Below are positions 1-64,000 of a stretch of 64,000 nt of DNA, piece by piece. Source of the DNA: Gammaproteobacteria bacterium (GTDB lineage Bacteria; Pseudomonadota; Gammaproteobacteria; UBA4575). Location: positions 320,001 through 384,000 of the forward strand of contig CBDEUS010000002.1 of NCBI GenBank assembly GCA_965243395.1, read 5' to 3'. The first letter of the stretch is position 1. Every line of letters starts with the position of its first letter. The notes under the pieces were generated by a model, which saw only the letters and a list, made by a program, of their open reading frames with translations, was not told where the DNA came from and did not search any database. The translations under genes and the position numbers were made by a program.

Positions 1-1
1 A

Positions 2-2734
2 AAAGAAAAGATTTATCAGCAAATACGTAATAGCAGAAAAGATGCAGATCGTTTTGTTCTACATGATGGCCCACCTTATGCAAATGGTGATATTCATATT
101 GGACATGCGGTAAATAAAATTCTTAAAGACATCATCATAAAAAGCAAAACCCTGTCTGGTTTTGATGTGCCCTATATTCCTGGCTGGGACTGCCATGGTT
201 TACCGATTGAGCATCAAGTAGAAAAGAAAATAGGTAAAGCAGGAACTAAAAAAACACATAAAGAATTTCGTGACGCTTGTCGTACCTATGCAGACAAACA
301 AATTAATAAACAACGTACTGACTTCAAACGTCTTGGAATATTTGGTGACTGGGAAAATCCTTATCGTACGATGGATTTTAGTTTTGAGGCCGACATTGTC
401 AGAGCGACTGGAAAAATTTATGCCAAGGGTCATATCGTCCGCGGTTATAAACCTGTTTATTGGAGTGTAGTTGGGGGTTCTGCTCTGGCAGAAGCAGAAG
501 TGGAATATCAGGATAAAACTTCTTTTGCAATTGATGTTCAATTTAATTTTGCAGATGAAAATTCTTTAGCGAAAAAAGTTGAGGGTATTGATGGTGATGG
601 ACCGATCGCGGTTGTAATCTGGACCACAACTCCCTGGACCTTGCCATCAAATCAAGCTGTATCATTGCACCCCGATCTGGACTATGTGTTCGTGGAGTGT
701 GCTGTTAACAACTCAAAACAACGGCTGTTATTAGCTGATGCACTGCATGAATCCTGTATGCAAAGATATGATGTAAGTAATTATAAAATCGTGGGGAAAT
801 GCAAAGGAAAAGATTTAGAAAATCTTCAACTACAACATCCTTTTTATAGTAAGACAGTCCCAATTATTCTTGGTGAACATGTCACCACAGAAACAGGAAC
901 GGGTGCTGTGCATACTGCCCCTGATCATGGTGTGGATGACTTCAATGTAGGAAAAGAATACGGTATTGGCACCCTAAACTTGGTCGGTGACAATGGAGTA
1001 TTCAAAGATGAAACTGAATTATTTGCAGGAGAACATGTATACAAGGTAGATGAAAAAGTTATTGAAACATTAATCTCGAATAATAAATTACTTCATCAGG
1101 AAACATTTCAACATAGTTTCCCACATTGTTGGCGTACAAAAACTCCTCTCATATATAGAGCTACACCACAGTGGTTCATAAGCATGACAGCAAACCATTT
1201 ACTACAAGATGTAAATGAACAGGTTACGCATGTTGAGTGGATACCAGATTGGGGGCAGGCACGTATTGTTAGCATGTTGGCCAGTAGTCCGGATTGGTGC
1301 ATTTCAAGACAACGTACTTGGGGTGTGCCTCTTACTTTTTTCATCGATAAGGACACTGAACAACCTCATCCAAATACTCCTGCCTTAATTGAAAAGATCG
1401 CTGAAAAAATAGAACAAGATGGCATGGATGCTTGGTACGAAATAGATATCAATGAAATCTTAGGTGATGAATCTGATCAATATAAAAAAGTGACCGATAC
1501 TTTAGATGTTTGGTTTGACTCTGGTGTAACGCATTATGCTGTTGCACAAAAAAGATTAGATGTTGATCTTGAGAATGGGGAAAAAGTAGATCTGTACCTA
1601 GAGGGCACAGATCAACATCGTGGATGGTTTCAATCATCTTTAAAAACATCAATTGCAATGAATGGTATTACCCCCTATAAGCAAGTATTAACTCATGGTT
1701 TTACCATGGATGCTGAAGGCAAAAAGATGTCGAAGTCTCTTGGAAATGTCATCGCACCACAAAAAATTTGTAATTCGTTAGGTGCTGATGTTTTAAGGCT
1801 TTGGATTGCGTCGACTGAATATAGCAAGGAACAAAATGTATCGGATGAAATACTCAAACGAACATCTGATGCGTATCGACGTATTCGAAATACGCTGCGT
1901 TACTTATTATCTAATCTCAATGGATTTGATCCGAATACTGACAAAGTAGCACCAACAGATATGGTAGCTCTAGATTATTGGATTGTATGGAAGGCTCAAG
2001 ACCTGCAAAGACAAATTAAAGAGCACTATGATAAATACCAATTCCATAATATTTATCACTTAATACATAATTTTTGTATTTTAGAACTGGGAAGTGACTA
2101 TTTAGACATCATCAAAGATCGTCAATACACCTGCCAGGAAAAAAGCCATGCACGAAAGTCTTCTCAAACTGCGCAATATCATATTGCTGAAGCATTAGTT
2201 CGGTGGATTGCGCCTATTTTAAGTTTCACATCTAATGAAGCCTGGGAGCATATACCGGGTGATCGCAGTCAACCGATATTTACTCAACTATGGTATGACC
2301 TCAGCGAGTTTGAGACATGTGAAAAAATTGGAAACACAGATTGGGATGGCATTCTTGAGACCAAAGAAAAAATCAGCAAGGAATTAGAAGAGTTACGAAA
2401 CCAAAAAGAAATAGGCTCGTCACTTGATGCCGAGGTGCAAATTTGGAATGCACCTGAATACCTGAAAAAAATTGAAAATGATGAATTGCGTTTTGTATTT
2501 ATAACCTCTTATGCAGATCTGGAGAATGGAGAAGCACCGGTTGAGGCAAAATCGATTAAAAATAGTGATGGTGCTGAATACTCAATCGTTGTGAAAAAAT
2601 CTAATCACAAAAAGTGTGTTAGATGCTGGCATCATCGTGAGGATGTTGGTTCTATTGCACAACATCCCGAATTGTGCAGTCGTTGTGTAAGCAACTTACC
2701 TGACGGACAAGGAGAATCACGAAAATATGCTTAA
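2..2734 (+). CDS. ileS: Isoleucine--tRNA ligase (5' end lies outside the window)
   Basis: Frame is open from position 2 and reads [15 protein letters not shown] (HIGH motif); [21 protein letters not shown] and a C-terminal CxRCW...CxRC Zn site follow. Confidence 0.98.
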
Positions 2735-3236
2735 ATGGTTGTGGTTAACGTTGCTTGTTGTCGTACTCGACCAAGTGAGCAAACAAATTGCAGTTAACAC
2801 TCTTATAATGCATGACCCACAAGCTTTTTTGCCTTTCTTTAATTTCACGCTAACGTATAACAAAGGTGCAGCATTCAGTTTTTTAAGCACTGCCGGAGGC
2901 TGGCAGCGCTGGTTTTTTACCGTACTTGCGATTGGAGTAAGCATTTTCATTTTCTTTTGGCTGAAAAAATTATCTTCTAAAGAAAAATTGCTTGCAGTGA
3001 GTTTGTCGCTAATTTTAGGTGGCGCAATTGGAAATGTAATTGATAGAAGCCTCTATGGCTACGTAATCGATTTTATAGACTGGTTTTATCCATCCAGTGA
3101 ATGTCTACCGTTTTTCTTTTCCATTAATCAACAAACCTGTCATTGGCCCACGTTTAACATTGCAGATTCTGCAATATTTTTGGGTGCGGTTTTAATTATA
3201 ATTCAAGCACTATTTAGTAAAGAGGATCATAAGTAA
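2727..3236 (+). CDS. lspA: Signal peptidase II (lipoprotein signal peptidase)
   Basis: DQVSK, NKGAAFS, GNVIDR, VIDFI and FNIAD motifs; follows ileS. Confidence 0.97.
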
Positions 3237-4168
3237 TGCAGGTGTTGCTTGCCAATCCGCGTGGTTTTTGTGCGGGTGTGGATCGTGCAATTGAGATTGT
3301 AGAACGTGCGTTAGAAATATTTGGTGCACCCATCTACGTGCGTCATGAGGTTGTACATAATAAATTTGTTGTGGACAACCTGAAAGAAAAAGGTGCCGTT
3401 TTTGTCGATGAATTAAATGAAGTTCCTGATGGCTCTACAGTGATTTTTAGTGCACATGGCGTATCAAAGGCCGTGCAAAATGAAGCAAAAAATCGTGATG
3501 TTAAAGTCTTTGATGCAACATGCCCATTAGTAACAAAAGTACATTTGGAAGTCGCGCGCTATAGCAAAGATGGTTTAGACACAATATTAATAGGACACAA
3601 AGGCCATCCGGAAGTAGAAGGCACTATGGGTCAATATGATGATCACTATGGAGGGCAAATTCACTTAGTCGAAAACACACAAGATGTGGAAAACTTAAAG
3701 GTCACAGACATTAATAAAACAGCTTTTGTCACACAAACCACTTTGTCAGTGGATGACACCAGTGACGTGATCGATGCATTGCGAGTTCGCTTCCCTAATA
3801 TAACTGGCCCTAAAAAAGATGATATTTGTTATGCCACACAAAATAGACAGGATGCAGTAAAAAAACTGGTCGAATCTTGCGATCTCTTGTTAGTGATTGG
3901 TTCAAAAGCAAGTTCAAACTCAAATCGTCTCAGAGAAATTGCAGACAAAAATGGAATTGAAGCGCATCTGATTGATGGTCCAGAGTATATTGAACAAAAA
4001 TGGTTAAAGGATAAATACAAAATTGGTGTTACTGCAGGAGCTTCTGCACCCGAAATCCTTGTGCAACGTGTAATTGAATTTTTAAAAGAAAAGCACAAAG
4101 CGGTAATTACTGAAGATTATGGTATGCCAGAAAATGTAGTGTTTCCCCTACCAAAAATATTTAGATAA
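3236..4168 (+). CDS. ispH: 4-hydroxy-3-methylbut-2-enyl diphosphate reductase
   Basis: [28 protein letters not shown] and TAGASAP motifs. Confidence 0.98.
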
Positions 4169-4182
4169 ATATTTAATAAAAA

Positions 4183-4305
4183 TTACCAACAAGCTTCGGC
4201 AGCATCTCTATCCGCCTGGGTTGAACTGTTGGTACATTTTGTACCACCTGTAATGCATTTTACTCCAACTTGATTAATAGATAGAGCACCGCAACGAGTA
4301 TTTCC
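4183..4305 (-). pseudogene. C-terminal remnant of a PilE-like type IV pilin gene
   Basis: Reverse strand translates to GNTRCGALSINQVGVKCITGGTKCTNSSTQADRDAAEACW*, matching the PilE C-terminal pattern CGxLxxNQxGxK...CW (compare the pilin at 5798); an in-frame stop lies upstream with no start codon or N-terminal helix. Confidence 0.8.
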
Positions 4306-4375
4306 AATAAAGAAAGACCATTTTGTTTATATTTATTAAGTTGCTTTAACTTAAAATTTTTCATTGCAGGGACTC

Positions 4376-4858
4376 TCATGGGCACGCTCCAGATGCGGAA
4401 CTTGCCTGACCTGATAAAGCAATAGTTATTACCCTTCTATGGTTATATCCGGTGTTACATGTGCTTGGTGTAACCGTTAATGTAATGACACTGGTACCTG
4501 CGATACTTCCGTCTGCCAAATAATTGATCGTTGCAGATGAGGAAGTTAAAGTTGAGTCTTCAAAACCATCAAAGTTGCGCAAGATAGTGCCACTCGCCGT
4601 TCCTACTCTGACGACCCAACCACCAGACCAATCTGTGCCTGATGTACTCGGTGTAATAAAAATATCTGTGTTCTGATTGATAGTTTCACTACGCGCATAA
4701 TTTAAGGATGCGACAATAGAATTTGTCTGCGCAGCAAGACGATTTTGCTTCAGGATTGCGCTAAACGATGGCACTGCAATGGTTGCCAATATGCTTAAAA
4801 CCATAATGGCAACCATTAACTCCATAATGGTGAAACCACCTTGTAGTTGCTTGTACAT
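4376..4858 (-). CDS. fimT: FimT/FimU-family minor pilin (GspH/FimT)
   Basis: Class III signal G|FTIMELM, ARSE motif, C-terminal cysteines. Confidence 0.9.
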   Translation of the reverse strand: MYKQLQGGFTIMELMVAIMVLSILATIAVPSFSAILKQNRLAAQTNSIVASLNYARSETINQNTDIFITPSTSGTDWSGGWVVRVGTASGTILRNFDGFEDSTLTSSSATINYLADGSIAGTSVITLTVTPSTCNTGYNHRRVITIALSGQASSASGACP

Positions 4859-5081
4859 AATCTTTGAATAAATCTCTCGATAGAGAGGGTGAAACCTCTC
4901 TCGCCCAACAATGCAAATTACTCTACATTGATAATTAAGGGTTTTTCACGGGTGTGTTCTAACTCGCTAGGATTCTCTGATGAGTGGAACACTTACTTTT
5001 AGAATGTAAAAGTTTTTTAAATGTTCAAACTATTTATTCAAGTTAGAGTTTAGTTAAAATCTTATAAAATGCAGATAAATA
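4833..5081 (-). repeat. Duplicated fimT/fimU 5' end and upstream region (copy 1)
   Basis: 4833-4989 aligns with 14060-14218, and 5026-5081 aligns with 14353-14408. Confidence 0.9.
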
Positions 5082-5123
5082 CAGATCGACTGTAAAATAT
5101 GAAATTTAATTTAGATTGAAGAT

Positions 5124-5242
5124 GCTCCTGCACCCGAAATACTTGGAACAGGGTTTTTAAAAGAAAAGCAGAAAACGGTAATTCCACAAGACTATGGAAA
5201 ACCAGAATATGTAGTGTTTTTGCTACAGAAATATTTAGATAG
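5124..5242 (+). pseudogene. Decayed duplicate of the ispH 3' end
   Basis: Aligns with 4040-4168; translates APAPEILGTGFLKEKQKTVIPQDYGKPEYVVF versus Isp[36 protein letters not shown], with a 9-nt deletion and a 1-nt frameshift. Confidence 0.92.
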
Positions 5243-5250
5243 GAACTACC

Positions 5251-5661
5251 CTAATCCCAATCACACTGGGCCGCAGTAAGAATAGCATTAATTACGTCTT
5301 TAGACTGATCCTGAAAAATTCTCAAATCACCGCAATCATCGCCTGTTTGCCGATTTGCACGTGTTGCAGTAAGCGTAAAGGTCTGTGAACCTGCACCTGT
5401 AACCGTAGCTGAAATATTATAGAAATTTTCTGGACTTGTTGTGGGTATTCCTGAATTTGCAATGGTCCCACTGTAACGCCCAAATTGAGTGTAATGTCTT
5501 TCCATTTTAGCGGCTGCATCCATTAGTGCAGCTTTGGCATCTGCACGTCTCGATTTGCGTATTTGGTCTTGGTATGAAGGATATGCTATGGAGGCAATGA
5601 TCGCTACGATCACCACTACAATCATTAGTTCAATTAAAGTAAATCCTTTATTTTTATACAT
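5251..5661 (-). CDS. pilE: Type IV minor pilin PilE-like
   Basis: KG|FTLIELMIVV, PSYQ..RR.DAK.AL, DDCG...C. Confidence 0.92.
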   Translation of the reverse strand: MYKNKGFTLIELMIVVVIVAIIASIAYPSYQDQIRKSRRADAKAALMDAAAKMERHYTQFGRYSGTIANSGIPTTSPENFYNISATVTGAGSQTFTLTATRANRQTGDDCGDLRIFQDQSKDVINAILTAAQCDWD

Positions 5662-5797
5662 ACGGCTTTGCCCTTAATTCGAGACTATAAAATTAGTATA
5701 GGTATAAAAGACTCTACGACGATTATACGGTAACTAAATACCGACTGTCGGTAAGTGAAACACCGCTCAAAAAATAAAATTTATTTACAGTTTTTAA

Positions 5798-6217
5798 TCA
5801 ACGCCAACAAACCGCTCCGCCTGAACTACCAGTAGCACCTTTAGTTCCTGTTTGATTATAAGTCAAATTACCACACTTTGCGTCTGCGTGAGAACCCGCC
5901 GGTGTGGCAGTTAGTGTATAGGAGGTTGCAGTAAGTGCAGAAATAGAGATAGCGTAATAACCATCTGTACTAGTTGCGGGAATGCCTGTGTTTGCAAGTG
6001 TTGCATTTGCGTAGTTATTGGTAGCGTTGCTATACATATACTTTTCCATGCGATTAGCGCCATCTAGTAATGCAGCTTTGCCATCCGCTCGTTTTGCTCT
6101 AGTCACATGATCCTGGTAAGCAGGCATAGCTATCGAAGCAAGCAAAGCCACTACTACCACTACAATCATTAGTTCAATCAGTGTAATTCCTTTGCTATAT
6201 GTAAATTTATTCATCAT
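5798..6217 (-). CDS. pilE: Type IV minor pilin PilE-like (second copy)
   Basis: KG|ITLIELMIVV, DAKCGNLTYNQTG...CWR. Confidence 0.92.
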   Translation of the reverse strand: MMNKFTYSKGITLIELMIVVVVVALLASIAMPAYQDHVTRAKRADGKAALLDGANRMEKYMYSNATNNYANATLANTGIPATSTDGYYAISISALTATSYTLTATPAGSHADAKCGNLTYNQTGTKGATGSSGGAVCWR

Positions 6218-6241
6218 ATTTCCTTAATATAAATTAACTGC

Positions 6242-9200
6242 TTACTTAGCTATTCTCCAGTTTGTTTCACCGCTCACAACTGCACTTTCTGTGTTCAATG
6301 TTTTCTGGAAAATTAAAGCGTTAGAACTTTGGCCAATACTATTTACTTGATTATTAGCCAATGTATTCTGCTCCGTATAACCAGTACCAATGTGTAAGTT
6401 AATCGTTGCAGTCAAACCACTACCTATGAATACAGAATCAATAACCTCAACAGGTCCACCACTTGTATCTGGATCTTCAAATACAAATATGTTACTGCTT
6501 GCCGTACCAGTTAAGTAATTAACGCCGTATAAAGTAGAACTACCTTCGTACTTACATACATCACCAGAAGGTTCGAATGCGGTGTAAGCTAAAACACCAC
6601 CAATTAAAACCGCTTGACCAACATTTCTTTCGTATGTTGTATTTGGACTTTCACCAAAATCACGTTTCCAGCCATGGTTTGCGCTCGTTCCAGTTATTAG
6701 CATTGATGATTTAAGCGCAATAAATGTTGATGCGTTACCATTAGAGTATGTAGCAACCGATGTAGATGAACCATTTTTATATAAATTCCCATCTGTTTTA
6801 ACAATCACATCGCTAACATCAACAATCTTCGAACTATCAACTGTTGCCCATGTAAACCCGCCATTAGCATGTCTAGGTTCTTTTATTCCATAAAAACTTT
6901 GCTGTGAATTATCGACAGCATCAGACCTAACTAGGAACCTTCCGGTACCAAAGAATATCCAACGGTTACCACTATCATCTAAACCAGCATTAGAGATTGC
7001 CGTGATAGGTCCGGTATTATTGAGCATGATATCTGCTGTCCAATTGTTGATATCATCATAAGCACCACTATCAATTGCACCAGTTCCATCACTCGTTCGT
7101 AACGTTAGACGATATAGCTTTCCTGCAAAGTTACCTGTTGTACCATTGACTGTGCTTATATATACAGCGTCCGTTTGAGTATCTAAATTATAGTCAACGG
7201 GGTACATTCCTGTAACAAATGCATTAGAAGCATCTCCAGTACCATTCAAAGTTAAAACACCTGATGTACCAAAGTCAGTTTCTAACTGCATTGTTTTTAA
7301 GTCAAACAAAAATAACTTAGCATGCTGGTCACTTTCAGCATTCTGCAATGCTGCTTGTGGGGTCGTTGCATCATTAGGACCAGATCCAATTAACAAATAC
7401 CAATCGTCAACACCACTTGAATTATTTTTCACGATTGGAGTTACATTAGACAATGTAAAACCAAGATCTGATGAAGAGTATTCCATTAACAGTTTTGGCG
7501 GATTCTCAGGATCTGTGATGTCTAAAATATATATTGAAGATCGTAGAGTTTGATCTACTACGGAATCACCATCAGTATCTACTTCAACTGGCCCACCACC
7601 AAATCGCATTCCACCAACTAGAATAGTCCCCCAACCATTCGGATAGGTTGTGCTAGGTGAAAATATTCTTGCATCAAATATACGTACTTCACCATCTACT
7701 ATTGAAATATGATCACCGTCTTGTGAACCATAATTTGGATCTGCCACATACTTGAGATGTGGAAGCGCATTGTAAGGAACATAGGCCCAAAGTTCAGAAC
7801 CTAAGTCGTATTTCGTTGTTGTACCGTAACCTTTTTCATACTCAAGTGTCTCTGGGTTGAAGTAACCGCCATTGAATGCATGCAACATTCCATCGTTACC
7901 GCCCGCAAATACTACAGAGCGACGATTTCTATAGGTTGTGAAAAAAGCTCCATAAGTTGAGAAGTTATTATTATCTGCATAAATCAGATGATAATTCTCT
8001 GGAGGGCGCGATACCGATTTTGGTGAAGAATAAACAATATCTCCAAGACGCCAAGTAACTAAATTACCACTCTTGTCGATAACTTTTCTAGTACGTAAAG
8101 TTCCTGTACCGCTTTGACTTTCACCTCTAGTGAAATTAACGATATTTGCAGCTTCTGTTGCATCTGCTGCATACAGCAATCCTTCTCTACTAATTCCAGT
8201 AGAATTAAATGCGGTGGGCAGAAAATCTTGTTGTTCGGCATTGGTAACAATGCCATCTTTAGTGCCCGAACCGCTACCATCGATACCAGTAATAATGTAA
8301 CGACCTGTTGTGTTCGAGTATGAACGTTGACTAGTTACATTGGCATCAGATAAAGATGATAATTCTTCTGCTGCGCTCCACACACGCTTAATATCAAATA
8401 AGGATTTGTCGTATTTTGCGCTGGAACAAGCAGCAAATTCAGCTGCTGTAGGTAAACTTGCTAACGAATCAGCAATATTCACACGTACAACCTGATTATC
8501 AGAATCTTCACACATGGAAATAATGCCGTCTTTTGTATAGTCATCTTCATCTAATATTTGATTTTGATCACCATCTTCACGAAGACGTCCGTAACTATCG
8601 ACGAGTGTTGCCGATACATCGCCTATCCATGTAGCACTGTGGTTAACGGTTGCACGCTCTTGTTCAAATCGTGCTTCAAATATTGCACCTTGACCACTTG
8701 CAGTACCCGCTAATACGGAAGCAGAACCACCGGAAGACACGCGTTTAAGAATCGATTCAAATGCTGCGAGTAACTCTGTTTCTAGTGCAAATCCATCATT
8801 TGCAAAGTAGAAAGTATCAGGTACACAGTTTCCATCTTCATCCCATTCATTGACTGTGCAAACACCACCATTATTGTTTATATAGGTAACAAAATCGGTG
8901 ACACTCTTATTATCTGGCTCGTTATCATTATTTTTATCATTAAAACCACCCATTGCAGCTGCACGCATAAGTCGATTGAGTGGAGTATTACCAATCGCTG
9001 ACATATCTTCGCCTAAAGCTGCCAATACATAATAAGAAATAATCTCTTGATGACCCGCTAAGTCATCACGTAAATCTTTATTTCTGAAACGATGTGCGAC
9101 TTCATCTAAGCCATCATCTTGATCAAAAGGATTACCAGAAGTGTAACCAGACACTGTTGTAATATCGTTTGGTAACGGGAATCCATTGCCATCGTCCCAA

Positions 9201-11461
9201 TCAGTGTATGGGGCTCCATCATTAAAATGTAAAACAAATGTTGTTTCACATGGGACTTTTTGACTCAGACTAGAAACATAATAAGGATCCCAGGTATTAT
9301 TTACTTTATATGCAGGATGTGGTCCTTGATTTGCAAGAGGAACCGGGTTGCCATTATCTGTTGCAGGGCCGTCTGGATCACCTTGACGTGCTGCATCATG
9401 CGGCCACGGAGCTGTATTTAAATCGGAATAAGGACTTGGTGCTTGTTGCTGCGCAACATACTGACCAATGTTGTAAAGTGATTCGGCAATAGGTGTTGTT
9501 GCCCAAACGAGTGGATGATCTTCAATTACATCAATTAAATCAGTTACCGGTGCGCCTACATAAGTTTCTTTACAAATATCCCAGTTAGTACGATCGGCTG
9601 CAGGCTTGAGTACATCTGGATAACATGGATTGAAAGTACCTCCGTCAAATGCTTTTCCGTCACCATTGTAAACACTTGTAGGGCTCTTGTTATGATCGTA
9701 GTTATATACGGCTAAGCCTAGATCCATACTTGCGCCCAACTTTTGAATTAAGCCAATTGGCTCATTGGGCTTATTTACGGTATCGGTTTCTTCAATTCCT
9801 AAATGAATATTAAACTGACCATTTGCAACAGTTGCTACATATCCTAAGTCTTCATCTGCATGCGTTACTTCATTGTCTGCAGATTTTTCTTCGTCAACTT
9901 GTATATCGATTTGCGTGGTAGACCACACTGCATTCGAAACACGTAAAGAAGCTGGATCAATACCAGCTAAAGTCAGCATATCGGTGACAAACATGGGTGC
10001 TGATGAAAATGTCGATGTAAATGTATGTGTGTGCCATGCTTGATCGACATCATCAATTTTACCTACCTCAAATTCCGCATCAGTGTCTTTTGTATTACCC
10101 GCAATTGGAAAAGATTCACCACTTTCTGGCGCCATCGCAATATAGTCCACCGTTTCAGCAGCATGTGGATCGATAGGTGATGCAGTGGATTTATCTTCTT
10201 GTTCTTGCAAACAGATTTCAAATGAAGATCTGCCTAAACTATCATTGCGAACTGTAACCGCATCCGCTTCATTAAAAGTTGTAGTAGCCGTGAATAATAC
10301 TGGATCTTCATCAAATGAATTGGCAAATACCACGGTCTGTCGTGAGTTAACTCCTAAACCAGGGTGATTACATAATGCAGTAACTGCTGCAACGGATCCC
10401 GCGTTAATTTCTACATCAATATCATTCGTGCCGCCACTACCATCAGGGACTTCAATTTCTAAGTCATAATCACCTCTGTCAGCAACTAAATAAAATAAAT
10501 CTTCAGTAGTGTGGTTACCATCTTTGTAATCCCATTCTTGCATGCGAATTTCAAAACCCGTTGTCGTAACATTGCGCACACGTACAACTGTTTCATCACC
10601 GCCGTTATAAGTAAGCGTTTTACCGATAACTGCAGGCGGAGTTGCATAAGTATTTTCAAATGTAATATCGTGCCAGTCATCTTCCGGTGGACCGATACTC
10701 CAATCCATCGTGACGATGCCCATCTCAACCGACTCACCCGCATCGTCTTGTAATGAAACAGCAGTAAAATTTGTGCTGGTTATACTCGTGCCCAACGGAT
10801 CAATTTGGCCGTTTGACATTTTAAAGATGGTTCCATCTGGAAATTCCGATGGAGTGTAGGCGCTACTAGTAGCATAGTATTTAGAGAACTGACGATCCTG
10901 TGGTTCATTTTGACCTAGGATTACATACCAGTCTTTACCACCAATACTTTCTGTAGCTCGATCTCTAATTTTGCCACCGATCAATACACGTCGTGCCACA
11001 TCAAAACGACGCATTGATAACCAGTTTAAGAAGTTTCCATCCCAACTGTCTGCTGGTTTTGCTGCAGGCTTTACAGCACTTTCTACAAAAAATAGCTTTG
11101 CAGGATCTGTGTCATATTTATAAAATTTTTGCGGATCAAAAAATCCATAGTATGTGAACGTAGGATCAAAGTTGTCATGTAAACCATTTTGCCAGTTCAC
11201 GCCACTCTGCCCATAAGCAGGAATTTTCATACTTCCTGAGGTATCCAGGGCAATAATTACATTAGGTTTACTTGCACTCGCAGCAAGAAATGGCGGAGTG
11301 GAAACATAAGTTCCTGGTGTTTCACCGGCGCCAAATGAAATAGATGATAAGAATAGCCCAAAGCAAAAAACCAAAATAGAAACAAAACTTCCAATTTTAG
11401 TAGTGTTTGGTTTAGTAAAAAGATTTTCCTTGAATAACTTCATTTGTCCATTTCCTTGCAA
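6242..11461 (-). CDS. pilY1: PilY1/PilC-like pilus adhesin, 1739 aa, with vWA domain, three lectin-like repeats and beta-propeller
   Basis: Signal peptide, MIDAS DTSGSM, LGDIVYSSP, GNDGMLHAF, ELWAYVP, FFGTG; located in the pilVWX operon. Confidence 0.92.
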   Translation of the reverse strand: MQGNGQMKLFKENLFTKPNTTKIGSFVSILVFCFGLFLSSISFGAGETPGTYVSTPPFLAASASKPNVIIALDTSGSMKIPAYGQSGVNWQNGLHDNFDPTFTYYGFFDPQKFYKYDTDPAKLFFVESAVKPAAKPADSWDGNFLNWLSMRRFDVARRVLIGGKIRDRATESIGGKDWYVILGQNEPQDRQFSKYYATSSAYTPSEFPDGTIFKMSNGQIDPLGTSITSTNFTAVSLQDDAGESVEMGIVTMDWSIGPPEDDWHDITFENTYATPPAVIGKTLTYNGGDETVVRVRNVTTTGFEIRMQEWDYKDGNHTTEDLFYLVADRGDYDLEIEVPDGSGGTNDIDVEINAGSVAAVTALCNHPGLGVNSRQTVVFANSFDEDPVLFTATTTFNEADAVTVRNDSLGRSSFEICLQEQEDKSTASPIDPHAAETVDYIAMAPESGESFPIAGNTKDTDAEFEVGKIDDVDQAWHTHTFTSTFSSAPMFVTDMLTLAGIDPASLRVSNAVWSTTQIDIQVDEEKSADNEVTHADEDLGYVATVANGQFNIHLGIEETDTVNKPNEPIGLIQKLGASMDLGLAVYNYDHNKSPTSVYNGDGKAFDGGTFNPCYPDVLKPAADRTNWDICKETYVGAPVTDLIDVIEDHPLVWATTPIAESLYNIGQYVAQQQAPSPYSDLNTAPWPHDAARQGDPDGPATDNGNPVPLANQGPHPAYKVNNTWDPYYVSSLSQKVPCETTFVLHFNDGAPYTDWDDGNGFPLPNDITTVSGYTSGNPFDQDDGLDEVAHRFRNKDLRDDLAGHQEIISYYVLAALGEDMSAIGNTPLNRLMRAAAMGGFNDKNNDNEPDNKSVTDFVTYINNNGGVCTVNEWDEDGNCVPDTFYFANDGFALETELLAAFESILKRVSSGGSASVLAGTASGQGAIFEARFEQERATVNHSATWIGDVSATLVDSYGRLREDGDQNQILDEDDYTKDGIISMCEDSDNQVVRVNIADSLASLPTAAEFAACSSAKYDKSLFDIKRVWSAAEELSSLSDANVTSQRSYSNTTGRYIITGIDGSGSGTKDGIVTNAEQQDFLPTAFNSTGISREGLLYAADATEAANIVNFTRGESQSGTGTLRTRKVIDKSGNLVTWRLGDIVYSSPKSVSRPPENYHLIYADNNNFSTYGAFFTTYRNRRSVVFAGGNDGMLHAFNGGYFNPETLEYEKGYGTTTKYDLGSELWAYVPYNALPHLKYVADPNYGSQDGDHISIVDGEVRIFDARIFSPSTTYPNGWGTILVGGMRFGGGPVEVDTDGDSVVDQTLRSSIYILDITDPENPPKLLMEYSSSDLGFTLSNVTPIVKNNSSGVDDWYLLIGSGPNDATTPQAALQNAESDQHAKLFLFDLKTMQLETDFGTSGVLTLNGTGDASNAFVTGMYPVDYNLDTQTDAVYISTVNGTTGNFAGKLYRLTLRTSDGTGAIDSGAYDDINNWTADIMLNNTGPITAISNAGLDDSGNRWIFFGTGRFLVRSDAVDNSQQSFYGIKEPRHANGGFTWATVDSSKIVDVSDVIVKTDGNLYKNGSSTSVATYSNGNASTFIALKSSMLITGTSANHGWKRDFGESPNTTYERNVGQAVLIGGVLAYTAFEPSGDVCKYEGSSTLYGVNYLTGTASSNIFVFEDPDTSGGPVEVIDSVFIGSGLTATINLHIGTGYTEQNTLANNQVNSIGQSSNALIFQKTLNTESAVVSGETNWRIAK

Positions 11462-11480
11462 TAAATTGCGACATTAAAAT

Positions 11481-12074
11481 TTAATTTCTAATTACGTGTC
11501 TAAAATCCGTGGCTACAGTTGCTCTTGCATTACTCGGACCTACACCTTCTGATACAACTTGTAAAATGGTGCGAAAGCCGCCATTACCGCCACCTTTACC
11601 AGCACCTTCGCTACCGCTAGCGAATCCAATTGAGCAACCACTACATGCTTCTGTTTTTAGTGAGAAAACTGATACTTCTGCAACTAATTCAGATGCTTCG
11701 TTTGTGCCATTAGAGTTTTCATCAAAATAAAACTCAGCATCGCTTTCAGGGTTAGCTACTGTTTCACCTGTTTCGTTTTCAGAAAGCAGATCCAATCCTG
11801 ATACACCGTCATTATCGAGCACAACCAAGCCGCTGTCGGTTGTTACATCAGTCCAGCCGTATTCTCTTAGATGCAATCCTAAAACCTGTGTAATAGACGC
11901 TCTTCCACTTTCACTATGTTCAAATGCATATTTCTTAAAAGCTGTATTTGTACTCATCCGATATTCAAGATTACTTGATTGCATTGCACCGACACCCAGA
12001 ACAGTGAGGATCATTACAAAAATTAATCCAGCTACTAGGACATTTCCTTTTTGTTTGATAAATCCCATGTTCAT
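11481..12074 (-). CDS. pilX: PilX-like minor pilin
   Basis: QKG|NVLVAGL with no Glu5 (PilX hallmark); position in operon. Confidence 0.85.
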   Translation of the reverse strand: MNMGFIKQKGNVLVAGLIFVMILTVLGVGAMQSSNLEYRMSTNTAFKKYAFEHSESGRASITQVLGLHLREYGWTDVTTDSGLVVLDNDGVSGLDLLSENETGETVANPESDAEFYFDENSNGTNEASELVAEVSVFSLKTEACSGCSIGFASGSEGAGKGGGNGGFRTILQVVSEGVGPSNARATVATDFRHVIRN

Positions 12075-12077
12075 TTT

Positions 12078-13070
12078 TTATGTCCTTACACGATTGCGAA
12101 TTTGTATGAGCTTGCGTAGTTGCTTTCGGTGAAAAGCTTGACCAGAAGTTGGGGGAGTAAAATCTACACCACCAGTAGCAGCGGCCCCTCCAGCTAATTG
12201 ATAAGTTGTTGTATCGGATATTGAATGATCTTGTGAAGGAGCGCGAATCACCATATCTAAACTTATGGCCACTACCTGGGACCAGTCACTTACTGCACCT
12301 GCACTCAAAAATTGGTCTGCAACCGTATCGCTGTCCGTATCTACTCCGTATGTATATTGAATCTGTTCAACACCATCGGCTAATACTTCTGACTGCAAAG
12401 CATTACCATTTAAAGTTAACCGCCATAAGCCTGGGATGTTATTGGTGCATGCATTGTCACTGCAGTTACGAACGTAATAGGCTTCTACTTTATATAAATG
12501 ATTTCTTGCAGCATTTGATGAAGGTATGCTTGTATTAGTGATTGCACTTGTAAATAATTCTGCGCCCGTCTCTGTCTCAGTACGTACATATACATTTGAT
12601 GCATTCACATCTGCATCGGCTACTGCTTCCCCTTCTGCATATCGAAGAATAAGAACATCGGTATTAGGTTCGTATGTGTTAGCCCCGAAACAACCACCAA
12701 TCGAAGTAATACCAGATTGCGCTGATGTGCCATCTTGTCCAAATACTGGTTGGCTTGCATTTAGTATCCACGTACTGTCACAAGAACCAGCACCTGTTAA
12801 ACCGCTAATGGTTGTGCTTGTTACTGAAGTTGCAGATATACCTCCCCAATGATCGGCCATCTGGATACTATTTGTTACCGTTTCCAGAATTTGTCGGCCG
12901 AGCTCTTGCAGAATACTAAAATCCTCACGAACTCTGTATGTCTCTTTACTTCCTACATACACATTCACAATAGCGAGCATCAGGATCAAACTAATCGCCA
13001 TAGAGACCATTAATTCTACAAGCGAGACCCCTTTACAAAATTTGAATTTGTTTTTACGACTTAATTTCAT
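12078..13070 (-). CDS. pilW: PilW-like minor pilin
   Basis: KG|VSLVELM, GVEQIQYTYGVD, C-terminal IQIRN. Confidence 0.92.
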   Translation of the reverse strand: MKLSRKNKFKFCKGVSLVELMVSMAISLILMLAIVNVYVGSKETYRVREDFSILQELGRQILETVTNSIQMADHWGGISATSVTSTTISGLTGAGSCDSTWILNASQPVFGQDGTSAQSGITSIGGCFGANTYEPNTDVLILRYAEGEAVADADVNASNVYVRTETETGAELFTSAITNTSIPSSNAARNHLYKVEAYYVRNCSDNACTNNIPGLWRLTLNGNALQSEVLADGVEQIQYTYGVDTDSDTVADQFLSAGAVSDWSQVVAISLDMVIRAPSQDHSISDTTTYQLAGGAAATGGVDFTPPTSGQAFHRKQLRKLIQIRNRVRT

Positions 13071-13084
13071 GTGTTAATACGTTT

Positions 13085-13555
13085 TTATGGTAAAAAATCT
13101 AAAATATATGATTTAGGAGCCGTGCCACCCGACTCAACATCATTCCAAAGAACAGTAATTTGAAAACGGCTTCCAACTCTAGTTACTGTCCCTGTTGAAC
13201 CAAATAATGTGTTATTCATTCCATTCCATTCAGCATGATCCATTTGTGCACGCTGTTCAGATGTGCAAGTTGAAGTAATGCAATCAGGTTTAGTACCAGA
13301 AAATAAACCGGACATATTGTTGTAATAACCGCCGGTTGTTGTATCTACCATTTCAGCAGGGTTTGCACGAATTCTCTCGGCCATATCCTGTGCTTGCTGT
13401 GTAGCAATAGACAACATATATGAATTTTGTGTGTATCGAACACCCAACGTTTGTAGAGCTGCAACACCTAGAATGCCAACACTAATTACGACAACTGAAA
13501 TTAACATTTCAATTAATGTAAAACCTTTGTTGTTAGATATTTTCTTCATGGGCAT
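13085..13555 (-). CDS. pilV: PilV minor pilin
   Basis: KG|FTLIEML, GILGVAALQ, ERIRAN. Confidence 0.92.
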   Translation of the reverse strand: MPMKKISNNKGFTLIEMLISVVVISVGILGVAALQTLGVRYTQNSYMLSIATQQAQDMAERIRANPAEMVDTTTGGYYNNMSGLFSGTKPDCITSTCTSEQRAQMDHAEWNGMNNTLFGSTGTVTRVGSRFQITVLWNDVESGGTAPKSYILDFLP

Positions 13556-14085
13556 GTTCCAGATTTAGTAACACGCGGGTTTCCAAGTGGGCTAAATGAC
13601 AGTTCCCGTGTGTATTGATCATTATTATTTGCATCACAAAACTTAAAAGACGCAGCACTTGAGCTAATTCTTCCGTCAGAAGAATATGAAAATGAAGCAA
13701 GCCCGCCGCCGCCGGTTTCAGTTAAAGAAGCACCACCTGTAATTCCATCATGGCTACGGATTAATTCATTCGCATCATAAGCACCATCTTCATCTTCATC
13801 GGCAAACATTACCCAACCATCTGCCCATCCGGTTCCTGAACTTCCACAAGGTGAAGCTGCTGCAGGGTTACCGCTCCAGCACATAAATACATCTCTGTTT
13901 CGCTTTACTGCTTCACTACGGGCATACAAAATCGCAGCATGAAAGTTATTTGCCTGAGATGTAATGCGATTATTATTTATAAATGAACCAAAAGATGGCA
14001 CTGCAACTGATATTAATAATGCTAATACCAGTAAAGCCATCATCAATTCAATAATTGTAAAACCACGTTGTAGTTGCTTATTCAT
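13546..14085 (-). CDS. fimU: FimU/FimT minor pilin (ATG at 14085 preferred over the track's TTG at 14094)
   Basis: RG|FTIIELM, ARSEAVKR; the start aligns with the paralogue starting at 4858. Confidence 0.88.
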   Translation of the reverse strand: MNKQLQRGFTIIELMMALLVLALLISVAVPSFGSFINNNRITSQANNFHAAILYARSEAVKRNRDVFMCWSGNPAAASPCGSSGTGWADGWVMFADEDEDGAYDANELIRSHDGITGGASLTETGGGGLASFSYSSDGRISSSAASFKFCDANNNDQYTRELSFSPLGNPRVTKSGTCP

Positions 14086-14408
14086 AATCTTCAAATTAAT
14101 TATTTCGATGTAAGAGGATTAAACCTCTCTCGCCTAACAATACGAATTACTCTACATTGATAATTAAGGATTTTTCGCGAGTGCGTTGTAACTCGCTTGG
14201 ATTCTCTGATGAGCGGAAGTAAAGATTTACTGCATCAAAAATAGCGCAACATTTTTATCCGATGAGTGGTAAAACAAAAATTTTTTGTGACTAATTTAAA
14301 AAAAATACACTGTATTTTTTACGATTTATGACATGTAATTTTTTTTACCGCGCAAACTATTTATTTTCCTTAGAGTTTAAATAAAGCAGCTAAAAATACA
14401 GATAAATA
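14060..14408 (-). repeat. Duplicated fimT/fimU 5' end and upstream region (copy 2)
   Basis: Homologous to 4833-5081, with about 100 extra bp in the middle. Confidence 0.9.
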
Positions 14409-14460
14409 GGCGGGGGATAAACGCCGATCGAACGCAGCCAGGTGCTAAATTATGTGCCAT

Positions 14461-14871
14461 CTACCATTTTGCAGCAGGTGTCTTCACATTGCGTGAATTG
14501 TATGTAAGATTGCCATCGCTGGCGTGGCCCGCTTGAGCAACTGCCGTCAATAATACGCAATCCGCTATAGGTGTCGGGACATCACATATTGCAGCCGACA
14601 CTAAATAAAACCCTTTTTCCGAACTAACCTGCCCTCCACCTGCATCATCGAAACCTAATTCACCAACTAAATTTGTGGTGTAGGTGCCCTCCGAAGAATG
14701 AAACTTTTGCTCTTCATGCATAATTTCCAACAATATTCTTTTACCGTCAGAGCGTCGATTTTCTGCAGACTGTGATTGATAAATTGGGTATGAAATTGCA
14801 ACCAATACAGCAAGTACGATCAGCACGATCATTAATTCAATTAAGGAAATACCAGAAGAATAGAGCTTCAA
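14461..14871 (-). CDS. pilE: Type IV minor pilin PilE-like (cassette 2)
   Basis: SG|ISLIELM, YPIY...RRSDG; follows pilY1. Confidence 0.88.
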   Translation of the reverse strand: MKLYSSGISLIELMIVLIVLAVLVAISYPIYQSQSAENRRSDGKRILLEIMHEEQKFHSSEGTYTTNLVGELGFDDAGGGQVSSEKGFYLVSAAICDVPTPIADCVLLTAVAQAGHASDGNLTYNSRNVKTPAAKW

Positions 14872-14892
14872 AATTGCTTAATTAAGTTTGAC

Positions 14893-17800
14893 TTAATTCA
14901 AAATCTCTTTCCAAGAATGTCGACCTAGCAAGACACCGTTGTTTAACGCAGGGTTAATTAAAATTCTATCCACGCTTCCATTCGCTAACTGCGTTACACG
15001 ATAATCGCCAATGAAATTATTATCACTGGGCGCACTTTCAAACTGGGTACCAACAATGACATTGGCAAGATTATTCACTCCATTTAAATTATCGTTTAGA
15101 TCAAATACGCCATCAATATTAATATCGAAAATTACGTTAATACCAACACCGCCAGTCAACGCATCTACACTCAAGCCAAACCCGCCTGCAGGTGGTGCGC
15201 AACTTGTGCCATCTTGTGGAATAACAGTATTAAAAAATAGCTGGCTAGTACGTAGTTGCAAACTCCTGACGGGTCGCTCGCCAGGAAATTGCACACCCGT
15301 TGTTGACCCGGGTGGTGGTATATCAAAATCGATAAACCATCCACGTACTTGATTCGCACCAGAATCATTATACAAAACAGGATTGTTGCTAACTGTACGC
15401 ACTACCAGACCACTATCATTATCCACTGTAGTAATAAAATTTTGTTCGACTAATTGAGAGGGTGAACTATATTTAGTGATGGTAGAAGTATTGCCCGTTG
15501 GATTGTCCCAAAGTCCATATATAGATTGTATCTCCGTACTGATTGCATCATCTGTAGTGAAATAACTGCCTGTGCCAACGATTACCACAAATCCACCACT
15601 AGGATTGGCGATTACAGTGGGTCGTGTAGTGATGGGTTGAGGGGTTGATACAATAGGTGAGCCAGACTCATATGTCGCAGTAAACAGTGTTCTTTCAATA
15701 TTCCAACTTGATGGATTCGTGCTAGTAAGATCAATGATGTAAACATTGCCTTGTAAATCTCCTGCATAAGCACGATCTGCAGTTCCATTGCCATCGGTAT
15801 CAATAACGGTTATACCGCTAATACCATTCGGTGTTGTGCCATCTGCACTAGTAGACTTACCCACGCCCGTATCAATTTTGATGAAGTCACTACCCGGGCT
15901 CCAACCATTGTAGTCATTGTCTAAGAACAAAACATAGATTATGGCGTTGCCATTTGCGCTAGTGCTGTTAAATCCGTTACCAAAAATAGCAACCCATTCT
16001 TTATCACCCGTTGATGGTGCGTTGCTCATTGCAATCACAGGTTGGCTAAAACTAAAGCCTAAATCAGCATCATCGTTATCAGTAAACTCCCACATCACAT
16101 TATCTTCATCAATACTGGTGGGGTTGGTAATATCTAAAGCAAAATAACCTTTCCCTCCAGCGCCTAAGCCGTTCACTAAAACAGTACGCCATTGCTGTGA
16201 TCCGCCCGTCACAGGATCAATATAGACATCATTCACACTGGGTGTTAAGTCAACATAAAATTGGTGCACGTAGTTAGGATCAGTGTAGTTACCGATTTCA
16301 TTAAACAAAACATCAGGAATGTATGCAAAGCGTTCATCTCCTGGATCAGCAGAAGGAGTGTCGTTTACATAGAATGAATGCAACATACCATCATTCGCAC
16401 CTACATAGACGAACTGTTCACGATTTTGATTTGCAGCACGAAATTCAGCGTAGGTATCCCCTGAGCCACTCGGAAATGCTCCGCCAGTGCGATTCACAAA
16501 TGGTGGGTCACCGACAAAAACCGGAGATGAATGCACAATATCGCCTATCTTTCCTCCAGTGGTAATACCATTTACGGTTGAAAGTGCTGAACGTACACGC
16601 ATTTCTCCACCATCAAAATTCGTACCTTCATTACTGGAGTCACCACGTAAATAGTCAATACGTGTTTGTACAATAGGATTAACTGGAGCGGCAGGCACTG
16701 GATTTTCAAGTGCCGTAATTTGAGCAGCAGTTAAATTGCCTAGAACAAATTCAATTCCTTGATCTGCGGCAGGATCAAAACTGAAAATATTTCTAGTGTT
16801 CGGTGCCTGGGTATTTACTTGTGTAGCCGCACTCCACTCAAATATGGGATTACCATTACTATCTTCATTAAAGCTGCCATCAAAATTCACACGTTGTGCA
16901 ACCAGCTCACCTGAATTGTTTGCTAAATTGGAAAAAGTTCTAAACACTAAAGTGTCTTCACGAATACTTTGTGTATTAAAAGCCATGGCGGTTGTAGAGC
17001 CAGTATTTGAAGCAGCACGTGTAAAAGCTGAATCAAGTTCATTCATAATTGATGGAAAATCCTTCTCGCCTGTTGCGGTAATAAAATTTCCTCTACCGTT
17101 ATAAGCTGCATGGCGTAAATCATCAATCACACCCGGGAATGTGGCAGGATCTAACCAACTAAAACTAGTTTTAGCATCCCCAGGGAATGAAGGATCAATA
17201 ATCATATTTAAGTTATTAAATATGCTCACCACATTTGTATTCAAATGTTGCTGCAAGGTATCACCCGCCAGTAATGCTGCAGGAGTGTTTGGATCACGAA
17301 TGAAATCAACACTTGTTGCGGGAACGTTATTATCTAAAAGGGGTTGCAGATCATTTTCATGATAAAAAATTGCAACATCTGCTAATGTATTTGAAAAGCT
17401 ATCCGCAAAAGCTCCGCCATCAAAGTCGCTACTTAAATCATCTTGATCTTCATTTCCTACAGAAGGATCCGGTCCATTATAAAATCCATCTGAAAATATG
17501 AACCCAGTATTGGTCTGACAGGTTCCCCCCGGTGCAATTAATGCTGGACAATCTGCATCACCAGGATTTGAACTGGATGTGCTATTGAAAATATCACCCG
17601 CGGAACATTCAAAATACTCACCAACTTTTTCATATGCCTGGCGTAAAGGTGTAGCGCCTAATGAATTGGCGCTGGCGATTGCATCTAAAAGTGTTCGTTT
17701 ATTTCCAGTTGACGTAGAGAGATTTTGTAAAGCGACGCGTAAACCAGGGCTAACATTTTGGTTGATCGTTGCAAAACCAATACGCGAGGCTGTGTTTCCC

Positions 17801-18627
17801 GCTACGGCATGAGTAGTTAACGCCTTGGCAACATATTCCCGTTTACGATAATAGCTAAACCAGTTTGCAAAATTTTGTTGGGTTGCTGCATCTTGTGCGC
17901 TGACTAAATTTTCTATTTGCTCTCCATCTTCAAAAACACCATCGCCATCGTCATTCCAGTCATAGTATGCAAACCCGTTTCCACTAATTCTATTTCCACT
18001 AATATCTAAACCTGATTCATGGCTAGTCAGGTTGATAAATTCCTGAGGGTTATATGGATTATCCGGTGCATTCGTAACATCTACATCAGCATAGGGATTA
18101 CCATTGATATCCACTCCTGCCCAGGGAATGTAAGTTTTATTTGGATCAAAATATAGAGGGTTGTATGTTGAGTTGCGCACTCTGAATTCTTCATCCCTTG
18201 CAACAAAACAGTTTCGAATAAATGGATCGTTTGCTGGCGCAGCTAAATCCATCGGTTTAAATTCGTTGCTATTAAACGCAACAATATATAAGTACCCACT
18301 TATAAAATCGCCATTTGCAGTGCTCGTGAGTGGGTCGATATAAGGTTGACAAGAAGGTGGCCCGCCAGTTTCAGGAACTCTATGAGTGATGTCAGCAACT
18401 ACACAGCTACCATCCACATTAGCTGAACAAAATGCACCACTATTATCCGGATTTTGGGTGAGCACTTCCCAATCCATGCTGCCAGAATCATCCGTTAAAA
18501 TAAAAACATTAGCCGGGACCGAAGGGGTCAGTTCCAAAGGCACATTGGAAATATTTAGTGGCCCTGCAAGTGCAGTACTACAGAATCCAAAAAATATAAG
18601 TAGATATTTAATGTAGCGCATTACCAA
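14893..18627 (-). CDS. pilY1: PilY1/PilC-like pilus adhesin, 1244 aa
   Basis: DDSGSM, NFANWFSYYR, GDIVHSSP, GANDGMLH, Ca-binding DTDGNGTAD. Confidence 0.94.
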   Translation of the reverse strand: MVMRYIKYLLIFFGFCSTALAGPLNISNVPLELTPSVPANVFILTDDSGSMDWEVLTQNPDNSGAFCSANVDGSCVVADITHRVPETGGPPSCQPYIDPLTSTANGDFISGYLYIVAFNSNEFKPMDLAAPANDPFIRNCFVARDEEFRVRNSTYNPLYFDPNKTYIPWAGVDINGNPYADVDVTNAPDNPYNPQEFINLTSHESGLDISGNRISGNGFAYYDWNDDGDGVFEDGEQIENLVSAQDAATQQNFANWFSYYRKREYVAKALTTHAVAGNTASRIGFATINQNVSPGLRVALQNLSTSTGNKRTLLDAIASANSLGATPLRQAYEKVGEYFECSAGDIFNSTSSSNPGDADCPALIAPGGTCQTNTGFIFSDGFYNGPDPSVGNEDQDDLSSDFDGGAFADSFSNTLADVAIFYHENDLQPLLDNNVPATSVDFIRDPNTPAALLAGDTLQQHLNTNVVSIFNNLNMIIDPSFPGDAKTSFSWLDPATFPGVIDDLRHAAYNGRGNFITATGEKDFPSIMNELDSAFTRAASNTGSTTAMAFNTQSIREDTLVFRTFSNLANNSGELVAQRVNFDGSFNEDSNGNPIFEWSAATQVNTQAPNTRNIFSFDPAADQGIEFVLGNLTAAQITALENPVPAAPVNPIVQTRIDYLRGDSSNEGTNFDGGEMRVRSALSTVNGITTGGKIGDIVHSSPVFVGDPPFVNRTGGAFPSGSGDTYAEFRAANQNREQFVYVGANDGMLHSFYVNDTPSADPGDERFAYIPDVLFNEIGNYTDPNYVHQFYVDLTPSVNDVYIDPVTGGSQQWRTVLVNGLGAGGKGYFALDITNPTSIDEDNVMWEFTDNDDADLGFSFSQPVIAMSNAPSTGDKEWVAIFGNGFNSTSANGNAIIYVLFLDNDYNGWSPGSDFIKIDTGVGKSTSADGTTPNGISGITVIDTDGNGTADRAYAGDLQGNVYIIDLTSTNPSSWNIERTLFTATYESGSPIVSTPQPITTRPTVIANPSGGFVVIVGTGSYFTTDDAISTEIQSIYGLWDNPTGNTSTITKYSSPSQLVEQNFITTVDNDSGLVVRTVSNNPVLYNDSGANQVRGWFIDFDIPPPGSTTGVQFPGERPVRSLQLRTSQLFFNTVIPQDGTSCAPPAGGFGLSVDALTGGVGINVIFDINIDGVFDLNDNLNGVNNLANVIVGTQFESAPSDNNFIGDYRVTQLANGSVDRILINPALNNGVLLGRHSWKEILN

Positions 18628-19160
18628 TCAGCACCAAAAATAGATTGCAGCACCACTTCCGTATTGTTACTACTACCCGTGCCTCGTGCAGTAACACGAA
18701 ACAGTTCTACGGTTTGACCTGCCTGACCTTCACCATAATTTTGTAGAATTAAATCAGGAGCTACTTGAGTGGAAGCGATACGTTGAATTATAAATCTGGG
18801 TCTAACACCGACATTATCAGGTTTGTTAAACGTGGTATGTTGACGTGAATCCGTTGCATCCCAACTCAATGTTGACCATAAATCATCATCTGCGTTGTCG
18901 TACAATCCATCTGAACCATTAGTATCAAAATCAGCAAGACTTAATGTACCTGATGCTAATAAATTTTCGGCTGCGCGCAATGCTGCTTCAGCAGTCTGTA
19001 ATGCCACCAAACTATCTTTTGTGTTACTTGCCATACGAACTTCAAGGGTTGATCCCTGCATACTAGTAATCGCTATAAGTGACATGATTAACAGCATAAT
19101 CAATCCCACAAATAACACTGCACCTTTTTGGGTAAACTTTTTTAGCAATTTCATTTTCAC
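18621..19160 (-). CDS. pilX: PilX minor pilin
   Basis: QKG|AVLFVGL, AEAALR, FRVTARG. Confidence 0.92.
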   Translation of the reverse strand: MKMKLLKKFTQKGAVLFVGLIMLLIMSLIAITSMQGSTLEVRMASNTKDSLVALQTAEAALRAAENLLASGTLSLADFDTNGSDGLYDNADDDLWSTLSWDATDSRQHTTFNKPDNVGVRPRFIIQRIASTQVAPDLILQNYGEGQAGQTVELFRVTARGTGSSNNTEVVLQSIFGADW

Positions 19161-20227
19161 TGAATCCTGTTGCGAATATTGATGGTGGTGTTGACTGCAT
19201 AACGCAGTTTTCTATCTGCCGGGTGCGACACTGTGGTGCTATCTGATATTAAGGTGCCGGCGACATTATATGTGCTCGTATCCACTTGCGCCGCAACCTC
19301 TTCACCTGTTGCCATCAGCAAACCCAGCCGCACGGTTACAACATCTGGCCACTGAACAGCAGTAACATCGTCAGCTGCTTCAAAACGATCAGCTATTTGA
19401 TCACCATCGACGTCCAAGCCATAAAGTATTTGCATAGTCTCAACACCTTCAAGCAGTTCTTCTTCTCGCATTTGTGCTGTTTCAATGCCGCCAATGTTTC
19501 TGGCTTCAAAGAATAATTTTTTCAATGAATTTATAGCTGGATTTTGAGTACTGGGTGCAATGAAATAAATTACAGGCTCAAAAGGTGTGATTTGTGCATC
19601 TTCGCCAAAAGTACCAATTGATGTTGTTGCGTTACCTGGAGATATATCTGAATTATCTCCATAACTTAAAGTATTCGCGATATCATCAGCAGTAGAAATC
19701 TGGAATATAGCGGCTTGTCTAGGGTCACAAACAATAGCAATTTCTCCGTCTTGAAAATCTCCGCCAGGACCTGAATCAAAAGTATTTTGTAAAGTTAGAA
19801 CACTTCCACCTGAGTTATGAAAAGTTATACTTGATGTATAGTTACTTCCTTTTAAGATCGCGATTGCGTCACTACCTGCAACAACACTGCCTGTAATTTC
19901 TGGCGGAAAAGTGCTTGAACCCCCTTCAAAACCACGAATACCAAAATCAAAATAATCTAAAAACCAAGTTGTGCTGCCATTTATTGCATTGGTTGTAGAA
20001 GGAGGAAATCGACAAGGCATATACCCTGCCATACGAATATCTTGTGAAATAAATTCCAAACTAAAACGTAAGCTTTCCTGCAAACGCGATAAATTATCTG
20101 TCATACGATAGGTTTCTTTGCCACTGATGTACATTGCGGTTACGCCACTCACTAAAAATAAACCGAGCAGCAGTGCCACCATTAACTCAACGACGGAAAA
20201 ACCTTTTTGTTTTGAACTGTGATTCAT
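19157..20227 (-). CDS. pilW: PilW minor pilin
   Basis: KG|FSVVELM, DIRMAGY, GVETMQILYG, INIRN. Confidence 0.93.
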   Translation of the reverse strand: MNHSSKQKGFSVVELMVALLLGLFLVSGVTAMYISGKETYRMTDNLSRLQESLRFSLEFISQDIRMAGYMPCRFPPSTTNAINGSTTWFLDYFDFGIRGFEGGSSTFPPEITGSVVAGSDAIAILKGSNYTSSITFHNSGGSVLTLQNTFDSGPGGDFQDGEIAIVCDPRQAAIFQISTADDIANTLSYGDNSDISPGNATTSIGTFGEDAQITPFEPVIYFIAPSTQNPAINSLKKLFFEARNIGGIETAQMREEELLEGVETMQILYGLDVDGDQIADRFEAADDVTAVQWPDVVTVRLGLLMATGEEVAAQVDTSTYNVAGTLISDSTTVSHPADRKLRYAVNTTINIRNRIQ

Positions 20228-20739
20228 AACTCGGCCATAATCATGATTGATTCAACGGGATTAGTTCCTTGCTGCCATTGCACGGTAACTTCAACGTCAT
20301 TTCCATTTCTCTCGACTATGCCATCACCATTCGGTAAAACCGATGTCATATTTAGCGGTGCGACACAGGCAGGATCATTGGTGAAAGATCCCAGCGAGCA
20401 CTTCCATTGAGTAATTTCAAAAGTTGCAAGCTGGTTAGGTGTGCAATTTGCTGTAGTTGTTTGGCAATTTGTAAACGTACCGGGAATATTGGTAAGCGAG
20501 GTGTCATAAGCACCACTATTAAACCCCGTAGGATTGGCACGCATTTTATCGATCAGATCATACGCAAAATAACTCGCTTGCGATTGTAAATAAGCGTTGT
20601 AACTACTTTTCATACTAAATAACTGCATACCTGCCATGCCTAACAATCCAATAGATAAAACCGCAAGTGCGACCAACACTTCCATTAACGTGAATCCTTT
20701 ATGCTGTTTTTGTTTCGTATACATGGTTATGGAATACAA
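20224..20739 (-). CDS. pilV: PilV minor pilin (true start probably about 20724)
   Basis: KG|FTLMEVLVAL, GLLGMAGMQ, DKMRAN. Confidence 0.93.
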   Translation of the reverse strand: MYSITMYTKQKQHKGFTLMEVLVALAVLSIGLLGMAGMQLFSMKSSYNAYLQSQASYFAYDLIDKMRANPTGFNSGAYDTSLTNIPGTFTNCQTTTANCTPNQLATFEITQWKCSLGSFTNDPACVAPLNMTSVLPNGDGIVERNGNDVEVTVQWQQGTNPVESIMIMAEL

Positions 20740-21323
20740 GTTGTAATTGGGTTACCAGGTGATTCTTCTGGCACACCATTACTATCTAAAGGTGCTAATC
20801 TGGTTCTGCCATTGTTATTGATAAATATAGCTCGTGATTTATTTAATAAATTGTTTTTACATAAAACAATTCGTCCATTTTGTGCTCTACCTTTGGCGCT
20901 GTAATCAAATGAACTTAAACCTCCAGCGCGCATTGTATAGTTATTTGGCAATCCTTCGTTTACTCTGATTAACTCTTCTCCTGCATCTGCATAATCTCCA
21001 TCACCATTACTGTCGAAAAATATAATCCAGCCATCTTCATAACCCACACCACTGCATGTGGCACCGTCGTTGCTGTGGCAAACAGTAACATCACTATTAC
21101 GCCGTATGGCTTCACTACGTGCAAAGTTCAATGTGGAGACAAGCTCATTTATGTGAGCCGTTAACTGATTCCTCTCAATGACTCTTCCAAAACCGGGGAC
21201 ACCAAGGGTCAACACAACTGCCGCTACAGCAATTGCGATCATGAGTTCAATTAAGGTAAAAGCAGATTCGTGTTTTTGCATATCCATAACATGCGAACAC
21301 ACGACGTGAAGATAACAAGCCAA
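20727..21323 (-). CDS. fimT: FimT minor pilin (true start probably 21287 or 21281)
   Basis: A|FTLIELMI, ARSEAIRR, GWIIF. Confidence 0.9.
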   Translation of the reverse strand: MACYLHVVCSHVMDMQKHESAFTLIELMIAIAVAAVVLTLGVPGFGRVIERNQLTAHINELVSTLNFARSEAIRRNSDVTVCHSNDGATCSGVGYEDGWIIFFDSNGDGDYADAGEELIRVNEGLPNNYTMRAGGLSSFDYSAKGRAQNGRIVLCKNNLLNKSRAIFINNNGRTRLAPLDSNGVPEESPGNPITTCIP

Positions 21324-21620
21324 CTCCTCTGTAGCAGGCTTATTCCATGTTTTATATTTTCAGCGACGCAATTGAATTGCGTCCAATCCTTCCTGACTTA
21401 CCCGCCGCGATCACTCGCGATCTCATATATTATTAACTCACAACTCTCAGCACATCCGGTGCTTATGAATTAGTGTATATCTATTGTATTAGGTTCTTAC
21501 ATTAAATTCTTGTTCTGAGAGAAAAGAATTACACTACGTTCTATGTTGTTGCTGTGTGGAGAGTTTTTATCCTTATAGAACATAAGGTCTAGAGGTAAGA
21601 TACAAACTTTTAGCTAGCAG

Positions 21621-21660
21621 AAATAAAAAACCCACGGCGGTGATACCGTGGGTTTAAAAA
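21621..21660 (-). terminator. Rho-independent terminator (potentially bidirectional)
   Basis: AAACCCACGG/CCGTGGGTTT stem followed by a T tract on the minus strand. Confidence 0.8.
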
Positions 21661-21808
21661 GCCTGCTTCCCTGTAGGCTAATGCAAATATATGGTACTGG
21701 TCAGTCGCAGACCAATTAGTGAACCGGTTCACGCTATTCAATCAAGCCAATACCGTAAGTCGATAGTGCAATACCGACCATCATGATCTAAATAATTTGT
21801 GGAAATTT

Positions 21809-22363
21809 TTATGCTGCGCGTTGCAATGCAGCTTCAACTTGTTGGCGCTTCTCATTACCCAGCAAACAAGTAATCAACTCCAAAGCAAACTCCATTGCAG
21901 TACCAGGTCCGCGTGAAGTTAACACCTGTCCATCTTGTTGCACTGCAACACCAGTAATTTCAATGTTGCTATTCTCTAAGGATTCCAGCACTCCAGGGTA
22001 TGCAGTGGCTTTTTTATTATCTAATAGCCCTGTACTGGCTAGAACTTTTGGTGCGGCACAAATAGCGGCGACATAATTTTCATCAGCAACAGTTTGTTTA
22101 AGGATGTCATGGATACGTGGATCTGCATTTAAGTAATCGGCTCCAGGTAAACCCCCTGGTAAAACCACCATGTCAAATTTCTCATTCATTATTTGATCTA
22201 AAGTGGTATCAGCTATGAGCTTAGTTCCCCGAGAAGCCGTTATGGGCGCATCATCAAGGCTAGCTGTAGTAACGTGCACTTCAGCACGTCGTAATAAATC
22301 AATAATCGTGACTGCTTCTAATTCTTCGCAGCCTTGGGCGAGAGGGACGAGTACATGTGCCAT
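21809..22363 (-). CDS. yajL: DJ-1/PfpI family glyoxalase/deglycase (YajL/ThiJ)
   Basis: EELEAV, LPGG, AICAAP, TSRGPGTA. Confidence 0.92.
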   Translation of the reverse strand: MAHVLVPLAQGCEELEAVTIIDLLRRAEVHVTTASLDDAPITASRGTKLIADTTLDQIMNEKFDMVVLPGGLPGADYLNADPRIHDILKQTVADENYVAAICAAPKVLASTGLLDNKKATAYPGVLESLENSNIEITGVAVQQDGQVLTSRGPGTAMEFALELITCLLGNEKRQQVEAALQRAA

Positions 22364-23151
22364 GATGATTTAGTTGCCTTAGCTAATCTATAAGTAGTAG
22401 CGATATCTATTAATTCACTAACAGTGACTAATTGTACCTCTTCATTACTTAGCTTAGAAAGTTCTTCTTCCAGAACCGATATCGTGCTGCCATGAGGGTG
22501 GCCTATAGCTAATGCATAACCTTTTTGTTTTGCAATTTTAATTAGTTGCTTTACTTGCTGTCTTACAAACTTTTGATCATTTGCAGTAGCATCTAAAAAT
22601 ATGTCGCGATGCAGGCTTGGGATATGATAACTAAGTGCAGTGTCTCCAGCGACCGTTTGTGCACTCGTGCGGCTATCTATAAAAAATAGATTCTCATCAC
22701 GATTGGCGATCGTTTGCATTAACCATTCCATATAATTTTCATTGCTGGTTAATAAACTACCCATATGATTATTAACTCCTCTGGCATACGGGATAGCATC
22801 AATACTTATATCGACAGTGCGAATAAATTCCTGTTTAGACATATCAGCAGTCAATGCTCCATGTCCAAGTTGTTGCGACTTCGCAGCTTGCATGGGTAAG
22901 TGCAGCATTACCTCTTTACCATGCTGATGTGCAAGCCGAGCTAACTTAATGGAATATGGTCTTGCAGGAAGAATAGAACAGGTTATTGGCAGTTCAGAAT
23001 TAATTACACGCGCACCCGATTCAAAACTGTTTCCAATATCGTCTATGATTACAGCTATAGCAGCTGGTTCAGCATGCAGACAATGAAAAGGGGCTGCAAC
23101 AAACAGCCCCATTAGCAAAATCATTAACTTTTTTTTGCAGATATGTAGCAC
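22318..23151 (-). CDS. Divergent polysaccharide deacetylase (YibQ family)
   Basis: IIDDIG, LHLPM, NNHMGS, FIDSRT, IGHP. Confidence 0.92.
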   Translation of the reverse strand: MLHICKKKLMILLMGLFVAAPFHCLHAEPAAIAVIIDDIGNSFESGARVINSELPITCSILPARPYSIKLARLAHQHGKEVMLHLPMQAAKSQQLGHGALTADMSKQEFIRTVDISIDAIPYARGVNNHMGSLLTSNENYMEWLMQTIANRDENLFFIDSRTSAQTVAGDTALSYHIPSLHRDIFLDATANDQKFVRQQVKQLIKIAKQKGYALAIGHPHGSTISVLEEELSKLSNEEVQLVTVSELIDIATTYRLAKATKSSWHMYSSLSPKAAKN

Positions 23152-23158
23152 GTATTTT

Positions 23159-24514
23159 TTAAATACTAGCCTGTTGTGTTCCTGCCATACCCTTCAATAT
23201 TTTAAGCGCTTCATCTAGAGCATAATCAGTTGCATCATCCTTACTTTGTTTTGGAATCATTACAATTGACTTGGGTTCTCTCTTGACTGGAGCTTTTTTG
23301 TTTTCATTTTCTAGATGCCCATCTAAATCCGCTTCAGAAATAATGCTCAGAGCAGATTTCTCTTCTTCTGGAGCACCTTCTACTTTCAATAGAATATCTG
23401 GAACAATGCCTTCGCTTTGAATAGAGCGGCCCGATGGTGTGTAGTAGCGAGCTGTGGTTAATTTCAATGCAGTATTATCATTCAGCGGCAAAATAGTTTG
23501 TACGGAACCTTTACCAAATGATGTAGTACCAATAACCGTTGCGCGTTCATGGTCCTGCATTGCGCCCGCAACTATTTCTGAAGCGGAAGCAGAACCTTGG
23601 TTAATCAAAACAACTAATGGCGCACCTTTAAGTGTATCGCCTGTGCTGGAATTATATTTTAATTCAGAATCTTCTACGCGCCCTTCAGTGTAAACAATGA
23701 GTTTATTATCTTTTAAGAACACATCTGATACCCCTACGGCACCGGTTAAAACACCGCCCGGGTTGTTACGCAAATCTAAAACTAAACCTTTAAGATCACC
23801 GTCATTTTTCTTTTTTAAGCTTTCTAATGCATCTAATAAGCTGCGTGTTGTTTTAGATTGAAAATTTGAAATACGTACATAGCCATAACCCGGTTCTAGT
23901 ACGCGGTTTCTAACACTACGAACACGTATGACATCACGTGTAAGTGAAATCACTAGCGGTGCATCTTCACCTTCACGCACAATAGTTAAATCAATATTGG
24001 TTCCCTTTTTACCACGCATTAATTTAACAGCTTCTTCTAAAGTTAAGCCTTTTACCGATTTTTCATCTAACTTGATAATCAAATCACCCGCTTTCACACC
24101 GGCACGGTCTGCAGGAGTGTCGTCAATAGGTGCAATAACTTTTACAAAGCCATTTTCCATACCCACTTCTATGCCTAGACCGCCAAATTCACCTGAGGTG
24201 CCAATTTGTAATTCACGAAATTGTTCTTCATCCAAATAGGAAGAATGCGGATCTAACCCTGAAAGCATGCCTCGGATTGCATTTTTCAATAAATCACTAT
24301 CGTCAACATCCGTTACATAATCTTGTTTAATGCGAGCGTACACATCGGTAAAAGTGCGCAAATCTTCAAGCGGCAATGCAGATACCGCATTTTTATCCGC
24401 CCATACATTGTGTGCCAAAGATAAACCTAGCCCAAATACCACTCCCCAGATAACACCTATGGTAAGAGGATGTTTGAATTTCATTTGCGTGCTCCTAGAA
24501 TTTTCTTGTGTCAC
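23159..24514 (-). CDS. ctpA: Carboxyl-terminal processing protease (S41)
   Basis: LDPHS, PDZ GLGIE, DLRNNPGG, SASASEIV, FGKGSVQ. Confidence 0.95.
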   Translation of the reverse strand: MTQENSRSTQMKFKHPLTIGVIWGVVFGLGLSLAHNVWADKNAVSALPLEDLRTFTDVYARIKQDYVTDVDDSDLLKNAIRGMLSGLDPHSSYLDEEQFRELQIGTSGEFGGLGIEVGMENGFVKVIAPIDDTPADRAGVKAGDLIIKLDEKSVKGLTLEEAVKLMRGKKGTNIDLTIVREGEDAPLVISLTRDVIRVRSVRNRVLEPGYGYVRISNFQSKTTRSLLDALESLKKKNDGDLKGLVLDLRNNPGGVLTGAVGVSDVFLKDNKLIVYTEGRVEDSELKYNSSTGDTLKGAPLVVLINQGSASASEIVAGAMQDHERATVIGTTSFGKGSVQTILPLNDNTALKLTTARYYTPSGRSIQSEGIVPDILLKVEGAPEEEKSALSIISEADLDGHLENENKKAPVKREPKSIVMIPKQSKDDATDYALDEALKILKGMAGTQQASI

Positions 24515-24709
24515 CAGAATATTGCTCCATTATGAAAGGATAAAATACATTCGCAACTAATTAGATCGCCATCGATGGGGAAACGTTCACGAAACTGCAT
24601 TATACATTAGTACCGATGGAGCTAATCTACGCATATCTATACATTATATGTGGGTTTGCAGGTTCATATTACAGACTGAGCCGACCACTGGTAGAAACAT
24701 GACGCGATT

Positions 24710-25918
24710 TCATTTAGAGCTGATTTTTCTGGAAGACGCTGCTTTCGAGCACCAATTTGCTGGATTCACGGGATTTCCTTGCTTTCGAACTTCAAAATAA
24801 AGTCCCGGTTTACTATTGCCGCCACTACTTCCTACAGTAGCCAAACGTTCGCCTGCATCCACCCATTCGCCAACTTGTTTGAATAAACTTTGGTTGTGGC
24901 CATAAAGACTCATAAACCCATCCCCATGATCAACAATAATAAGCAGTCCTAAACCACGCATCCACTCTGCAAATGCCACCCGACCATGATAAATACTGCG
25001 CACATTATTCCCTTCGTTACTTGGTATAAACACACCCTGCCAACTTAACTTACTACCTGCTTCATTTCTCCGTTGTCCAAATTTATTGCTAGGTTTCCCA
25101 ACTACTGGCCAATATAAGTTACCTTTAGATTTACTAAACCCTTTTCTTTGATCAATAACAGGAATATCCGCGAGTGCAGCGCGTAATTTATCAATTACGT
25201 TCTTAAGTTGTTTTTCATTACTTTCTAGATCAACAAGCTTTTGTTTTTCACTCGAAACACTTTTATTTAAAGTACTAATTGTGGTTTTACGCTTTCCTTG
25301 CGCTTGTTCCAGTGAAGATTTTTCTTCAAGCAATTTTTGTTTTGCCTGCAAGGCAACTTGTTCCTGTTGTTTAATTTTTTCGTGAACCTCAGAAACGGAA
25401 GCTAATATCTGTACCGCCTTGTCTATTTCACTTAGCCGCGCGCGATGTAAATAATCGTAGTACACCAAATCACGACCTAATTTTTCCGGTTCTTGTTGAT
25501 TAAGCAGTAATTTTAATTTCTGTTGGCCGCCGTATTGGTACTCTGAGCGTATTTGCGCATAAAGTATATGTCGATGTTTCGACAGTTGTTTTTGTAATTG
25601 ATTTTCTTCAATTTGTAAGGCTGCTATTTTATTTTGACTATTTTTGAGCTGTGCTTCAGTAGTACCAAGCTGTTGATTAAGTCTGCCTATACTCTGCTCG
25701 GATTCGCGTAATTGTTTTTCTAAGTCGCCAAGCTCGCCACGTTGTTGTTCTAATTTGTGTTGCGATTTACGAATTTGTTCTTGTACTTTAGCCAGCTTTT
25801 TTTCGGTTTCTTGTTGTGAGGGTTCTGCCAACACTGATGACGAAAGTATGATCCAGAGACAGACCCATGCCGACAGGCAAAGTACATTCCTTATATAGTA
25901 GAACCAGTCTTGCTGCAT
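24710..25918 (-). CDS. envC: Murein hydrolase activator EnvC (coiled coil + M23)
   Basis: Long coiled coil and a degenerate LytM domain (WQGV..., SLYGHN, LYFEVR). Confidence 0.92.
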   Translation of the reverse strand: MQQDWFYYIRNVLCLSAWVCLWIILSSSVLAEPSQQETEKKLAKVQEQIRKSQHKLEQQRGELGDLEKQLRESEQSIGRLNQQLGTTEAQLKNSQNKIAALQIEENQLQKQLSKHRHILYAQIRSEYQYGGQQKLKLLLNQQEPEKLGRDLVYYDYLHRARLSEIDKAVQILASVSEVHEKIKQQEQVALQAKQKLLEEKSSLEQAQGKRKTTISTLNKSVSSEKQKLVDLESNEKQLKNVIDKLRAALADIPVIDQRKGFSKSKGNLYWPVVGKPSNKFGQRRNEAGSKLSWQGVFIPSNEGNNVRSIYHGRVAFAEWMRGLGLLIIVDHGDGFMSLYGHNQSLFKQVGEWVDAGERLATVGSSGGNSKPGLYFEVRKQGNPVNPANWCSKAASSRKISSK

Positions 25919-26073
25919 ATCGTGCTAATTATACTGAGAAAGAGGCATCATTAAAGCAATAACTTATTGATTTACATAGTGTATTAATGTATTAGACATT
26001 TATAATATTAGCTTATACTATATGAGCATAAATTTGCACGGAAGCGTAAACCCATAACAACCAGGATTCTAAT

Positions 26074-26388
26074 ATGAGTATAACTGCCGACGAACTCATC
26101 TCTAAGGAAGAGGATATCGAGCAAGCTTCGCGTTCTTTAAAAGCTATGTCTCACCCATTGCGCTTAAAAATTCTTTGTGTACTAGGTGACCAAGAAGTAA
26201 GTGTGCAAGATATTGTTGATAATGTAGGCACTTCACAAAGCAATATCTCTCAACATTTAGCTATTTTACGTGACAAGGGAATATTAGCATCACGTAAAGA
26301 CGCTAATCGTGTCTATTATCGTGTAGGTGATGAACGTACGCTAAGCTTAATCAATATGATGCAACAAGTGTTTTGTTCCACTCATTAA
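26074..26388 (+). CDS. ArsR/SmtB-family transcriptional regulator
   Basis: LKAMSHPLRLKILC, SQSNISQHLAILR; two Cys as in BigR/SqrR-like proteins. Confidence 0.92.
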   Translation: MSITADELISKEEDIEQASRSLKAMSHPLRLKILCVLGDQEVSVQDIVDNVGTSQSNISQHLAILRDKGILASRKDANRVYYRVGDERTLSLINMMQQVFCSTH

Positions 26389-26430
26389 AACCCTTTCAGA
26401 TTTAACACTTTCTAAAAACACTATTCTCTG

Positions 26431-26856
26431 ATGCAAGAATATATCGAATTTGCTGGTCGGCATATGTTTTTGTTTATTGCCCTGGCTGCGGTAATAGTTT
26501 TAATTATCGTTACAGAATTAAAACGTGTCACAAAAGGTTATAAGGATGTAATGCCTGCAGAAGCTGTGAGATTAATCAATAAAGAAAATGCAATGGTCTT
26601 AGATATACGCGAATCTAATGAATTAGGCCAAGGCAGTATTATTGATGCCAAACACATAGCACTAAGTGTATTGCCTGAAAAAATAGCCAATCTTTCTAAT
26701 GATAAAGACAAACCTATTATCGTGTTTTGCAAAATGGGTAATCGTTCCGCGCAAGCCTGTAAGCTGCTTTTAAAAAACAGCTATACCAATGTATTTGGCT
26801 TAAAAGGCGGCATCACGGCATGGATTAATGATCAACTTCCAATCACTAAAAAGTAA
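26431..26856 (+). CDS. Rhodanese-domain protein (YibN-like)
   Basis: N-terminal TM, LDIRE, CKMGNRS, LKGGITAW. Confidence 0.9.
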   Translation: MQEYIEFAGRHMFLFIALAAVIVLIIVTELKRVTKGYKDVMPAEAVRLINKENAMVLDIRESNELGQGSIIDAKHIALSVLPEKIANLSNDKDKPIIVFCKMGNRSAQACKLLLKNSYTNVFGLKGGITAWINDQLPITKK

Positions 26857-26871
26857 TTCAAATATCAACTC

Positions 26872-27135
26872 ATGAACACCCCAGAAGTTACCATTTACAC
26901 AGGATATCGCTGCGCATACTGCAATGCAGCGAAACGTATGCTTGATAGTAAAAATGTTACCTATAACGAAATTAACATTAATGAAGACCAAGCCAAGGCT
27001 GAAGAAATGGTGCAACGCACGAACCGACAAACTGTTCCCCAAATATTCATTGGCGATATCCATGTCGGTGGCTTTGACGACATGGCTGAATTAAACAGTG
27101 AAGGTAAGTTAGACGAATTGTTAAATGGAGAGTAA
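26872..27135 (+). CDS. grxC: Glutaredoxin 3
   Basis: CAYC, TVPQIFI, GGFDD. Confidence 0.93.
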   Translation: MNTPEVTIYTGYRCAYCNAAKRMLDSKNVTYNEININEDQAKAEEMVQRTNRQTVPQIFIGDIHVGGFDDMAELNSEGKLDELLNGE

Positions 27136-27212
27136 TTATCCAAAAAGCATAATATAATTCAGTCACATTTATACCCGACCCTATCATTCAATCGTAGGTC
27201 AAAACACTTATC

Positions 27213-27677
27213 ATGACTGAAAAACCTGCACAAAAATTTGAAATTCAAAAGATCTATGTGAAAGATCTTTCTTTTGAAACCCCAAACTCACCGAAAATTT
27301 TCACTGAAAAATGGAATCCTAAAACGGATGTCCACATTCAAACTGAAAACAATAAATTAGACGAAAACATTCACGAGGTCACAATCATCGTCACGGTTAC
27401 GGCGAATCAAGATGAAAAAACTGCTTTTTTGGTTGAAATAAAACAAGCTGGTATATTTTTTATTGAAAATTTTCCTGAAGAACAACATAAACAACTCCTA
27501 GGTAGTTATTGCCCTAATATTCTTTTCCCTTTTGCGCGTGAAGCGATTGCTGAGCTGGTCACCAAAGGTGGATTTCCTCAGTTACTGCTTAATCCTGTTA
27601 ACTTTGATGCGCTTTATCAACAACATTTAAATGCGGTTAAAGAGCAAAAAGAAAACCCTCAACAAATAAAGCATTAA
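27213..27677 (+). CDS. secB: Protein export chaperone SecB
   Basis: IYVKDLSFETP, CPNILFPFARE, PVNFDALY. Confidence 0.97.
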   Translation: MTEKPAQKFEIQKIYVKDLSFETPNSPKIFTEKWNPKTDVHIQTENNKLDENIHEVTIIVTVTANQDEKTAFLVEIKQAGIFFIENFPEEQHKQLLGSYCPNILFPFAREAIAELVTKGGFPQLLLNPVNFDALYQQHLNAVKEQKENPQQIKH

Positions 27678-27680
27678 CTT

Positions 27681-28676
27681 ATGACTTCAGTTGCTGTACT
27701 AGGTGCTGGTTCTTGGGGCACCGCACTAGCTATTCAACTTGCAAATAATGGTCACCATGTTTGTGCATGGGATCATGATAAAGATTTAATCAATACCCTA
27801 CAAAACGATAATGAAAACAAGCGCTACCTCCCTGGAAATAAACTGCCATCCAAATTAACAGCAGTTCATGAACTTGAGGATGCGATTAAATCTGCAGATT
27901 TTATTTTATCTGTGGTACCAAGCTATGCAATGCGCTCGGCTTGCGAACAACTTATTCAGTTTCAATTTCCCAAGAAATTTATTTGGGCTACAAAAGGCTT
28001 TGAAAAACAAAGCAAAATGATGATGCACGAAGTAGTTAAAGATGTTTTGGGATCAGATATTCAAACTGCGGTAATTTCTGGACCTTCTTTTGCAAAGGAA
28101 GTAGCAGATAACTTACCTACCGCCGTAACTCTTGCATCCAATGAAATTGATTTTGCAAAAAATCTGGCCAGTTACTTTCACGGTGATAATTTCAGAGTCT
28201 ACGTAAGTGATGATGTGGTTGGTGTTGAGTTAGGTGGTACCGTTAAAAATGTATTAGCAATCGCTGCAGGCATTGTTGATGGTTTAAAATTTGGTGCAAA
28301 TGCACGCGCTGCACTAGTTACAAGAGGGCTGGCAGAGATGATGCGCCTTGGCTTGGCATTAAATGCAAACCCAAAAACGCTCATGGGCTTAGCGGGTATG
28401 GGTGATCTAGTGCTTACCTGTACCGATGACCAATCACGTAATCGCAGGCTGGGGTTAGCGTTAGCACAAGGCAAAACCGCACAGCAATATATGGAGGAAT
28501 TGGGGCAAGCAGTAGAGGGTTTTCATGCTGCTCAAGTCGTACATGAAATTGCATGTGATCAGAATGTTGAAATGCCTATTTGCGAAAAAGTTTGGAAAGT
28601 ATTAAATGGTCACTTAGAACTCAATACTGCTATCGCAGAGCTGCTGGGTCGAGATATGAAAGAAGAATTCACTTAA
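27681..28676 (+). CDS. gpsA: NAD(P)H-dependent glycerol-3-phosphate dehydrogenase
   Basis: GAGSWGTALA, SGPSFA, KNVLAIA, GDLVLTC, SRN. Confidence 0.97.
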   Translation: MTSVAVLGAGSWGTALAIQLANNGHHVCAWDHDKDLINTLQNDNENKRYLPGNKLPSKLTAVHELEDAIKSADFILSVVPSYAMRSACEQLIQFQFPKKFIWATKGFEKQSKMMMHEVVKDVLGSDIQTAVISGPSFAKEVADNLPTAVTLASNEIDFAKNLASYFHGDNFRVYVSDDVVGVELGGTVKNVLAIAAGIVDGLKFGANARAALVTRGLAEMMRLGLALNANPKTLMGLAGMGDLVLTCTDDQSRNRRLGLALAQGKTAQQYMEELGQAVEGFHAAQVVHEIACDQNVEMPICEKVWKVLNGHLELNTAIAELLGRDMKEEFT

Positions 28677-29141
28677 TTAACTTTTAAATTCATTTTGCCT
28701 CCAGGCTTCGTAGAGAATAATTCCCACTGCATTGGCTAAGTTGATACTACGTGATGATTCATGCATGGGAATGCGTAGCACATGTTTCGTGTCGTACTCT
28801 CTAAGAATAGTATCTGGCAAACCTCTGGTTTCTGGCCCAAATATGAATGTATCTTCAGCTTGAAAACCGGGCACATCATAGTTGGTATGCCCTTTAGTAG
28901 AACATGCAAAAATCCGTTTCGGTTTAAGTGAATCCAACATCGCTTGATAGCTTTGATGTTCAATAACACTAGCAAATTCATGATAATCTAAGCCGGCTCT
29001 GCGCAATTTTTTTTCATCTAATTGAAATCCTAATGGATGCACTAAATGTAAATCGCAACCCATATTGGCGCATAATCGTATAATGTTGCCGGTATTGGGT
29101 GGAATTTCCGGCTCAAATAAGACAACGTTGAACATATTCAA
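28677..29141 (-). CDS. trmL: tRNA (cytidine/uridine(34)-2'-O)-methyltransferase
   Basis: PEIPPNTGNI, RRAGLDY, FGPETRGLP, SINLAN. Confidence 0.95.
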   Translation of the reverse strand: MNMFNVVLFEPEIPPNTGNIIRLCANMGCDLHLVHPLGFQLDEKKLRRAGLDYHEFASVIEHQSYQAMLDSLKPKRIFACSTKGHTNYDVPGFQAEDTFIFGPETRGLPDTILREYDTKHVLRIPMHESSRSINLANAVGIILYEAWRQNEFKS

Positions 29142-30095
29142 ATGGTAAGTGAAAAATTACATATAGAGTTTTGTGGCTTAAAACTAAACTCCCCTTTGGT
29201 ATTGTTATCAGGTTGTGTTGGTTTTGGAGAAGAATACACACGGATTGAAGGATTCTCCAATAAAGATGTCGGAGCAGTTTGTCTAAAAGGCACCACTGCG
29301 GAGGCAAGATTTGGAAATGCACCCCACCGTATTGCTGAAACACCAGATGGAATGTTGAATGCTATTGGCTTACAAAACCCTGGTGTTGATTATGTTGTAA
29401 ATGACATTTTGCCTAAGTTAGATTTTTCCGAAACTCATTTCATTGCTAACGTTTCAGGCTCAACAGTTGAAGAATATGTTGAGGTGACACGTAAATTCGA
29501 TGATTCACCTATTAATGCCATAGAAATTAATATTTCTTGTCCAAATGTAAAAGAAGGTGGCGTAGCTTTTGGAAATGACCCCGAAATGTCAGCGCGTGTG
29601 GTTGCAGCTTGCCGTGCCGTTACAAGCAAACCTATTATTACCAAACTTTCACCCAATCAAACCGACATTAAACTCAATGCAAAACTCTGTATTGAAGCTG
29701 GAAGTGACGCCTTTGCAGTCATTAACACTGTAATGGGAATGGCGATTGATATACACAAAAAGCAACCCATTATTCATAACAACCAGGGGGGTTTATCGGG
29801 CCCTGCAATCAAACCCATTGCACTATTAAAAGTGCATGAAGTTTATCAAGTGAGTAAAGCACACAACGTTCCCATTATTGGTCAAGGCGGGGTAGTTGAT
29901 ACCGTTGATGCTATTGAATTTTTATTAGCAGGCGCCACAACGGTTGGATTAGGTACGGGACTTTTTTATGACCCGCTTTGCTGCAAAAAAATCAATCAAG
30001 GCATTATCGAATATTTAGAACAAAACAATCATCAACATGTAAATGAAATCATCGGAACATTACAAACTTATACCGATGCTTCTGGATGTGTTTGA
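29142..30095 (+). CDS. pyrD: Dihydroorotate dehydrogenase, family 1 (1B-like catalytic subunit)
   Basis: LNAIGLQNPG, EINISCPN, KLSPN, GGLSGPAIKP; no N-terminal membrane anchor. Confidence 0.92.
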   Translation: MVSEKLHIEFCGLKLNSPLVLLSGCVGFGEEYTRIEGFSNKDVGAVCLKGTTAEARFGNAPHRIAETPDGMLNAIGLQNPGVDYVVNDILPKLDFSETHFIANVSGSTVEEYVEVTRKFDDSPINAIEINISCPNVKEGGVAFGNDPEMSARVVAACRAVTSKPIITKLSPNQTDIKLNAKLCIEAGSDAFAVINTVMGMAIDIHKKQPIIHNNQGGLSGPAIKPIALLKVHEVYQVSKAHNVPIIGQGGVVDTVDAIEFLLAGATTVGLGTGLFYDPLCCKKINQGIIEYLEQNNHQHVNEIIGTLQTYTDASGCV

Positions 30096-30124
30096 TGTCT
30101 TTTTAACACTAAATAAAAGATTAA

Positions 30125-31528
30125 TCACTGAAACAAGCCTAGTTCCTGAATCTTCCTGGTTAAGGTGTTCCTTCCCCATCCAAGAAGTTTTGCAGCTTCT
30201 TGGCGTTTACCGCCAGTTTTTCGCATTGCAGTTTTAATCATAATCGCTTCAAATTCCGGTAAAGCTCGATCGAGTATCGACTCGCCTCCCTTAGATAACT
30301 CACGATCCGCCCATTCACCCAGTAATGTTTGCCAGCTTGCAATATCAGTAACAGACATTTCATCTTTTAACATTTCAGATGGTAAATCTTGCATACGAAT
30401 TTCATTGCTGGACGCCATAACCGTCAACCAACGACAAACATTTTCCAATTGACGAATATTTCCAGGCCAGGTTAGTGCACTTAAGTATTCGACAACTTCA
30501 TCAGAGATTTTTTTAGTTTCAGTCTTTAATTCTTTTGCAGAAGCCTTCATGAAGTGTTGCATGAGTGCAGGTATATCTTCTTTGCGCTCACGCAAAGGCG
30601 GTAATTGAATACGAATTACATTCAAGCGGTGAAATAAATCCTCTCGAAAATCTCCATTACGTACACGTGCTTCTAAATTTTGATGTGTAGCAGCAATAAT
30701 GCGTACATCTGCTTTGATCGGCTCGTGCCCACCTACGCGATAAAAATGCCCATCTGATAACACGCGCAATAAACGCGTTTGTAAGTCTGCGGGCATGTCT
30801 CCAATTTCATCAAGAAACAGTGTCCCGCCATGGGCCTGTTCAAACCTACCTTTGCGTTGTGATTGCGCACCCGTAAAAGCGCCTTTTTCATGACCAAATA
30901 GTTCCGACTCCAATAATTCTCTAGGTATAGCTGCCATGTTCAGAGCAATAAATGGACTTTGTGCACGCGGGCTATGATCGTGCAAAGCGTGTGAAACAAG
31001 TTCTTTACCTGTTCCGGATGCGCCATTAATTAAGACTGTAACATTAGAGTTAGACAACCTTCCTATGGCACGAAAGACTTCTTGCATTGCAGGTGATTCA
31101 CCAATTATCCCCGGCAACTCTTCGTTCGTTTCTTCTTGCGTGTCACTAGAAATTTCTTCGTTGGCCGCTAAACATGCGCGTTTTGTTAATTCCACGGCGT
31201 CATCAACATCAAAAGGCTTAGGCAAATATTCAAATGCTCCTTTTTGATACGCGCCTACAGCACTCTGTAGATCTGAATGAGCCGTCATAATAATGATGGG
31301 TAGGGCAGGATGATCTGCTTTTATTCGATCAAGAAACTCGAATCCATCCATACCCGGCATTCGCACATCAGTAAGAATCGCGGTAGGAACATTGTGTTCA
31401 AGTTCATGAATCGCAGTATTGGCAGATTCAAACGTAATAACAGGAATCTCGGCTTTTTGAAACGCGCGCTCCAACACCCAGCGCATCGCCTGATCATCAT
31501 CAATTACCCAAACTTTATTTTCTCTCAT
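30125..31528 (-). CDS. ntrC: Nitrogen regulation response regulator NtrC
   Basis: REC domain, [26 protein letters not shown]. Confidence 0.97.
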
Positions 31529-31537
31529 AACTGTTCT

Positions 31538-32680
31538 TTATTTTTTTACTTTAAAATTATTTTCACTATTTAGTGGAAGTAATACTCGAAATTCTGTACG
31601 TCCAACAGTTGAATCAAACTCGATTAGACCATCATGTAAATTCACTAAATTTTGTGATATTGGAAGACCTAATCCTGAGCCATTCTGACTTCCTGAAACC
31701 ATGGGGAAAAATATTTGCGGTTTTAATTCTTCTTTGATTCCCATACCGTTATCAATCACGCTCACTTCTATTACTAAACGATGCATAACATCGCCAATAG
31801 TGTATTGACGCAATACTCGTGTTTTTAAAGTAACTTCTCCAGGCTCAGTGTCATTTGTATTTACTGCACACACTGCATTACGCACAATATTTAGAATAGC
31901 CTGGACGAGTAAATCACGATCCGCATGAATTTCTGGAATGCTGGGATCGTAATCAACTTTGAACTTAACACCTGTAGGGGTTTCAGCCAGCGCTAGGTGG
32001 CGAATATGTTCCAATACGTTATGTACATTGAGCAGTTTTTTTACTGGCGTGATATTTGGTCCAAACATACGATCAACTAATTTTCTCAAGCGATCGGCTT
32101 CATTAATTATGACATCGGTGTATTCGGTCAAATTTCCATCGTTTAGTTCACCTGCTAATAATTGTGCGGCGCCACGTAATCCACCCAAGGGATTTTTAAT
32201 TTCATGCGCCAAACCTCGCAACATATTTTGTGTAGCTTGAGTTTCCGACAATAAGTGTTCTTCACGACTAATGCGTACCATACGATCCACTTGAGTCACT
32301 TCTAACATGCAAATATTTTGTTCATCTTTTGCAAGCATAGGCGTGATGACACAATCTATGGTGAGCACACTATTATTAAAACGTTTTATTTCAACTTCGC
32401 GTTGCGTCATTGGATGGCTGGTTTGCACGCAAGTTTTAATATTATTAATCAGCTGACCTTCAGCATCGTGAATAAAATCTGTTATGGATTTGTCTAGCGC
32501 ATGGCGTATACCCGTACCCACGACTTCTTCTGCGGCTGGATTTAAATACTTCACATGCAGGTTTTCATCGACCAAAAACACTGCCATGGCTAGATTATCT
32601 AAAATCCGTTTATGTTCAGAAGCGTGCATAAGCGCAGGTATGTCCCCGAAAATATTCGTAAGTGTGTTCGTCATAATCAA
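31538..32680 (-). CDS. ntrB: Nitrogen regulation sensor kinase NtrB
   Basis: PAS domain, LAHEIKNPLGGLRGAAQLL, YDPSIP, GSGLGL. Confidence 0.96.
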   Translation of the reverse strand: MIMTNTLTNIFGDIPALMHASEHKRILDNLAMAVFLVDENLHVKYLNPAAEEVVGTGIRHALDKSITDFIHDAEGQLINNIKTCVQTSHPMTQREVEIKRFNNSVLTIDCVITPMLAKDEQNICMLEVTQVDRMVRISREEHLLSETQATQNMLRGLAHEIKNPLGGLRGAAQLLAGELNDGNLTEYTDVIINEADRLRKLVDRMFGPNITPVKKLLNVHNVLEHIRHLALAETPTGVKFKVDYDPSIPEIHADRDLLVQAILNIVRNAVCAVNTNDTEPGEVTLKTRVLRQYTIGDVMHRLVIEVSVIDNGMGIKEELKPQIFFPMVSGSQNGSGLGLPISQNLVNLHDGLIEFDSTVGRTEFRVLLPLNSENNFKVKK

Positions 32681-32772
32681 TCCTTACTATTGGTTTGCAA
32701 TAATTGATCCAATAGCTTAGGTAGTTATTGATATGTAAAATCAATGACTTAACAGATATGTGCAATTTTACA

Positions 32773-32789
32773 TGCACTATTATAGTGCA
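32773..32789. promoter_or_regulatory. NtrC-binding site upstream of ntrBC
   Basis: TGCACTATTATAGTGCA palindrome matches TGCAC-N7-GTGCA; a weaker site lies at 32815-32831. Confidence 0.8.
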
Positions 32790-32878
32790 TTTCGATAAAA
32801 ATTATTGTGCAGCATGCACTATTCTAGGGCTTTTCTATCTATTTTGCCCTAAAACTAATCAAAGAATTTAAGATTTTG

Positions 32879-33574
32879 TTAGTTAGAGGGGTTACTAGGA
32901 GGCGGGGGCGGCCGAGTAGGTAATTGAGTGTTATTGCCTGGAAATGTAAAACCATTTTGATTGATACCAGAATTATCTCCACCACCATCACTTCCTTCTC
33001 CGCCACCACCATCAGATGGATTATTTTGTGAAGGTGTATTGCCTTGCAGTGCGGAATAACGCTGTAACGTAAACTTCACCGGTGCTGCACTAATCTGGGT
33101 ACTGCCATCCGCCGCAACCACTTTTACACCAATGGTATGCGTACCGCGATCAACATTTTTTAAAGCGGTTATGGTACTTGTTCCGCTGTATACCTGGTTA
33201 CCGTCAAGCGTAACGACAAATTCATGCCCGTTTCTGGTTTTTAAATTTGGAGAAACCTGAAAATTAATCGTTACATTACCCTGGTTATCGCGAACACTAG
33301 AATCATTAGCAGGTGAGGTAATAGTTAGTGCGGTATAACTATTTTTTTCTTCAATTTCGTTATTGTTTGTACTATTTCGTGGGTTCGTTGCTAGCGGTTT
33401 AGTAGGGATAAGTGTTGGCAATGTATCCACTTTAACTTCTTCGGCATTGTTACAACCATCAGGCGAATCAGTGTAGATTGTGTTTCCATCTGCATCTTTA
33501 CAAGTATAAATATCTGCATACGCACTACTCATGCTTATGGCAATAAAAATACTCGTGATTAAAAAGTATCGCAT
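32879..33574 (-). CDS. DUF4124-domain exported protein with Ig-like domain and Gly/Pro-rich tail
   Basis: Signal peptide then IYTCKDADGNTIYTDSP; ITSP...VRDNQG; typical position between glnA and ntrB. Confidence 0.8.
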   Translation of the reverse strand: MRYFLITSIFIAISMSSAYADIYTCKDADGNTIYTDSPDGCNNAEEVKVDTLPTLIPTKPLATNPRNSTNNNEIEEKNSYTALTITSPANDSSVRDNQGNVTINFQVSPNLKTRNGHEFVVTLDGNQVYSGTSTITALKNVDRGTHTIGVKVVAADGSTQISAAPVKFTLQRYSALQGNTPSQNNPSDGGGGEGSDGGGDNSGINQNGFTFPGNNTQLPTRPPPPPSNPSN

Positions 33575-33664
33575 CTTGATTTACCCACTTCCTTCCAATA
33601 ACGAAAGTACGCTAATAATACTCTCAGATTATAAATAAGACTCCGGGAATGCGTCTCAAGTTGC

Positions 33665-33708
33665 AAAAAAAACGCCCCGGAGGCTGTAACTAGCCTCGGG
33701 GCGTTTTT
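33665..33708 (-). terminator. Intrinsic terminator of glnA
   Basis: AAAAACGCCCC...GGGGCGTTTTT stem with T tracts on both strands. Confidence 0.9.
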
Positions 33709-33732
33709 ACCTAGTTAGCTATAAACAGTAAC

Positions 33733-35142
33733 TTAACAGCTGTAATACAATTCGAATTCAATTGGGTGAGTTGCCTGACGGAAGGAAGTCACTTCATCCA
33801 TCTTCAATTCGATATAACCATCAATACAATCATCAGAGAAAACCCCGCCAGCTTTCAAGAAGTCGCGGTCGTTGTCCAATGCTTCTAATGCCTGATCTAA
33901 CGAAGAGCAAACAGTAGGAATATTGGCTTCTTCTTCCGGTGGCAAATCATAGAGGTCTTTATCATTTGAAGAGCCCGGATCGATTTGATTTTGAATGCCA
34001 TCAAGACCCGCCATCATCATCGCTGCAAAGGTTAAGTATGGGTTACCTGATGGATCTCCAAAACGTACTTCAATGCGTCGTGCTTTTGGATTTGCTTCAT
34101 ATGGAATACGTATCGAAGCAGAACGGTTGCGAGCAGAGTAAGCTAGCATTACAGGTGCTTCAAACCCTGGTACTAAACGTTTGTAGCTATTTGTACTCGC
34201 ATTTGAGAAAGCATTAATTGCACGTGCATGTTTAATGATTCCACCAATGTAGTACAACGCTGTCTGAGAAAGATTTCCGTATAAATCGCCTTGGAATAAA
34301 TTATTACCATCTTTAAATAATGATTGATGCACATGCATGCCACTACCGTTATCACCAACAATAGGCTTGGGCATGAAAGTGGCTGTTTTTCCATAATTAT
34401 GTGCAACGTTATGTACAACATATTTTAAAATTTGATTCCAATCAGCGCGCTTGGTGAGTGTGTCGAACTTTGTGCCGATCTCGCACTGTCCTGCAGTACC
34501 GACCTCGTGGTGATGCACTTCAACCGTAACACCCATTTCTTCCAGCACTTGGCACATAGCCGAGCGTAAATCTTGTAAGGAATCCACTGGAGGTACTGGG
34601 AAATAACCGCCTTTAACTCCAGGGCGGTGGCCAATGTTGCCATCTTCGAAATGTTTTTGTGAGTTCCAAGCAGACTCATCTGAGTCCGTTTTGTAAAATG
34701 CGCCTGACATGTCATTGCTCCATTTCACATCATCAAACACAAAAAACTCAGGCTCTGGTCCAAAGTAGGCCGTATCAGCTACGCCAGTAGAAGTAAGATA
34801 AGCCTCCGCTCGTTTAGCAACAGAGCGTGGGTCTCTTCCATAACCTTCCATAGTAGAGGGCTCTAAAATATCGCAACGTAGAATTAGGGTTGAGTCGGCA
34901 AAGAAAGGGTCTATTACTGCACTCTCAGCATCAGGCATTAATATCATGTCTGATTCATTAATTCCTTTCCAACCGGCTATAGAAGAGCCGTCAAACATTT
35001 TACCTTTTTCGAAAATATCTTCTTCAACTACTGAAGCTGGCACAGATACATGCTGCTCTTTTCCTCTTGTATCAGTAAATCGAAAGTCAACGAATCTCAC
35101 ATCGTTTTCACTCATCATTTTCATTACATCACTTGCAGACAT
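33733..35142 (-). CDS. glnA: Glutamine synthetase type I
   Basis: [35 protein letters not shown], adenylylation site DLYDLP. Confidence 0.99.
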
Positions 35143-35250
35143 TGGACTTCTCCTTAGCTTCGACTCTTACGTTTTTAATGTGTAATTCTTACGGTGTTAT
35201 TCTTATGGTTGCGACTAGTTGCTAGTCACATTCATATCTAGATCTACTAA

Positions 35251-35266
35251 AGCACAATTTGTGCCA
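35251..35266 (-). promoter_or_regulatory. sigma54 promoter of glnA (glnAp2-like)
   Basis: Minus strand TGGCACAAATTGTGCT, GG-N10-GC. Confidence 0.85.
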
Positions 35267-35352
35267 TTGCACTCAATTGAGGCCAGTAGCTATGCAATTG
35301 CGGCATTATACGCAGCTTTTTTAAAAGATGTGAGGCGAGCAAAGCTTTTTTA

Positions 35353-35390
35353 TGCACTAATACAGTGCTTTAGAGCACCAAGATGGTGCT
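35353..35390. promoter_or_regulatory. Tandem NtrC enhancer sites
   Basis: TGCACTAATACAGTGCT (35353-35369) and AGCACCAAGATGGTGCT (35374-35390), about 90-125 bp upstream of the glnA sigma54 site. Confidence 0.85.
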
Positions 35391-35633
35391 CAAATTATAT
35401 TAATGATTATTGTGGAAAGGGCTGAACAAAAATTTATCTAGCTTTAGCAAATTTCACAGACCCATCTAATTTCATTAGTAACACCATGGTTTAACCGCTA
35501 TTAAGACAATCTGCTATACACATCTCATTCTGCCGAGATTTGTCACCAACAGTCCAAAATTGCAGACAAATTTTGTCCAATCGCCCATTTTGAAGTATTC
35601 GTAAATCCATCTTTTTTTATGTAACTGACATGC

Positions 35634-35646
35634 CATCAATGAGTTA
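35634..35646. promoter_or_regulatory. Probable IHF site
   Basis: CATCAATGAGTTA versus consensus WATCAANNNNTTR, about 30 bp upstream of a sigma54 promoter. Confidence 0.55.
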
Positions 35647-35674
35647 TTGCATACGCTTTATGTGATGAGCGATC

Positions 35675-35690
35675 TGGCACAACGCTTGCT
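35675..35690 (+). promoter_or_regulatory. sigma54 promoter of the microprotein/sRNA transcript
   Basis: TGGCACAACGCTTGCT is a perfect TGGCAC-N5-TTGC; predicted TSS about 35701. Confidence 0.85.
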
Positions 35691-35751
35691 CTATTGATAT
35701 TAGAAAATTTGAATGGCTCAAGGTGAGCTGAGTAAAGATGGCATGGAGGTC

Positions 35752-35883
35752 ATGATGGACGTATCAACTGATGTATTAACAACTGTGTATGTCGTGTGGA
35801 TCGTCGCAAGTTTGGCAGCGTTAGCTTGGGCATACCGAGACACTGTTAAAGAAAAATTGTGTGGCGATAAGCGACACAATTAA
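35752..35883 (+). CDS. 43-aa single-TM microprotein (unannotated)
   Basis: GGAGG Shine-Dalgarno immediately upstream; MMDVSTDVLTTVYVVWIVASLAALAWAYRDTVKEKLCGDKRHN has a hydrophobic helix followed by a basic tail. Confidence 0.65.
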   Translation: MMDVSTDVLTTVYVVWIVASLAALAWAYRDTVKEKLCGDKRHN

Positions 35884-36188
35884 AAGCGGGACGGATTCAT
35901 TTTTTAAGCAAGGATGCTTTTACACATACGGAAATGTGTGCAATGAACTGTAGAGTGGTGCGAGGCGGATAACAATTCGCACAGTAAGGAACACTTAAGA
36001 CAAGGACTGTCGCCTCTACAATTTAAATATATGTTGTCACTCAGGATGAGTACAACAAGCAAGGACGCAAAACTAGATAGCTCATCAGGAGAGTTTTATC
36101 TAAACCGACTTAGGGAAGAGGGCTGCGTGACATGGATGTCTTTTTCGCAGCACCAATATAAAGGCAAGCTAACTAGCTTGCCTTTTTT
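35884..36188 (+). ncRNA. CsrB/RsmZ-like CsrA-sequestering RNA (whole transcript probably about 35701-36188)
   Basis: About 12 GGA motifs, most in hairpin loops (AAGC-AAGGAT-GCTT, CACAT-ACGGAA-ATGTG, GAC-AAGGACT-GTC, ACTC-AGGAT-GAGT, GAC-ATGGAT-GTC), ending in a terminator. Confidence 0.82.
36160..36188 (+). terminator. Intrinsic terminator of the GGA-rich RNA
   Basis: AAAGGCAAGCT-AACT-AGCTTGCCTTTTTT. Confidence 0.9.
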
Positions 36189-36281
36189 ATTGCGCAATAA
36201 TTTACCAGGAAATACTGGTCATTTGCTGGTAGCCAAAGCGGTGCCTCGTTATACTCATGCGGCAACCGTTCCAGCAGTATC

Positions 36282-37193
36282 ATGTCAGACACCCAAACTA
36301 ATAAACGTCTAATTACCTTTCAACAACTCATTCACAAACTAGAGCAGTTTTGGGCTGCGCAAGGCTGTGTGATCGAGCAGCCTTATGACTTAGAAATGGG
36401 GGCCGCAACTTTTCATCCCAGTACTTTTTTGCGTGCCATCGGTCCTGAAACGTGGAAATCGGCCTATCCACAGGCATGTCGTCGCCCAACAGATGGACGA
36501 TATGGCGATAACCCTAATCGTTTACAACGTTATTTTCAGTTTCAAGTTGTATTGAAACCCTCGCCCGACAATATTCAAGACTTATATATAGAGTCACTCA
36601 CTTCACTCGATATTGATCCATTGATTCATGATATTCGATTTGTAGAAGATAATTGGGAATCGCCAACTCTTGGTGCTTGGGGTTTAGGCTGGGAAGTCTG
36701 GTTAGATGGAATGGAAATTTCACAGTTTACTTATTTTCAGCAAATAGGCGGCTTAGATTGCAAGCCGGTTACCGGCGAAATTACCTATGGTTTAGAACGT
36801 ATCGCAATGTATTTGCAAAATGTCGATAGTGTGTACGATTTAGTTTGGACACAACATGGGAGTCAAAAAACTTATTATCGTGATGTATATCATCAAAATG
36901 AAGTTGAGCAATCTGCCTATAATTTTGAATATGCAGACACGGATACTTTATTTAAATCATTCAATGCAAGTGAAAAAGAGTGTCAAAAGCTAATAGACCA
37001 CGAAATTCCAGTAGCTGCGTATGACCATGTGCTTAAGTGTTCACATACGTTTAATTTACTCGATGCACGACAGGTTATTTCGGTAACCGAGCGTCAACAA
37101 TATATTTTACGCATTCGCAAACTCGCACAAAGTGTTTCCAATAGCTATTTTGAAAGCCGTGAAAAATTAGGCTTTCCTCTATTCAGCGATTAA
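36282..37193 (+). CDS. glyQ: Glycine--tRNA ligase alpha subunit
   Basis: [39 protein letters not shown]. Confidence 0.98.
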
Positions 37194-37208
37194 AGCTATT
37201 TAAAGCAC

Positions 37209-39284
37209 ATGAGTACAAAAGAAGATTTATTGATTGAGATTGGTACAGAGGATTTACCTGCGCGTCTTCAATTAGGCCTATGCGATGAGTTTGGTCAATT
37301 AATCTGTAATCAATTGCAAACTGTAGACTTGTCATTCGAACAGCATGAATTGTTTTGCACCCCGCGTCGCTTGGCAATCATCGTAAACAAGCTAGACACC
37401 AAACAAAAAGATCAAGAAATCGAACGCAAAGGCCCAAAGGCACAAGCTGCTTTTGATAAAGAAGGCAAACCTACTCAAGCGGCTATAGGTTTTGCGCGTT
37501 CTTGTGGAATAGAAGCTGATCAACTTAAACTGGATAATGATCCAAACAATCCAAGATTGTTTTATCGTGAAAATCGCATTGGTAAAAGTATCCAGGAATT
37601 ATTACCAGCGATAATTGAGTCTTCGATTAAAAAACTTAATGTTCCAAAAAGAATGCGTTGGAATGAATCCGAGGCTGAGTTTATTCGCCCGATTCGTTGG
37701 TTGTTGGTTATATTAGGTTCTGAAACGGTCAACTCGAATGTGTTCGGTATTCAAGCCAGTAACACAACACGTGGACATCGTTTTCACCATGCACAGGAAA
37801 TTGTGATTAAACACCCTTCTGAGTATAAAGAATTATTGAGTAGCAAAGGCCATGTTTTAGCAAGTATTGAAGAAAGGCAAAATAATATTATTAAACAAGT
37901 GAACAAGCTTGCAGATCAAGTAAAGGGCAAACCTTATTACACCCAAGAGTTACTCGATGAAATTACAGGATTAGTAGAATGGCCTTGCGCGATGTTAGGT
38001 GAATTTGATAGCAAATTTTTAGAAGTACATAAGGAATTGCTTATCAGCACTATGCAAGACAATCAAAAATATATTCCGTTGCTTAGTCAAGAAAGCAAAC
38101 TGCTTTCTAAATTCATTATTGTCAGTAATATTGACAGCCAGAAACCAGAGACCATCAAGCACGGTAACGAAAAAGTAATCGTGCCCAGGTTTGAAGATGC
38201 TATGTTTTTCTGGCAACGAGACAAAGCAGTCCCGTTAGAGAATCACTTAACAAAATTAGAAAGCGTTGTTTATGAAAAACAGCTTGGCACACTTAAAGAA
38301 AAAACGAATCGCATTGCAAAACTCGCTGCTTACTTATCTAAATTTACTAATGCGGATAATAAACAGAGTCAACGTGCAGCAACTTTAAGTAAATGTGATT
38401 TACTAACTGAGACGGTTGGTGAGTTTCCTAAATTGCAGGGTGTAATTGGTCGCAACCTGGCCATGTTGAACAATGAGGGCTCACAAGTGAGTGCTGCGCT
38501 TGAAGAGCAATATTTTCCTAAGCAGGCTGGTGGTGAGCTGCCCAAATCTGCAGTGGGGATCACCTTAGCGTTGGCAGATCGAATCGATACCTTAATCGGA
38601 ATATTTGCTATTGGTAAAAAGCCCACTGGTTTAAAGGATCCTTATGGTTTACGGCGTGCATCATTAGCACTACTACGCATTATTATTGAGACTCCGCTAA
38701 ATATAAATTTACGCGAGAGTTTAGAAACTGCTGCAGCGCTTTTCCCAGATAACTTACAAGCTGATAAAACCGTGGATGAAGTTAGTGAATATATTAATGA
38801 GCGCTATCGTGCCTATTTTTCAGATCGTGGTATACCTGTAGATGTCATCGATTCTGTATTAGCTAATAAACCAACTCATCCAAGTGATGTAGCTGCAAAA
38901 GTGAATGCACTGGTTAACTTCCGCAAACTTCCAAATGCACAAGCGCTGGCTGTTGCGAACAAGCGTATTCGTAATATTTTAAAGAAAATTGATCACAGTA
39001 ATATCAACCAAGTTGACGCATCACTATTTAAAGAGGAAGCTGAAAATAGCTTGCATACAGCAATTGAAAAAATGTCCAGCGATGTTGAAGGCTTATTCGC
39101 TAAACATGAATATGAACAAGCATTAAATAAATTAGCCGATTTGCGTCAACCAGTGGATCATTTTTTCGATGATGTAATGGTAATGGACAAAGATGAAGCA
39201 CTCAAAACAAATCGAATTGCTTTGCTTGCCAAGATCGATTCACTGTTTATGCAAGTAGCAGACTTTTCCAGACTGCAGTCCTGA
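37209..39284 (+). CDS. glyS: Glycine--tRNA ligase beta subunit
   Basis: LIEIGTEDLP, TPRRLA, EFPKLQG, KDPYGLRR, FFDDVMVM. Confidence 0.98.
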   Translation: MSTKEDLLIEIGTEDLPARLQLGLCDEFGQLICNQLQTVDLSFEQHELFCTPRRLAIIVNKLDTKQKDQEIERKGPKAQAAFDKEGKPTQAAIGFARSCGIEADQLKLDNDPNNPRLFYRENRIGKSIQELLPAIIESSIKKLNVPKRMRWNESEAEFIRPIRWLLVILGSETVNSNVFGIQASNTTRGHRFHHAQEIVIKHPSEYKELLSSKGHVLASIEERQNNIIKQVNKLADQVKGKPYYTQELLDEITGLVEWPCAMLGEFDSKFLEVHKELLISTMQDNQKYIPLLSQESKLLSKFIIVSNIDSQKPETIKHGNEKVIVPRFEDAMFFWQRDKAVPLENHLTKLESVVYEKQLGTLKEKTNRIAKLAAYLSKFTNADNKQSQRAATLSKCDLLTETVGEFPKLQGVIGRNLAMLNNEGSQVSAALEEQYFPKQAGGELPKSAVGITLALADRIDTLIGIFAIGKKPTGLKDPYGLRRASLALLRIIIETPLNINLRESLETAAALFPDNLQADKTVDEVSEYINERYRAYFSDRGIPVDVIDSVLANKPTHPSDVAAKVNALVNFRKLPNAQALAVANKRIRNILKKIDHSNINQVDASLFKEEAENSLHTAIEKMSSDVEGLFAKHEYEQALNKLADLRQPVDHFFDDVMVMDKDEALKTNRIALLAKIDSLFMQVADFSRLQS

Positions 39285-39296
39285 GGTTTAAAAGTT

Positions 39297-39833
39297 ATGA
39301 CTGAAATAAAAGCGGTAGTTTTAGATCGAGACGGTGTCATTAATGAAGAGTCAGATGAATTCATTAAGTCACCAGAGGAGTGGATTGCAATTGATGGCAG
39401 TCTTAAGGCCATTGCAAAATTAAATCATGCAAAAGTAAAAGTGTTTGTAGCATCGAATCAATCTGGAATTGCACGGGAATTATTTGATTACAGCATGCTA
39501 AATCAAATACATCAGAAAATGCTTGCTGAACTTGCACAACATGGTGGACATTTAGATGGCATATTTATTTGTCCGGATCTGGAAGGTGAATGTCGCAAAC
39601 CAAAAACAGGCATGTTAGTAGAAATTGAAAAACGCGCGCATATATCACTACAAAAAGCACCTTTCATTGGAGATTCGCTCCGTGATGTGCAAGCGGCGAT
39701 CACGCATGGATCACAACCCATTTTAGTGCGCACTGGCAATGGTTCTGTCACTGCTCAAAGCGAACAACTACCACGCAATATTCCTATTTACGATGATCTC
39801 TCTGATGCTGTAGATACACTACTCGCTGAGTAA
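39297..39833 (+). CDS. gmhB: D-glycero-D-manno-heptose 1,7-bisphosphate phosphatase
   Basis: LDRDGVIN, NQSGI, CRKP, IGDS.RD. Confidence 0.92.
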   Translation: MTEIKAVVLDRDGVINEESDEFIKSPEEWIAIDGSLKAIAKLNHAKVKVFVASNQSGIARELFDYSMLNQIHQKMLAELAQHGGHLDGIFICPDLEGECRKPKTGMLVEIEKRAHISLQKAPFIGDSLRDVQAAITHGSQPILVRTGNGSVTAQSEQLPRNIPIYDDLSDAVDTLLAE

Positions 39834-39847
39834 AACTTAGTTTTTCA

Positions 39848-40561
39848 ATGCTGCAAACTTTTAGGTCTCTGCTATTTTTGTTGGGTATGGCAATACTCAC
39901 TTTAATATTTGGCGTTCTATGTTTATTTACAGTTTTCATTCCATACAAACTTCGATATCGTTTTATTACCTATTGGAGTGCTTACAATCTTTGGTGGTTA
40001 CGAGTCACATGCGGGTTACACTACACCATCACGGGTGAAGAAAATATTCCTGATTACCCATGTATCGTAATGTCTAATCATCAATCCACGTGGGAAACTC
40101 TGGTACTTGGAATTATTTTTCCACCTTTAACATGGGTAGTTAAAAGAGAATTATTCTTTGTTCCTATATTTGGTTGGGGTCTGGCATTAACACATCCTAT
40201 TGCTCTAAATAGAAATGCGGGCCGCAAAGCAGTAGATCAACTTGTTGAGCAAGGTATAAAAAAAATCAACAACGGACATTGGATATTAATCTTTCCTGAA
40301 GGAACGCGTACACCGCCCAACACGAAGCGTAAATTTAAAATTGGTGGGGCACTATTAGCTGAAAAGAGCGGTGCACCTATTATTCCCGTAGCACACAATT
40401 CGGGAAATTTCTGGGCACGCAAACAGTTCACTAAAAAACCTGGCACTATTCAAATGATGATAGGTGAACCCATAAAAACACAGGGAAAATCTGCTGAGCA
40501 AATCAATCAGCAAGTATATGACTGGATTTGTGCCCAACGAGAAACCATTGAGAACAAGTAA
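39848..40561 (+). CDS. plsC: 1-acyl-sn-glycerol-3-phosphate acyltransferase
   Basis: NHQSTWE and FPEGTR motifs; glyQS-gmhB-plsC synteny. Confidence 0.9.
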   Translation: MLQTFRSLLFLLGMAILTLIFGVLCLFTVFIPYKLRYRFITYWSAYNLWWLRVTCGLHYTITGEENIPDYPCIVMSNHQSTWETLVLGIIFPPLTWVVKRELFFVPIFGWGLALTHPIALNRNAGRKAVDQLVEQGIKKINNGHWILIFPEGTRTPPNTKRKFKIGGALLAEKSGAPIIPVAHNSGNFWARKQFTKKPGTIQMMIGEPIKTQGKSAEQINQQVYDWICAQRETIENK

Positions 40562-40593
40562 CTATGATAATTTTTAGTTTGCCAAGTATGTTC

Positions 40594-40995
40594 TTATAAC
40601 TTATCTGTATAAACTGAAAAGTATTCTCTCGTAGCTTTAATTGAAAGAAATAAAACTGCTAACACTGCGATAAATATATAAAGCAAACAAAAATATTCAA
40701 TCGTTCCAATATTTTTAATTTGAGTATTTGGATTGTATTGATAGAGAAAAAGCCACATCAAGCAACCAATGCTTGAAACCACTAAAACAAGATATGCGCC
40801 TATACGTGCAACCGCATGTCTTTTAATCAACCCAAGGGCAATTAAAACGATGATTGCGCCAATAAAAATAGAAGTGAACCCACTTAGTGAATAAATGGCT
40901 ATGTAGCCATAAAAAATACTCGCCAAACCTGTCAAGGCACATAGTATTGCAGTGAACCACACACCTATACGAATAAAAGATTCACTCATGGGCAC
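40594..40995 (-). CDS. Hypothetical membrane protein (about 4 TM)
   Basis: Four hydrophobic segments; overlaps the tas stop codon. Confidence 0.7.
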   Translation of the reverse strand: MPMSESFIRIGVWFTAILCALTGLASIFYGYIAIYSLSGFTSIFIGAIIVLIALGLIKRHAVARIGAYLVLVVSSIGCLMWLFLYQYNPNTQIKNIGTIEYFCLLYIFIAVLAVLFLSIKATREYFSVYTDKL

Positions 40996-42047
40996 GGATT
41001 GGGTTGTTGTTGATGGATTTGTTCAATTTTGTTAAGCACATTTTCATTAAGTTCTATGTTGATACTTTGAATATTTTCTTTTAATTGTTGCATAGTGGTA
41101 GCACCAATAATATTTGACGTAACAAAAGGACGCGTATTTACAAATGCTAATGCCATTTGACTGGGTGAGTAATCATATTCTTGAGCAAGGTTTACATATG
41201 CTTCAGTTGCGCACTTACCTTCTGAATTTGTATAACGCGTGAAACGTTCAAACAAAGTAATTCGTGCGTTTGCTGGACTTGCATTAATATATTTACCACT
41301 TAGAACGCCAAATCCTAAAGGTGAATAAGCGAGTAAACCCATAGATTCTCGATGGGATACTTCAGCTAATCCAATTTCATAACTTCGGTTCAATAAATTA
41401 TATGGATTTTGGATGCTCACTATTTCTGGCCAGGTATTTTTTTGGGCAAACAACTGATATTGCATTGCACCCCAAGGGGTTTCATTACTAATTCCCAAAT
41501 AACGCACTTTTCCTTGCTCCACTGCATTGACTAAACATGCATACGCATCCTCCATTTCTGTCAAGGTTGCAGAATTTTCCGATTCATTATGCTGATACCC
41601 TAAAGACCCAAAATAATTGGTATTTCTAGCCGGCCAATGAATTTGATATAAATCTATGTAGTCTGTTTGTAGGCGCTTGAGGCTTTCGTGTAAGGCAGCA
41701 TTGATTTGTGTGGGAATTAATTTTGCACCGCCACGTAAATAAGTCATCATGCCGGGCCCCGCAACCTTAGTCGCTAAAATGATTTCGTCACGTTTACCTG
41801 TTTTTTTCAGCCAACTGCCAATGTATTGTTCGGTTTTACCCTGAGTTTCCTGTTTTGGAGGTACAGGATACATTTCTGCAGTGTCAATAAAATTCACTCC
41901 TTGTGAAATCGCATAATCCATTTGTTCATGCGCCTCAGCTTCGGTGTTTTGTTCCCCATAGGTCATGGTTCCAAGACAAATCTTGCTGACACGTAGTCCC
42001 GTATTACCTAATTCACTAAATTGCATTTCGAAATATTTATTAAACAA
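40986..42047 (-). CDS. tas: NADP(H)-dependent aldo-keto reductase (Tas family)
   Basis: LGTMTYGEQN, DTAEMYPVPP, DLYQIHWP, SNETPWG, SIQNPYNLLNR. Confidence 0.92.
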   Translation of the reverse strand: MFNKYFEMQFSELGNTGLRVSKICLGTMTYGEQNTEAEAHEQMDYAISQGVNFIDTAEMYPVPPKQETQGKTEQYIGSWLKKTGKRDEIILATKVAGPGMMTYLRGGAKLIPTQINAALHESLKRLQTDYIDLYQIHWPARNTNYFGSLGYQHNESENSATLTEMEDAYACLVNAVEQGKVRYLGISNETPWGAMQYQLFAQKNTWPEIVSIQNPYNLLNRSYEIGLAEVSHRESMGLLAYSPLGFGVLSGKYINASPANARITLFERFTRYTNSEGKCATEAYVNLAQEYDYSPSQMALAFVNTRPFVTSNIIGATTMQQLKENIQSINIELNENVLNKIEQIHQQQPNPCP

Positions 42048-43161
42048 ACAAAATTAAAACACCTGTGTAGCCATATAAACGGTTATTAAATATTTCGCCA
42101 TTTGCAAAAAACCCGACCAAAGGAAAATCACCTATTTCATCCTGAATCATTTTCAATTCTTCAGAATTATCGCCAAACTGGTAACGACCTCGCCCAAGGC
42201 ATGTATAGTAAAGACCGCCACGCGGCTGACCTTGGATACGAGATTTCATGGTACCTAACATTCTCAACATATCATCACGAGCACTGTTTCCATCTCGTCT
42301 GCAAAACATAAATTTACTTCCTTCATATAAATAGTCCCCAACTGCGATGATTTTTTCTTGTTCATCTATGCCGATAATATTTCTTACTAAATAATCTCCA
42401 GTATCTGAAAACTCAATGGGTAAACCAGCGAAAATATAACCGGCAATCTTGTTTAAATCTTTGGCAAGAACTTCACCTACATCATCCCGCAATACATCCA
42501 AAGCTGGTTGATTATCCAATTCAATTAGTAAATTTCGCTCAGCTTTAGTAATAACGTGCTGTTCATCAAGCGGAGTGCAGCCTTGAGTGTGGCCGATTAC
42601 AGTTTTAACTTCAGGAGAAAAGAATATCCCCGATACGCTACCTTGAACAATTTCGTTTGCAACTTGATAGTTTTCAGAATTTGATGAAGTCAATCCTCCA
42701 ACTAAATAAGCAGAGGGTACCGTTTCAGAAATTTTTTCAATAATAGTTGGGGTTGCAGGATTACTCGGATCTCCATGAATAATTCCTACATGAGGCAGGT
42801 CTTGCTTACAGTAGCTAGATACGTCTTCCAATAACTTTTCTGCGTCACCGTTATTAGCGCCAACAATTGAAAACTGTTGCGCATCAATATCCATTAACAT
42901 TACAACTAAGGTTGGTTGGTCATAAAACTCTGCACCGGTACTACACACTCCTATGCCTAGTGTACCTAACCAGTTATCTACACCAGTTTCTTGCTTAAGT
43001 CGGCCTATAATATTTTTCAAATCCTCAGCTAAAGAATCACTTGCGTAAACAAACCCCAGTTGATATTTGCTACGTACATTTCCCAATTGTTGTAGGCAAT
43101 CATTTACTAATTTGCGTGAATTAGTTCCAGACGCGACACCTATTTGAAAAGCTTCTGACAT
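42040..43161 (-). CDS. FIST N/C-domain signal transduction protein
   Basis: TQGCTP, YLVRNIIGID, CLGRG, VGFFANGEI. Confidence 0.9.
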   Translation of the reverse strand: MSEAFQIGVASGTNSRKLVNDCLQQLGNVRSKYQLGFVYASDSLAEDLKNIIGRLKQETGVDNWLGTLGIGVCSTGAEFYDQPTLVVMLMDIDAQQFSIVGANNGDAEKLLEDVSSYCKQDLPHVGIIHGDPSNPATPTIIEKISETVPSAYLVGGLTSSNSENYQVANEIVQGSVSGIFFSPEVKTVIGHTQGCTPLDEQHVITKAERNLLIELDNQPALDVLRDDVGEVLAKDLNKIAGYIFAGLPIEFSDTGDYLVRNIIGIDEQEKIIAVGDYLYEGSKFMFCRRDGNSARDDMLRMLGTMKSRIQGQPRGGLYYTCLGRGRYQFGDNSEELKMIQDEIGDFPLVGFFANGEIFNNRLYGYTGVLILFV

Positions 43162-43167
43162 AAATTT

Positions 43168-44067
43168 CTAAAGTTGGCTTGCTTTTGGTTTAACAATTGA
43201 ATGTTTTTCAACGAGCATCTTTATAATGGGTGTTAATAAAGTTTCCATTGCAAATACCATTTTTTCGGCAGGCATAACAAGCTGATTTGGTTTAATGTTG
43301 AAAGAATTCTCAATTCTTTCTCGAAGTTCATCGATACTTAACGTAAATTTTTCAGGTCTGCGTATATTCACGATTACCAAGCTTTCATTGAATGATGGTA
43401 TCTCCTGAATCTCGAATGGGTTTGCAGTATCAACGATGGGTACACGCTGAAAGTTAACATCAGTACGTGAAAATTGTGGTGAAATGTACATTGCATAATC
43501 GGGCATGCGGCGAACAATTGTGGTCACTACCTCTTCGTGCGAATAACCACGCTCTGAACTATCGCGATGAATTTTCTGAATCCATTCTAAATTTGTTGTG
43601 GGAACAACCCCTACTAATAAATCTACATGTTGTGCAATATTATATTGTTCGGTAACCAACCCTCCATGCAAACCTTCATAAAATAATAAATCGCTTGTTT
43701 CTGGTATCGGTTCCCATTCGGTAAATTCTCCACGCTTGTATCCAGGATAAGGCGCTGCTTCCTCATCAGTATGAAGGTAGATTCGTTTCTCTCCAGTACC
43801 TGTTTTTGAGTACTCACAAAACAACTGTTCAAGACGATCAAGATAGTTGCCATCAGGAGAAAAGTGCGTCATTCGACGACCAAATAAGTCAGGTACCTTT
43901 ATTCGGTCATACATTTCTGCGCGTGTGAATTTATGGAAACTATCCCCCTCGATAACGACTGGGTTCACACTTATATTGGTGAAAATATATTCAAAGGCTT
44001 CTCGAACGGTAGAGGTGCCTGCACCTGAAGATCCGGTTACCGCAACGATGGGGTGTTCAATAGACAT
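43168..44067 (-). CDS. prkB: Phosphoribulokinase (bacterial PrkB type)
   Basis: VAVTGSSGAGTS, EGDSFH, YEGLHG, NLEWIQKIHRD, NFQRVP.VDT.NPF. Confidence 0.9.
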   Translation of the reverse strand: MSIEHPIVAVTGSSGAGTSTVREAFEYIFTNISVNPVVIEGDSFHKFTRAEMYDRIKVPDLFGRRMTHFSPDGNYLDRLEQLFCEYSKTGTGEKRIYLHTDEEAAPYPGYKRGEFTEWEPIPETSDLLFYEGLHGGLVTEQYNIAQHVDLLVGVVPTTNLEWIQKIHRDSSERGYSHEEVVTTIVRRMPDYAMYISPQFSRTDVNFQRVPIVDTANPFEIQEIPSFNESLVIVNIRRPEKFTLSIDELRERIENSFNIKPNQLVMPAEKMVFAMETLLTPIIKMLVEKHSIVKPKASQL

Positions 44068-44405
44068 CAGTTTTTAATATATGCAGTGGTTGCTGGCTTC
44101 ATGCTTTTACTCATTGTGCAGAAATAAGCGCCTGCCTATGAGCTCTCACTTTACCGTTTTCCGAAGATAAAACGTAGTGTGCACTGCATCTGTGCAAAAA
44201 TATCTATAACTCTATATATTAGTAGTAATTAGATTTGTGGCTTAATAGTATCTATCAAGAGAGTTAGATAACTGCATGTAATCCCTTTGTGGACACATCA
44301 TGATCTAAAATCTGGCGCTTGGTCCTGCTTAACTTAAGCAAAATCAATGTTTGAAGCATATCCGTCGCTATCGTGAATGGCTTATAGCGTGATTAGGAGT
44401 ATTAG

Positions 44406-46211
44406 TTGATCACTGCGAGACAATATACACGTGAATTTTTCAGTCGATTCATTCCCTATCTGAATTGGCTGGGGGAATTAAAAAACCCTGACACCATAAT
44501 AAAAGATTGTCTTGCAGGTTTAACCGTTGCACTGGTTTTAATACCTCAGTCAATGGCTTATGCACAACTTGCAAACTTGCCCGCCTACTACGGTTTATAC
44601 GCTTCATTCTTACCCGTAATTATTGCTTCATTATTTGGCTCCTCAAGACAACTTCAGACCGGGCCTGTCGCCGTCGTTTCTCTAATGACTGCGGCCGCAC
44701 TAGAACCACTTGCTACAGCTAACCCTGAAGGCTACTTAGTCTATGCCGGAGTACTGGCAATCATCGTAGGCGTATTTCAATTATCGCTGGGTTTATTACG
44801 GCTTGGTGTTTTAGTCGAATTTCTATCTCATTCCGTGGTGATTGGTTTTACTAATGCGGCTGCAATAATAATTGGCACCTCTCAACTATCTAAATTATTT
44901 GGTGTAACTGCCGAACGTGGTAACCATTTCTATGAAACTATTTGGAATGTGCTTGTTGAGGCTAGCAAGCATACACACATGCCAACATTGGCAATGGGCA
45001 TTGCTGCGCTGGCAATAATTTTTGCTTTAAAAAAGTATGCGCCAAAAATTCCAGGTGTTCTGACGGCTGTAGTTGTAACGAGTATTATTTCTTATGTGAT
45101 TGGCTTTGAATCACTCGGCGGTAAAGTAGTTGGAAATGTACCCGCTGGTTTGCCCAGCATTGGCTGGCCAACATTTGATATGGCTATCGCATTTGATTTA
45201 ATTTCAAAAGGCATAGTGATTGCCGTTGTTGGTTATATGGAAGCCATATCTATTGCTAAGGCCATTGCGGTACAAACCCGACAACGTATCGATGCCAATC
45301 AAGGACTGGTAGGACAAGGGTTAGGAAATATTGCTTCAGGTTTATCAGGCGCTTATCCCGTTGCAGGTTCTTTTTCACGTTCAGCAGTGAACATGTCAGC
45401 AGGTGCTAGAACAGGGTTTGCAGCAATTTTTACCGGTATCCTCGTCGCAATTTCATTGGTACTACTCTACTTTAGTCAATATCTTTACCATCTTCCGCAA
45501 GCAACCTTAGCAGCGGTAATTATCTCTGCGGTAATTAATTTAATTAGAATTAAACAAATTAAATATGCCTTCCGTGTACATAGTCATGATGGTTTTATTG
45601 CGATACTTACTTTTATATTGACACTTATATTAGCGCCTCATTTGGAACAAAGTATTATCGTAGGTGTTGTGCTATCACTTGGTCTATTTATGTACCGAAC
45701 CATGCATCCACATATTACTATTTTATCGCGCGCGTCAAACGGTGATCTACGTGATGCTGAAGTAAACATCTTAAAAACCTGTCCTCATATCACGCTAATG
45801 CGTTTTGAAGGGCCATTATTTTTTGCCAGCGCAATGTACTTTGAAGAAAAAGTATTAGAACGGGTGGCTGCTAAACCGGATTTGAAATTTATTATTGTAG
45901 ATGCAGAAGCGATAACTGAAATTGATGCAACGGGTGAGGATATGCTGCATCAACTATCATTGCGCTTAGCGGCATTACACATTGAATTTGTGTTTGCACG
46001 TACTAAGCGGCAAGTTATGGATATATTTATACGCACTGGATTCGCTGGACCTGATTGGTTAGATCATTTTTATCGCCATGATGAAAGTGCGATAGAGTTT
46101 GCTTGGCAAAATATCGAAAATTGTGAAGAGGAAGTTTGCCCATTAGCAAAAGCACACGAGTGTCCAGCTAGGCGTTTAAGTCCAATCAAGTTAGACCCCC
46201 AAGAAAATTAA
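44406..46211 (+). CDS. SulP/SLC26 anion transporter with STAS domain
   Basis: AGLTVALVLIPQSMAYA, GSFSRSA, STAS segment FEGPLFFA...IDATG. Confidence 0.94.
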   Translation: MITARQYTREFFSRFIPYLNWLGELKNPDTIIKDCLAGLTVALVLIPQSMAYAQLANLPAYYGLYASFLPVIIASLFGSSRQLQTGPVAVVSLMTAAALEPLATANPEGYLVYAGVLAIIVGVFQLSLGLLRLGVLVEFLSHSVVIGFTNAAAIIIGTSQLSKLFGVTAERGNHFYETIWNVLVEASKHTHMPTLAMGIAALAIIFALKKYAPKIPGVLTAVVVTSIISYVIGFESLGGKVVGNVPAGLPSIGWPTFDMAIAFDLISKGIVIAVVGYMEAISIAKAIAVQTRQRIDANQGLVGQGLGNIASGLSGAYPVAGSFSRSAVNMSAGARTGFAAIFTGILVAISLVLLYFSQYLYHLPQATLAAVIISAVINLIRIKQIKYAFRVHSHDGFIAILTFILTLILAPHLEQSIIVGVVLSLGLFMYRTMHPHITILSRASNGDLRDAEVNILKTCPHITLMRFEGPLFFASAMYFEEKVLERVAAKPDLKFIIVDAEAITEIDATGEDMLHQLSLRLAALHIEFVFARTKRQVMDIFIRTGFAGPDWLDHFYRHDESAIEFAWQNIENCEEEVCPLAKAHECPARRLSPIKLDPQEN

Positions 46212-46215
46212 TTAT

Positions 46216-46884
46216 TTATTTCTTAGTATATGTTTGGGCAAACACCTCATGACCCAATTTCATGCCGCGTCTTTCAAACTTGGTTTGCGGACGCTGTTTT
46301 ATAATTTCTGAAACCTGGCATTTTTCAAATAGTCCGCATTCTTGAATTCTTTCTTGGATATGTTCTGCGTAGGGCTGCCAATCCGTCGCGATATTGAGCT
46401 CACCTCCGTTTACTAATTTATTTGCGAGTAATTCTAAAAAATGAACTTGGATAAGACGGCGTTTATGGTGACGTTTTTTTGGCCAGGGATCAGGAAACCA
46501 GATTAATGCAGCACTTATGCTATTCGCTAAAATATTATTTTGCAGTAGTTCAACTACATCTTTATTAATCACGCGAATATTTTCAATTTTTTCCAAATAA
46601 ATATTTCTTAATAAATTACCAATTCCTGGTCGATATACTTCAACACCTAAAAAATTTAAATTGGTATGTTGTTTGGCAAGGTAAAGTAAGGATTCACCAT
46701 TACCAAAACCGATGTCTATTACGATAGGCTGTTTTTTTATAAATAGTTTATCCAGGTCAAGGATTTGTTGATGGGTATCAATGCCATAATGCGGCCAATG
46801 TTCTTTTAGTGCGGAACGTTGAGCTTTCGTAAAACGTCCCTCACGTCGAACAAAGCTGCGAATAAAAGAAGCGGTCTGCTGCAA
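46216..46884 (-). CDS. trmB: tRNA (guanine-N7)-methyltransferase
   Basis: IRSFVRREGR, IGFGNG, FPDPWPKKRHHKRR, ATDW. Confidence 0.96.
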   Translation of the reverse strand: MQQTASFIRSFVRREGRFTKAQRSALKEHWPHYGIDTHQQILDLDKLFIKKQPIVIDIGFGNGESLLYLAKQHTNLNFLGVEVYRPGIGNLLRNIYLEKIENIRVINKDVVELLQNNILANSISAALIWFPDPWPKKRHHKRRLIQVHFLELLANKLVNGGELNIATDWQPYAEHIQERIQECGLFEKCQVSEIIKQRPQTKFERRGMKLGHEVFAQTYTKK

Positions 46885-46891
46885 AGGCTAG

Positions 46892-47713
46892 TTAACTAAA
46901 AAACGAACCATCTACTGGAGAAGAAGCGGATGCATAACGACGCCGTGGCATGCGCCCGGCAAGAAAAGCTTCGCGCCCTGCGGCAACCGCTTTATTCATC
47001 GCAGCTGCCATTAATATCGGATTCTTGGCTTCTGCGATTGCCGTATTCATTAACACACCATCGCAACCAAGTTCCATGGCAACGGCTGCATCTGATGCTG
47101 TACCCACTCCCGCATCGACTAGAATGGGTACCGATGCATTTTCTACAATGGTAAAAATATTATGCGGATTACGTACACCCAATCCTGAACCAATTGGCGC
47201 AGCTAAGGGCATCACGGCTACACAACCTATCTCCTCTAACTCCTTGGCCACGATTGGGTCATCATTAGTATAGACCATAACTTGAAAGTCTTCTGCAACA
47301 AGTATTTTTGCAGCTTCAATGGTTTGAATAATATCTGGATACAATGTTTTTTGATCTCCTAATACTTCAAGCTTTACTAACGAGTGACCATCTAATAATT
47401 CGCGTGCGAGTCTGCAAGTACGCACAGCATCATTTGCAGTAAAACATCCGGCTGTATTAGGAAGAATAGTAAATTCATTGGGTGGTATAACATCAAGTAG
47501 ATTGGGTTGGTCCTTTTCTTGGCCTATGTTCGTTCTACGAATTGCCACCGTTACGATTTCTGCGCCACTGGCCAAAATAGCAGACCTTGTTTGACTTAAA
47601 TCTTTGTACTTACCAGTACCGACTAATAGCCGTGAAGAATACTTAGTACCAGCAACCAATAATGAATCTTGGTGATCTTCGCTAATAGGATGTGAAATCG
47701 GGTTTACTGCCAT
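46892..47713 (-). CDS. thiG: Thiazole synthase
   Basis: [38 protein letters not shown]. Confidence 0.98.
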
Positions 47714-47776
47714 AATGTTACATTTATGTTACATTTCTCATCTAATTGTACATGTGCTGAGTATTAAATAACTTCT

Positions 47777-48454
47777 ATGAGCAAGAATCTCTCAGATAAC
47801 TTGGTCAATTTACTCGTTTTAGCAATTTTACCGGTATCTATTTTAGCGCATGCCAGTTGGCTGCCACTATCTATAAGCATGCCTGCTATAGAAGACTCAG
47901 GCTATGTGTCCATCATAACCCTAACATTTGTAGCCTGCGTATTCGTATCTCTACTGACTCTTATTTTTAATAGTAATTTAGCCTCATCAAAGTTGACTGC
48001 TGGCATTTCTGCTTATGTGATAGCAATTTATTTTTTACGTGAAGCTGATTTTCATCGTTTATTCACAATTGAGCATGTAACCCGTGGGAAATTTTACACC
48101 ATGGATGTCGTTCCACTTTGGCAAAAAATTTTTGCAGCCACCATATTTATAATACTTGCTATTTGTATACTGTACTTAATCGTAAAATATATCCGCTTAG
48201 TTTGGTCTAAAATTAAAAGTTTAGAACCATGGGCAATATCTTTGCTTTTATGGCTTATTGTATTAGTTATATCTCAACTATGTGACAGATCTGGGCTCAA
48301 CCATACACATTTTGGCAGAGTGGTTGAGGAAAACTCTGAATGTTGGGCTGCCATATTTTTATTTCTTACAGTAGTACAATTAATACCAACACTTAAATTA
48401 AAAAACATGAGCAGCGGCGCCAAGTATTCGATGCAAAATAATATGCAAATCTGA
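47777..48454 (+). CDS. Hypothetical multi-pass membrane protein
   Basis: About 6 hydrophobic segments, with LREAD and EENSE charged motifs. Confidence 0.75.
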   Translation: MSKNLSDNLVNLLVLAILPVSILAHASWLPLSISMPAIEDSGYVSIITLTFVACVFVSLLTLIFNSNLASSKLTAGISAYVIAIYFLREADFHRLFTIEHVTRGKFYTMDVVPLWQKIFAATIFIILAICILYLIVKYIRLVWSKIKSLEPWAISLLLWLIVLVISQLCDRSGLNHTHFGRVVEENSECWAAIFLFLTVVQLIPTLKLKNMSSGAKYSMQNNMQI

Positions 48455-48455
48455 T

Positions 48456-48656
48456 TTAGCCCCCACCAATAGCATGGATTATTTCAACAGTATCGCCTGG
48501 ATAAATAATGTATTCGCTTAGAGCGCTTCTATGTACAATTTCTTGATTTACCTCAATCGCCAGTTTCTGTTCTGCGATACCCAGCTCTTGCAATAATTTT
48601 TCTGCAGTAAGTTGGTCACTCACATTTTTCTCTTTGCCGTTTATAATAATTTGCAT
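48456..48656 (-). CDS. thiS: Sulfur carrier protein ThiS
   Basis: 66 aa, IIING..., C-terminal IGGG. Confidence 0.95.
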   Translation of the reverse strand: MQIIINGKEKNVSDQLTAEKLLQELGIAEQKLAIEVNQEIVHRSALSEYIIYPGDTVEIIHAIGGG

Positions 48657-48735
48657 GGCTATTTATCCTATCGATCTCACTTGTTAGGATCTTCTTTATT
48701 AATGCTTAAGTTTTAATTATATAACGTAATAAACA

Positions 48736-49833
48736 GTGATGAGTAATTGCAAAGAACACTTTGATGTAATCGTTGTTGGTGGTGGCATTATCGGCATGCT
48801 GACTGCGCGTCAATTACAATGTCATGGACTAAGTGTTGCAATTTTTGATAAGGCTCGTCTAGGCGGCGCAGCGACATGGGCTGCCGGAGGAATATTAGCG
48901 TCACTCAATCCATCACAACAAAATACTATAGCGCAGAAATTAATTCTTGAAGGCAGGCAAAAGTTTGCTGCATTAGCCGATGAGCTTAAACGCGAAACTG
49001 GTGTGGATCCTGAGTATCTTCAATCAGGATTATTGGTATTGCCCGTATCGAGCGATGAACAACATGCTGCATGTATGTGGGCTGAACAAACCCATGAGCC
49101 TATTCAGTATTTATCACAAACTGATTTACTAAAATATGAGCCGAACGTTTTGAATACTTTTCAAAACGCACTATATTTTTCGAATGTCGCTCAAATACGC
49201 CCGCCTAAGTTAATTGACGCGTTGAAAAAATCTTTAGTACAAAGAAAAGTTCAAATTTATGAGCATACTGCGGTAAAAGAACTTATTTTTAGTTCGAGTA
49301 ATGTAACAGGTGTACATACCGAAATTGAAAAATGTTATGCGGACAAGGTAATCGTGTGCGGCGGAGCATGGACAAAATATGTGTCTCAACGAAATATGCA
49401 AATTGACGTCGAACCCGTACGCGGGCAAATGCTTTTGTTTAAACCAAACAAAAAACTTTTATCGCATATTATTTTGAAGGAAAAGGCATATTTAATTCCA
49501 AGAAAAGATGGGCACGTATTATGCGGAAGTACATTGGAACATGTCGGTTTTGAAAACCATGTAACGGAACAAGCACGCCAAGACTTAACATCTTTCGCCT
49601 ACAAATTATTACCTGAACTTGCAGAACATCCGATTAAACGACAATGGTCGGCTTTACGCCCAGGTACAAAACGCGAAGCACCATATATATGCAAACACCC
49701 TAAAATTAATGGGCTATATATAAACAGCGGTCATTATCGATATGGCATCGTGATGAGTATTGCCTCGGCTAGAATAATGACAGATTTGATTGTCAATTCG
49801 CTGAATGAGTCACAAATAGCGGCGTTTGCTTAA
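48736..49833 (+). CDS. thiO: Glycine oxidase ThiO (FAD-dependent)
   Basis: GGGIIG, WAAGGIL, PVRGQM, GHYRYG; divergent from thiS. Confidence 0.88.
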   Translation: MMSNCKEHFDVIVVGGGIIGMLTARQLQCHGLSVAIFDKARLGGAATWAAGGILASLNPSQQNTIAQKLILEGRQKFAALADELKRETGVDPEYLQSGLLVLPVSSDEQHAACMWAEQTHEPIQYLSQTDLLKYEPNVLNTFQNALYFSNVAQIRPPKLIDALKKSLVQRKVQIYEHTAVKELIFSSSNVTGVHTEIEKCYADKVIVCGGAWTKYVSQRNMQIDVEPVRGQMLLFKPNKKLLSHIILKEKAYLIPRKDGHVLCGSTLEHVGFENHVTEQARQDLTSFAYKLLPELAEHPIKRQWSALRPGTKREAPYICKHPKINGLYINSGHYRYGIVMSIASARIMTDLIVNSLNESQIAAFA

Positions 49834-49888
49834 TAGATAATTGTACACTTACAAGGTGTTAGGAGCTGAAATAGACTTTGTCTAATTT

Positions 49889-50332
49889 ATGTCTATAATT
49901 CTTACTATGAGCGAATTAGAAAAATTCCCTAAAACACGTGCGGATCTAGTCGCTATGCTGCGAAATGCAGACATTACCCCAACCCATCAACGCATCAAAA
50001 TCGGCGAGGTTTTATTTTCTCGCAAACAACATTTATCTGCGGAACAAGTACTCGCGGCAGTTAATCAAGATGATGATGAGGTTTCTAAAGCTACCGTATA
50101 CAACACCTTAGGGGCTTTTGCGCAACATGGTCTATTACGTGAAGTAATTGTTGATCCTTCAAAAGTTTTCTATGACTCTAACTTAAGCAAACATCATCAC
50201 TTATATTATTTAGATACTGGTGAGCTTGAAGATATCGCAGATGAAAATATAGAAGTTTCTAAACTCCCTAATCTACCTAGTGATCTTCAAATTGAAGAAG
50301 TAGATGTCATCATCCGCGTCCATCGCAACTAA
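49889..50332 (+). CDS. Fur-family regulator, Irr-like
   Basis: T.QR, HLSAE, SKATVYNTL and HHH motifs; no CxxC. Confidence 0.88.
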   Translation: MSIILTMSELEKFPKTRADLVAMLRNADITPTHQRIKIGEVLFSRKQHLSAEQVLAAVNQDDDEVSKATVYNTLGAFAQHGLLREVIVDPSKVFYDSNLSKHHHLYYLDTGELEDIADENIEVSKLPNLPSDLQIEEVDVIIRVHRN

Positions 50333-50589
50333 CTATTAACCTTCCTGCAAGACGCTGTTATTTCTCTGGCTGAGTAGCTCAGCTTTAAACAAGTTAATAG
50401 ATAGGGTTATTATTGACTAAGGAAGTTTGCATATATTGCAAATACAGTTTTTGTAAATCACATTTTGCTTAATATTCAAATAAGTATTCCTTTCATCCCG
50501 AAATTAGTACCGTTCAATTCCATCAGCTTCGCCATACATACTCAAATTTCCTAACCTCCTCAACTTCAAGAGAGAGTCAAGGATGACAA

Positions 50590-50802
50590 ATGAGTGAAGT
50601 AAAAGAGGAGCGCCGCTCGAATGTTGAGCGGAGACAAAACGCGCCTATTGAACATTTCCCCATATTAGATTCAGACGGTAACTTCATCGAAAGTGATCGC
50701 AGAAGTGGTGGAGATCGAAGAACCGACCCACGCACAACTCTGCAGTTTATACGTGTAAATGATGTTTTAGCTAAATTTGCGGAGCTAGATACTAAAGATT
50801 AA
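50590..50802 (+). CDS. Small protein with (E/D)RR repeats
   Basis: AAGGA Shine-Dalgarno; ERRSNVERR ... DSDG ... DRRSGGDRR. Confidence 0.75.
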   Translation: MSEVKEERRSNVERRQNAPIEHFPILDSDGNFIESDRRSGGDRRTDPRTTLQFIRVNDVLAKFAELDTKD

Positions 50803-51474
50803 TTAGTTTGAGTTTAGGTGTCCTGTTTTCACATAAATCACGCAGCCCTCTTTTGTAAAAGGAGTGTGAAAACTATTTGGCGGGTTTCTTAACCATGTAC
50901 CTTCAGGATAACTACCAAACTCATCTTCAAAGGTTCCTTCAAGTACAAATATTTCTTCGCCGCCTATATGTTGATGTGGTTGGAATATAGTATTTGCTTC
51001 CCATTTCACTAAATCAACATGTTCATGCAAGTGTTCATGCAGAGGCATCACACTTAATCCTGGTACAAGTCCAGGTAACCAAGCTTGTTGCTTAGTTTGC
51101 AGATAAAGCTGCTTGGTATCACTCTCTTGAAACTGCTGTAATTTTACAAAAATTGTGCAACCTTCTTTACTAAAAGGTGCATGCGATGTTCCACCTGGAT
51201 TTCTTAAATAACTGCCAGCTTCATAGCTGCCATGGTTATCTGAAAAAGTGCCTTCAAGTACAAATATTTCTTCTCCATATACATGCCGATGGGGTCGAAA
51301 GGCGCTGCCGGCTACATATCGCACTACAGTAGTAACAGGCTCTGGATCCGCATCAATTCTTTCCAGGCGTTTGCGTAACACACCTTCTGCTTCTGAGGCT
51401 TCCCATGGCATGCTTGCCGTTTCTATAACTGCGCGCAAACTATGATCAGCGTTGAGTTCTTGTATGCTTTCCAT
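50803..51474 (-). CDS. ChrR-like two-domain cupin protein
   Basis: Two repeats of H.H..GEEIFVLEGTF.D..G.Y..G...RNP..S.H.P. Confidence 0.92.
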   Translation of the reverse strand: MESIQELNADHSLRAVIETASMPWEASEAEGVLRKRLERIDADPEPVTTVVRYVAGSAFRPHRHVYGEEIFVLEGTFSDNHGSYEAGSYLRNPGGTSHAPFSKEGCTIFVKLQQFQESDTKQLYLQTKQQAWLPGLVPGLSVMPLHEHLHEHVDLVKWEANTIFQPHQHIGGEEIFVLEGTFEDEFGSYPEGTWLRNPPNSFHTPFTKEGCVIYVKTGHLNSN

Positions 51475-51507
51475 GTTTAAATAACAAATTAAGAAACTAT
51501 CTAGCCC

Positions 51508-51987
51508 ATGCAGTTGACCGAAAACAAATCAATTCTATTACTTTTATTAGGTCTTGCCACTATATTACTCACCATTGGGCTTGTTGCGCCTATTATTACC
51601 TTCACAAAATTTATGTTTATACATAATACTTTTTCCATTCTAAGTGCTTGCTGGAATTTACTGCTACAAGGACAAGTATTTTTATTTTTAATCATTTTCT
51701 TATTTAGCGTCATCTTGCCTATTCTTAAATTGGGCTTATTAGCAAAATTGATTCTAAGTCCCTTGTTAAGCGAAAGTACAAAAAAGCTTCTGGAATGGAT
51801 ACACCGCTTTGGGAGATGGTCAATGTTAGATGTTTTTGTCGTAGCGATTTTGGTAGTAGTGGTTAAGCTAGGCGCAATTGGTAATGTTGAAAAGCATTAT
51901 GGATTATATGCTTATGCTGGTGCAGCGATTTTAATTATGTGGCTCACCCAACAAATCATTCTATTTGTTAAAAATAATCAAAATTAA
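51508..51987 (+). CDS. PqiA-domain membrane protein
   Basis: FSVILPILK, GRWSMLDVFVVAI. Confidence 0.88.
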   Translation: MQLTENKSILLLLLGLATILLTIGLVAPIITFTKFMFIHNTFSILSACWNLLLQGQVFLFLIIFLFSVILPILKLGLLAKLILSPLLSESTKKLLEWIHRFGRWSMLDVFVVAILVVVVKLGAIGNVEKHYGLYAYAGAAILIMWLTQQIILFVKNNQN

Positions 51988-52826
51988 TTTGCGTTCCTAA
52001 ACGGCTGTAACAATAAACGATCAAGCCAAAGTTCGCGTTTATCTCTAAAACTTTCGATACCTATTGTCATTTTTAAATGACCCATTTTAGGTTGAGCACG
52101 ATAAGTTCTAAAAATATAGTCCCACCAAGGTAAATTAAAACCAAAATTGCTATCAGTCTCTTTTTGAATAATAGAATGATGCACACGATGCATCTCCGGC
52201 GTAACTACAAATAGTCTCATTATTTTCTCAATAGACTTAGGTATGCGGATATTTGAATGATTGAATAATGAGGTGGCATTAAGCAAGACCTCAAATATTA
52301 ATACTGCAATTACAGGTGCACCTATCAAGGTCACCATGCAAAGTTTTATCCCTAATGACAGGATTATTTCTATCGGGTGAAATCGAACTGCAGTAGTTAC
52401 ATCAAACTCTAAATCAGCATGATGCATGCGATGTAACCGCCACAAAAAACCTACTTTATGAAAAATGACATGTTGTACATATATTGCAAAATCAAGAAAC
52501 AAAACAGCCACAATAATTGAAATCCAATGTGGCATATCAATCATATTTAACAAGCCATAACCTGATGATTGTACAGAAGCGGCTACAAACAGAACCGTTA
52601 CAGGAACGAAAAGCCATGTGATTAATGCATTGATCGTGCTTATTGAAAGATTGTTAACCCAACGGACAGCCTTTGGATATATTTGCATGCGTCGTGGTGC
52701 AATAAGTTCCCATAGGGCAAATACGATAAATAGAGCCAAAAAAATACTAAAACGTATTAATGCTCCGTCGCTTATCATAGATTCAATCATTACAACGCTC
52801 CTAACAAACACTGTAAGGGAAATCAA
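51984..52826 (-). CDS. Sterol desaturase / fatty acid hydroxylase family protein
   Basis: His boxes H..FH, HRMHH, RFHP, FNHSN, HRVHH. Confidence 0.92.
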   Translation of the reverse strand: MISLTVFVRSVVMIESMISDGALIRFSIFLALFIVFALWELIAPRRMQIYPKAVRWVNNLSISTINALITWLFVPVTVLFVAASVQSSGYGLLNMIDMPHWISIIVAVLFLDFAIYVQHVIFHKVGFLWRLHRMHHADLEFDVTTAVRFHPIEIILSLGIKLCMVTLIGAPVIAVLIFEVLLNATSLFNHSNIRIPKSIEKIMRLFVVTPEMHRVHHSIIQKETDSNFGFNLPWWDYIFRTYRAQPKMGHLKMTIGIESFRDKRELWLDRLLLQPFRNAN

Positions 52827-53219
52827 TTAGCAAGGCCATTATGTAACGCTAATATACTGATGGAAGTCAAATAAGAATTACTTGACCAAGTGATTAAGCC
52901 ATCCGTGGCTTGGGGACTTCCTTATAGTATTAAGACTCTCAATCGACTAAATAGTTCCAGCCTATAGAAGCAAACATTTAAAGCTAAGCGATTTAATTTG
53001 ACCACATGCTTGTGACAATGCATGAACTTTTCAATCTATTTGTGTCACTTTTCTTCTGCAAACAATTACTCGCAGTATCTAATTTAGCTGAACCAATATG
53101 GCACTAATTATAGGGTTTATATCTTTAGCCAAGCCTAGTTTTTAAGCATTAAGCTCAGGAACTAAGACAGATATAAAAATGTCATAGAGTTACAGCATTT
53201 TTGAGCTAGATTTTCTCAA

Positions 53220-54074
53220 TTGCAGTATAGTAATTGCTGTAGTTTTCATAGATATTTTAGCTTCAATCTATTAATAAAGGCTAAGTACGGTTTACATTCC
53301 GCTATGGGCATTGTTGTCAATCTGTTGCTGGTTTTAATCTTTTGCGCTTTCATCAGTGCCTGCAGCACTTCGTCTTCCAGCGGCATGCCTTCTATACCTT
53401 CCACAAATTCTGAGCCTGAAACTGAATCGGAAGCAAGTTCTTCTAATGAACAAAGTTCTAGCGAACAAAAACAAGCAAGTAAAAATAGTGAATCCACTGG
53501 TGCTTCATCAGATGGACAACAAGAACAAGCTGGCGCTGAAAATGATAATGAGCTAGAACAACCCAGTGCACAAACAGATGAAGAAAAGGTTGCAGTACTG
53601 GATGCGCAACTTGAAAAAGAATTACGTGACTATGATGAACAATTACATAAAGAACTTGAAAAAGCTGAAGAGCAAAAACAAGCACAAGAAAAAGAACATG
53701 AGGCAAAAGAAGCTGCAGAAGCAGGTCTAGATGAAGGAGATGAATTTTCTGCAGGGGGAGAAGATACAGAACAAGCAGGTTCAGAAGATGAGCAAATGGC
53801 TAAGGCCGATTCTCAACAGACACCCAAAGGATCAGCAGAAACGACAGAAAATAATTCTAGCCAAGGAAATAAAGGTAAAGGAAATAGCGGAACTGCGCCT
53901 AAAAATATTCCAAGTGGTGATGATGATGACGTTGTCGCCAGGCAACTGCGAGAAGCTGCTGAAAAAGAACAAGACCCCGAGCTAAGAGAAAAACTTTGGG
54001 AAGAATATCGAAAATATAAGCAGCAACAAAGCACTGCAAGTGCACCGCCTTCGAGTGCTACTGATAAACAATAG
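53220..54074 (+). CDS. Putative lipoprotein with acidic disordered region, coiled coil and ordered C-terminal helix (start uncertain; ATG at 53304 possible)
   Basis: Lipobox ISAC|STS; C-terminal DDDVVARQLREAAEKEQDPELREKLWEEYRKYK. Confidence 0.78.
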   Translation: MQYSNCCSFHRYFSFNLLIKAKYGLHSAMGIVVNLLLVLIFCAFISACSTSSSSGMPSIPSTNSEPETESEASSSNEQSSSEQKQASKNSESTGASSDGQQEQAGAENDNELEQPSAQTDEEKVAVLDAQLEKELRDYDEQLHKELEKAEEQKQAQEKEHEAKEAAEAGLDEGDEFSAGGEDTEQAGSEDEQMAKADSQQTPKGSAETTENNSSQGNKGKGNSGTAPKNIPSGDDDDVVARQLREAAEKEQDPELREKLWEEYRKYKQQQSTASAPPSSATDKQ

Positions 54075-54102
54075 ACAATAGAGCTAACAATTAAAACAGT
54101 TT

Positions 54103-55281
54103 ATGAATAAAAATAATAACTACTACTTTTTTAGTTTACTCCTAATTTTAATTCTTACCGGATGCTCGACTACAGCCGTTAAGGTCAGCGACACCGAAGA
54201 CATTGAAGCTGAAACTGTTCAGTTACAGGAAAGCAAGTTACTGGACGTTGGTATATTGTTATTTGAAGGTGAAATCAGTGAAGAGCAGGTAGAAAAAGAA
54301 GGTGTGCACTATAGCATACGTCAAGCTGAATCGCGTTACATGGCATATCATTTAAAAGAGACTATGCAGCGCTCAAACGGCTGGGGAGCTATACGTGTAT
54401 TACCTGAAAGATCCTACATCGCGGATGTTGTTGTTGCTGGCACCATCATGGCTTCAAACGGTGAAGAAATGATTCTTAAGATCAATGTAGGGGACAGCAC
54501 GGGTGCACAATGGTTTGAGAAAACTTATAAAACTGAAGCGGACGAGGAAGCTTATCGCTATTCAAAGCGTGGTAGAGATGTCTACCAGTATATGTATAAC
54601 CGTATTGCAAATGACATTCGCAAGCACCGAAAAAAACTACCTGAAGATGAGTTAATTACCATACGTAATACTTCTGAACTTCGCTACGCAGCAGGTATTT
54701 CCCCTCAGCCATTTGCTAGCTATGTAAGTACAGGGCCAAATGGACAAAGTAGCATCACGCGTCTACCAGCAAATGATGATCCTATGTTGAACAGGGTGCG
54801 AAAAGTTCGTGATCGTGAGTTTTTATTCATAGATACCATAAACGAACATTACTCGAATTTTTACGGTGCAATGTGGGAGCCGTATGAAAATTGGCGTTAT
54901 TACTACATGATCGAAGCGGAGCAACGCCGCGAAATTGAAAGGCGTGCGAAACAAACCAAGTTTGTTGCAGCACTTATAATGATTGCAGGGGTGATGCGCG
55001 GACCGGGCTTATTTACCACAGGCGCTCTTTTATATAAGAATGGAACAGACATCAGTGAACAAGCAGAGATTCATAATGAAGCCATTCGAGAACTTGGGGA
55101 TTCTTTAGAAGCAGAAGTAAGTCCAATGGTTGTCGAAGTTCAAGGTCGAACCGTTGAGCTAACGGGTTCTATAGAAGAACAGTATCAACAATGGCGTAAG
55201 TTGCTACGCGAAATTTATGTAAATGAAACTGGATTTGCTTATGAAGATACTGTTACAGATACAGAAAGTGCACAACTATAA
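54103..55281 (+). CDS. Putative outer-membrane lipoprotein
   Basis: Lipobox LTGC|S; a late hydrophobic Gly-rich hairpin. Confidence 0.8.
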   Translation: MNKNNNYYFFSLLLILILTGCSTTAVKVSDTEDIEAETVQLQESKLLDVGILLFEGEISEEQVEKEGVHYSIRQAESRYMAYHLKETMQRSNGWGAIRVLPERSYIADVVVAGTIMASNGEEMILKINVGDSTGAQWFEKTYKTEADEEAYRYSKRGRDVYQYMYNRIANDIRKHRKKLPEDELITIRNTSELRYAAGISPQPFASYVSTGPNGQSSITRLPANDDPMLNRVRKVRDREFLFIDTINEHYSNFYGAMWEPYENWRYYYMIEAEQRREIERRAKQTKFVAALIMIAGVMRGPGLFTTGALLYKNGTDISEQAEIHNEAIRELGDSLEAEVSPMVVEVQGRTVELTGSIEEQYQQWRKLLREIYVNETGFAYEDTVTDTESAQL

Positions 55282-55354
55282 TGATTAATAAACTAAGCTC
55301 GCCTCCTGCATAGCTTTTTGTAGTGACAAGGACGTCGAAAGATCTTAAAAAGCT

Positions 55355-56893
55355 ATGTCTGATAAAGATGTCACTCCGATTGAAGCAATCGATTATGAGT
55401 CATTGCAAAAACCCGCGGAGCAAAATCAAGACTCAGAACAAAATGTAAAAAACAAATCTATATTCTGGATTGTTTTAGTACTACTAATTTTATGCGTGTT
55501 GATGGTGTTTTTATTCTTACCGGAATATGTTGCTGAAAAACGTCAAATTAATAGTTCAGACCTGCAAACACAAAGCGATACTCCGCCAACAGTAGATGTA
55601 GCTGATCCTGAACCTTCATCAGAAACTTCTGTTGAACCTACAAAAAGTTTAACTGCTGAGGAACTAAGTGCGCTTAGACAGGAAGCTGAAATCCTTTTGC
55701 TTCAAATAATCGAAAAACAAAAATTTTTAGAAAGTAAAGCAGTTAAAAAATGGGGTCTAGAAGAATTTAGAAATGCTATATCTTTAGGCGCGAGCGGCGA
55801 CGAACACTATCGCAAACAAGAATACAAACAAGCAATAACAAGCTATAACGACACAGTTAATTTGTTAAGTAAACTAGAGAAACAAGTCGCTCCTACACTT
55901 ACGATGCACTTAGAAAAAGGAGAGCTAGCACTCATACAAGCGGAAAAAATAATTGCTATTCAGCATTTTGAATTGGCCAAGTCTATTGATGAAAAAAATA
56001 CTCAAGCGATTAATGGTTTGAAACGCGCCTCGACTATAGAAGAATTATATTCCTTACTTGAAAAAGGCGGTAAATTAGAAGCAGCAAATAGATTTAGTGA
56101 TGCAAAAAATACTTATGCGCAAGCAACTGAGCTTGACCCTCTATCTCTAGAAGCCAAAGAAGCGCTCAATAGAGTAAAGAGCCGTTTGGCAGAACTAGAA
56201 TTTACTCGCATGATCAATCAAGGTTATGCGTCACTAAAACTTCGCCAATATGGAGATGCAAGGGCAGCGTTTAAAACTGCACAAGAATTGTTTCCAAACT
56301 CTGACAAACCTAAACAGGGCTTGGCTCGCATAGAGCGAGCTATTTTGGAAGAAAAAATAGCTTCACTAACAGCTGAAGCACAGCATTTTGAAAATGCGCA
56401 AAATTGGACTAACGCAGCAAATAGCTACCAACAACTTCTTGCATTAAATCCAAATTCTGCATCAGCGCAACAAGGCTTGCAGCGCAACCAAGAGCGCGAA
56501 CAAATTCTTTCAAGTTTAACTAACCACATCGAAAATAAATTGCGCTTAAGTTCTGATTCTGTTGCGAACGATGCTAAGAAACTTTTGAATAAAATAGAAT
56601 TGCTGGATAACCCTGGTAGTAAAATAGAACAAGGGGCTTTGACCTTACAAGAGCTTTTAGTATTAGCAAACAGACCTATATTAATTACTTTACATTCTGA
56701 CAACCAAACGGATGTTGCTATTTATAAAGTGGGCAAGTTCGGAAAATTTGACAGTCGTGAAGTCGAACTAAAGCCAGGAAAATATACGATTGTCGGCTCT
56801 CGTTCCGGTTTTCGCGATGTGCGCAAAGTAGTAACTATAATGGCAGAAATGACGGATACAACGATTCAAGTGCGCTGTGAAGAGCCGATTTAA
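55355..56893 (+). CDS. Single-TM TPR protein with C-terminal PEGA-like beta domain
   Basis: TM at about aa 37-55, several TPR-like helical repeats, LKPGKYTIVGSRSGFRDVR. Confidence 0.8.
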   Translation: MSDKDVTPIEAIDYESLQKPAEQNQDSEQNVKNKSIFWIVLVLLILCVLMVFLFLPEYVAEKRQINSSDLQTQSDTPPTVDVADPEPSSETSVEPTKSLTAEELSALRQEAEILLLQIIEKQKFLESKAVKKWGLEEFRNAISLGASGDEHYRKQEYKQAITSYNDTVNLLSKLEKQVAPTLTMHLEKGELALIQAEKIIAIQHFELAKSIDEKNTQAINGLKRASTIEELYSLLEKGGKLEAANRFSDAKNTYAQATELDPLSLEAKEALNRVKSRLAELEFTRMINQGYASLKLRQYGDARAAFKTAQELFPNSDKPKQGLARIERAILEEKIASLTAEAQHFENAQNWTNAANSYQQLLALNPNSASAQQGLQRNQEREQILSSLTNHIENKLRLSSDSVANDAKKLLNKIELLDNPGSKIEQGALTLQELLVLANRPILITLHSDNQTDVAIYKVGKFGKFDSREVELKPGKYTIVGSRSGFRDVRKVVTIMAEMTDTTIQVRCEEPI

Positions 56894-56911
56894 TTAAAAA
56901 TTACAAAACAT

Positions 56912-59329
56912 ATGATTGAACAAGTTTGTATAACTGATCATAAAGGGCCTAGGTTTTATACCCATGCAGACTTTCCTTTATCTATAGGATCGGATGCAAA
57001 TGCGGATTTAGAGGTGCCTGTCATTGATGAAAATTCCAGGCAAAAACAAAAGCCTGCTTTCTTAATTATTATTGTTAACCGAACTTATATTGATGCCGAT
57101 AATTCAAATATTAAAATTCTTCTCAACAACGAACCTGTTTCTGGACAAAAAGAACTCCAACATGATGATATTTTAGAAATAGAAGGTTCAGCCTTTCACT
57201 GTGAACATATTGGTGACACGCTCTCTATTTCTTTGTATGAAAATGATGCTCATTTAGTTAGCCAAAATGAAGCAATTGCCTCTGATGGGGAAATAATCGA
57301 ACCTATTGAAATATCAGAACCTATTAAAGAAAAAAAATCTAATCGAAGATTTAAAAGTTTTTTTGTTGTTATTGGAATATTGATATTTGGTTTACTAGTA
57401 GTTGTTATAGGCTATATTTTTACTGCTAAAACTTTATTAATTGAAATAGAGCCTGCTCCTGATCGACTTGCGTTACATGGAAATGTTTGGCCGATCAAAA
57501 TTCGAGATCGTTATCTTGTACAACCTGGAAATTATTTTATTGAAGCAAGCAAAGATGGTTACCGGCCTTTAGAAAAAGAAATTAAAGTTAGTAATCATCA
57601 ATCGCAAACTTTATCGTTTACTTTAGAAAAAAAACCAGGCTATCTAAATATTACGAGTCAACCTGAGAAAGAAGTCGAAATTACTATTGATAGTCTAAAG
57701 ATAGGCGCAACTCCGATACAATCTTTAGAGCTCGAAGCTGGAACTTATAACTTAGAAGCCACAGCTGAGCGTTATCAACCTTATAGCACTCAATTAATCA
57801 TTGAGGGAAAAGAGCTGGAACAAAATTTAAATGTTGAACTACTTCCAGACTGGGCGGAAGTATTAATCGATTCACAACCCGCAGGCGCCGAAATTTGGTT
57901 AGATGGAGAAAAAAAGGGGGTTACACCCCAATCTTTCGAGTTGGATTCAGGACAATACAGTTTAGAACTTAGACACAAAGATTTTTTGCCTTATGAAAAA
58001 GAATTCTTCGTTGATGCCAACCAACCTATAAATCTCCCCGTAGCCGAATTATTTACTAACCCAAGCCATTTGGTCATTACTAGCACTCCCTCAAAAGCAA
58101 TTGTTGAAATTGCGGGTGAAGAACAAGGGATAACACCATTTACTTTACGATTAAGCCCTAACATCGAACACAGCATTACTCTCAGCAAACCTGGGTTTAG
58201 ATCAAATCAGCAAACCGTAACTTTAAAGCCGGGAGAACAACAGAATATTTCTGCTACTTTGGAAGCGATATTAGGCACGGTGGTTCTTAACATCGAACCA
58301 CAAGATGCCGAAATTTTTATTAACGGTAAATTTATGGGAAGTGGAAACGTAAAATTATCCTTACCTAGCGCAAGTCAACGCCTAGAAATAAGAAAGTCTG
58401 GCTATCAAGTTTTTGAAAGAATGATTTCTCCAGCAGCTGACTCTCCTCAAGTACTAGATGTAACTTTATCGCGCATCACTAGTACATCCGATATTAGTAA
58501 ACCTAAGACTTTGCGTACTTCCGAAGGACAAGAGCTAAAATTAATTTTTGGAGGTAAATTTTCTATGGGTGCTGCACGCCGTGAACAAGGACGGCGCTCT
58601 AATGAAACCTTACATACTGTAGAATTAGTTAAACCGTTCTATGTCAGTGTGCATGAAATTACCAACCAGCAATATTTAGTCTTTAATAGTTCGCATAGCT
58701 CGGGTTCATATAAAGGTCATGATCTATCTACGGGAAAATTGCCAGTAGTAAATATTAGTTGGGAAGAGGCTGCACGTTACTGTAATTGGTTAAGCATTAA
58801 AGATGGGCTAGAACCCGTTTACCGTGAAAATAATGGTAAGTTAATTGCTAAAAATCCTATACCTTCTGGTTATCGTCTGCTTACGGAAAGCGAGTGGGAA
58901 TGGGTTGCGCGGGTTAAAAGCAATAATCAAGTATATCGATATGAATGGGGAAACAGTTTTCCTCCCGATAAAGTTACCGGGAATTATGCGGATCAATCTG
59001 CTAAAGATTTATTAGACCCCATACTACCTGATTATCAGGACAGTTTTATTGTTGCAGCACCTGTAGGAAGTTTTGCCGCTAATCATTTCGGAATTTTTGA
59101 TATGGGCGGTAATGTTGCAGAATGGTGTCATGATTATCATAGTATCTACCCTAGTTTAAGTGATGAAATCTTCACGGACCCGGTTGGTCCAAATACAGGT
59201 GATAAGCATGTAATTCGTGGTGCATCATGGATGCGGGGGGATTTGAGCAGTACACGTTTAAGCTACCGTGATCGAGATAACACTAAACGCACTGATGTTG
59301 GCTTTCGAATTGCGAGATATATAGACTAA
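56912..59329 (+). CDS. FHA-like/TM/multi-PEGA/FGE-sulfatase (SUMF1-family) domain protein
   Basis: About 5 PEGA repeats (SQP.GA.I..DG...G.TP), F.MG, HEITNQQY, PVVNISWEEA..YC.W, RLLTESEWE, DMGGNVAEW, GFRIAR. Confidence 0.9.
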   Translation: MIEQVCITDHKGPRFYTHADFPLSIGSDANADLEVPVIDENSRQKQKPAFLIIIVNRTYIDADNSNIKILLNNEPVSGQKELQHDDILEIEGSAFHCEHIGDTLSISLYENDAHLVSQNEAIASDGEIIEPIEISEPIKEKKSNRRFKSFFVVIGILIFGLLVVVIGYIFTAKTLLIEIEPAPDRLALHGNVWPIKIRDRYLVQPGNYFIEASKDGYRPLEKEIKVSNHQSQTLSFTLEKKPGYLNITSQPEKEVEITIDSLKIGATPIQSLELEAGTYNLEATAERYQPYSTQLIIEGKELEQNLNVELLPDWAEVLIDSQPAGAEIWLDGEKKGVTPQSFELDSGQYSLELRHKDFLPYEKEFFVDANQPINLPVAELFTNPSHLVITSTPSKAIVEIAGEEQGITPFTLRLSPNIEHSITLSKPGFRSNQQTVTLKPGEQQNISATLEAILGTVVLNIEPQDAEIFINGKFMGSGNVKLSLPSASQRLEIRKSGYQVFERMISPAADSPQVLDVTLSRITSTSDISKPKTLRTSEGQELKLIFGGKFSMGAARREQGRRSNETLHTVELVKPFYVSVHEITNQQYLVFNSSHSSGSYKGHDLSTGKLPVVNISWEEAARYCNWLSIKDGLEPVYRENNGKLIAKNPIPSGYRLLTESEWEWVARVKSNNQVYRYEWGNSFPPDKVTGNYADQSAKDLLDPILPDYQDSFIVAAPVGSFAANHFGIFDMGGNVAEWCHDYHSIYPSLSDEIFTDPVGPNTGDKHVIRGASWMRGDLSSTRLSYRDRDNTKRTDVGFRIARYID

Positions 59330-59342
59330 GTGAGTAAACGTT

Positions 59343-59597
59343 ATGATGAATTTGTGTAAATTATTTATTTATATCGTTACTCTGCTTGCATTTACTTTCA
59401 CGATAGTTAACGCAGAAGAAAACGATGGGAATCAAGATGATCAAACTAAAGAAGAACAAGTAACTGAAACAGCTAACAAGGAAAAATCTGTTAAACAAAA
59501 TGCTAATAAACGCAGTCAGGTAAAAACACTAGAAAAATTCATTCCTTCAGAAGAAGTCTCAGCGGATAAGCCTGTAGCATTTCCTGCTGATATCTAA
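59343..59597 (+). CDS. Small exported protein
   Basis: Signal peptide (VNA|E), disordered middle, C-terminal FIPSEEVSADKPVAFPADI. Confidence 0.75.
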   Translation: MMNLCKLFIYIVTLLAFTFTIVNAEENDGNQDDQTKEEQVTETANKEKSVKQNANKRSQVKTLEKFIPSEEVSADKPVAFPADI

Positions 59598-59616
59598 TCA
59601 TCATCAATAATAAAAT

Positions 59617-60414
59617 ATGAAAAAAAATTTTCCATTCGAGTTTATATATCAAATTTTTAGTTTGTTAATAATAATTATCATTGTCCACGCAGCGTATGTT
59701 GCTGTAATCCGGCCTAATGCAGAAGCTGAGCTTGAGCAACAAGCAGCACAAATTAATATTGATAAAGACTATGTGCCTAAACGATCTATTTATGTACTGA
59801 TCCGTGACTATGAACAAGAAGCCTGCTTTATTCTAATGTTTTGGGCTTTATGTATTATGGCCTTCAAAAGTATGAACCTATTTCGCGAGCGCAGCTTATT
59901 AGACAAAGATTTGCTGCATGCAAAAGAAGGAATAAAGTTTTTACCTCAAGATACTCGAGAATTATCGAGGCAAATTCAAAATCTGCCTGAAGACGAACAA
60001 AAATATTTATTGCCCAGAGCACTGAACGTTGCATTGCATCGCTTCAGTTCAACACAAAATATCCAGGATGTGTCTTCAGCAACCACTAATGTATGTGAGT
60101 CTGAATCAGAGCGCCTCGATTCTGAGCTTTCTATTATTCGATACATTACTTGGGCTATTCCATCAATAGGCTTTCTTGGCACTGTGCGAGGTATTGGTGA
60201 TGCATTAGGCCAAGCCCATAAAGCAGTCGAAGGTGACATCGCTGGAGTTACAGAAAGCCTGGGTGTTGCATTTAATTCAACGCTTATTGCATTGTGTATC
60301 AGTATTGTACTGATGTTTATTGTGCATCAATTACAGCTTCTGCAAGAAAGGTTTATCTTAGATACACAGAACTATTGTAATAACAATTTAATTCGGCACT
60401 TACAGGTTAGTTAG
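59617..60414 (+). CDS. MotA/TolQ/ExbB proton channel family protein
   Basis: AIPSIGFLGTVRGI and LGVAFNSTLIAL TM motifs. Confidence 0.92.
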   Translation: MKKNFPFEFIYQIFSLLIIIIIVHAAYVAVIRPNAEAELEQQAAQINIDKDYVPKRSIYVLIRDYEQEACFILMFWALCIMAFKSMNLFRERSLLDKDLLHAKEGIKFLPQDTRELSRQIQNLPEDEQKYLLPRALNVALHRFSSTQNIQDVSSATTNVCESESERLDSELSIIRYITWAIPSIGFLGTVRGIGDALGQAHKAVEGDIAGVTESLGVAFNSTLIALCISIVLMFIVHQLQLLQERFILDTQNYCNNNLIRHLQVS

Positions 60415-60423
60415 GTCGCTGAT

Positions 60424-61785
60424 GTGTTCACTATCAATCCCATTATCATTGAATGTTATGACAATGGAATACGCATCTGTGATGATGAGAAAATTCTTGC
60501 TGATAGCGCAAGCTTTGCATTAATTGAAACAAGTCGACACGTTACCGTAGGTCCTTCTGCTCAACAACAAGCTCATCTTCGTCCTCGTGAAGTCAGCACA
60601 ACATTTTGGAGCGACTTATCAGCTAACAGCACTACTAAGCATGTTGTAAGTAATGCCGAGCTCGCACTTAATCATTTACATTATGTTTTACAGCAAGCCA
60701 ATTGCTCGGATCAAGATGCCATAGTTATCACTCCCGCAACATTTGATAAACATCACTTAGGTTTACTGCTTGGCATTTGTGAAAAACTGCCCATCAAAAT
60801 TGTCGGTATCGTCTGCAACGCTACGCTTGCGATGCAAGGATTTATTGATGATTGCAAAGCTGTATATTTAGATTTATTACAACGAAAATTAGTCTTGACA
60901 GAACTTATTCATAGTAATTCTGGTGTCGAATTAAAAACACCCAGTCGAATTTTTGATTATGGCTTACAGGACTTTGTGCATAACATCGCAAAATTAATTG
61001 CTGACAAATTTGTTGCAGAAACGCGCTTTGATCCTTTGCATATTGCAAAACATGAGCAACAACTTTTTGATAAATTGCCACTTTGGTTGAATATGTTAAA
61101 AAACACGGATAGCACTGAGTGCAATTTATCCACTGAGGACGAATCATTTTCCATAAATATAAGCCAACAACAACTGCAACAAGCTAATCACCAGCAATTT
61201 GATAAAATTGCAGCTTATCTTAATGTGCTTTTCCACAACCATGATGCGATAGCCATTTATTGTTCATCAAGTTGTCAGCAAGTATTTGGTATGCAAAATT
61301 TCTTTTCGAACTTGCCAGGTTGTGCAGTAATACAGCTTGAAGATGATTCTTTAGCTAAAAATGCTTTGCTTAATAAAGATGAAATTATAAGCAAGGAGCA
61401 GGTTTTATACGTAAATAGTTTACCTTGGCATTCTAAATTTAAGCCCGACACTTTATCTTTTAATCCTGGGAAAATATCTAACCTTTCAAGTTTACCTACA
61501 CATATCTTGATTGATGGTCATGCATATGGCTTACAACAAGATATTTATATTGCGCATGACAGGTCTTCAAAATTGTTAATCACACTTGAACAGACATCTG
61601 AGAGCTTATGCAAAATTTCATCTAATAACTTAAGTGTAGATGTTGAGATTTTAAATTCTATAAAAATACAAATGAATTCGATTTCAGTAGAAAATAATGT
61701 GCACGCAAAAATAGGCGACACATTAGCTGTTCAGGACTGTTTGACACATTGTCGGTTTATAAAAGTGGTAGAGCATGAAGCGTAG
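60424..61785 (+). CDS. Hypothetical cytoplasmic protein, degenerate actin/Hsp70-like fold with possible C-terminal FHA-like domain
   Basis: VG..A......P, IVITPATF...LLLGI...IVGIV and VYLDL echo Hsp70/MreB motifs, but the GGG loop is missing. Confidence 0.6.
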   Translation: MFTINPIIIECYDNGIRICDDEKILADSASFALIETSRHVTVGPSAQQQAHLRPREVSTTFWSDLSANSTTKHVVSNAELALNHLHYVLQQANCSDQDAIVITPATFDKHHLGLLLGICEKLPIKIVGIVCNATLAMQGFIDDCKAVYLDLLQRKLVLTELIHSNSGVELKTPSRIFDYGLQDFVHNIAKLIADKFVAETRFDPLHIAKHEQQLFDKLPLWLNMLKNTDSTECNLSTEDESFSINISQQQLQQANHQQFDKIAAYLNVLFHNHDAIAIYCSSSCQQVFGMQNFFSNLPGCAVIQLEDDSLAKNALLNKDEIISKEQVLYVNSLPWHSKFKPDTLSFNPGKISNLSSLPTHILIDGHAYGLQQDIYIAHDRSSKLLITLEQTSESLCKISSNNLSVDVEILNSIKIQMNSISVENNVHAKIGDTLAVQDCLTHCRFIKVVEHEA

Positions 61786-62863
61786 ATCCGTAAATGCTTT
61801 TAATTTAGCTTTTTTGGATGTCATGTTTTGTGGTTTTGGTGCTGTGATACTATTTTTTATGATCATTAATGCTAATACACATGAAAGAAGAGATAAAATA
61901 AATTACGAAGTCACAGGTGAAGTAAATAAACTAGATAAGGAGGTTATAGGCGCACAAAAATTTTTAGTGGAATTGAAAAATTCTTTACAAGAAACAAATG
62001 ATGAGCTGATTCAAGCACAAGGTAAGTCACATGAAGTTATCGAAAATATTAAAAAGAATAAAGATCAGCTTGCAAAATTAGACAAAAACACATTAGCCAA
62101 GTTAGAAAGCATAGAAAAACTAAAGGCGGATTTAAAATCGATTGAAGAAGAGAATCAACGTCTTGAAGGTGGTGCAGAAAAGCTATTAGAAGGTGAGCGT
62201 CTAAGGCAATTTTCTGGTACAGGGCATCGTCAATACTTAACTGGACTAAAAATGGGAGGTGAACGAATATTGATTCTAGTGGACACTTCCGCCAGCATGC
62301 TAGCAGATCGAATTGTTAATGTTCTACGTTTTCGAAATTTGCCTCCTGATGAACGCGTACGCGCAGCCAAATGGCAACAGGTACTTTATACCGTAGATTG
62401 GATTACCACACGCATACCAACTACAAGTAAATTTCAAATTTACAGTTTTAATGAAACGACTTCTGCAACATATGAAGTGGAAGGAGAGCAGTGGTTAGAT
62501 GGAGGAAATATAAAACACCTCGACACTGCAGTACATAATTTATTTCAAATAGCACCTGAAAAAGGTACCAATCTTTATAAAGCATTTGAAAGTATTAACC
62601 AGTTCTCTCCTCCGCCTGACAATATTTATTTGCTAACAGATGGCTTGCCTACAAAAGGTCCCTCGATAAGCTTTGGAAATAAAGTAAGCTCAAAACAGCG
62701 TAAAAAATTATATTCTAAAGCTATACAAGAACTACCAGGTGGCATCCCTGTAAATATCATTTTATTTCACATGGAGGGGGATCCGTTGGCTGCTAGTGAA
62801 TTTTGGAAATTGGCGCAAAATTCTAATGGTGCCTTCTTCAGTCCTGCAAGAGATTGGCCCTAA
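61775..62863 (+). CDS. ExbD/TolR/MotB-like TM + coiled coil + vWA domain protein
   Basis: KRR...AFLDVMFCGFGAVILFF TM containing Asp; MIDAS DTSAS...T...LLTDG. Confidence 0.85.
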   Translation: MKRRSVNAFNLAFLDVMFCGFGAVILFFMIINANTHERRDKINYEVTGEVNKLDKEVIGAQKFLVELKNSLQETNDELIQAQGKSHEVIENIKKNKDQLAKLDKNTLAKLESIEKLKADLKSIEEENQRLEGGAEKLLEGERLRQFSGTGHRQYLTGLKMGGERILILVDTSASMLADRIVNVLRFRNLPPDERVRAAKWQQVLYTVDWITTRIPTTSKFQIYSFNETTSATYEVEGEQWLDGGNIKHLDTAVHNLFQIAPEKGTNLYKAFESINQFSPPPDNIYLLTDGLPTKGPSISFGNKVSSKQRKKLYSKAIQELPGGIPVNIILFHMEGDPLAASEFWKLAQNSNGAFFSPARDWP

Positions 62864-62887
62864 GACATTGGTTTTGACATTATTACT

Positions 62888-63895
62888 ATGAAACGACGTC
62901 GAAATATTGAAATATTTAGTTTGTCTTTTTTAGACTGCGTTTGTTGCGGCTTTGGTGCACTGATCTTATTGCTAGTGTTATCCAAAACTGCGGAACCAGT
63001 AATTTTTGAAGAGTATTCGCTCGATCTAGAAAACATATTAGCCAAGTTACAAACCGAGCTGTTTGAAATTCGTGGTGAAACTCATATTTTAAATCGTGAT
63101 TTAGTCACAAAAAAACAACAGCTTTCCGAAGAAGTTGAAAAAATTGCATTACTTCAAGCAGATTTATCTTCTATTCTTGGAAAATTCGCTGCTTCAAAAG
63201 ATAGTTCAAATATACAAAACAAAATTGAACAGCAACTGGCAACTGCCAAACAAGACCTCACGGAAGAGATGCGTCGATTACAAGAACAACAAAGCAGGCC
63301 CAGAACAGAATTTGACGATACAGTTGGAGGAATTCCGGTAGATAGCGAATACATTATTTTTATAATTGATACCTCAGGAAGTATGTTTAACCATGGCTGG
63401 GGTTCCGTTATACAAAAACTCTCTGAAGTTTTAGACATCTACCCCAAGGTTAAAGGTATTCAAGTAATGAATGATATGGGTGAATATATGTTCGCCCAAT
63501 ACACAGGAAAATGGATCCCAGATACACCAGCAAGACGTAAAGCAATTATTAAACGCATGCGTAAATGGCAAGCTTTTAGTAATAGCAGTCCTGTTGAAGG
63601 TATCACAGCCGCGATTAATACATTCTATTCAAAAAATAAAAAAATCAGTTTATATGTGTTCGGTGATGAATTTACCGGTCCTTCGATTCAATCCGTGTTA
63701 CACGAAGTGAGTCAACTTAATCCTAAAAATACTAATGGTAAGCGTCGAGTTCGTATTCATGCAGTAGGGTTTCCGATTCAGTTCAGTCGCCCCGATAGTG
63801 AGCAGGGTACCGGAGTTAGATTTGCCACTTTAATGCGAGCATTATGCGAGCAAAATGGCGGTACATTTGTAGGTCTAAATTCTCATTATCCCTGA
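62888..63895 (+). CDS. ExbD/TolR/MotB-like TM + coiled coil + vWA domain protein (paralogue)
   Basis: KRRR...SFLDCVCCGFGALILL TM containing Asp; MIDAS DTSGS...FGDE; IHAVGF. Confidence 0.85.
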   Translation: MKRRRNIEIFSLSFLDCVCCGFGALILLLVLSKTAEPVIFEEYSLDLENILAKLQTELFEIRGETHILNRDLVTKKQQLSEEVEKIALLQADLSSILGKFAASKDSSNIQNKIEQQLATAKQDLTEEMRRLQEQQSRPRTEFDDTVGGIPVDSEYIIFIIDTSGSMFNHGWGSVIQKLSEVLDIYPKVKGIQVMNDMGEYMFAQYTGKWIPDTPARRKAIIKRMRKWQAFSNSSPVEGITAAINTFYSKNKKISLYVFGDEFTGPSIQSVLHEVSQLNPKNTNGKRRVRIHAVGFPIQFSRPDSEQGTGVRFATLMRALCEQNGGTFVGLNSHYP

Positions 63896-64000
63896 ATTTT
63901 TGATTATACTATTCCACTGGTTGGCCTTATTCGTGCACTCTGCCCAGTAGGCGATGAGGAGTTGTCACATACTGTGCTTAACTAACTGAATCAGATAGGC

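Follow-up and report, generated by a model that had tools for sequence, protein, structure and literature searches.

A putative sigma-54-driven Csr/Rsm-type sponge RNA, with coding capacity in one lineage, between glnA and glyQ of uncultured Gammaproteobacteria

The textbook Csr/Rsm sponge is a non-coding RNA whose expression is turned on by GacA/UvrY. What, then, is a unit in which a sigma-54 promoter, a 42-aa reading frame and an RNA crowded with GGA hairpins follow each other between glnA and glyQ? The unit occupies positions 35675-36191 (plus strand) of the window, by which we mean the whole stretch of 64,000 nucleotides that was analysed, and the RNA located 3´ of the ORF is structured, about 270 nt long and contains 12 GGA motifs. 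We suggest, with a probability of roughly 0.6, that it gives rise to one sigma-54-dependent transcript of about 490 nt, which would be both the mRNA of a microprotein and a CsrA sponge, NtrC being the best candidate for its activator. A sequence-only reading of the locus had already interpreted it as a Csr sponge under sigma-54 control that also encodes a peptide, or is processed from the 3´ UTR of the peptide mRNA. Our analysis supports that interpretation; the function remains an inference, as there are no data on the transcript, its processing or CsrA binding.

Promoter and microprotein

The comparison includes 20 homologous ORF-bearing loci from five genera. All of them have glnA and glyQ arranged as in the window (in one, L007, glyQ was matched over 35 residues only). 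Features of the upstream and coding parts are as follows.

35251..35266, minus strand: glnAp2-like sigma-54 promoter of the divergent glnA, given for context (TGGCACAAATTGTGCT, 1 mismatch)
35354-35368 and 35375-35389, no strand assigned: two NtrC-type palindromes GCAC-N7-GTGC, read from the sequence
35531..35580, no strand assigned: conserved upstream block at about -170 to -120 (consensus TGCC..A.T.GTCACCA...G.C......G..GACAA....GTCC, 20/20 loci)
35634..35646, plus strand: IHF-like site at about -60 (CATCAATGAGTTA, 1 mismatch to WATCAANNNNTTR)
35675..35690, plus strand: sigma-54 -24/-12 promoter (TGGCACAACGCTTGCT, perfect TGGCAC-N5-TTGCW), start inferred near 35700
35717..35729, plus strand: 5´ UTR hairpin GCTC-AAGGT-GAGC, whose stem covaries (GCTC/GAGC versus GCC/GGC in other genera)
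35745..35749, plus strand: Shine-Dalgarno sequence GGAGG, itself a GGA site (GGAG(G/C)TC before ATG in 20/20 loci)
35755..35883, plus strand: ORF of a 42-aa single-pass membrane microprotein, stop included, intact in 20/20 loci

At up to one mismatch, the sigma-54 motif occurs four times in the window and 3.4 matches are expected by chance, so the motif alone proves little. Set against that is its conservation, since GGCAY-N5-TTGCT stands at the aligned position in all 20 ORF-bearing loci. The attributes of a sigma-54-dependent promoter (GG/GC elements with fixed spacing, rpoN in the genome, an upstream region with a bending site) are met by 35675-35690, and judging from the alignment this promoter is under selection; its dependence on rpoN is itself inferred. 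For the reverse-strand motif of glnA, a pattern search succeeds in 19 of the 20 loci and misses L007. The conserved block at 35531..35580 is a candidate enhancer or regulator site whose binding protein is unknown. No other site in the genome comes close to it (PWM score 70 versus 0.2 for the next best), and because the genome-wide PWM scan found no second copy of these 50 nt, no regulon can be inferred. A related block is also present in the loci of genus g7.

The reading frame may begin at ATG 35752 (43 aa) or at the in-frame ATG 35755 (42 aa), of which the latter is the start conserved among homologues; the stop codon lies at 35881-35883. Its length varies between 39 and 43 aa in the 20 loci. 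With dN/dS of 0.135, dN below dS in all 164 usable pairs and variable sites distributed 21/13/33 over the three codon positions (of 37), the alignment demonstrates purifying selection on the frame, translation not being shown. No Pfam or NCBIfam family matches the microprotein (NCBIfam offers only sub-threshold matches of 13 and 12 bits) and only 3 related clusters were found among 1.84 billion representatives. A query of the ESM Atlas for its function returned unnamed clusters at 0.86, which is below the trustworthy level. Both the microprotein family and the RNA family are absent from the curated libraries searched.

These results bear out what had been claimed for the 5´ part from the letters alone. 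The perfect sigma-54 promoter at 35675-35690 is an exact match to the consensus, kept throughout the 20 loci; the upstream IHF-like site is where it was placed, with its core TCA.T..GTTA conserved across the same loci; the 43-codon transmembrane ORF with a GGAGG Shine-Dalgarno sequence exists, the conserved start being that of the 42-aa form. The remark that there is no GacA box holds as well: upstream of the promoter we find no TGTAAG-N6-CTTACA within 3 mismatches, so that the usual mark of activation by GacA/UvrY is missing at the locus. Such activation is usual for Csr/Rsm sponges and not universal.

The GGA-hairpin array and its partner

The RNA 3´ of the reading frame can be divided into the following elements, all on the plus strand.

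35884..36151, plus strand: GGA-hairpin array with 12 GGA, defined by motif count, folding and covariation
within 35884..36151, plus strand: single-stranded element ACGGATTCA
35906-35919, plus strand: hairpin with loop AGGA
35921-35940, plus strand: hairpin with loop ACGGAA
35949-36020, plus strand: three-way junction enclosing 35958-35982 and 35999-36011 (AGGAC)
36032-36057, plus strand: hairpin with loop CAGGAT
36059-36068, plus strand: hairpin
36074-36102, plus strand: hairpin with loop ATCAGGA
36109-36120, plus strand: invariant element CTTAGGGAAGAG
36122-36151, plus strand: terminal hairpin (GACA-TGGA-TGTC)

Windows of 260 nt contain 2.47 GGA on average genome-wide (sd 1.71); as many as 12 are reached by just 39 of about 258,000. 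Outside long open frames and rRNA, the only GGA-dense regions of the genome are this locus and C2:518581 (11 GGA, unexamined). The motif CA.GGA[TC]G is present in 3 copies within 268 nt, as compared with 0.077 per kb-strand genome-wide. All 20 loci possess the array, with 8-13 GGA (6-10 of them as ANGGA) per 230-313 nt. In minimum free energy structures, hairpin loops hold 112 of 215 GGA (52%), versus 857 of 5471 for all triplets (15.7%). For 13 of the 20 sequences none of 200 dinucleotide shuffles reached the observed number of loop GGA; for the remaining seven, 1-19 of 200 did. The array thus has what defines the sponge class, multiple A(N)GGA mostly in loops or single strands. A genome scan for clusters of loop GGA was also tried; its top match was coding, a 415-aa frame behind another sigma-54 promoter (G000 C2:99280-100525), and the measure was dropped because coding sequence dominated it.

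Comparison of the loci argues that the fold is real. In the 5´ half, aligned by plain MAFFT, 89% of cells are paired and 11 of 28 pairs show compensatory change; slid controls give 24-54%. The corresponding values for the 3´ half are 86%, 12 of 31 and 17-46%, and these figures rest on an alignment fitted to the structure model. None of 500 shuffles reached the covariation score of either half. In the terminal hairpin, GACA-NGGA-NGTC is fixed, but the stem outside it differs between clades, being GCTGCG/CGCAGC in some and TCTGTC/GACAGA in others. From the whole MAFFT alignment RNAalifold retrieved no more than 23 pairs, since divergent hairpins were misaligned; hand-set helices and a covariance-model alignment took its place. 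For the long TGTAGAG/CTCTACA helix there is no covariation in the alignment, and RNAalifold on the full alignment proposes an alternative partner. Within the limits of such comparison, conservation of the RNA structure under selection is shown.

The description of the array in the sequence-only reading proves accurate. About 12 GGA had been announced for 35886-36140, mostly ANGGA in hairpin loops, and 12 were counted. All three framing helices exist: TGTAGAG/CTCTACA (35949-35955 with 36014-36020), GTGCGA/TCGCAC (35958-35963 with 35977-35982) and CTGCG/CGCAG, which is GCTGCG/CGCAGC at 36122-36127 with 36146-36151. It had also proposed three checks by computation, each of which came out as expected. 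Among glnA-glyQ intergenic homologues the stems covary and the GGA loops are conserved, as described; Infernal places the RNA outside the CsrB/RsmY/RsmZ families; and csrA is there in a canonical form. In particular, the window scanned with all Rfam families at gathering thresholds yielded no match to the array RNA, and none of CsrB, CsrC, RsmX, RsmY and RsmZ was found in 35150-36300 at E<=10. Nor is there a CsrB or RsmZ match elsewhere in the genome, where RF00018 gave only 10.4 bits and RF00166 nothing. The array RNA is hence not a member of the CsrB/RsmY/RsmZ families.

Who would bind it? The csrA product matches PF02599 at 92 bits and differs from the solved RsmA/CsrA chain 1vpz in 4 of 51 aligned residues; the structures listed in this comparison include RsmE-RNA complexes such as 2jpp. 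csrA was found in 52 of 56 genomes of the order. The classical GacA-Rsm route was not found while csrA is present: the genome has no UvrY/GacA orthologue (best score 119.8 bits versus a cut-off of 280), and it encodes just two REC+GerE regulators, one NarL-like and one FixJ-like. FliW was not found either, which leaves no other CsrA antagonist among those looked for (CsrB, RsmZ, UvrY/GacA, FliW).

One may object that the array, structured as it is, works in some other way, by binding an RNA-binding protein other than CsrA or by modular base pairing as in NrsZ, and that its GGA loops are no CsrA sites. The lack of a Csr/Rsm family match would fit this, and so would the invariance of CTTAGGGAAGAG and the terminal hairpin, which goes beyond what generic sponge sites need. 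A precedent exists in NrsZ, an NtrC/sigma-54-dependent sRNA made of repeated stem-loop modules next to ntrBC. Homology to NrsZ is not indicated, as no Rfam family matches the array RNA (that Rfam 15 contains an NrsZ model is unconfirmed). On the other side, the conserved A(N)GGA loop with closing pairs such as ACA/UGU is the recognition element of CsrA/RsmE, and the CsrA of this genome is canonical without any other antagonist found. We regard a different partner as unlikely.

We prefer to see in the 3´ 270 nt a Csr/Rsm-type protein sponge, in which 9-12 A(N)GGA sites, exposed by the strands of junctions and by short hairpin loops, would bind several dimers of the canonical CsrA and so relieve CsrA-controlled mRNAs. 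The 5´ part would be the mRNA of the 42-aa membrane microprotein. Because the Shine-Dalgarno sequence and, in most relatives, the loop of the upstream hairpin are GGA sites, translation of the peptide is probably sensitive to CsrA too. By reading of the alignment, 15 of 20 orthologues carry GGA in this loop, which in the window has none; at least 2 GGA are present in the 5´ UTR of 18 of 20, the Shine-Dalgarno site counted. That CsrA is bound and sequestered and that NtrC is the activator are inferences, as is any function of the microprotein.

Homologues without the reading frame and limits of the unit

GGA-hairpin RNAs without the ORF occupy the same glnA-glyQ position in genus g7 (12 of 16 genomes) and genus g11 (1 of 1). 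They contain 6-12 GGA and no conserved ORF, and 12 of these 13 loci keep the sigma-54 promoter. These homologues make the array, not the peptide, the common core; the microprotein occurs in the other lineage only, and which state is ancestral is unresolved. In the four genomes examined from genera g3, g4 and g10, glnA and glyQ are separated by only about 350 bp without such RNA. These genera keep csrA, so the RNA is dispensable in CsrA-bearing relatives.

The same homologues bear on a reading in which the unit is nothing more than the mRNA of the microprotein and the GGA hairpins a cis-acting 3´ UTR, for example for CsrA-dependent control of stability or translation, without titration. The ORF is real and strongly conserved, and GGA at the Shine-Dalgarno sequence and in the 5´ UTR suit a CsrA-regulated mRNA. 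However, loci without the ORF retain promoter, GGA hairpins and terminal hairpin. Control by CsrA in cis needs far fewer sites than nine to twelve. We consider this reading improbable.

As for a transcript with both roles, the ORF shares its promoter side with the array, and between them there is no promoter-like site except a weak 9-of-12 match; combined coding and regulatory capacity is a prediction, neither co-transcription nor translation being shown. The ends of the unit, a start near 35700 and a stop at the terminator about 490 nt downstream, are equally inferred, without evidence at RNA level. Two features mark the 3´ side.

36160..36191, plus strand: intrinsic terminator
36223..36262, plus strand: element upstream of glyQ, conserved across the 20 aligned loci, that includes the -10-like hexamer TATACT

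The terminator consists of an 11-bp stem (36160-36185) followed by a T run, as strong as had been claimed, and is found in the 14 loci of genus g1. No obvious terminator exists in the other 6 loci (other ORF-bearing genera plus G001), where read-through towards glyQ cannot be excluded. The element at 36223..36262 probably serves glyQS as its own promoter or leader, and the unit is bounded by it. That the whole region is a regulatory leader of the glyQS operon can hardly be maintained: it does always lie directly upstream of glyQ, six loci without an obvious terminator included, but genus g1 has the strong terminator, all 20 loci have the separate TATACT element, and g3, g4 and g10 express glyQ from the short spacer without any array RNA.

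Choice of the activator

Transcription from a sigma-54 promoter would need an enhancer-binding protein, and the best candidate is NtrC, whose orthologue (732 bits) is encoded next door in the divergent operon glnA-ntrB-ntrC. The copies of GCAC-N7-GTGC, one or two, keep the same relative place in 20/20 loci. The genome G027, 100% complete by markers, retains both the RNA and its sigma-54 promoter. In G027, NtrC is the only strong match to Sigma54_activat; the others are one of 47.6 bits, which we take to be an NtrX-like protein, and two weak ones, in frames of 760-866 aa. As this assembly consists of 50 contigs, a gap in it could hide another activator. Since NtrC is the only canonical sigma-54 activator in a genome that retains the RNA, we read the latter as a nitrogen-controlled CsrA sponge, and NtrC is the likeliest activator, by inference and without expression data. 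Three further observations speak against it. The block conserved between about -170 and -120 bears no resemblance to an NtrC site. Measured from the RNA start, the canonical palindromes are at about -320/-340; measured from the glnA start, they are at about -120/-142, a placement that suits glnAp2. Finally, other sigma-54 promoters in the genome have GCAC-N7-GTGC within 160 bp. A 504-aa PAS-domain activator of this genome was rejected as a general activator of the RNA, having close orthologues in only 3 other genomes, and so was its 478-aa PAS-domain paralogue with similarly few. If NtrC is correct, nitrogen limitation would lower free CsrA.

Relation to known RNAs and meaning

The array RNA resembles CsrB, CsrC, RsmX, RsmY and RsmZ in its many A(N)GGA in short hairpin loops over a few hundred nt, in conserved loops on covarying stems, in the Rho-independent terminator (in g1) and in the presence of csrA elsewhere in the genome. 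It differs in that no Rfam model matches it by sequence or structure, in that a sigma-54 promoter and an IHF-like site take the place of a sigma-70 promoter with a GacA/UvrY box and, in one lineage, in a conserved ORF, whose translation is inferred. RsmW and RsmV, Rsm sponges of Pseudomonas aeruginosa, are likewise not under GacA control, the former being located at the 3´ end of a coding gene. Both lack a sigma-54 promoter and a dedicated microprotein, and their sequences are unrelated to the array RNA. RsmW is an Rsm sponge RNA of Pseudomonas aeruginosa (PMC4950607). In P. stutzeri, RpoN acts negatively on rsmZ, probably through GacA (PMC8249394). We found no sigma-54-driven or coding Csr/Rsm sponge in the literature on CsrA/RsmA, sigma-54/RpoN and dual function, supplements not covered.

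The nearest precedent for a sponge driven by sigma-54 is provided by CrcZ and CrcY. Their sigma-54 promoters are under a two-component enhancer-binding protein, in the case of CrcZ CbrB. CrcZ binds Hfq/Crc by A-rich motifs, whereas the array RNA has GGA loops and CsrA as presumed partner. CrcZ and CrcY are protein-sequestering RNAs of Pseudomonas (PMC5113210). Nitrogen-controlled sRNAs are NrsZ of P. aeruginosa (PMC4253122) and GlnZ of enterobacteria (PMC9731577). The array RNA shares with them the physical tie to the glnA-ntrBC locus. Unlike it, both act by base pairing and have neither GGA-loop arrays nor an ORF; GlnZ arises by cleavage from the 3´ UTR of glnA, whereas the present unit is divergent from glnA. 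With SgrS/SgrT, Spot 42/SpfP, AzuCR, SR1/SR1P and RNAIII it would have in common that one transcript is a regulator and a small-protein mRNA, and with SgrS that some homologues lack the ORF. To our knowledge, known dual-function RNAs all pair with mRNAs. A 2025 review mentions CsrA-binding sRNAs merely as one class that may yet turn out to contain small ORFs (PMC12612679).

We judge the RNA to be a sponge of the Csr/Rsm type that has a sigma-54 promoter and, in one of its lineages, would also have coding capacity; CsrA binding is inferred, and there are no transcript data. A broader proposal is tentative and no more than possible. Throughout an order of uncultured Thiotrichales-like Gammaproteobacteria (GacA absent in one genome checked), CsrA may be controlled by a single NtrC/sigma-54 sponge beside glnA, which would wire nitrogen limitation into the Csr regulon; in one lineage the sponge may also be the mRNA of a CsrA-sensitive membrane microprotein and thereby the first dual-function RNA that sequesters a protein. 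Homologues with and without the ORF offer a natural pair for the question of how coding capacity and regulatory RNA came to be joined in one transcript. If our assumptions hold, nitrogen status would replace the Gac signal as input of the Csr network, the locus would show how bacteria without GacS/GacA control CsrA, and the concept of dual function would extend from base-pairing sRNAs to protein-sequestering RNAs.

The unit between glnA and glyQ

The unit in the 1.14-kb glnA-glyQ spacer is real and conserved, and selection acts on its promoter, its protein and its RNA structure alike. BLASTN located it in 20 of 61 related genomes, namely every one of the 14 other species in its genus and four further genera, and in 20/20 loci it lies between glnA and glyQ in identical orientation.

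Features of the glnA-glyQ region (window positions, strand)
33733-35142, -, glnA
further upstream of the unit, -, sigma-54 promoter of glnA
further upstream of the unit, two NtrC-type palindromes GCAC-N7-GTGC
35634-35646, +, IHF-like site
35675-35690, +, perfect sigma-54 promoter TGGCACAACGCTTGCT
35745-35749, +, Shine-Dalgarno GGAGG
35755-35883, +, ORF, conserved start ATG at 35755
3' of the ORF, +, 268-nt stretch with 12 GGA
36160-36185, +, terminator, 11-bp stem
36282-37193, +, glyQ

The sequence-only reading had proposed a perfect sigma-54 promoter with an upstream IHF-like site, a membrane ORF with a GGAGG Shine-Dalgarno and a closing terminator, and all of these were located. The sigma-54 motif alone is not significant in the window (4 matches against 3.4 expected); GGCAY-N5-TTGCT occurs at the aligned place in 20/20 loci. 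A 50-nt block roughly 120-170 nt 5' of the inferred start is likewise conserved in 20/20 loci and has no second copy in the genome. We regard a functional sigma-54 transcript as very probable, its boundaries being inferred without RNA data.

Several neighboring elements were recorded as well. Divergent glnA (35251-35389) has the classical glnAp2 layout, with a 1-mismatch sigma-54 promoter and a pair of NtrC palindromes whose centres lie some 120 and 142 nt 5' of its inferred start, and this arrangement is kept in relatives. Just 5' of glyQ, an element at 36223-36262 (..GCTGGTAG..N..TATACTC.CGC.GC), conserved in 20/20 loci, probably serves as promoter or leader of glyQS. A second perfect TGGCAC-N5-TTGCT match, TGGCACCGTCGTTGCT, lies at 21059-21074 (+). 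Outside the window, a tandem repeat of 387-bp period occupies the starts of both contigs of genome G000 (C1:5-9293 and C2:14-10076), with at least 25 copies on each and on opposite strands; the break in the assembly thus falls within a single, very long array of repeats that may be a giant repetitive gene.

By sequence comparison, the ORF is a genuine gene. Its frame is intact and its predicted product has 39-43 aa in 20/20 loci (consensus MGVxTDVFTTVYVVWIAASMAALAWAYRHTVKxKLCGDKKR); variable sites at codon positions 1, 2 and 3 number 21, 13 and 33 of 37. dN/dS averages 0.135, and dN is below dS in 164/164 usable pairs (of 190). The putative microprotein, in our reading, consists of a single hydrophobic helix and, after it, a basic tail. 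Neither Pfam nor NCBIfam has a family for it, and when 1.84 billion cluster representatives were searched with its profile, the matches were three related clusters plus a repeat protein judged spurious.

The GGA-hairpin array and CsrA

The 495-nt RNA folds better than 100/100 of its shuffles (z = -4.45). GGA density is significant: the genome average is 2.47 +/- 1.71 per 260-nt window, and a count of 12 is attained in just 39 of about 258,000 windows. Merged, the densest windows give 16 regions: 12 contained entirely in open frames of 100 aa or more, one straddling two, one in 16S rRNA, one at C2:518581 (11 GGA, no long frame) and the locus of the unit. The initial description of about 12 GGA, mostly ANGGA in hairpin loops, agrees with the 12 counted and with the orthologues, all 20 of which carry 8-13 GGA in 230-313 nt, 6-10 of them as ANGGA. 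In single-sequence MFE folds, 112/215 GGA fall in hairpin loops and 151/215 are unpaired, compared to 857/5471 and 1944/5471 for all triplets. With 200 dinucleotide shuffles per sequence, the loop-GGA count was reached by 0/200 in 13/20 sequences and by 1-19/200 in the other seven.

Covariation among glnA-glyQ homologues, put forward earlier as a check, was found in both halves. For the 5' half (plain MAFFT alignment of 20 sequences, hand-set helices), 89.4% of cells are paired, 11/28 pairs changed on both sides, and the covariation score was reached by 0/500 shuffles (slid controls 24-54% paired). The 3' half comprised 25 distinct sequences (20 genomic, 5 metagenomic) aligned to a covariance model and hence biased towards it; 86.1% of cells are paired, 12/31 pairs are compensatory, and again 0/500 shuffles reached the score (slid controls 17-46%). 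The TGTAGAG/CTCTACA helix and the terminal hairpin are invariant within this set and therefore uninformative, for or against. In the hairpin loop of the 5' UTR (35717-35729), read by eye from the alignment, 15/20 orthologues have GGA and the window's copy has AAGGT, so that the Shine-Dalgarno GGA is its sole GGA 5' of the ORF.

The motif CA.GGA[TC]G, close to the CsrA SELEX core, has three copies in the 268-nt stretch, compared to a genome-wide frequency of 0.077 per kb-strand. csrA is present, as the sequence-only reading required, and differs from the solved RsmA/CsrA chain at 4/51 aligned residues. Since csrA and rpoN are each found in 52/56 genomes of the order, their presence cannot discriminate RNA-bearing from RNA-less genomes. 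One RNA-less genome of genus g3 (G025) has five csrA-like frames, one of which is interrupted by an internal TGA; no other genome has more than one. The proposed comparison with CsrB/RsmY/RsmZ models gave no match: no Rfam family matches at the locus, even at E<=10. Neither CsrB nor RsmZ was matched in the genome, FliW was not found there, and its only two REC+GerE regulators are NarL-like and FixJ-like, the UvrY/GacA model scoring at best 119.8 bits against a cut-off of 280. Binding being inferred, we hold CsrA to be a likely, by no means assured, partner of the RNA.

The candidate activator

The genome encodes seven proteins with a strong Sigma54_activat domain, classed below by NCBIfam.

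Sigma-54 activators of the genome
NtrC, 732 bits, in the adjacent operon
side-by-side pair, best models NifA/PrdR and FlbD (flagellar FleQ/FleR-like in our reading)
two PAS-domain activators, few relatives with close orthologues
one AtoC-like response regulator
one NtrX-like protein, GAFTGA loop absent (sequence read by eye)

Among five RNA-bearing genomes of the sister genus g7, NtrC is the sole strong activator in G027 (100% complete), which retains the sigma-54 promoter before its RNA (locus L113), and in G067 (83% complete). Each of the remaining three adds one activator, which differs between genomes, and NtrC is the only one common to all genomes checked. Two aspects speak against it. 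Firstly, the conserved upstream block is un-NtrC-like. Secondly, the canonical palindromes lie 320-340 bp away. Reached by elimination, NtrC stands at even odds as activator of the RNA. Another likely NtrC target lies outside the window in G000 (C2:99280-100574): a 415-aa open frame, read from its sequence as a periplasmic binding protein of urea/branched-chain type, stands behind a sigma-54 promoter TGGCACTGTAATTGCA that has NtrC-like sites upstream of it.

Distribution, history and relation to known sponges

The terminal-hairpin pattern matched 18 records among 185,579 species genomes and 8 metagenome contigs. These scans used an exact pattern, and distant relatives, such as the g7 form, were therefore missed. 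All 18 are MAGs (Gammaproteobacteria, Pseudomonadota (one), uncultured Thiotrichales); one is titled Mycobacterium, which we take to be a binning label. In the RNA part, 17/18 are identical to loci already in the set and the remaining one is truncated at a contig end.

Weak matches (21-29 bits) to the covariance model came from six g7 genomes, whose loci retain the glnA/glyQ synteny and have a block related to the upstream one, an IHF-like site and a sigma-54 promoter (e.g. TTGGCATAGCGATTGCT), followed by an RNA of 160-270 nt with 6-12 GGA hairpins; no conserved ORF was found in the g7 RNA loci. With a g7 query, BLASTN located this ORF-less form in 12/16 g7 genomes and the single genome of sister genus g11, the promoter being present in 12/13 loci. 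The thirteenth (L116, G034:C1:17099-20273, g7) retains the upstream block; no sigma-54 promoter was found, several GGA loops are mutated (CAGGGCGG, CACGGGTG), and it looks degenerate. Clear homology links the terminal hairpins of the two forms: GACA-NGGA-NGTC does not vary, and the outer stem changes from GCTGCG/CGCAGC to TCTGTC/GACAGA by three compensatory pairs. One g5 genome keeps a short remnant ending in this hairpin, and no RNA was found in g3 (two genomes), g4 (one) and g10 (one), where the spacer is only 349-379 bp.

A midpoint-rooted GlnA+GlyQ tree of 37 loci (without L007, whose glyQ runs off the contig) separates {g7, g11, g5} from {ORF-bearing genera + g3, g4, g10} with SH-aLRT 100, and nests the RNA-less genera among ORF-bearing ones (support 84-90). 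With this root only, the simplest reading would be that the RNA is ancestral and was lost once later; gain versus loss of the ORF remains unresolved.

CrcZ is a sponge for Hfq/Crc under sigma-54/CbrB, and NrsZ is an NtrC/sigma-54 sRNA encoded beside ntrBC; as far as the partly available sources extend, these are the closest precedents for the control logic of the unit. As sponges independent of GacA, the closest are RsmW and RsmV. In the literature, we found no sigma-54-driven or protein-coding Csr/Rsm sponge. The accessible part of a 2025 review of dual-function RNAs treats CsrA-binding sRNAs only as a class where small ORFs may yet emerge (PMC12612679), and in P. stutzeri, according to the portion available, the effect of RpoN on rsmZ is negative, probably via GacA (PMC8249394).

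Taken together, the combined reading, a sigma-54 transcript acting as a CsrA sponge, with NtrC as the best candidate activator, has in our estimate a probability of about 0.6. The unit is a member of no curated sponge family. It is built like a Csr/Rsm sponge and differs from that class by the type of its promoter and, in the present lineage, also by its coding capacity.

Follow-up and report, generated by a model that had tools for sequence, protein, structure and literature searches.

What kind of system is encoded by nine adjacent genes at positions 53220-63895 of the window, the whole 64,000-nucleotide stretch of DNA analysed here, and which of the encoded proteins form its core? An earlier note had read the genes as a candidate for an undescribed trans-envelope machine driven by the proton-motive force, and the layout of the locus, its conservation and each of its products were compared with that reading.

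Organisation and conservation of the gene cluster

The nine open reading frames are all co-oriented on the + strand (Table 1), with spacings, from g1 to g9, of 28, 73, 18, 13, 19, 9, −11 (an overlap) and 24 bp. As the largest gap is 73 bp, the maximum of about 75 bp given previously holds. The listed frame of g1 opens at TTG 53220, and its lipoprotein signal opens at ATG 53304. Both flanks are unrelated to the cluster, with a fatty-acid hydroxylase gene on the minus strand upstream and, after a 215-bp gap, a gene for a DUF6174 protein downstream; the GC content of the cluster resembles that of the flanks.

Table 1 Genes and conserved features of the cluster, in positions of the window.
Feature	Predicted product or content	Position	Strand	Basis
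g1	Predicted lipoprotein	53304..54074	+	Lipobox ISAC
g1 motif	Conserved 41-residue C-terminal motif	53898-54020		62 aligned sequences
g2	Predicted lipoprotein	54103..55281	+	Lipobox LTGC
g3	TM-TPR-PEGA-like	55355..56893	+	TPR_2 4.4e-12; membrane-helix prediction
g4	FHA-like/TM/5 PEGA/FGE-sulfatase-like	56912..59329	+	Pfam; hhalign
g5	Small exported peptide	59343..59597	+	Signal-type N-terminus; C-terminal motif
g5 motif	FxP(S/T)...(F/Y)PxDI-COOH, residues 66-84	59538-59594
g6	MotA/TolQ/ExbB-family channel ('A') subunit	59617..60414	+	PF01618
g7	Hsp70-type fold and C-terminal FHA-fold domain	60424..61785	+	AF2, Foldseek, FHA in homologues
g8	'B' subunit 1, TM-coiled coil-vWA	61775..62863	+	Invariant columns; VWA_2
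g8 Asp15	Invariant membrane-helix Asp	61817-61819		69 sequences
g9	'B' subunit 2, TM-coiled coil-vWA-like	62888..63895	+	Paralogy with g8; invariant columns
g9 Asp16	Invariant membrane-helix Asp	62933-62935		59 sequences

Gene-neighbourhood conservation, which the earlier note had put forward as a check, was examined in 80 related loci from other genomes, collected through g7 and searched by tblastn for the other cluster genes. Order and strand were maintained, the genes forming a co-conserved unit: g6, g8 and g9 were each present in 78 of the 80 loci, g4 in 74, g3 in 67, and g1 and g2 were each detected in 61, the missing genes lying mostly at contig ends. Since this order recurs in 80 loci, the arrangement is more than chance. 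One downstream neighbour is common to 29 of 78 clustered loci, and two flank clusters among the related loci read as housekeeping genes. In a sample of 400 genomes of the class, 35 contain g9, with a patchy distribution over families; nearly all positives carry one copy of the cluster, and their genomes include sizes of 1.6-2.0 Mb.

Six further genomes (L082-L087), chosen through g9 and each without a g7 match, carry a reduced locus in which g1, g2, g4, g6, g8 and g9 are still ordered in all six and g3 is matched in four. Full-length g7 was absent from all six of these genomes, and the FHA-like N-terminus of g4 found no match in any of them. This reduced form, with its envelope genes retained, is new here.

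The predicted motor core and the peptide g5

The g6 protein scored 54.8 bits against PF01618 (MotA_ExbB), above the cut-off of 22.9, in agreement with the MotA/TolQ/ExbB channel proposed earlier. Its invariant residues in 66 sequences are G185, F186, G188-G194 including T189, and A218-T222 (AFNST), and the invariant Thr189 and Thr222 sit in the last two membrane helices. The invariant Asp15 of g8 and Asp16 of g9 (Table 1) each lie inside the sole, N-terminal membrane helix of the protein, which is TolR-like in both. In g8, a coiled coil at about residues 40-155, whose profile matches coiled coils only, precedes a vWA head in which the MIDAS motif is complete (D170, S172, S174, T265, D289); g9 likewise has a coiled coil, and its vWA-like head presents invariant D161, S163, S165 and D260. 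The Pfam scores are below cut-off, at 6e-5 for g8 against VWA_2 and only 0.014 for g9 against vWA. Nevertheless, the MIDAS DxSxS is invariant in both, and the description of the two proteins as TM-coiled coil-vWA was borne out. They are paralogous (hhalign 99.7%, E 2e-26), and conservation within the cluster is highest in g9, which has more than 8000 relatives.

Domain searches of the cluster detected no ExbD, MotB or OmpA domain, in agreement with the earlier claim that the usual motor partners are missing; elsewhere in the genome there are four further MotA_ExbB genes, and three of these adjoin ExbD-family genes. These sequence features support a core made of the putative channel g6 and two paralogous 'B' subunits, g8 and g9, which would be expected to assemble in a 5:2 stoichiometry.

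Genes of this kind have been described. In PMC12204202 (Mol Biol Evol 2025), tolQ-like genes occur with pairs of membrane-tethered vWA genes whose products combine a TolR-like helix with a conserved Asp, with no tolR or exbD nearby; structure models of homologues are reported, a 5:2 motor is predicted, its function is stated to be unknown, gliding is suggested for vWA transducers, and the paper states that no deletion phenotype is reported. The motor core was therefore already predicted, and the word 'undescribed' is valid just for the remainder of the cluster.

The g5 product has a hydrophobic signal-type N-terminus, consistent with the small exported peptide of the earlier note, followed by an acidic/basic disordered middle and the C-terminal motif, in which F66, P81, D83 and I84 are invariant across 35 sequences. 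Of 69 loci, 55 have an ORF ending in [FY]PxDI immediately before the motor gene, as do the variant locus L022 and five of the six reduced loci. A complex model of the g8 head, the g9 head, g5 residues 45-84 and two Mg gave a score of 0.89, compared with 0.29 for the best of three controls. Residues 78-84 of g5 are placed against g8 residues 172-174, 264-265 and 293-294, the runs sharing at least 83% of contacts with a partner pLDDT of at least 68. In the benchmark, 58 of 80 solved complexes attained this mark vs 2 of 110 mismatched pairs, counts that are only roughly applicable to a model with the author's own alignments as input and with Mg included. The model thus points to the g5 C-terminus, with its invariant FPxDI-COOH, as a predicted ligand of the g8 MIDAS site. 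The FPxDI tail and this placement are new here.

Envelope proteins and putative cytoplasmic regulation

A single membrane helix (residues 36-54) separates a short N-terminal stretch of g3 in the cytoplasm from TPR repeats in the periplasm, and the protein closes with a PEGA-like segment. Of the TM-TPR-PEGA architecture assigned to it, the helix was predicted and the TPR repeats are clear, the PEGA part being weakly supported (Pfam E 0.018; hhalign 84% over 36 columns). On the cytoplasmic side, g4 has a degenerate FHA-like domain (about residues 12-98); beyond a membrane helix (151-169), the periplasmic portion contains five PEGA stretches (Pfam, E 2.5e-52) and an FGE-sulfatase-like domain at residues 544-802 (Pfam, E 1e-40). 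This architecture agrees with the previous reading. The FHA likeness comes from profile comparison, the g4 N-terminus matching the g7 FHA profile (hhalign 96%, E 3.5e-9) where Pfam detects nothing. A PDB sequence search with g4 returned FGE at 1e-17 and PorK at 5e-15. When g4 was aligned to a solved FGE, both Cys of 'ylChdsyCnry' stood opposite Arg and Ser, which suggests that the domain is non-catalytic.

Both g1 and g2 carry the lipoboxes expected of the two lipoproteins claimed, each with Ser at +2. In g1, a tether that is long, acidic (24% D+E) and of low complexity accompanies the C-terminal motif P.DIP.G.DDDvVArQLREAA..E.DPeLRe.LWeEYRkYk, which tblastn matched in L083-L087 and, more weakly and with an offset, in L082, all of them reduced loci. 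For g2, no Pfam family was found and the ESM Atlas matches were hypothetical proteins only. Its AF2 model (pLDDT 76) starts with a FlgT/PelC/TolB-N-type alpha/beta domain, which is followed by a helical hairpin of about 105 residues with a hydrophobic tip at residues 287-305. Foldseek matched the FlgT/LPHT ring (E 1e-5) and PelC (target TM 0.58), and VIA-align gave Z values in the middling range, 8.9 for the LPHT ring (161 aligned, rmsd 4.4), 7.8 for PelC and 7.7 for TolB. By the lipobox rules, g1 and g2 would be placed at the outer membrane. Since an outer-membrane barrel, a peptidoglycan-binding OmpA domain and an obvious load are all missing from the cluster, its reach to the outer membrane rests on these rules and on the middling g2 fold match, and g1 and g2 are candidate outer-membrane ends.

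The AF2 model of g7 (pLDDT 90.6) has an Hsp70-type nucleotide-binding-domain fold over about residues 1-340; the top Foldseek matches in the PDB were Hsp70s (E 1e-18 to 1e-14), with a target TM of 0.65-0.72 and an rmsd of about 4 against the nucleotide-binding domain alone. The actin/Hsp70-like assignment is thus supported by structure, and inspection of the sequence of this domain found no glycine-rich phosphate loops. A C-terminal FHA domain had been overlooked; PF00498 matches residues 370-436 in distant homologues, g7 having 1154 cluster representatives at E <= 1e-30. In the window lineage its phosphothreonine motif S[RK]xH is degenerate, being replaced by 'SESL'.

An N-terminal Hanks Ser/Thr kinase is found on 40 of 67 g3 orthologues (Pkinase 1e-29 to 1e-39 in L012, L024 and L026) and is absent from the g3 of the window. 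It is likewise absent from 21 full-length orthologues, the window's clade included, with no kinase match elsewhere in their loci. The S[RK]xH motif occurs in the g7 FHA domain of 36 of 41 kinase-bearing loci vs 0 of 22 kinase-less loci, counts that include related and so not independent genomes. Retention of the motif is confined to loci that retain the kinase, and the window lineage has lost both. Upstream, a + strand ORF cluster defined by blastp is present in 28 of 78 loci, and both members scanned are PP2C. The kinase-FHA link and the upstream PP2C of some relatives are new here. As the window copy has no kinase, phospho-regulation does not apply to it directly.

Because the six reduced genomes have neither a full-length g7 nor a match to the g4 FHA-like domain, the cytoplasmic part (these two and the g3 kinase of relatives) looks like a regulatory add-on and not like a component of the core. 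The motor reading of the earlier note is supported by the sequence, including the invariant g6 Thr and g8/g9 Asp residues.

Proposed machine and alternative explanations

Taken as a whole, the locus probably encodes an ion-driven envelope machine of the MotA/ExbB/TolQ type, most likely proton-driven; we infer both its pulling action and its cellular role. In this proposal, g6 would form the channel ring, into which g8 and g9 would each insert a TolR-like helix with an essential-type Asp, carrying in the periplasm a coiled-coil stalk of about 115 residues and a vWA/MIDAS head. The g8 head may grip the g5 FPxDI-COOH in its metal site, with g5 either capping a head at rest or linking it to the load. 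A periplasmic scaffold, perhaps peptidoglycan-bound, would be made by g4 and g3, and the outer-membrane ends could be provided by g1, through its tether and conserved acidic helical motif, and g2, through its FlgT/PelC-like domain. Regulation would involve g7, the g4 FHA-like domain and, in most relatives, the g3 kinase, with PP2C upstream in some; the kinase, where present, would work through phosphothreonine, and the window lineage would have lost it, with decay of the g7 FHA motif.

It is unlikely that the locus is mainly an envelope-damage sensor, in which the motor would reset or probe the sensor and the output would be phosphorylation of a cytoplasmic target, as in the TagQ/TagR/PpkA/Fha1/PppA switch of the Pseudomonas aeruginosa T6SS. 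The part types are shared, namely lipoproteins, a periplasmic FGE-like domain, a Ser/Thr kinase with a periplasmic part, FHA and PP2C, and PMC13713981 describes residues 127-359 of TagR as FGE-sulfatase-like, a TagQ/TagR complex that upon membrane damage engages the periplasmic domain of PpkA, and Fha1 phosphorylated by PpkA. However, the 21 kinase-less orthologues, the decay of the FHA motif in kinase-less loci and the reduced genomes all count against it; as the motor and envelope genes persist in every case, the conserved core cannot be signalling, and neither a type VI gene nor a transcription factor lies in the cluster. An anti-phage defence like Zorya, where envelope attack is sensed by a MotAB-like complex that then sets off an effector, appears highly improbable. 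Its support lies in weak PADLOC matches, to ZorA for g6 (E 1.2e-4) and to ZorB for g5 (E 5e-3), and in the patchy family distribution, but such matches reflect only family-level MotA similarity, the cluster contains neither a nuclease nor a ZorC/D-like protein or any other effector, and the flank-like GC content, the recurrent downstream neighbour, the housekeeping-like flank clusters and the single copy per genome all argue against it.

Export, either by a T9SS-like system with a PorK-like FGE ring and a 5:2 motor or by a PelC-like polysaccharide exporter, is given very little weight. The g4 FGE-like domain does match PorK/GldK (TIGR03525, 7.9e-29, beside the PDB match above) and the g2 N-domain resembles PelC, but the TIGR03525 score is 101 bits vs a cut-off of 350, the g2 matches are middling, and a translocon, PorM/PorN, a glycosyltransferase and an outer-membrane barrel are absent in or beside the cluster. 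A surface-motility or adhesion machine with the logic of Myxococcus Agl-Glt, in which a TolQ-like motor, FHA-bearing membrane proteins, TPR proteins and a vWA adhesin drive cells over surfaces, we regard as quite improbable. PMC11761067 describes GltG, with FHA domains, a membrane helix and a periplasmic extension, docking on the AglR ring, the TPR proteins GltC, GltD and GltE, and the lipoprotein adhesin CglB with a vWA domain; the domain types of g4, g3 and g8/g9 match these, and PMC12204202 suggests gliding for vWA transducers. Nevertheless, no GltA/B/H-like outer-membrane barrel protein or TonB-C domain is encoded in the cluster, and retention in small genomes says little either way. The position of the vWA domain also counts against motility, since it lies on the surface lipoprotein CglB in the Agl-Glt system as described there, and on the motor's own B subunit here.

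The ion-driven envelope machine therefore remains the preferred reading. In it, g8 and g9 would stand in for TolR, ExbD and MotB. Our best guess is that the machine serves to tether the envelope or to keep it intact, with Tol-Pal and Agl-Glt as the nearest parallels.

Gene organization and envelope proteins

The ORF scan of the window gave nine + strand genes, g1 to g9, coding for two lipoproteins (g1, g2), a TPR protein (g3), a PEGA/FGE protein (g4), an exported peptide (g5), a channel (g6), an Hsp70-like protein (g7) and two vWA proteins (g8, g9). The spacings from g1 to g9 are 28, 73, 18, 13, 19 and 9 bp, an 11-bp overlap and 24 bp. The earlier note, which had described nine co-oriented genes with short gaps or overlaps, is thereby confirmed, the largest gap being 73 bp. 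The cluster has the same GC content as its flanks within a 2.58-Mb genome of two contigs, in which the window is G000:C2:320001-384000, and a 215-bp gap at its 3' side precedes the gene of a DUF6174 protein. No NCBIfam equivalog was obtained for any of the nine proteins. The usual partners of such motors had been read as absent, and indeed no TolA/TonB-type protein, TolB, Pal/OmpA, CpoB or TonB-dependent receptor family was matched among the nine proteins with Pfam and NCBIfam.

Location of the cluster, its neighbours and related features (window positions unless another contig or locus is named; L, locus from another genome; C1, contig of the window's genome, G000)
Feature	Location	Strand	Remark
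Fur-family regulator	49889-50332		just 5' of the PqiA-family/hydroxylase pair
ChrR-type cupin	50803-51474	-	just 5' of the PqiA-family/hydroxylase pair
PqiA-family ORF, short (159 residues)	51508-51987	+	its end 4 bp inside the convergent hydroxylase gene
Fatty-acid hydroxylase	51984-52826	-	upstream neighbour of the cluster; convergent with the PqiA-family ORF
Cluster g1-g9	53220-63895	+	nine ORFs
g2 hydrophobic hairpin tip	54961-55017		residues 287-305; model pLDDT ~58-64
MotA_ExbB gene, then two ExbD-family matches	G000:C1:1045272-1046737
MotA_ExbB gene	C1:1258619-1258951		no ExbD-family neighbour; may be a flagellar stator
Pkinase match	G000:C1:919236-919985		four other matches elsewhere in the genome; one within an 800-residue ORF
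ORF at g7 position	L082:11630-12553		divergent g7 relative
ORF at g7 position	L083:11136-12062		second such ORF
Extra ORFs of variant loci	L020:11525-12872		no Pfam match
Extra ORFs of variant loci	L022:11493-12841		no Pfam match
Short g5	L087:11246-11368		reduced locus
Double-zinc-ribbon protein	L026:2-532		conserved 5' of the PP2C phosphatase in kinase-bearing clusters

The prediction of g1 and g2 as lipoproteins holds, both carrying lipoboxes followed by Ser. The signal sequence of g1 begins with ATG 53304 rather than TTG 53220; behind its lipobox come a low-complexity acidic stretch of about 180 residues and a 41-residue motif, P.DIP.G.DDDvVArQLREAA..E.DPeLRe.LWeEYRkYk, kept in 62 sequences. 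The motif was also matched by tblastn in five of the six reduced loci described below, the match in the sixth (L082) being weaker and offset. The model of g2 (pLDDT 76) shows an N-terminal alpha/beta domain and then a long helical hairpin, whose hydrophobic tip may insert into a membrane or serve for contacts inside an oligomer. The best matches of the N-domain are ring-forming or outer-membrane-associated lipoproteins and the N-domain of TolB, with values in the middling range for the FlgT/LPHT ring (Foldseek 1e-5; VIA Z 8.9, 161 aligned residues, rmsd 4.4), PelC (Z 7.8) and TolB (Z 7.7); in the ESM Atlas, g2 matched unnamed clusters only.

The g4 protein presents five PEGA stretches (E 2.5e-52), a FGE-sulfatase domain (E 1e-40) and one membrane helix at residues 151-169. 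Its first 163 residues gave no Pfam match at E up to 10, and the first ~100 align to a profile of the FHA domain made from relatives of g7 (hhalign 96%, E 3.5e-9, 82 columns), so that the FHA-like/TM/PEGA/FGE-sulfatase architecture proposed from the sequence is borne out. For g3, one membrane helix and TPR repeats are found, in keeping with the first reading, while the PEGA-like end that was also proposed is weakly supported. Among solved proteins, the FGE-like domain of g4 is nearest to bacterial FGE (1e-17) and PorK (5e-15). Alignment to the solved FGE 6muj and 2q17 places Arg and Ser opposite the two Cys of the 'ylChdsyCnry' segment, which we take to be the catalytic pair, and because this pair is replaced the domain is read as a non-catalytic binding module. 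The top PDB match, a Treponema variable protein, raised a DGR-type hypervariable FGE domain as another reading of g4; it was set aside since the whole protein is 63-77% identical in close relatives and no reverse transcriptase occurs among the window ORFs scanned.

The probable motor subunits and the g5 peptide

The channel assignment of g6 stands: the protein matches MotA_ExbB (PF01618) with 54.8 bits for a cut-off of 22.9 (E 1.1e-14). In 66 sequences, near-total invariance is observed at G185-G194, including T189 (GTVRGIG), and at A218-T222 (AFNST). The invariant T189 and T222 lie in the last two membrane helices and are presumably the counterparts of the channel-lining Thr of ExbB and TolQ; a statement in PMC12204202 agrees. 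Elsewhere in the genome, there are four more MotA_ExbB genes, three of them adjoining ExbD-family genes.

Each of g8 and g9 has a single hydrophobic helix, at the N-terminus, with F13, D15, G20, G22 and A23 invariant in g8 (69 sequences) and F14, D16, C20, F22, G23 and A24 invariant in g9 (59 sequences). MotB, ExbD and TolR are all recognized, as B subunits, by an Asp in their single helix, a point also made in PMC12204202. Pfam at E up to 10 gave no match in the first 51-52 residues of either protein, and ExbD (PF02472), MotB and OmpA domains were absent with Pfam and NCBIfam (E up to 10 for the N-terminal parts and g9). As no profile matches, the TolR-like nature of these helices rests on the invariant Asp and on the published description. 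By eye, no SHLS motif was seen in them.

The two proteins are paralogous (hhalign 99.7%). Residues ~40-155 of g8 match coiled coils as the sole match type among solved proteins, and a similar stretch is present in g9. In the C-terminal part, the DxSxS motif is invariant in both, the Pfam vWA scores being under the cut-off: the MIDAS of g8 comprises the invariant D170, S172, S174 and D289, with T265 in at least 90% of sequences, and the MIDAS-type site of g9 the invariant D161, S163, S165 and D260, its Thr position not being identified. The two TM-coiled coil-vWA proteins of the first reading are thus upheld, and on sequence grounds we assign g8 and g9 to a B-subunit family separate from TolR, ExbD and MotB, with vWA heads.

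The g5 product has 84 residues, its N-terminus being of the signal type and its middle acidic and unconserved. In 35 aligned sequences F66, P81, D83 and I84 are invariant, and every protein terminates at that Ile. An ORF ending in [FY]PxDI is present in the gap 5' of the motor gene in at least 55 of 69 loci, a floor because the longest ORF was taken per gap, and the position directly 5' of the motor gene is constant, also where the gene order differs (L022). In the reduced loci, g5 has 40-50 residues, the hydrophobic N-terminus leading almost directly to ...FPVDI. This is the length in L084-L087, the longest reading in L086 being 69, and if its hydrophobic part is uncleaved, so short a g5 would remain in the inner membrane as an anchored mini-protein that displays the motif there.

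The complex of the g8 head (130-362), the g9 head (125-335) and g5 45-84 was modelled with two Mg and a separate alignment for each protein, and a score of 0.89 was obtained (runs 0.89, 0.88 and 0.89). The best of three controls, with g8 replaced, reached 0.29, and replacing g5 gave 0.00 twice. The mark used for such models is reached by 58 of 80 solved complexes versus 2 of 110 mismatched pairs, counts that are rough (own alignments, riding ligand). Contact agreement between runs was at least 83% and partner pLDDT at least 68. The modelled contacts join g5 78-84 to g8 172-174, 264-265 and 293-294, i.e. the metal-site face, with D83 and I84 against S172-S174 and G264. In the model, therefore, the g8 metal site would hold the C-terminal FPxDI-COOH of g5. 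Metal sites of the integrin type hold an acidic ligand residue, and the modelled contact presumably resembles this mode of holding.

Conservation, reduced variants and the kinase layer

A pattern scan with one genome per species located g7 relatives in at least 555 stretches, of which the best 80 were kept, nearly all from metagenome-assembled Gammaproteobacteria (Thiotrichales, Woeseiaceae, Steroidobacteraceae, Lysobacterales and others). When the nine window proteins were compared by tblastn with these best 80 of at least 555 loci, order and strand were always the same. Besides g7, present in 80/80 by construction, g6, g8 and g9 were each matched in 78 of the 80 loci, g4 in 74, g3 in 67, g1 and g2 in 61 each and g5, too short and varied for tblastn, in 13; the misses mostly correspond to truncation of the locus at contig ends. 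In four loci (L016, L020, L022, L051) a variant order is observed, with g4, g7, two extra ORFs of ~220-260 residues, g5, g6, g8 and g9. Their g4 has ~690 residues, and the L020 copy opens with PEGA, without the FHA-like domain.

Because these loci had been chosen via g7, a second search was run from g9. Of 400 genomes sampled from the class, 35 carry a g9 relative (E <= 1e-30), and 16 carry a g7 relative (E <= 1e-10), each of the 16 being among the 35 (the tallies take in one unpublished genome, G039). In a phylum sample of 301 genomes, g9 relatives occur in one further family outside the window's class. All 12 matches outside the class come from this family (f261, genomes G421-G665, another class), mostly from one genus, with genomes of 1.4-3.1 Mb, and this confinement suggests transfer, or retention in a single lineage.

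Six genomes positive for g9 and negative for g7 (loci L082-L087) retain g1, g2, g4, g6, g8 and g9 in the same order in 6/6, g3 being matched in 4/6. Four are without any g7, and two have a 307-308-residue ORF at its position, that of L082 being related to g7 (hhalign 95.6%, E 1.2e-8) but divergent and lacking the FHA end. The genomes of L082 and L083 are small, and one of the two belongs to the family of the window. By tblastn, g4 aligns from residue 133 or later only in all six, the FHA-like N-terminus giving no match. Since the reduced genomes keep the envelope set and the motor, without full-length g7 or a match to the FHA-like end of g4, the envelope set and the motor form the conserved core and the cytoplasmic parts are optional. 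Both searches bear out co-conservation as a unit, with the same order and strand in the 80 loci and the envelope set and motor kept in the six.

For g7, no Pfam match was obtained, FHA included. The AlphaFold model (38 sequences, pLDDT 90.6) exhibits a Hsp70-type nucleotide-binding fold of ~340 residues, then a C-terminal beta-sandwich, and its Foldseek matches in the PDB are Hsp70s at E 1e-18 to 1e-14, as expected for the actin/Hsp70-like protein first noticed. A DxGGG-type second glycine-rich phosphate loop is not visible in the consensus, as judged by eye from the sequence. In distant homologues, Pfam recognizes the C-terminal end as FHA (residues 370-436, E 1e-13). The window's g7 reads 'SESL' at the Ser-Arg-x-His loop, and since g7 and g4 are without a Pfam FHA match yet retain FHA fold or homology, their domains are considered degenerate FHA-like domains in this lineage.

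Three g3 orthologues (L012, L024, L026) have 750-790 residues and start with a Hanks-type Ser/Thr kinase (Pkinase E 1e-29 to 1e-39). The kinase is found by phmmer on 40 of the 67 g3 orthologues and, as a split ORF, with two more; four of the rest are cut at contig ends and 21 are full-length without kinase. For these 21, which include all close relatives of the window, there is no kinase match anywhere in the locus. The window's genome has five Pkinase matches above the Pfam cut-off, all outside the window. Clustering by blastp of the + strand ORFs upstream gave one cluster in 28 of 78 loci, whose scanned members are PP2C phosphatases, and another in 24, whose scanned members are double-zinc-ribbon proteins; in L026 the order is zinc-ribbon, PP2C, g1. 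The double-zinc-ribbon protein may be part of the regulatory layer.

Relatives bearing the kinase show both the Pfam FHA match and the Ser-Arg-x-His loop. The loop of g7, Ser-Arg/Lys-x-His, is present in 36 of 41 kinase-bearing loci versus 0 of 22 kinase-less ones, related genomes that are not independent; the 16 loci of unclassified g3 status split 11 to 5. This sequence pattern fits a kinase writing marks that g7 would read, the reader decaying after loss of the writer.

Proposed mechanism and comparison with known systems

Ion-driven 5:2 motors are used by bacteria to swim, glide, import nutrients and maintain the outer membrane, and they also drive type IX secretion and a phage defence. 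To our knowledge, each new partner set of these motors has revealed a new process, and the present family is common in its class, with none of its members having an assigned role. From the observed domains, invariant residues, synteny, paralogy and kinase/FHA pattern we propose, tentatively and as a possible rather than a probable account, that the cluster encodes a distinct, widespread trans-envelope machine. Its proton-motor B subunits would end in integrin-like metal-site heads, one of them loaded with g5, and a cytoplasmic kinase/phosphatase/FHA switch would be dispensed with in some lineages, the window's included. The account as a whole draws on sequence, models and comparison.

As the most likely mode of action, five g6 would surround the g8 and g9 helices, which ion flow along the Asp/Thr path would turn or shift. 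The coiled coils would transmit the movement ~17 nm into the periplasm (our estimate, 115 residues x 0.15 nm), where the heads would take ligands via their metal sites. The g5 peptide would cap or bridge the g8 head, with g1 and g2 as the outer-membrane ends; in the tentative account above, the motor would take hold of this cap or handle and let it go, and so pull on tethered outer-membrane lipoproteins. The PEGA arrays of g4 and g3 would fix the machine to the wall and serve as stator; PEGA is listed among peptidoglycan-associating domains in the portion of PMC7159879 consulted. As cellular role, envelope tethering or integrity is favoured over motility, secretion, pure signalling and defence. 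The parts list offers contacts open to test (two Asp, two metal sites, a C-terminal peptide motif of 5 residues, a conserved lipoprotein motif and the kinase/FHA switch), so that the role of the cluster is directly approachable in a culturable carrier. Cultured relatives in Woeseia or Steroidobacter may have the form with the kinase.

The nearest description is that of PMC12204202 (Mol Biol Evol 2025), whose section 8 and Fig. 4c-d legend report a tolQ-like motor with 'transpore-helix vWA' proteins. There, the vWA genes are found together with tolQ homologues lacking tolR/exbD, for the most part in heterologous pairs, in Proteobacteria and Verrucomicrobia (reference Idiomarina loihiensis), with models of homologues for the motor assembly and a function stated to be unknown. 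Compared by description with these parts of the paper, g6, g8 and g9 show every named feature: a tolQ-like gene without adjacent tolR/exbD, two different membrane-tethered vWA genes, a TolR-like helix with conserved Asp and no SHLS, and a proteobacterial host. The ExbD-family matches of the window's genome lie outside the cluster. As the motor core is thus a published prediction, the machine is not categorically new, and the word 'undescribed' of the earlier note fails for g6, g8 and g9; it survives for the other six genes, absent from the text examined. That text covers the motor gene and the vWA pair, without g1-g5, g7, the kinase/PP2C/FHA layer, the g5 peptide or the reduced variants. As far as searches reach, what is new is the full gene set, the pairing of peptide and metal site, the optional kinase/PP2C/FHA layer with its decay in the window's lineage, and the reduced variants, although neighbouring genes may already appear in Fig. 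4c and supplementary fig. S1.7 of PMC12204202. No paper was found on the accessory gene set (PEGA, FGE, vWA and MotA/TolQ combinations), about 1.7 million PubMed Central articles lying beyond the search. The reviews or surveys PMC12505986 and PMC12905483 do not mention vWA, and PMC7159879, in the part consulted, treats PEGA, FGE and vWA in other systems without mention of MotA.

Anti-phage defence was rejected as lead reading because the PADLOC matches are only of the sub-family MotA type, weak ZorA and ZorB matches (E 1.2e-4 and 5e-3) with no other Zor protein. The cluster shares with Zorya a non-flagellar MotA-family protein, but not the long ZorA tail, the peptidoglycan-binding ZorB domain or the ZorC/D/E effectors. 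With the type IX secretion proteins PorLM, PorK and PorN it has in common a 5:2-type motor and a non-catalytic FGE-like periplasmic protein. However, g4 scores 101.2 bits against the GldK/PorK model TIGR03525, below the equivalog cut-off of 350, it is anchored by a membrane helix instead of being lipidated, and PorM, PorN and the translocon are missing.

A signalling likeness is offered by the type VI pathway TagQ/TagR/PpkA/Fha1/PppA, in which the periplasmic domain of PpkA is a vWA domain. According to the part of PMC13713981 consulted, the FGE-like TagR cooperates, once the membrane is damaged, with TagQ (a lipoprotein), PpkA (the kinase) and Fha1 (an FHA protein), and the shared elements are a lipoprotein, a periplasmic FGE-like domain, a membrane Ser/Thr kinase, FHA and PP2C. 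By analogy, the FGE-like domain and lipoproteins may pass the envelope state to the kinase where it is present. Unlike that pathway, the cluster has no type VI genes and no TagS/TagT, and its kinase layer is optional and absent from the window.

Agl-Glt gliding (PMC11761067, in the part consulted) resembles the cluster in its TolQ-like motor, periplasmic TPR proteins, lipoproteins and a vWA domain in the machine. GltG, like g4, combines an FHA domain, a membrane helix and a periplasmic extension, and is predicted there to dock on the TolQ-like AglR ring, so that the helix and FHA-like domain of g4 may, by analogy, sit beside the g6 ring. The cluster differs in having no Glt outer-membrane barrels, TonB-C domains, AglZ/MglA/MreB link or sequence-level membership, and in carrying the vWA domains on the motor B subunits.

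With Tol-Pal and ExbBD-TonB, the cluster shares the Pfam family of the A subunit, a B subunit with one Asp-bearing helix, a periplasm-spanning element ending in a binding head, lipoprotein partners and the weak likeness of the TolB N-domain to that of g2. It differs from them in the lack of an SHLS-helix TolA/TonB-type third protein, TolB propeller, Pal/OmpA domain and TonB-dependent receptor; ordinary ExbB/ExbD-type pairs lie elsewhere in the genome, and the B subunits of the cluster themselves bear the long stalk and head. If the proposed account is true, the machine would represent a new coupling of ion flow to periplasmic work, separate from Ton, Tol, flagella, gliding, type IX secretion and Zorya.
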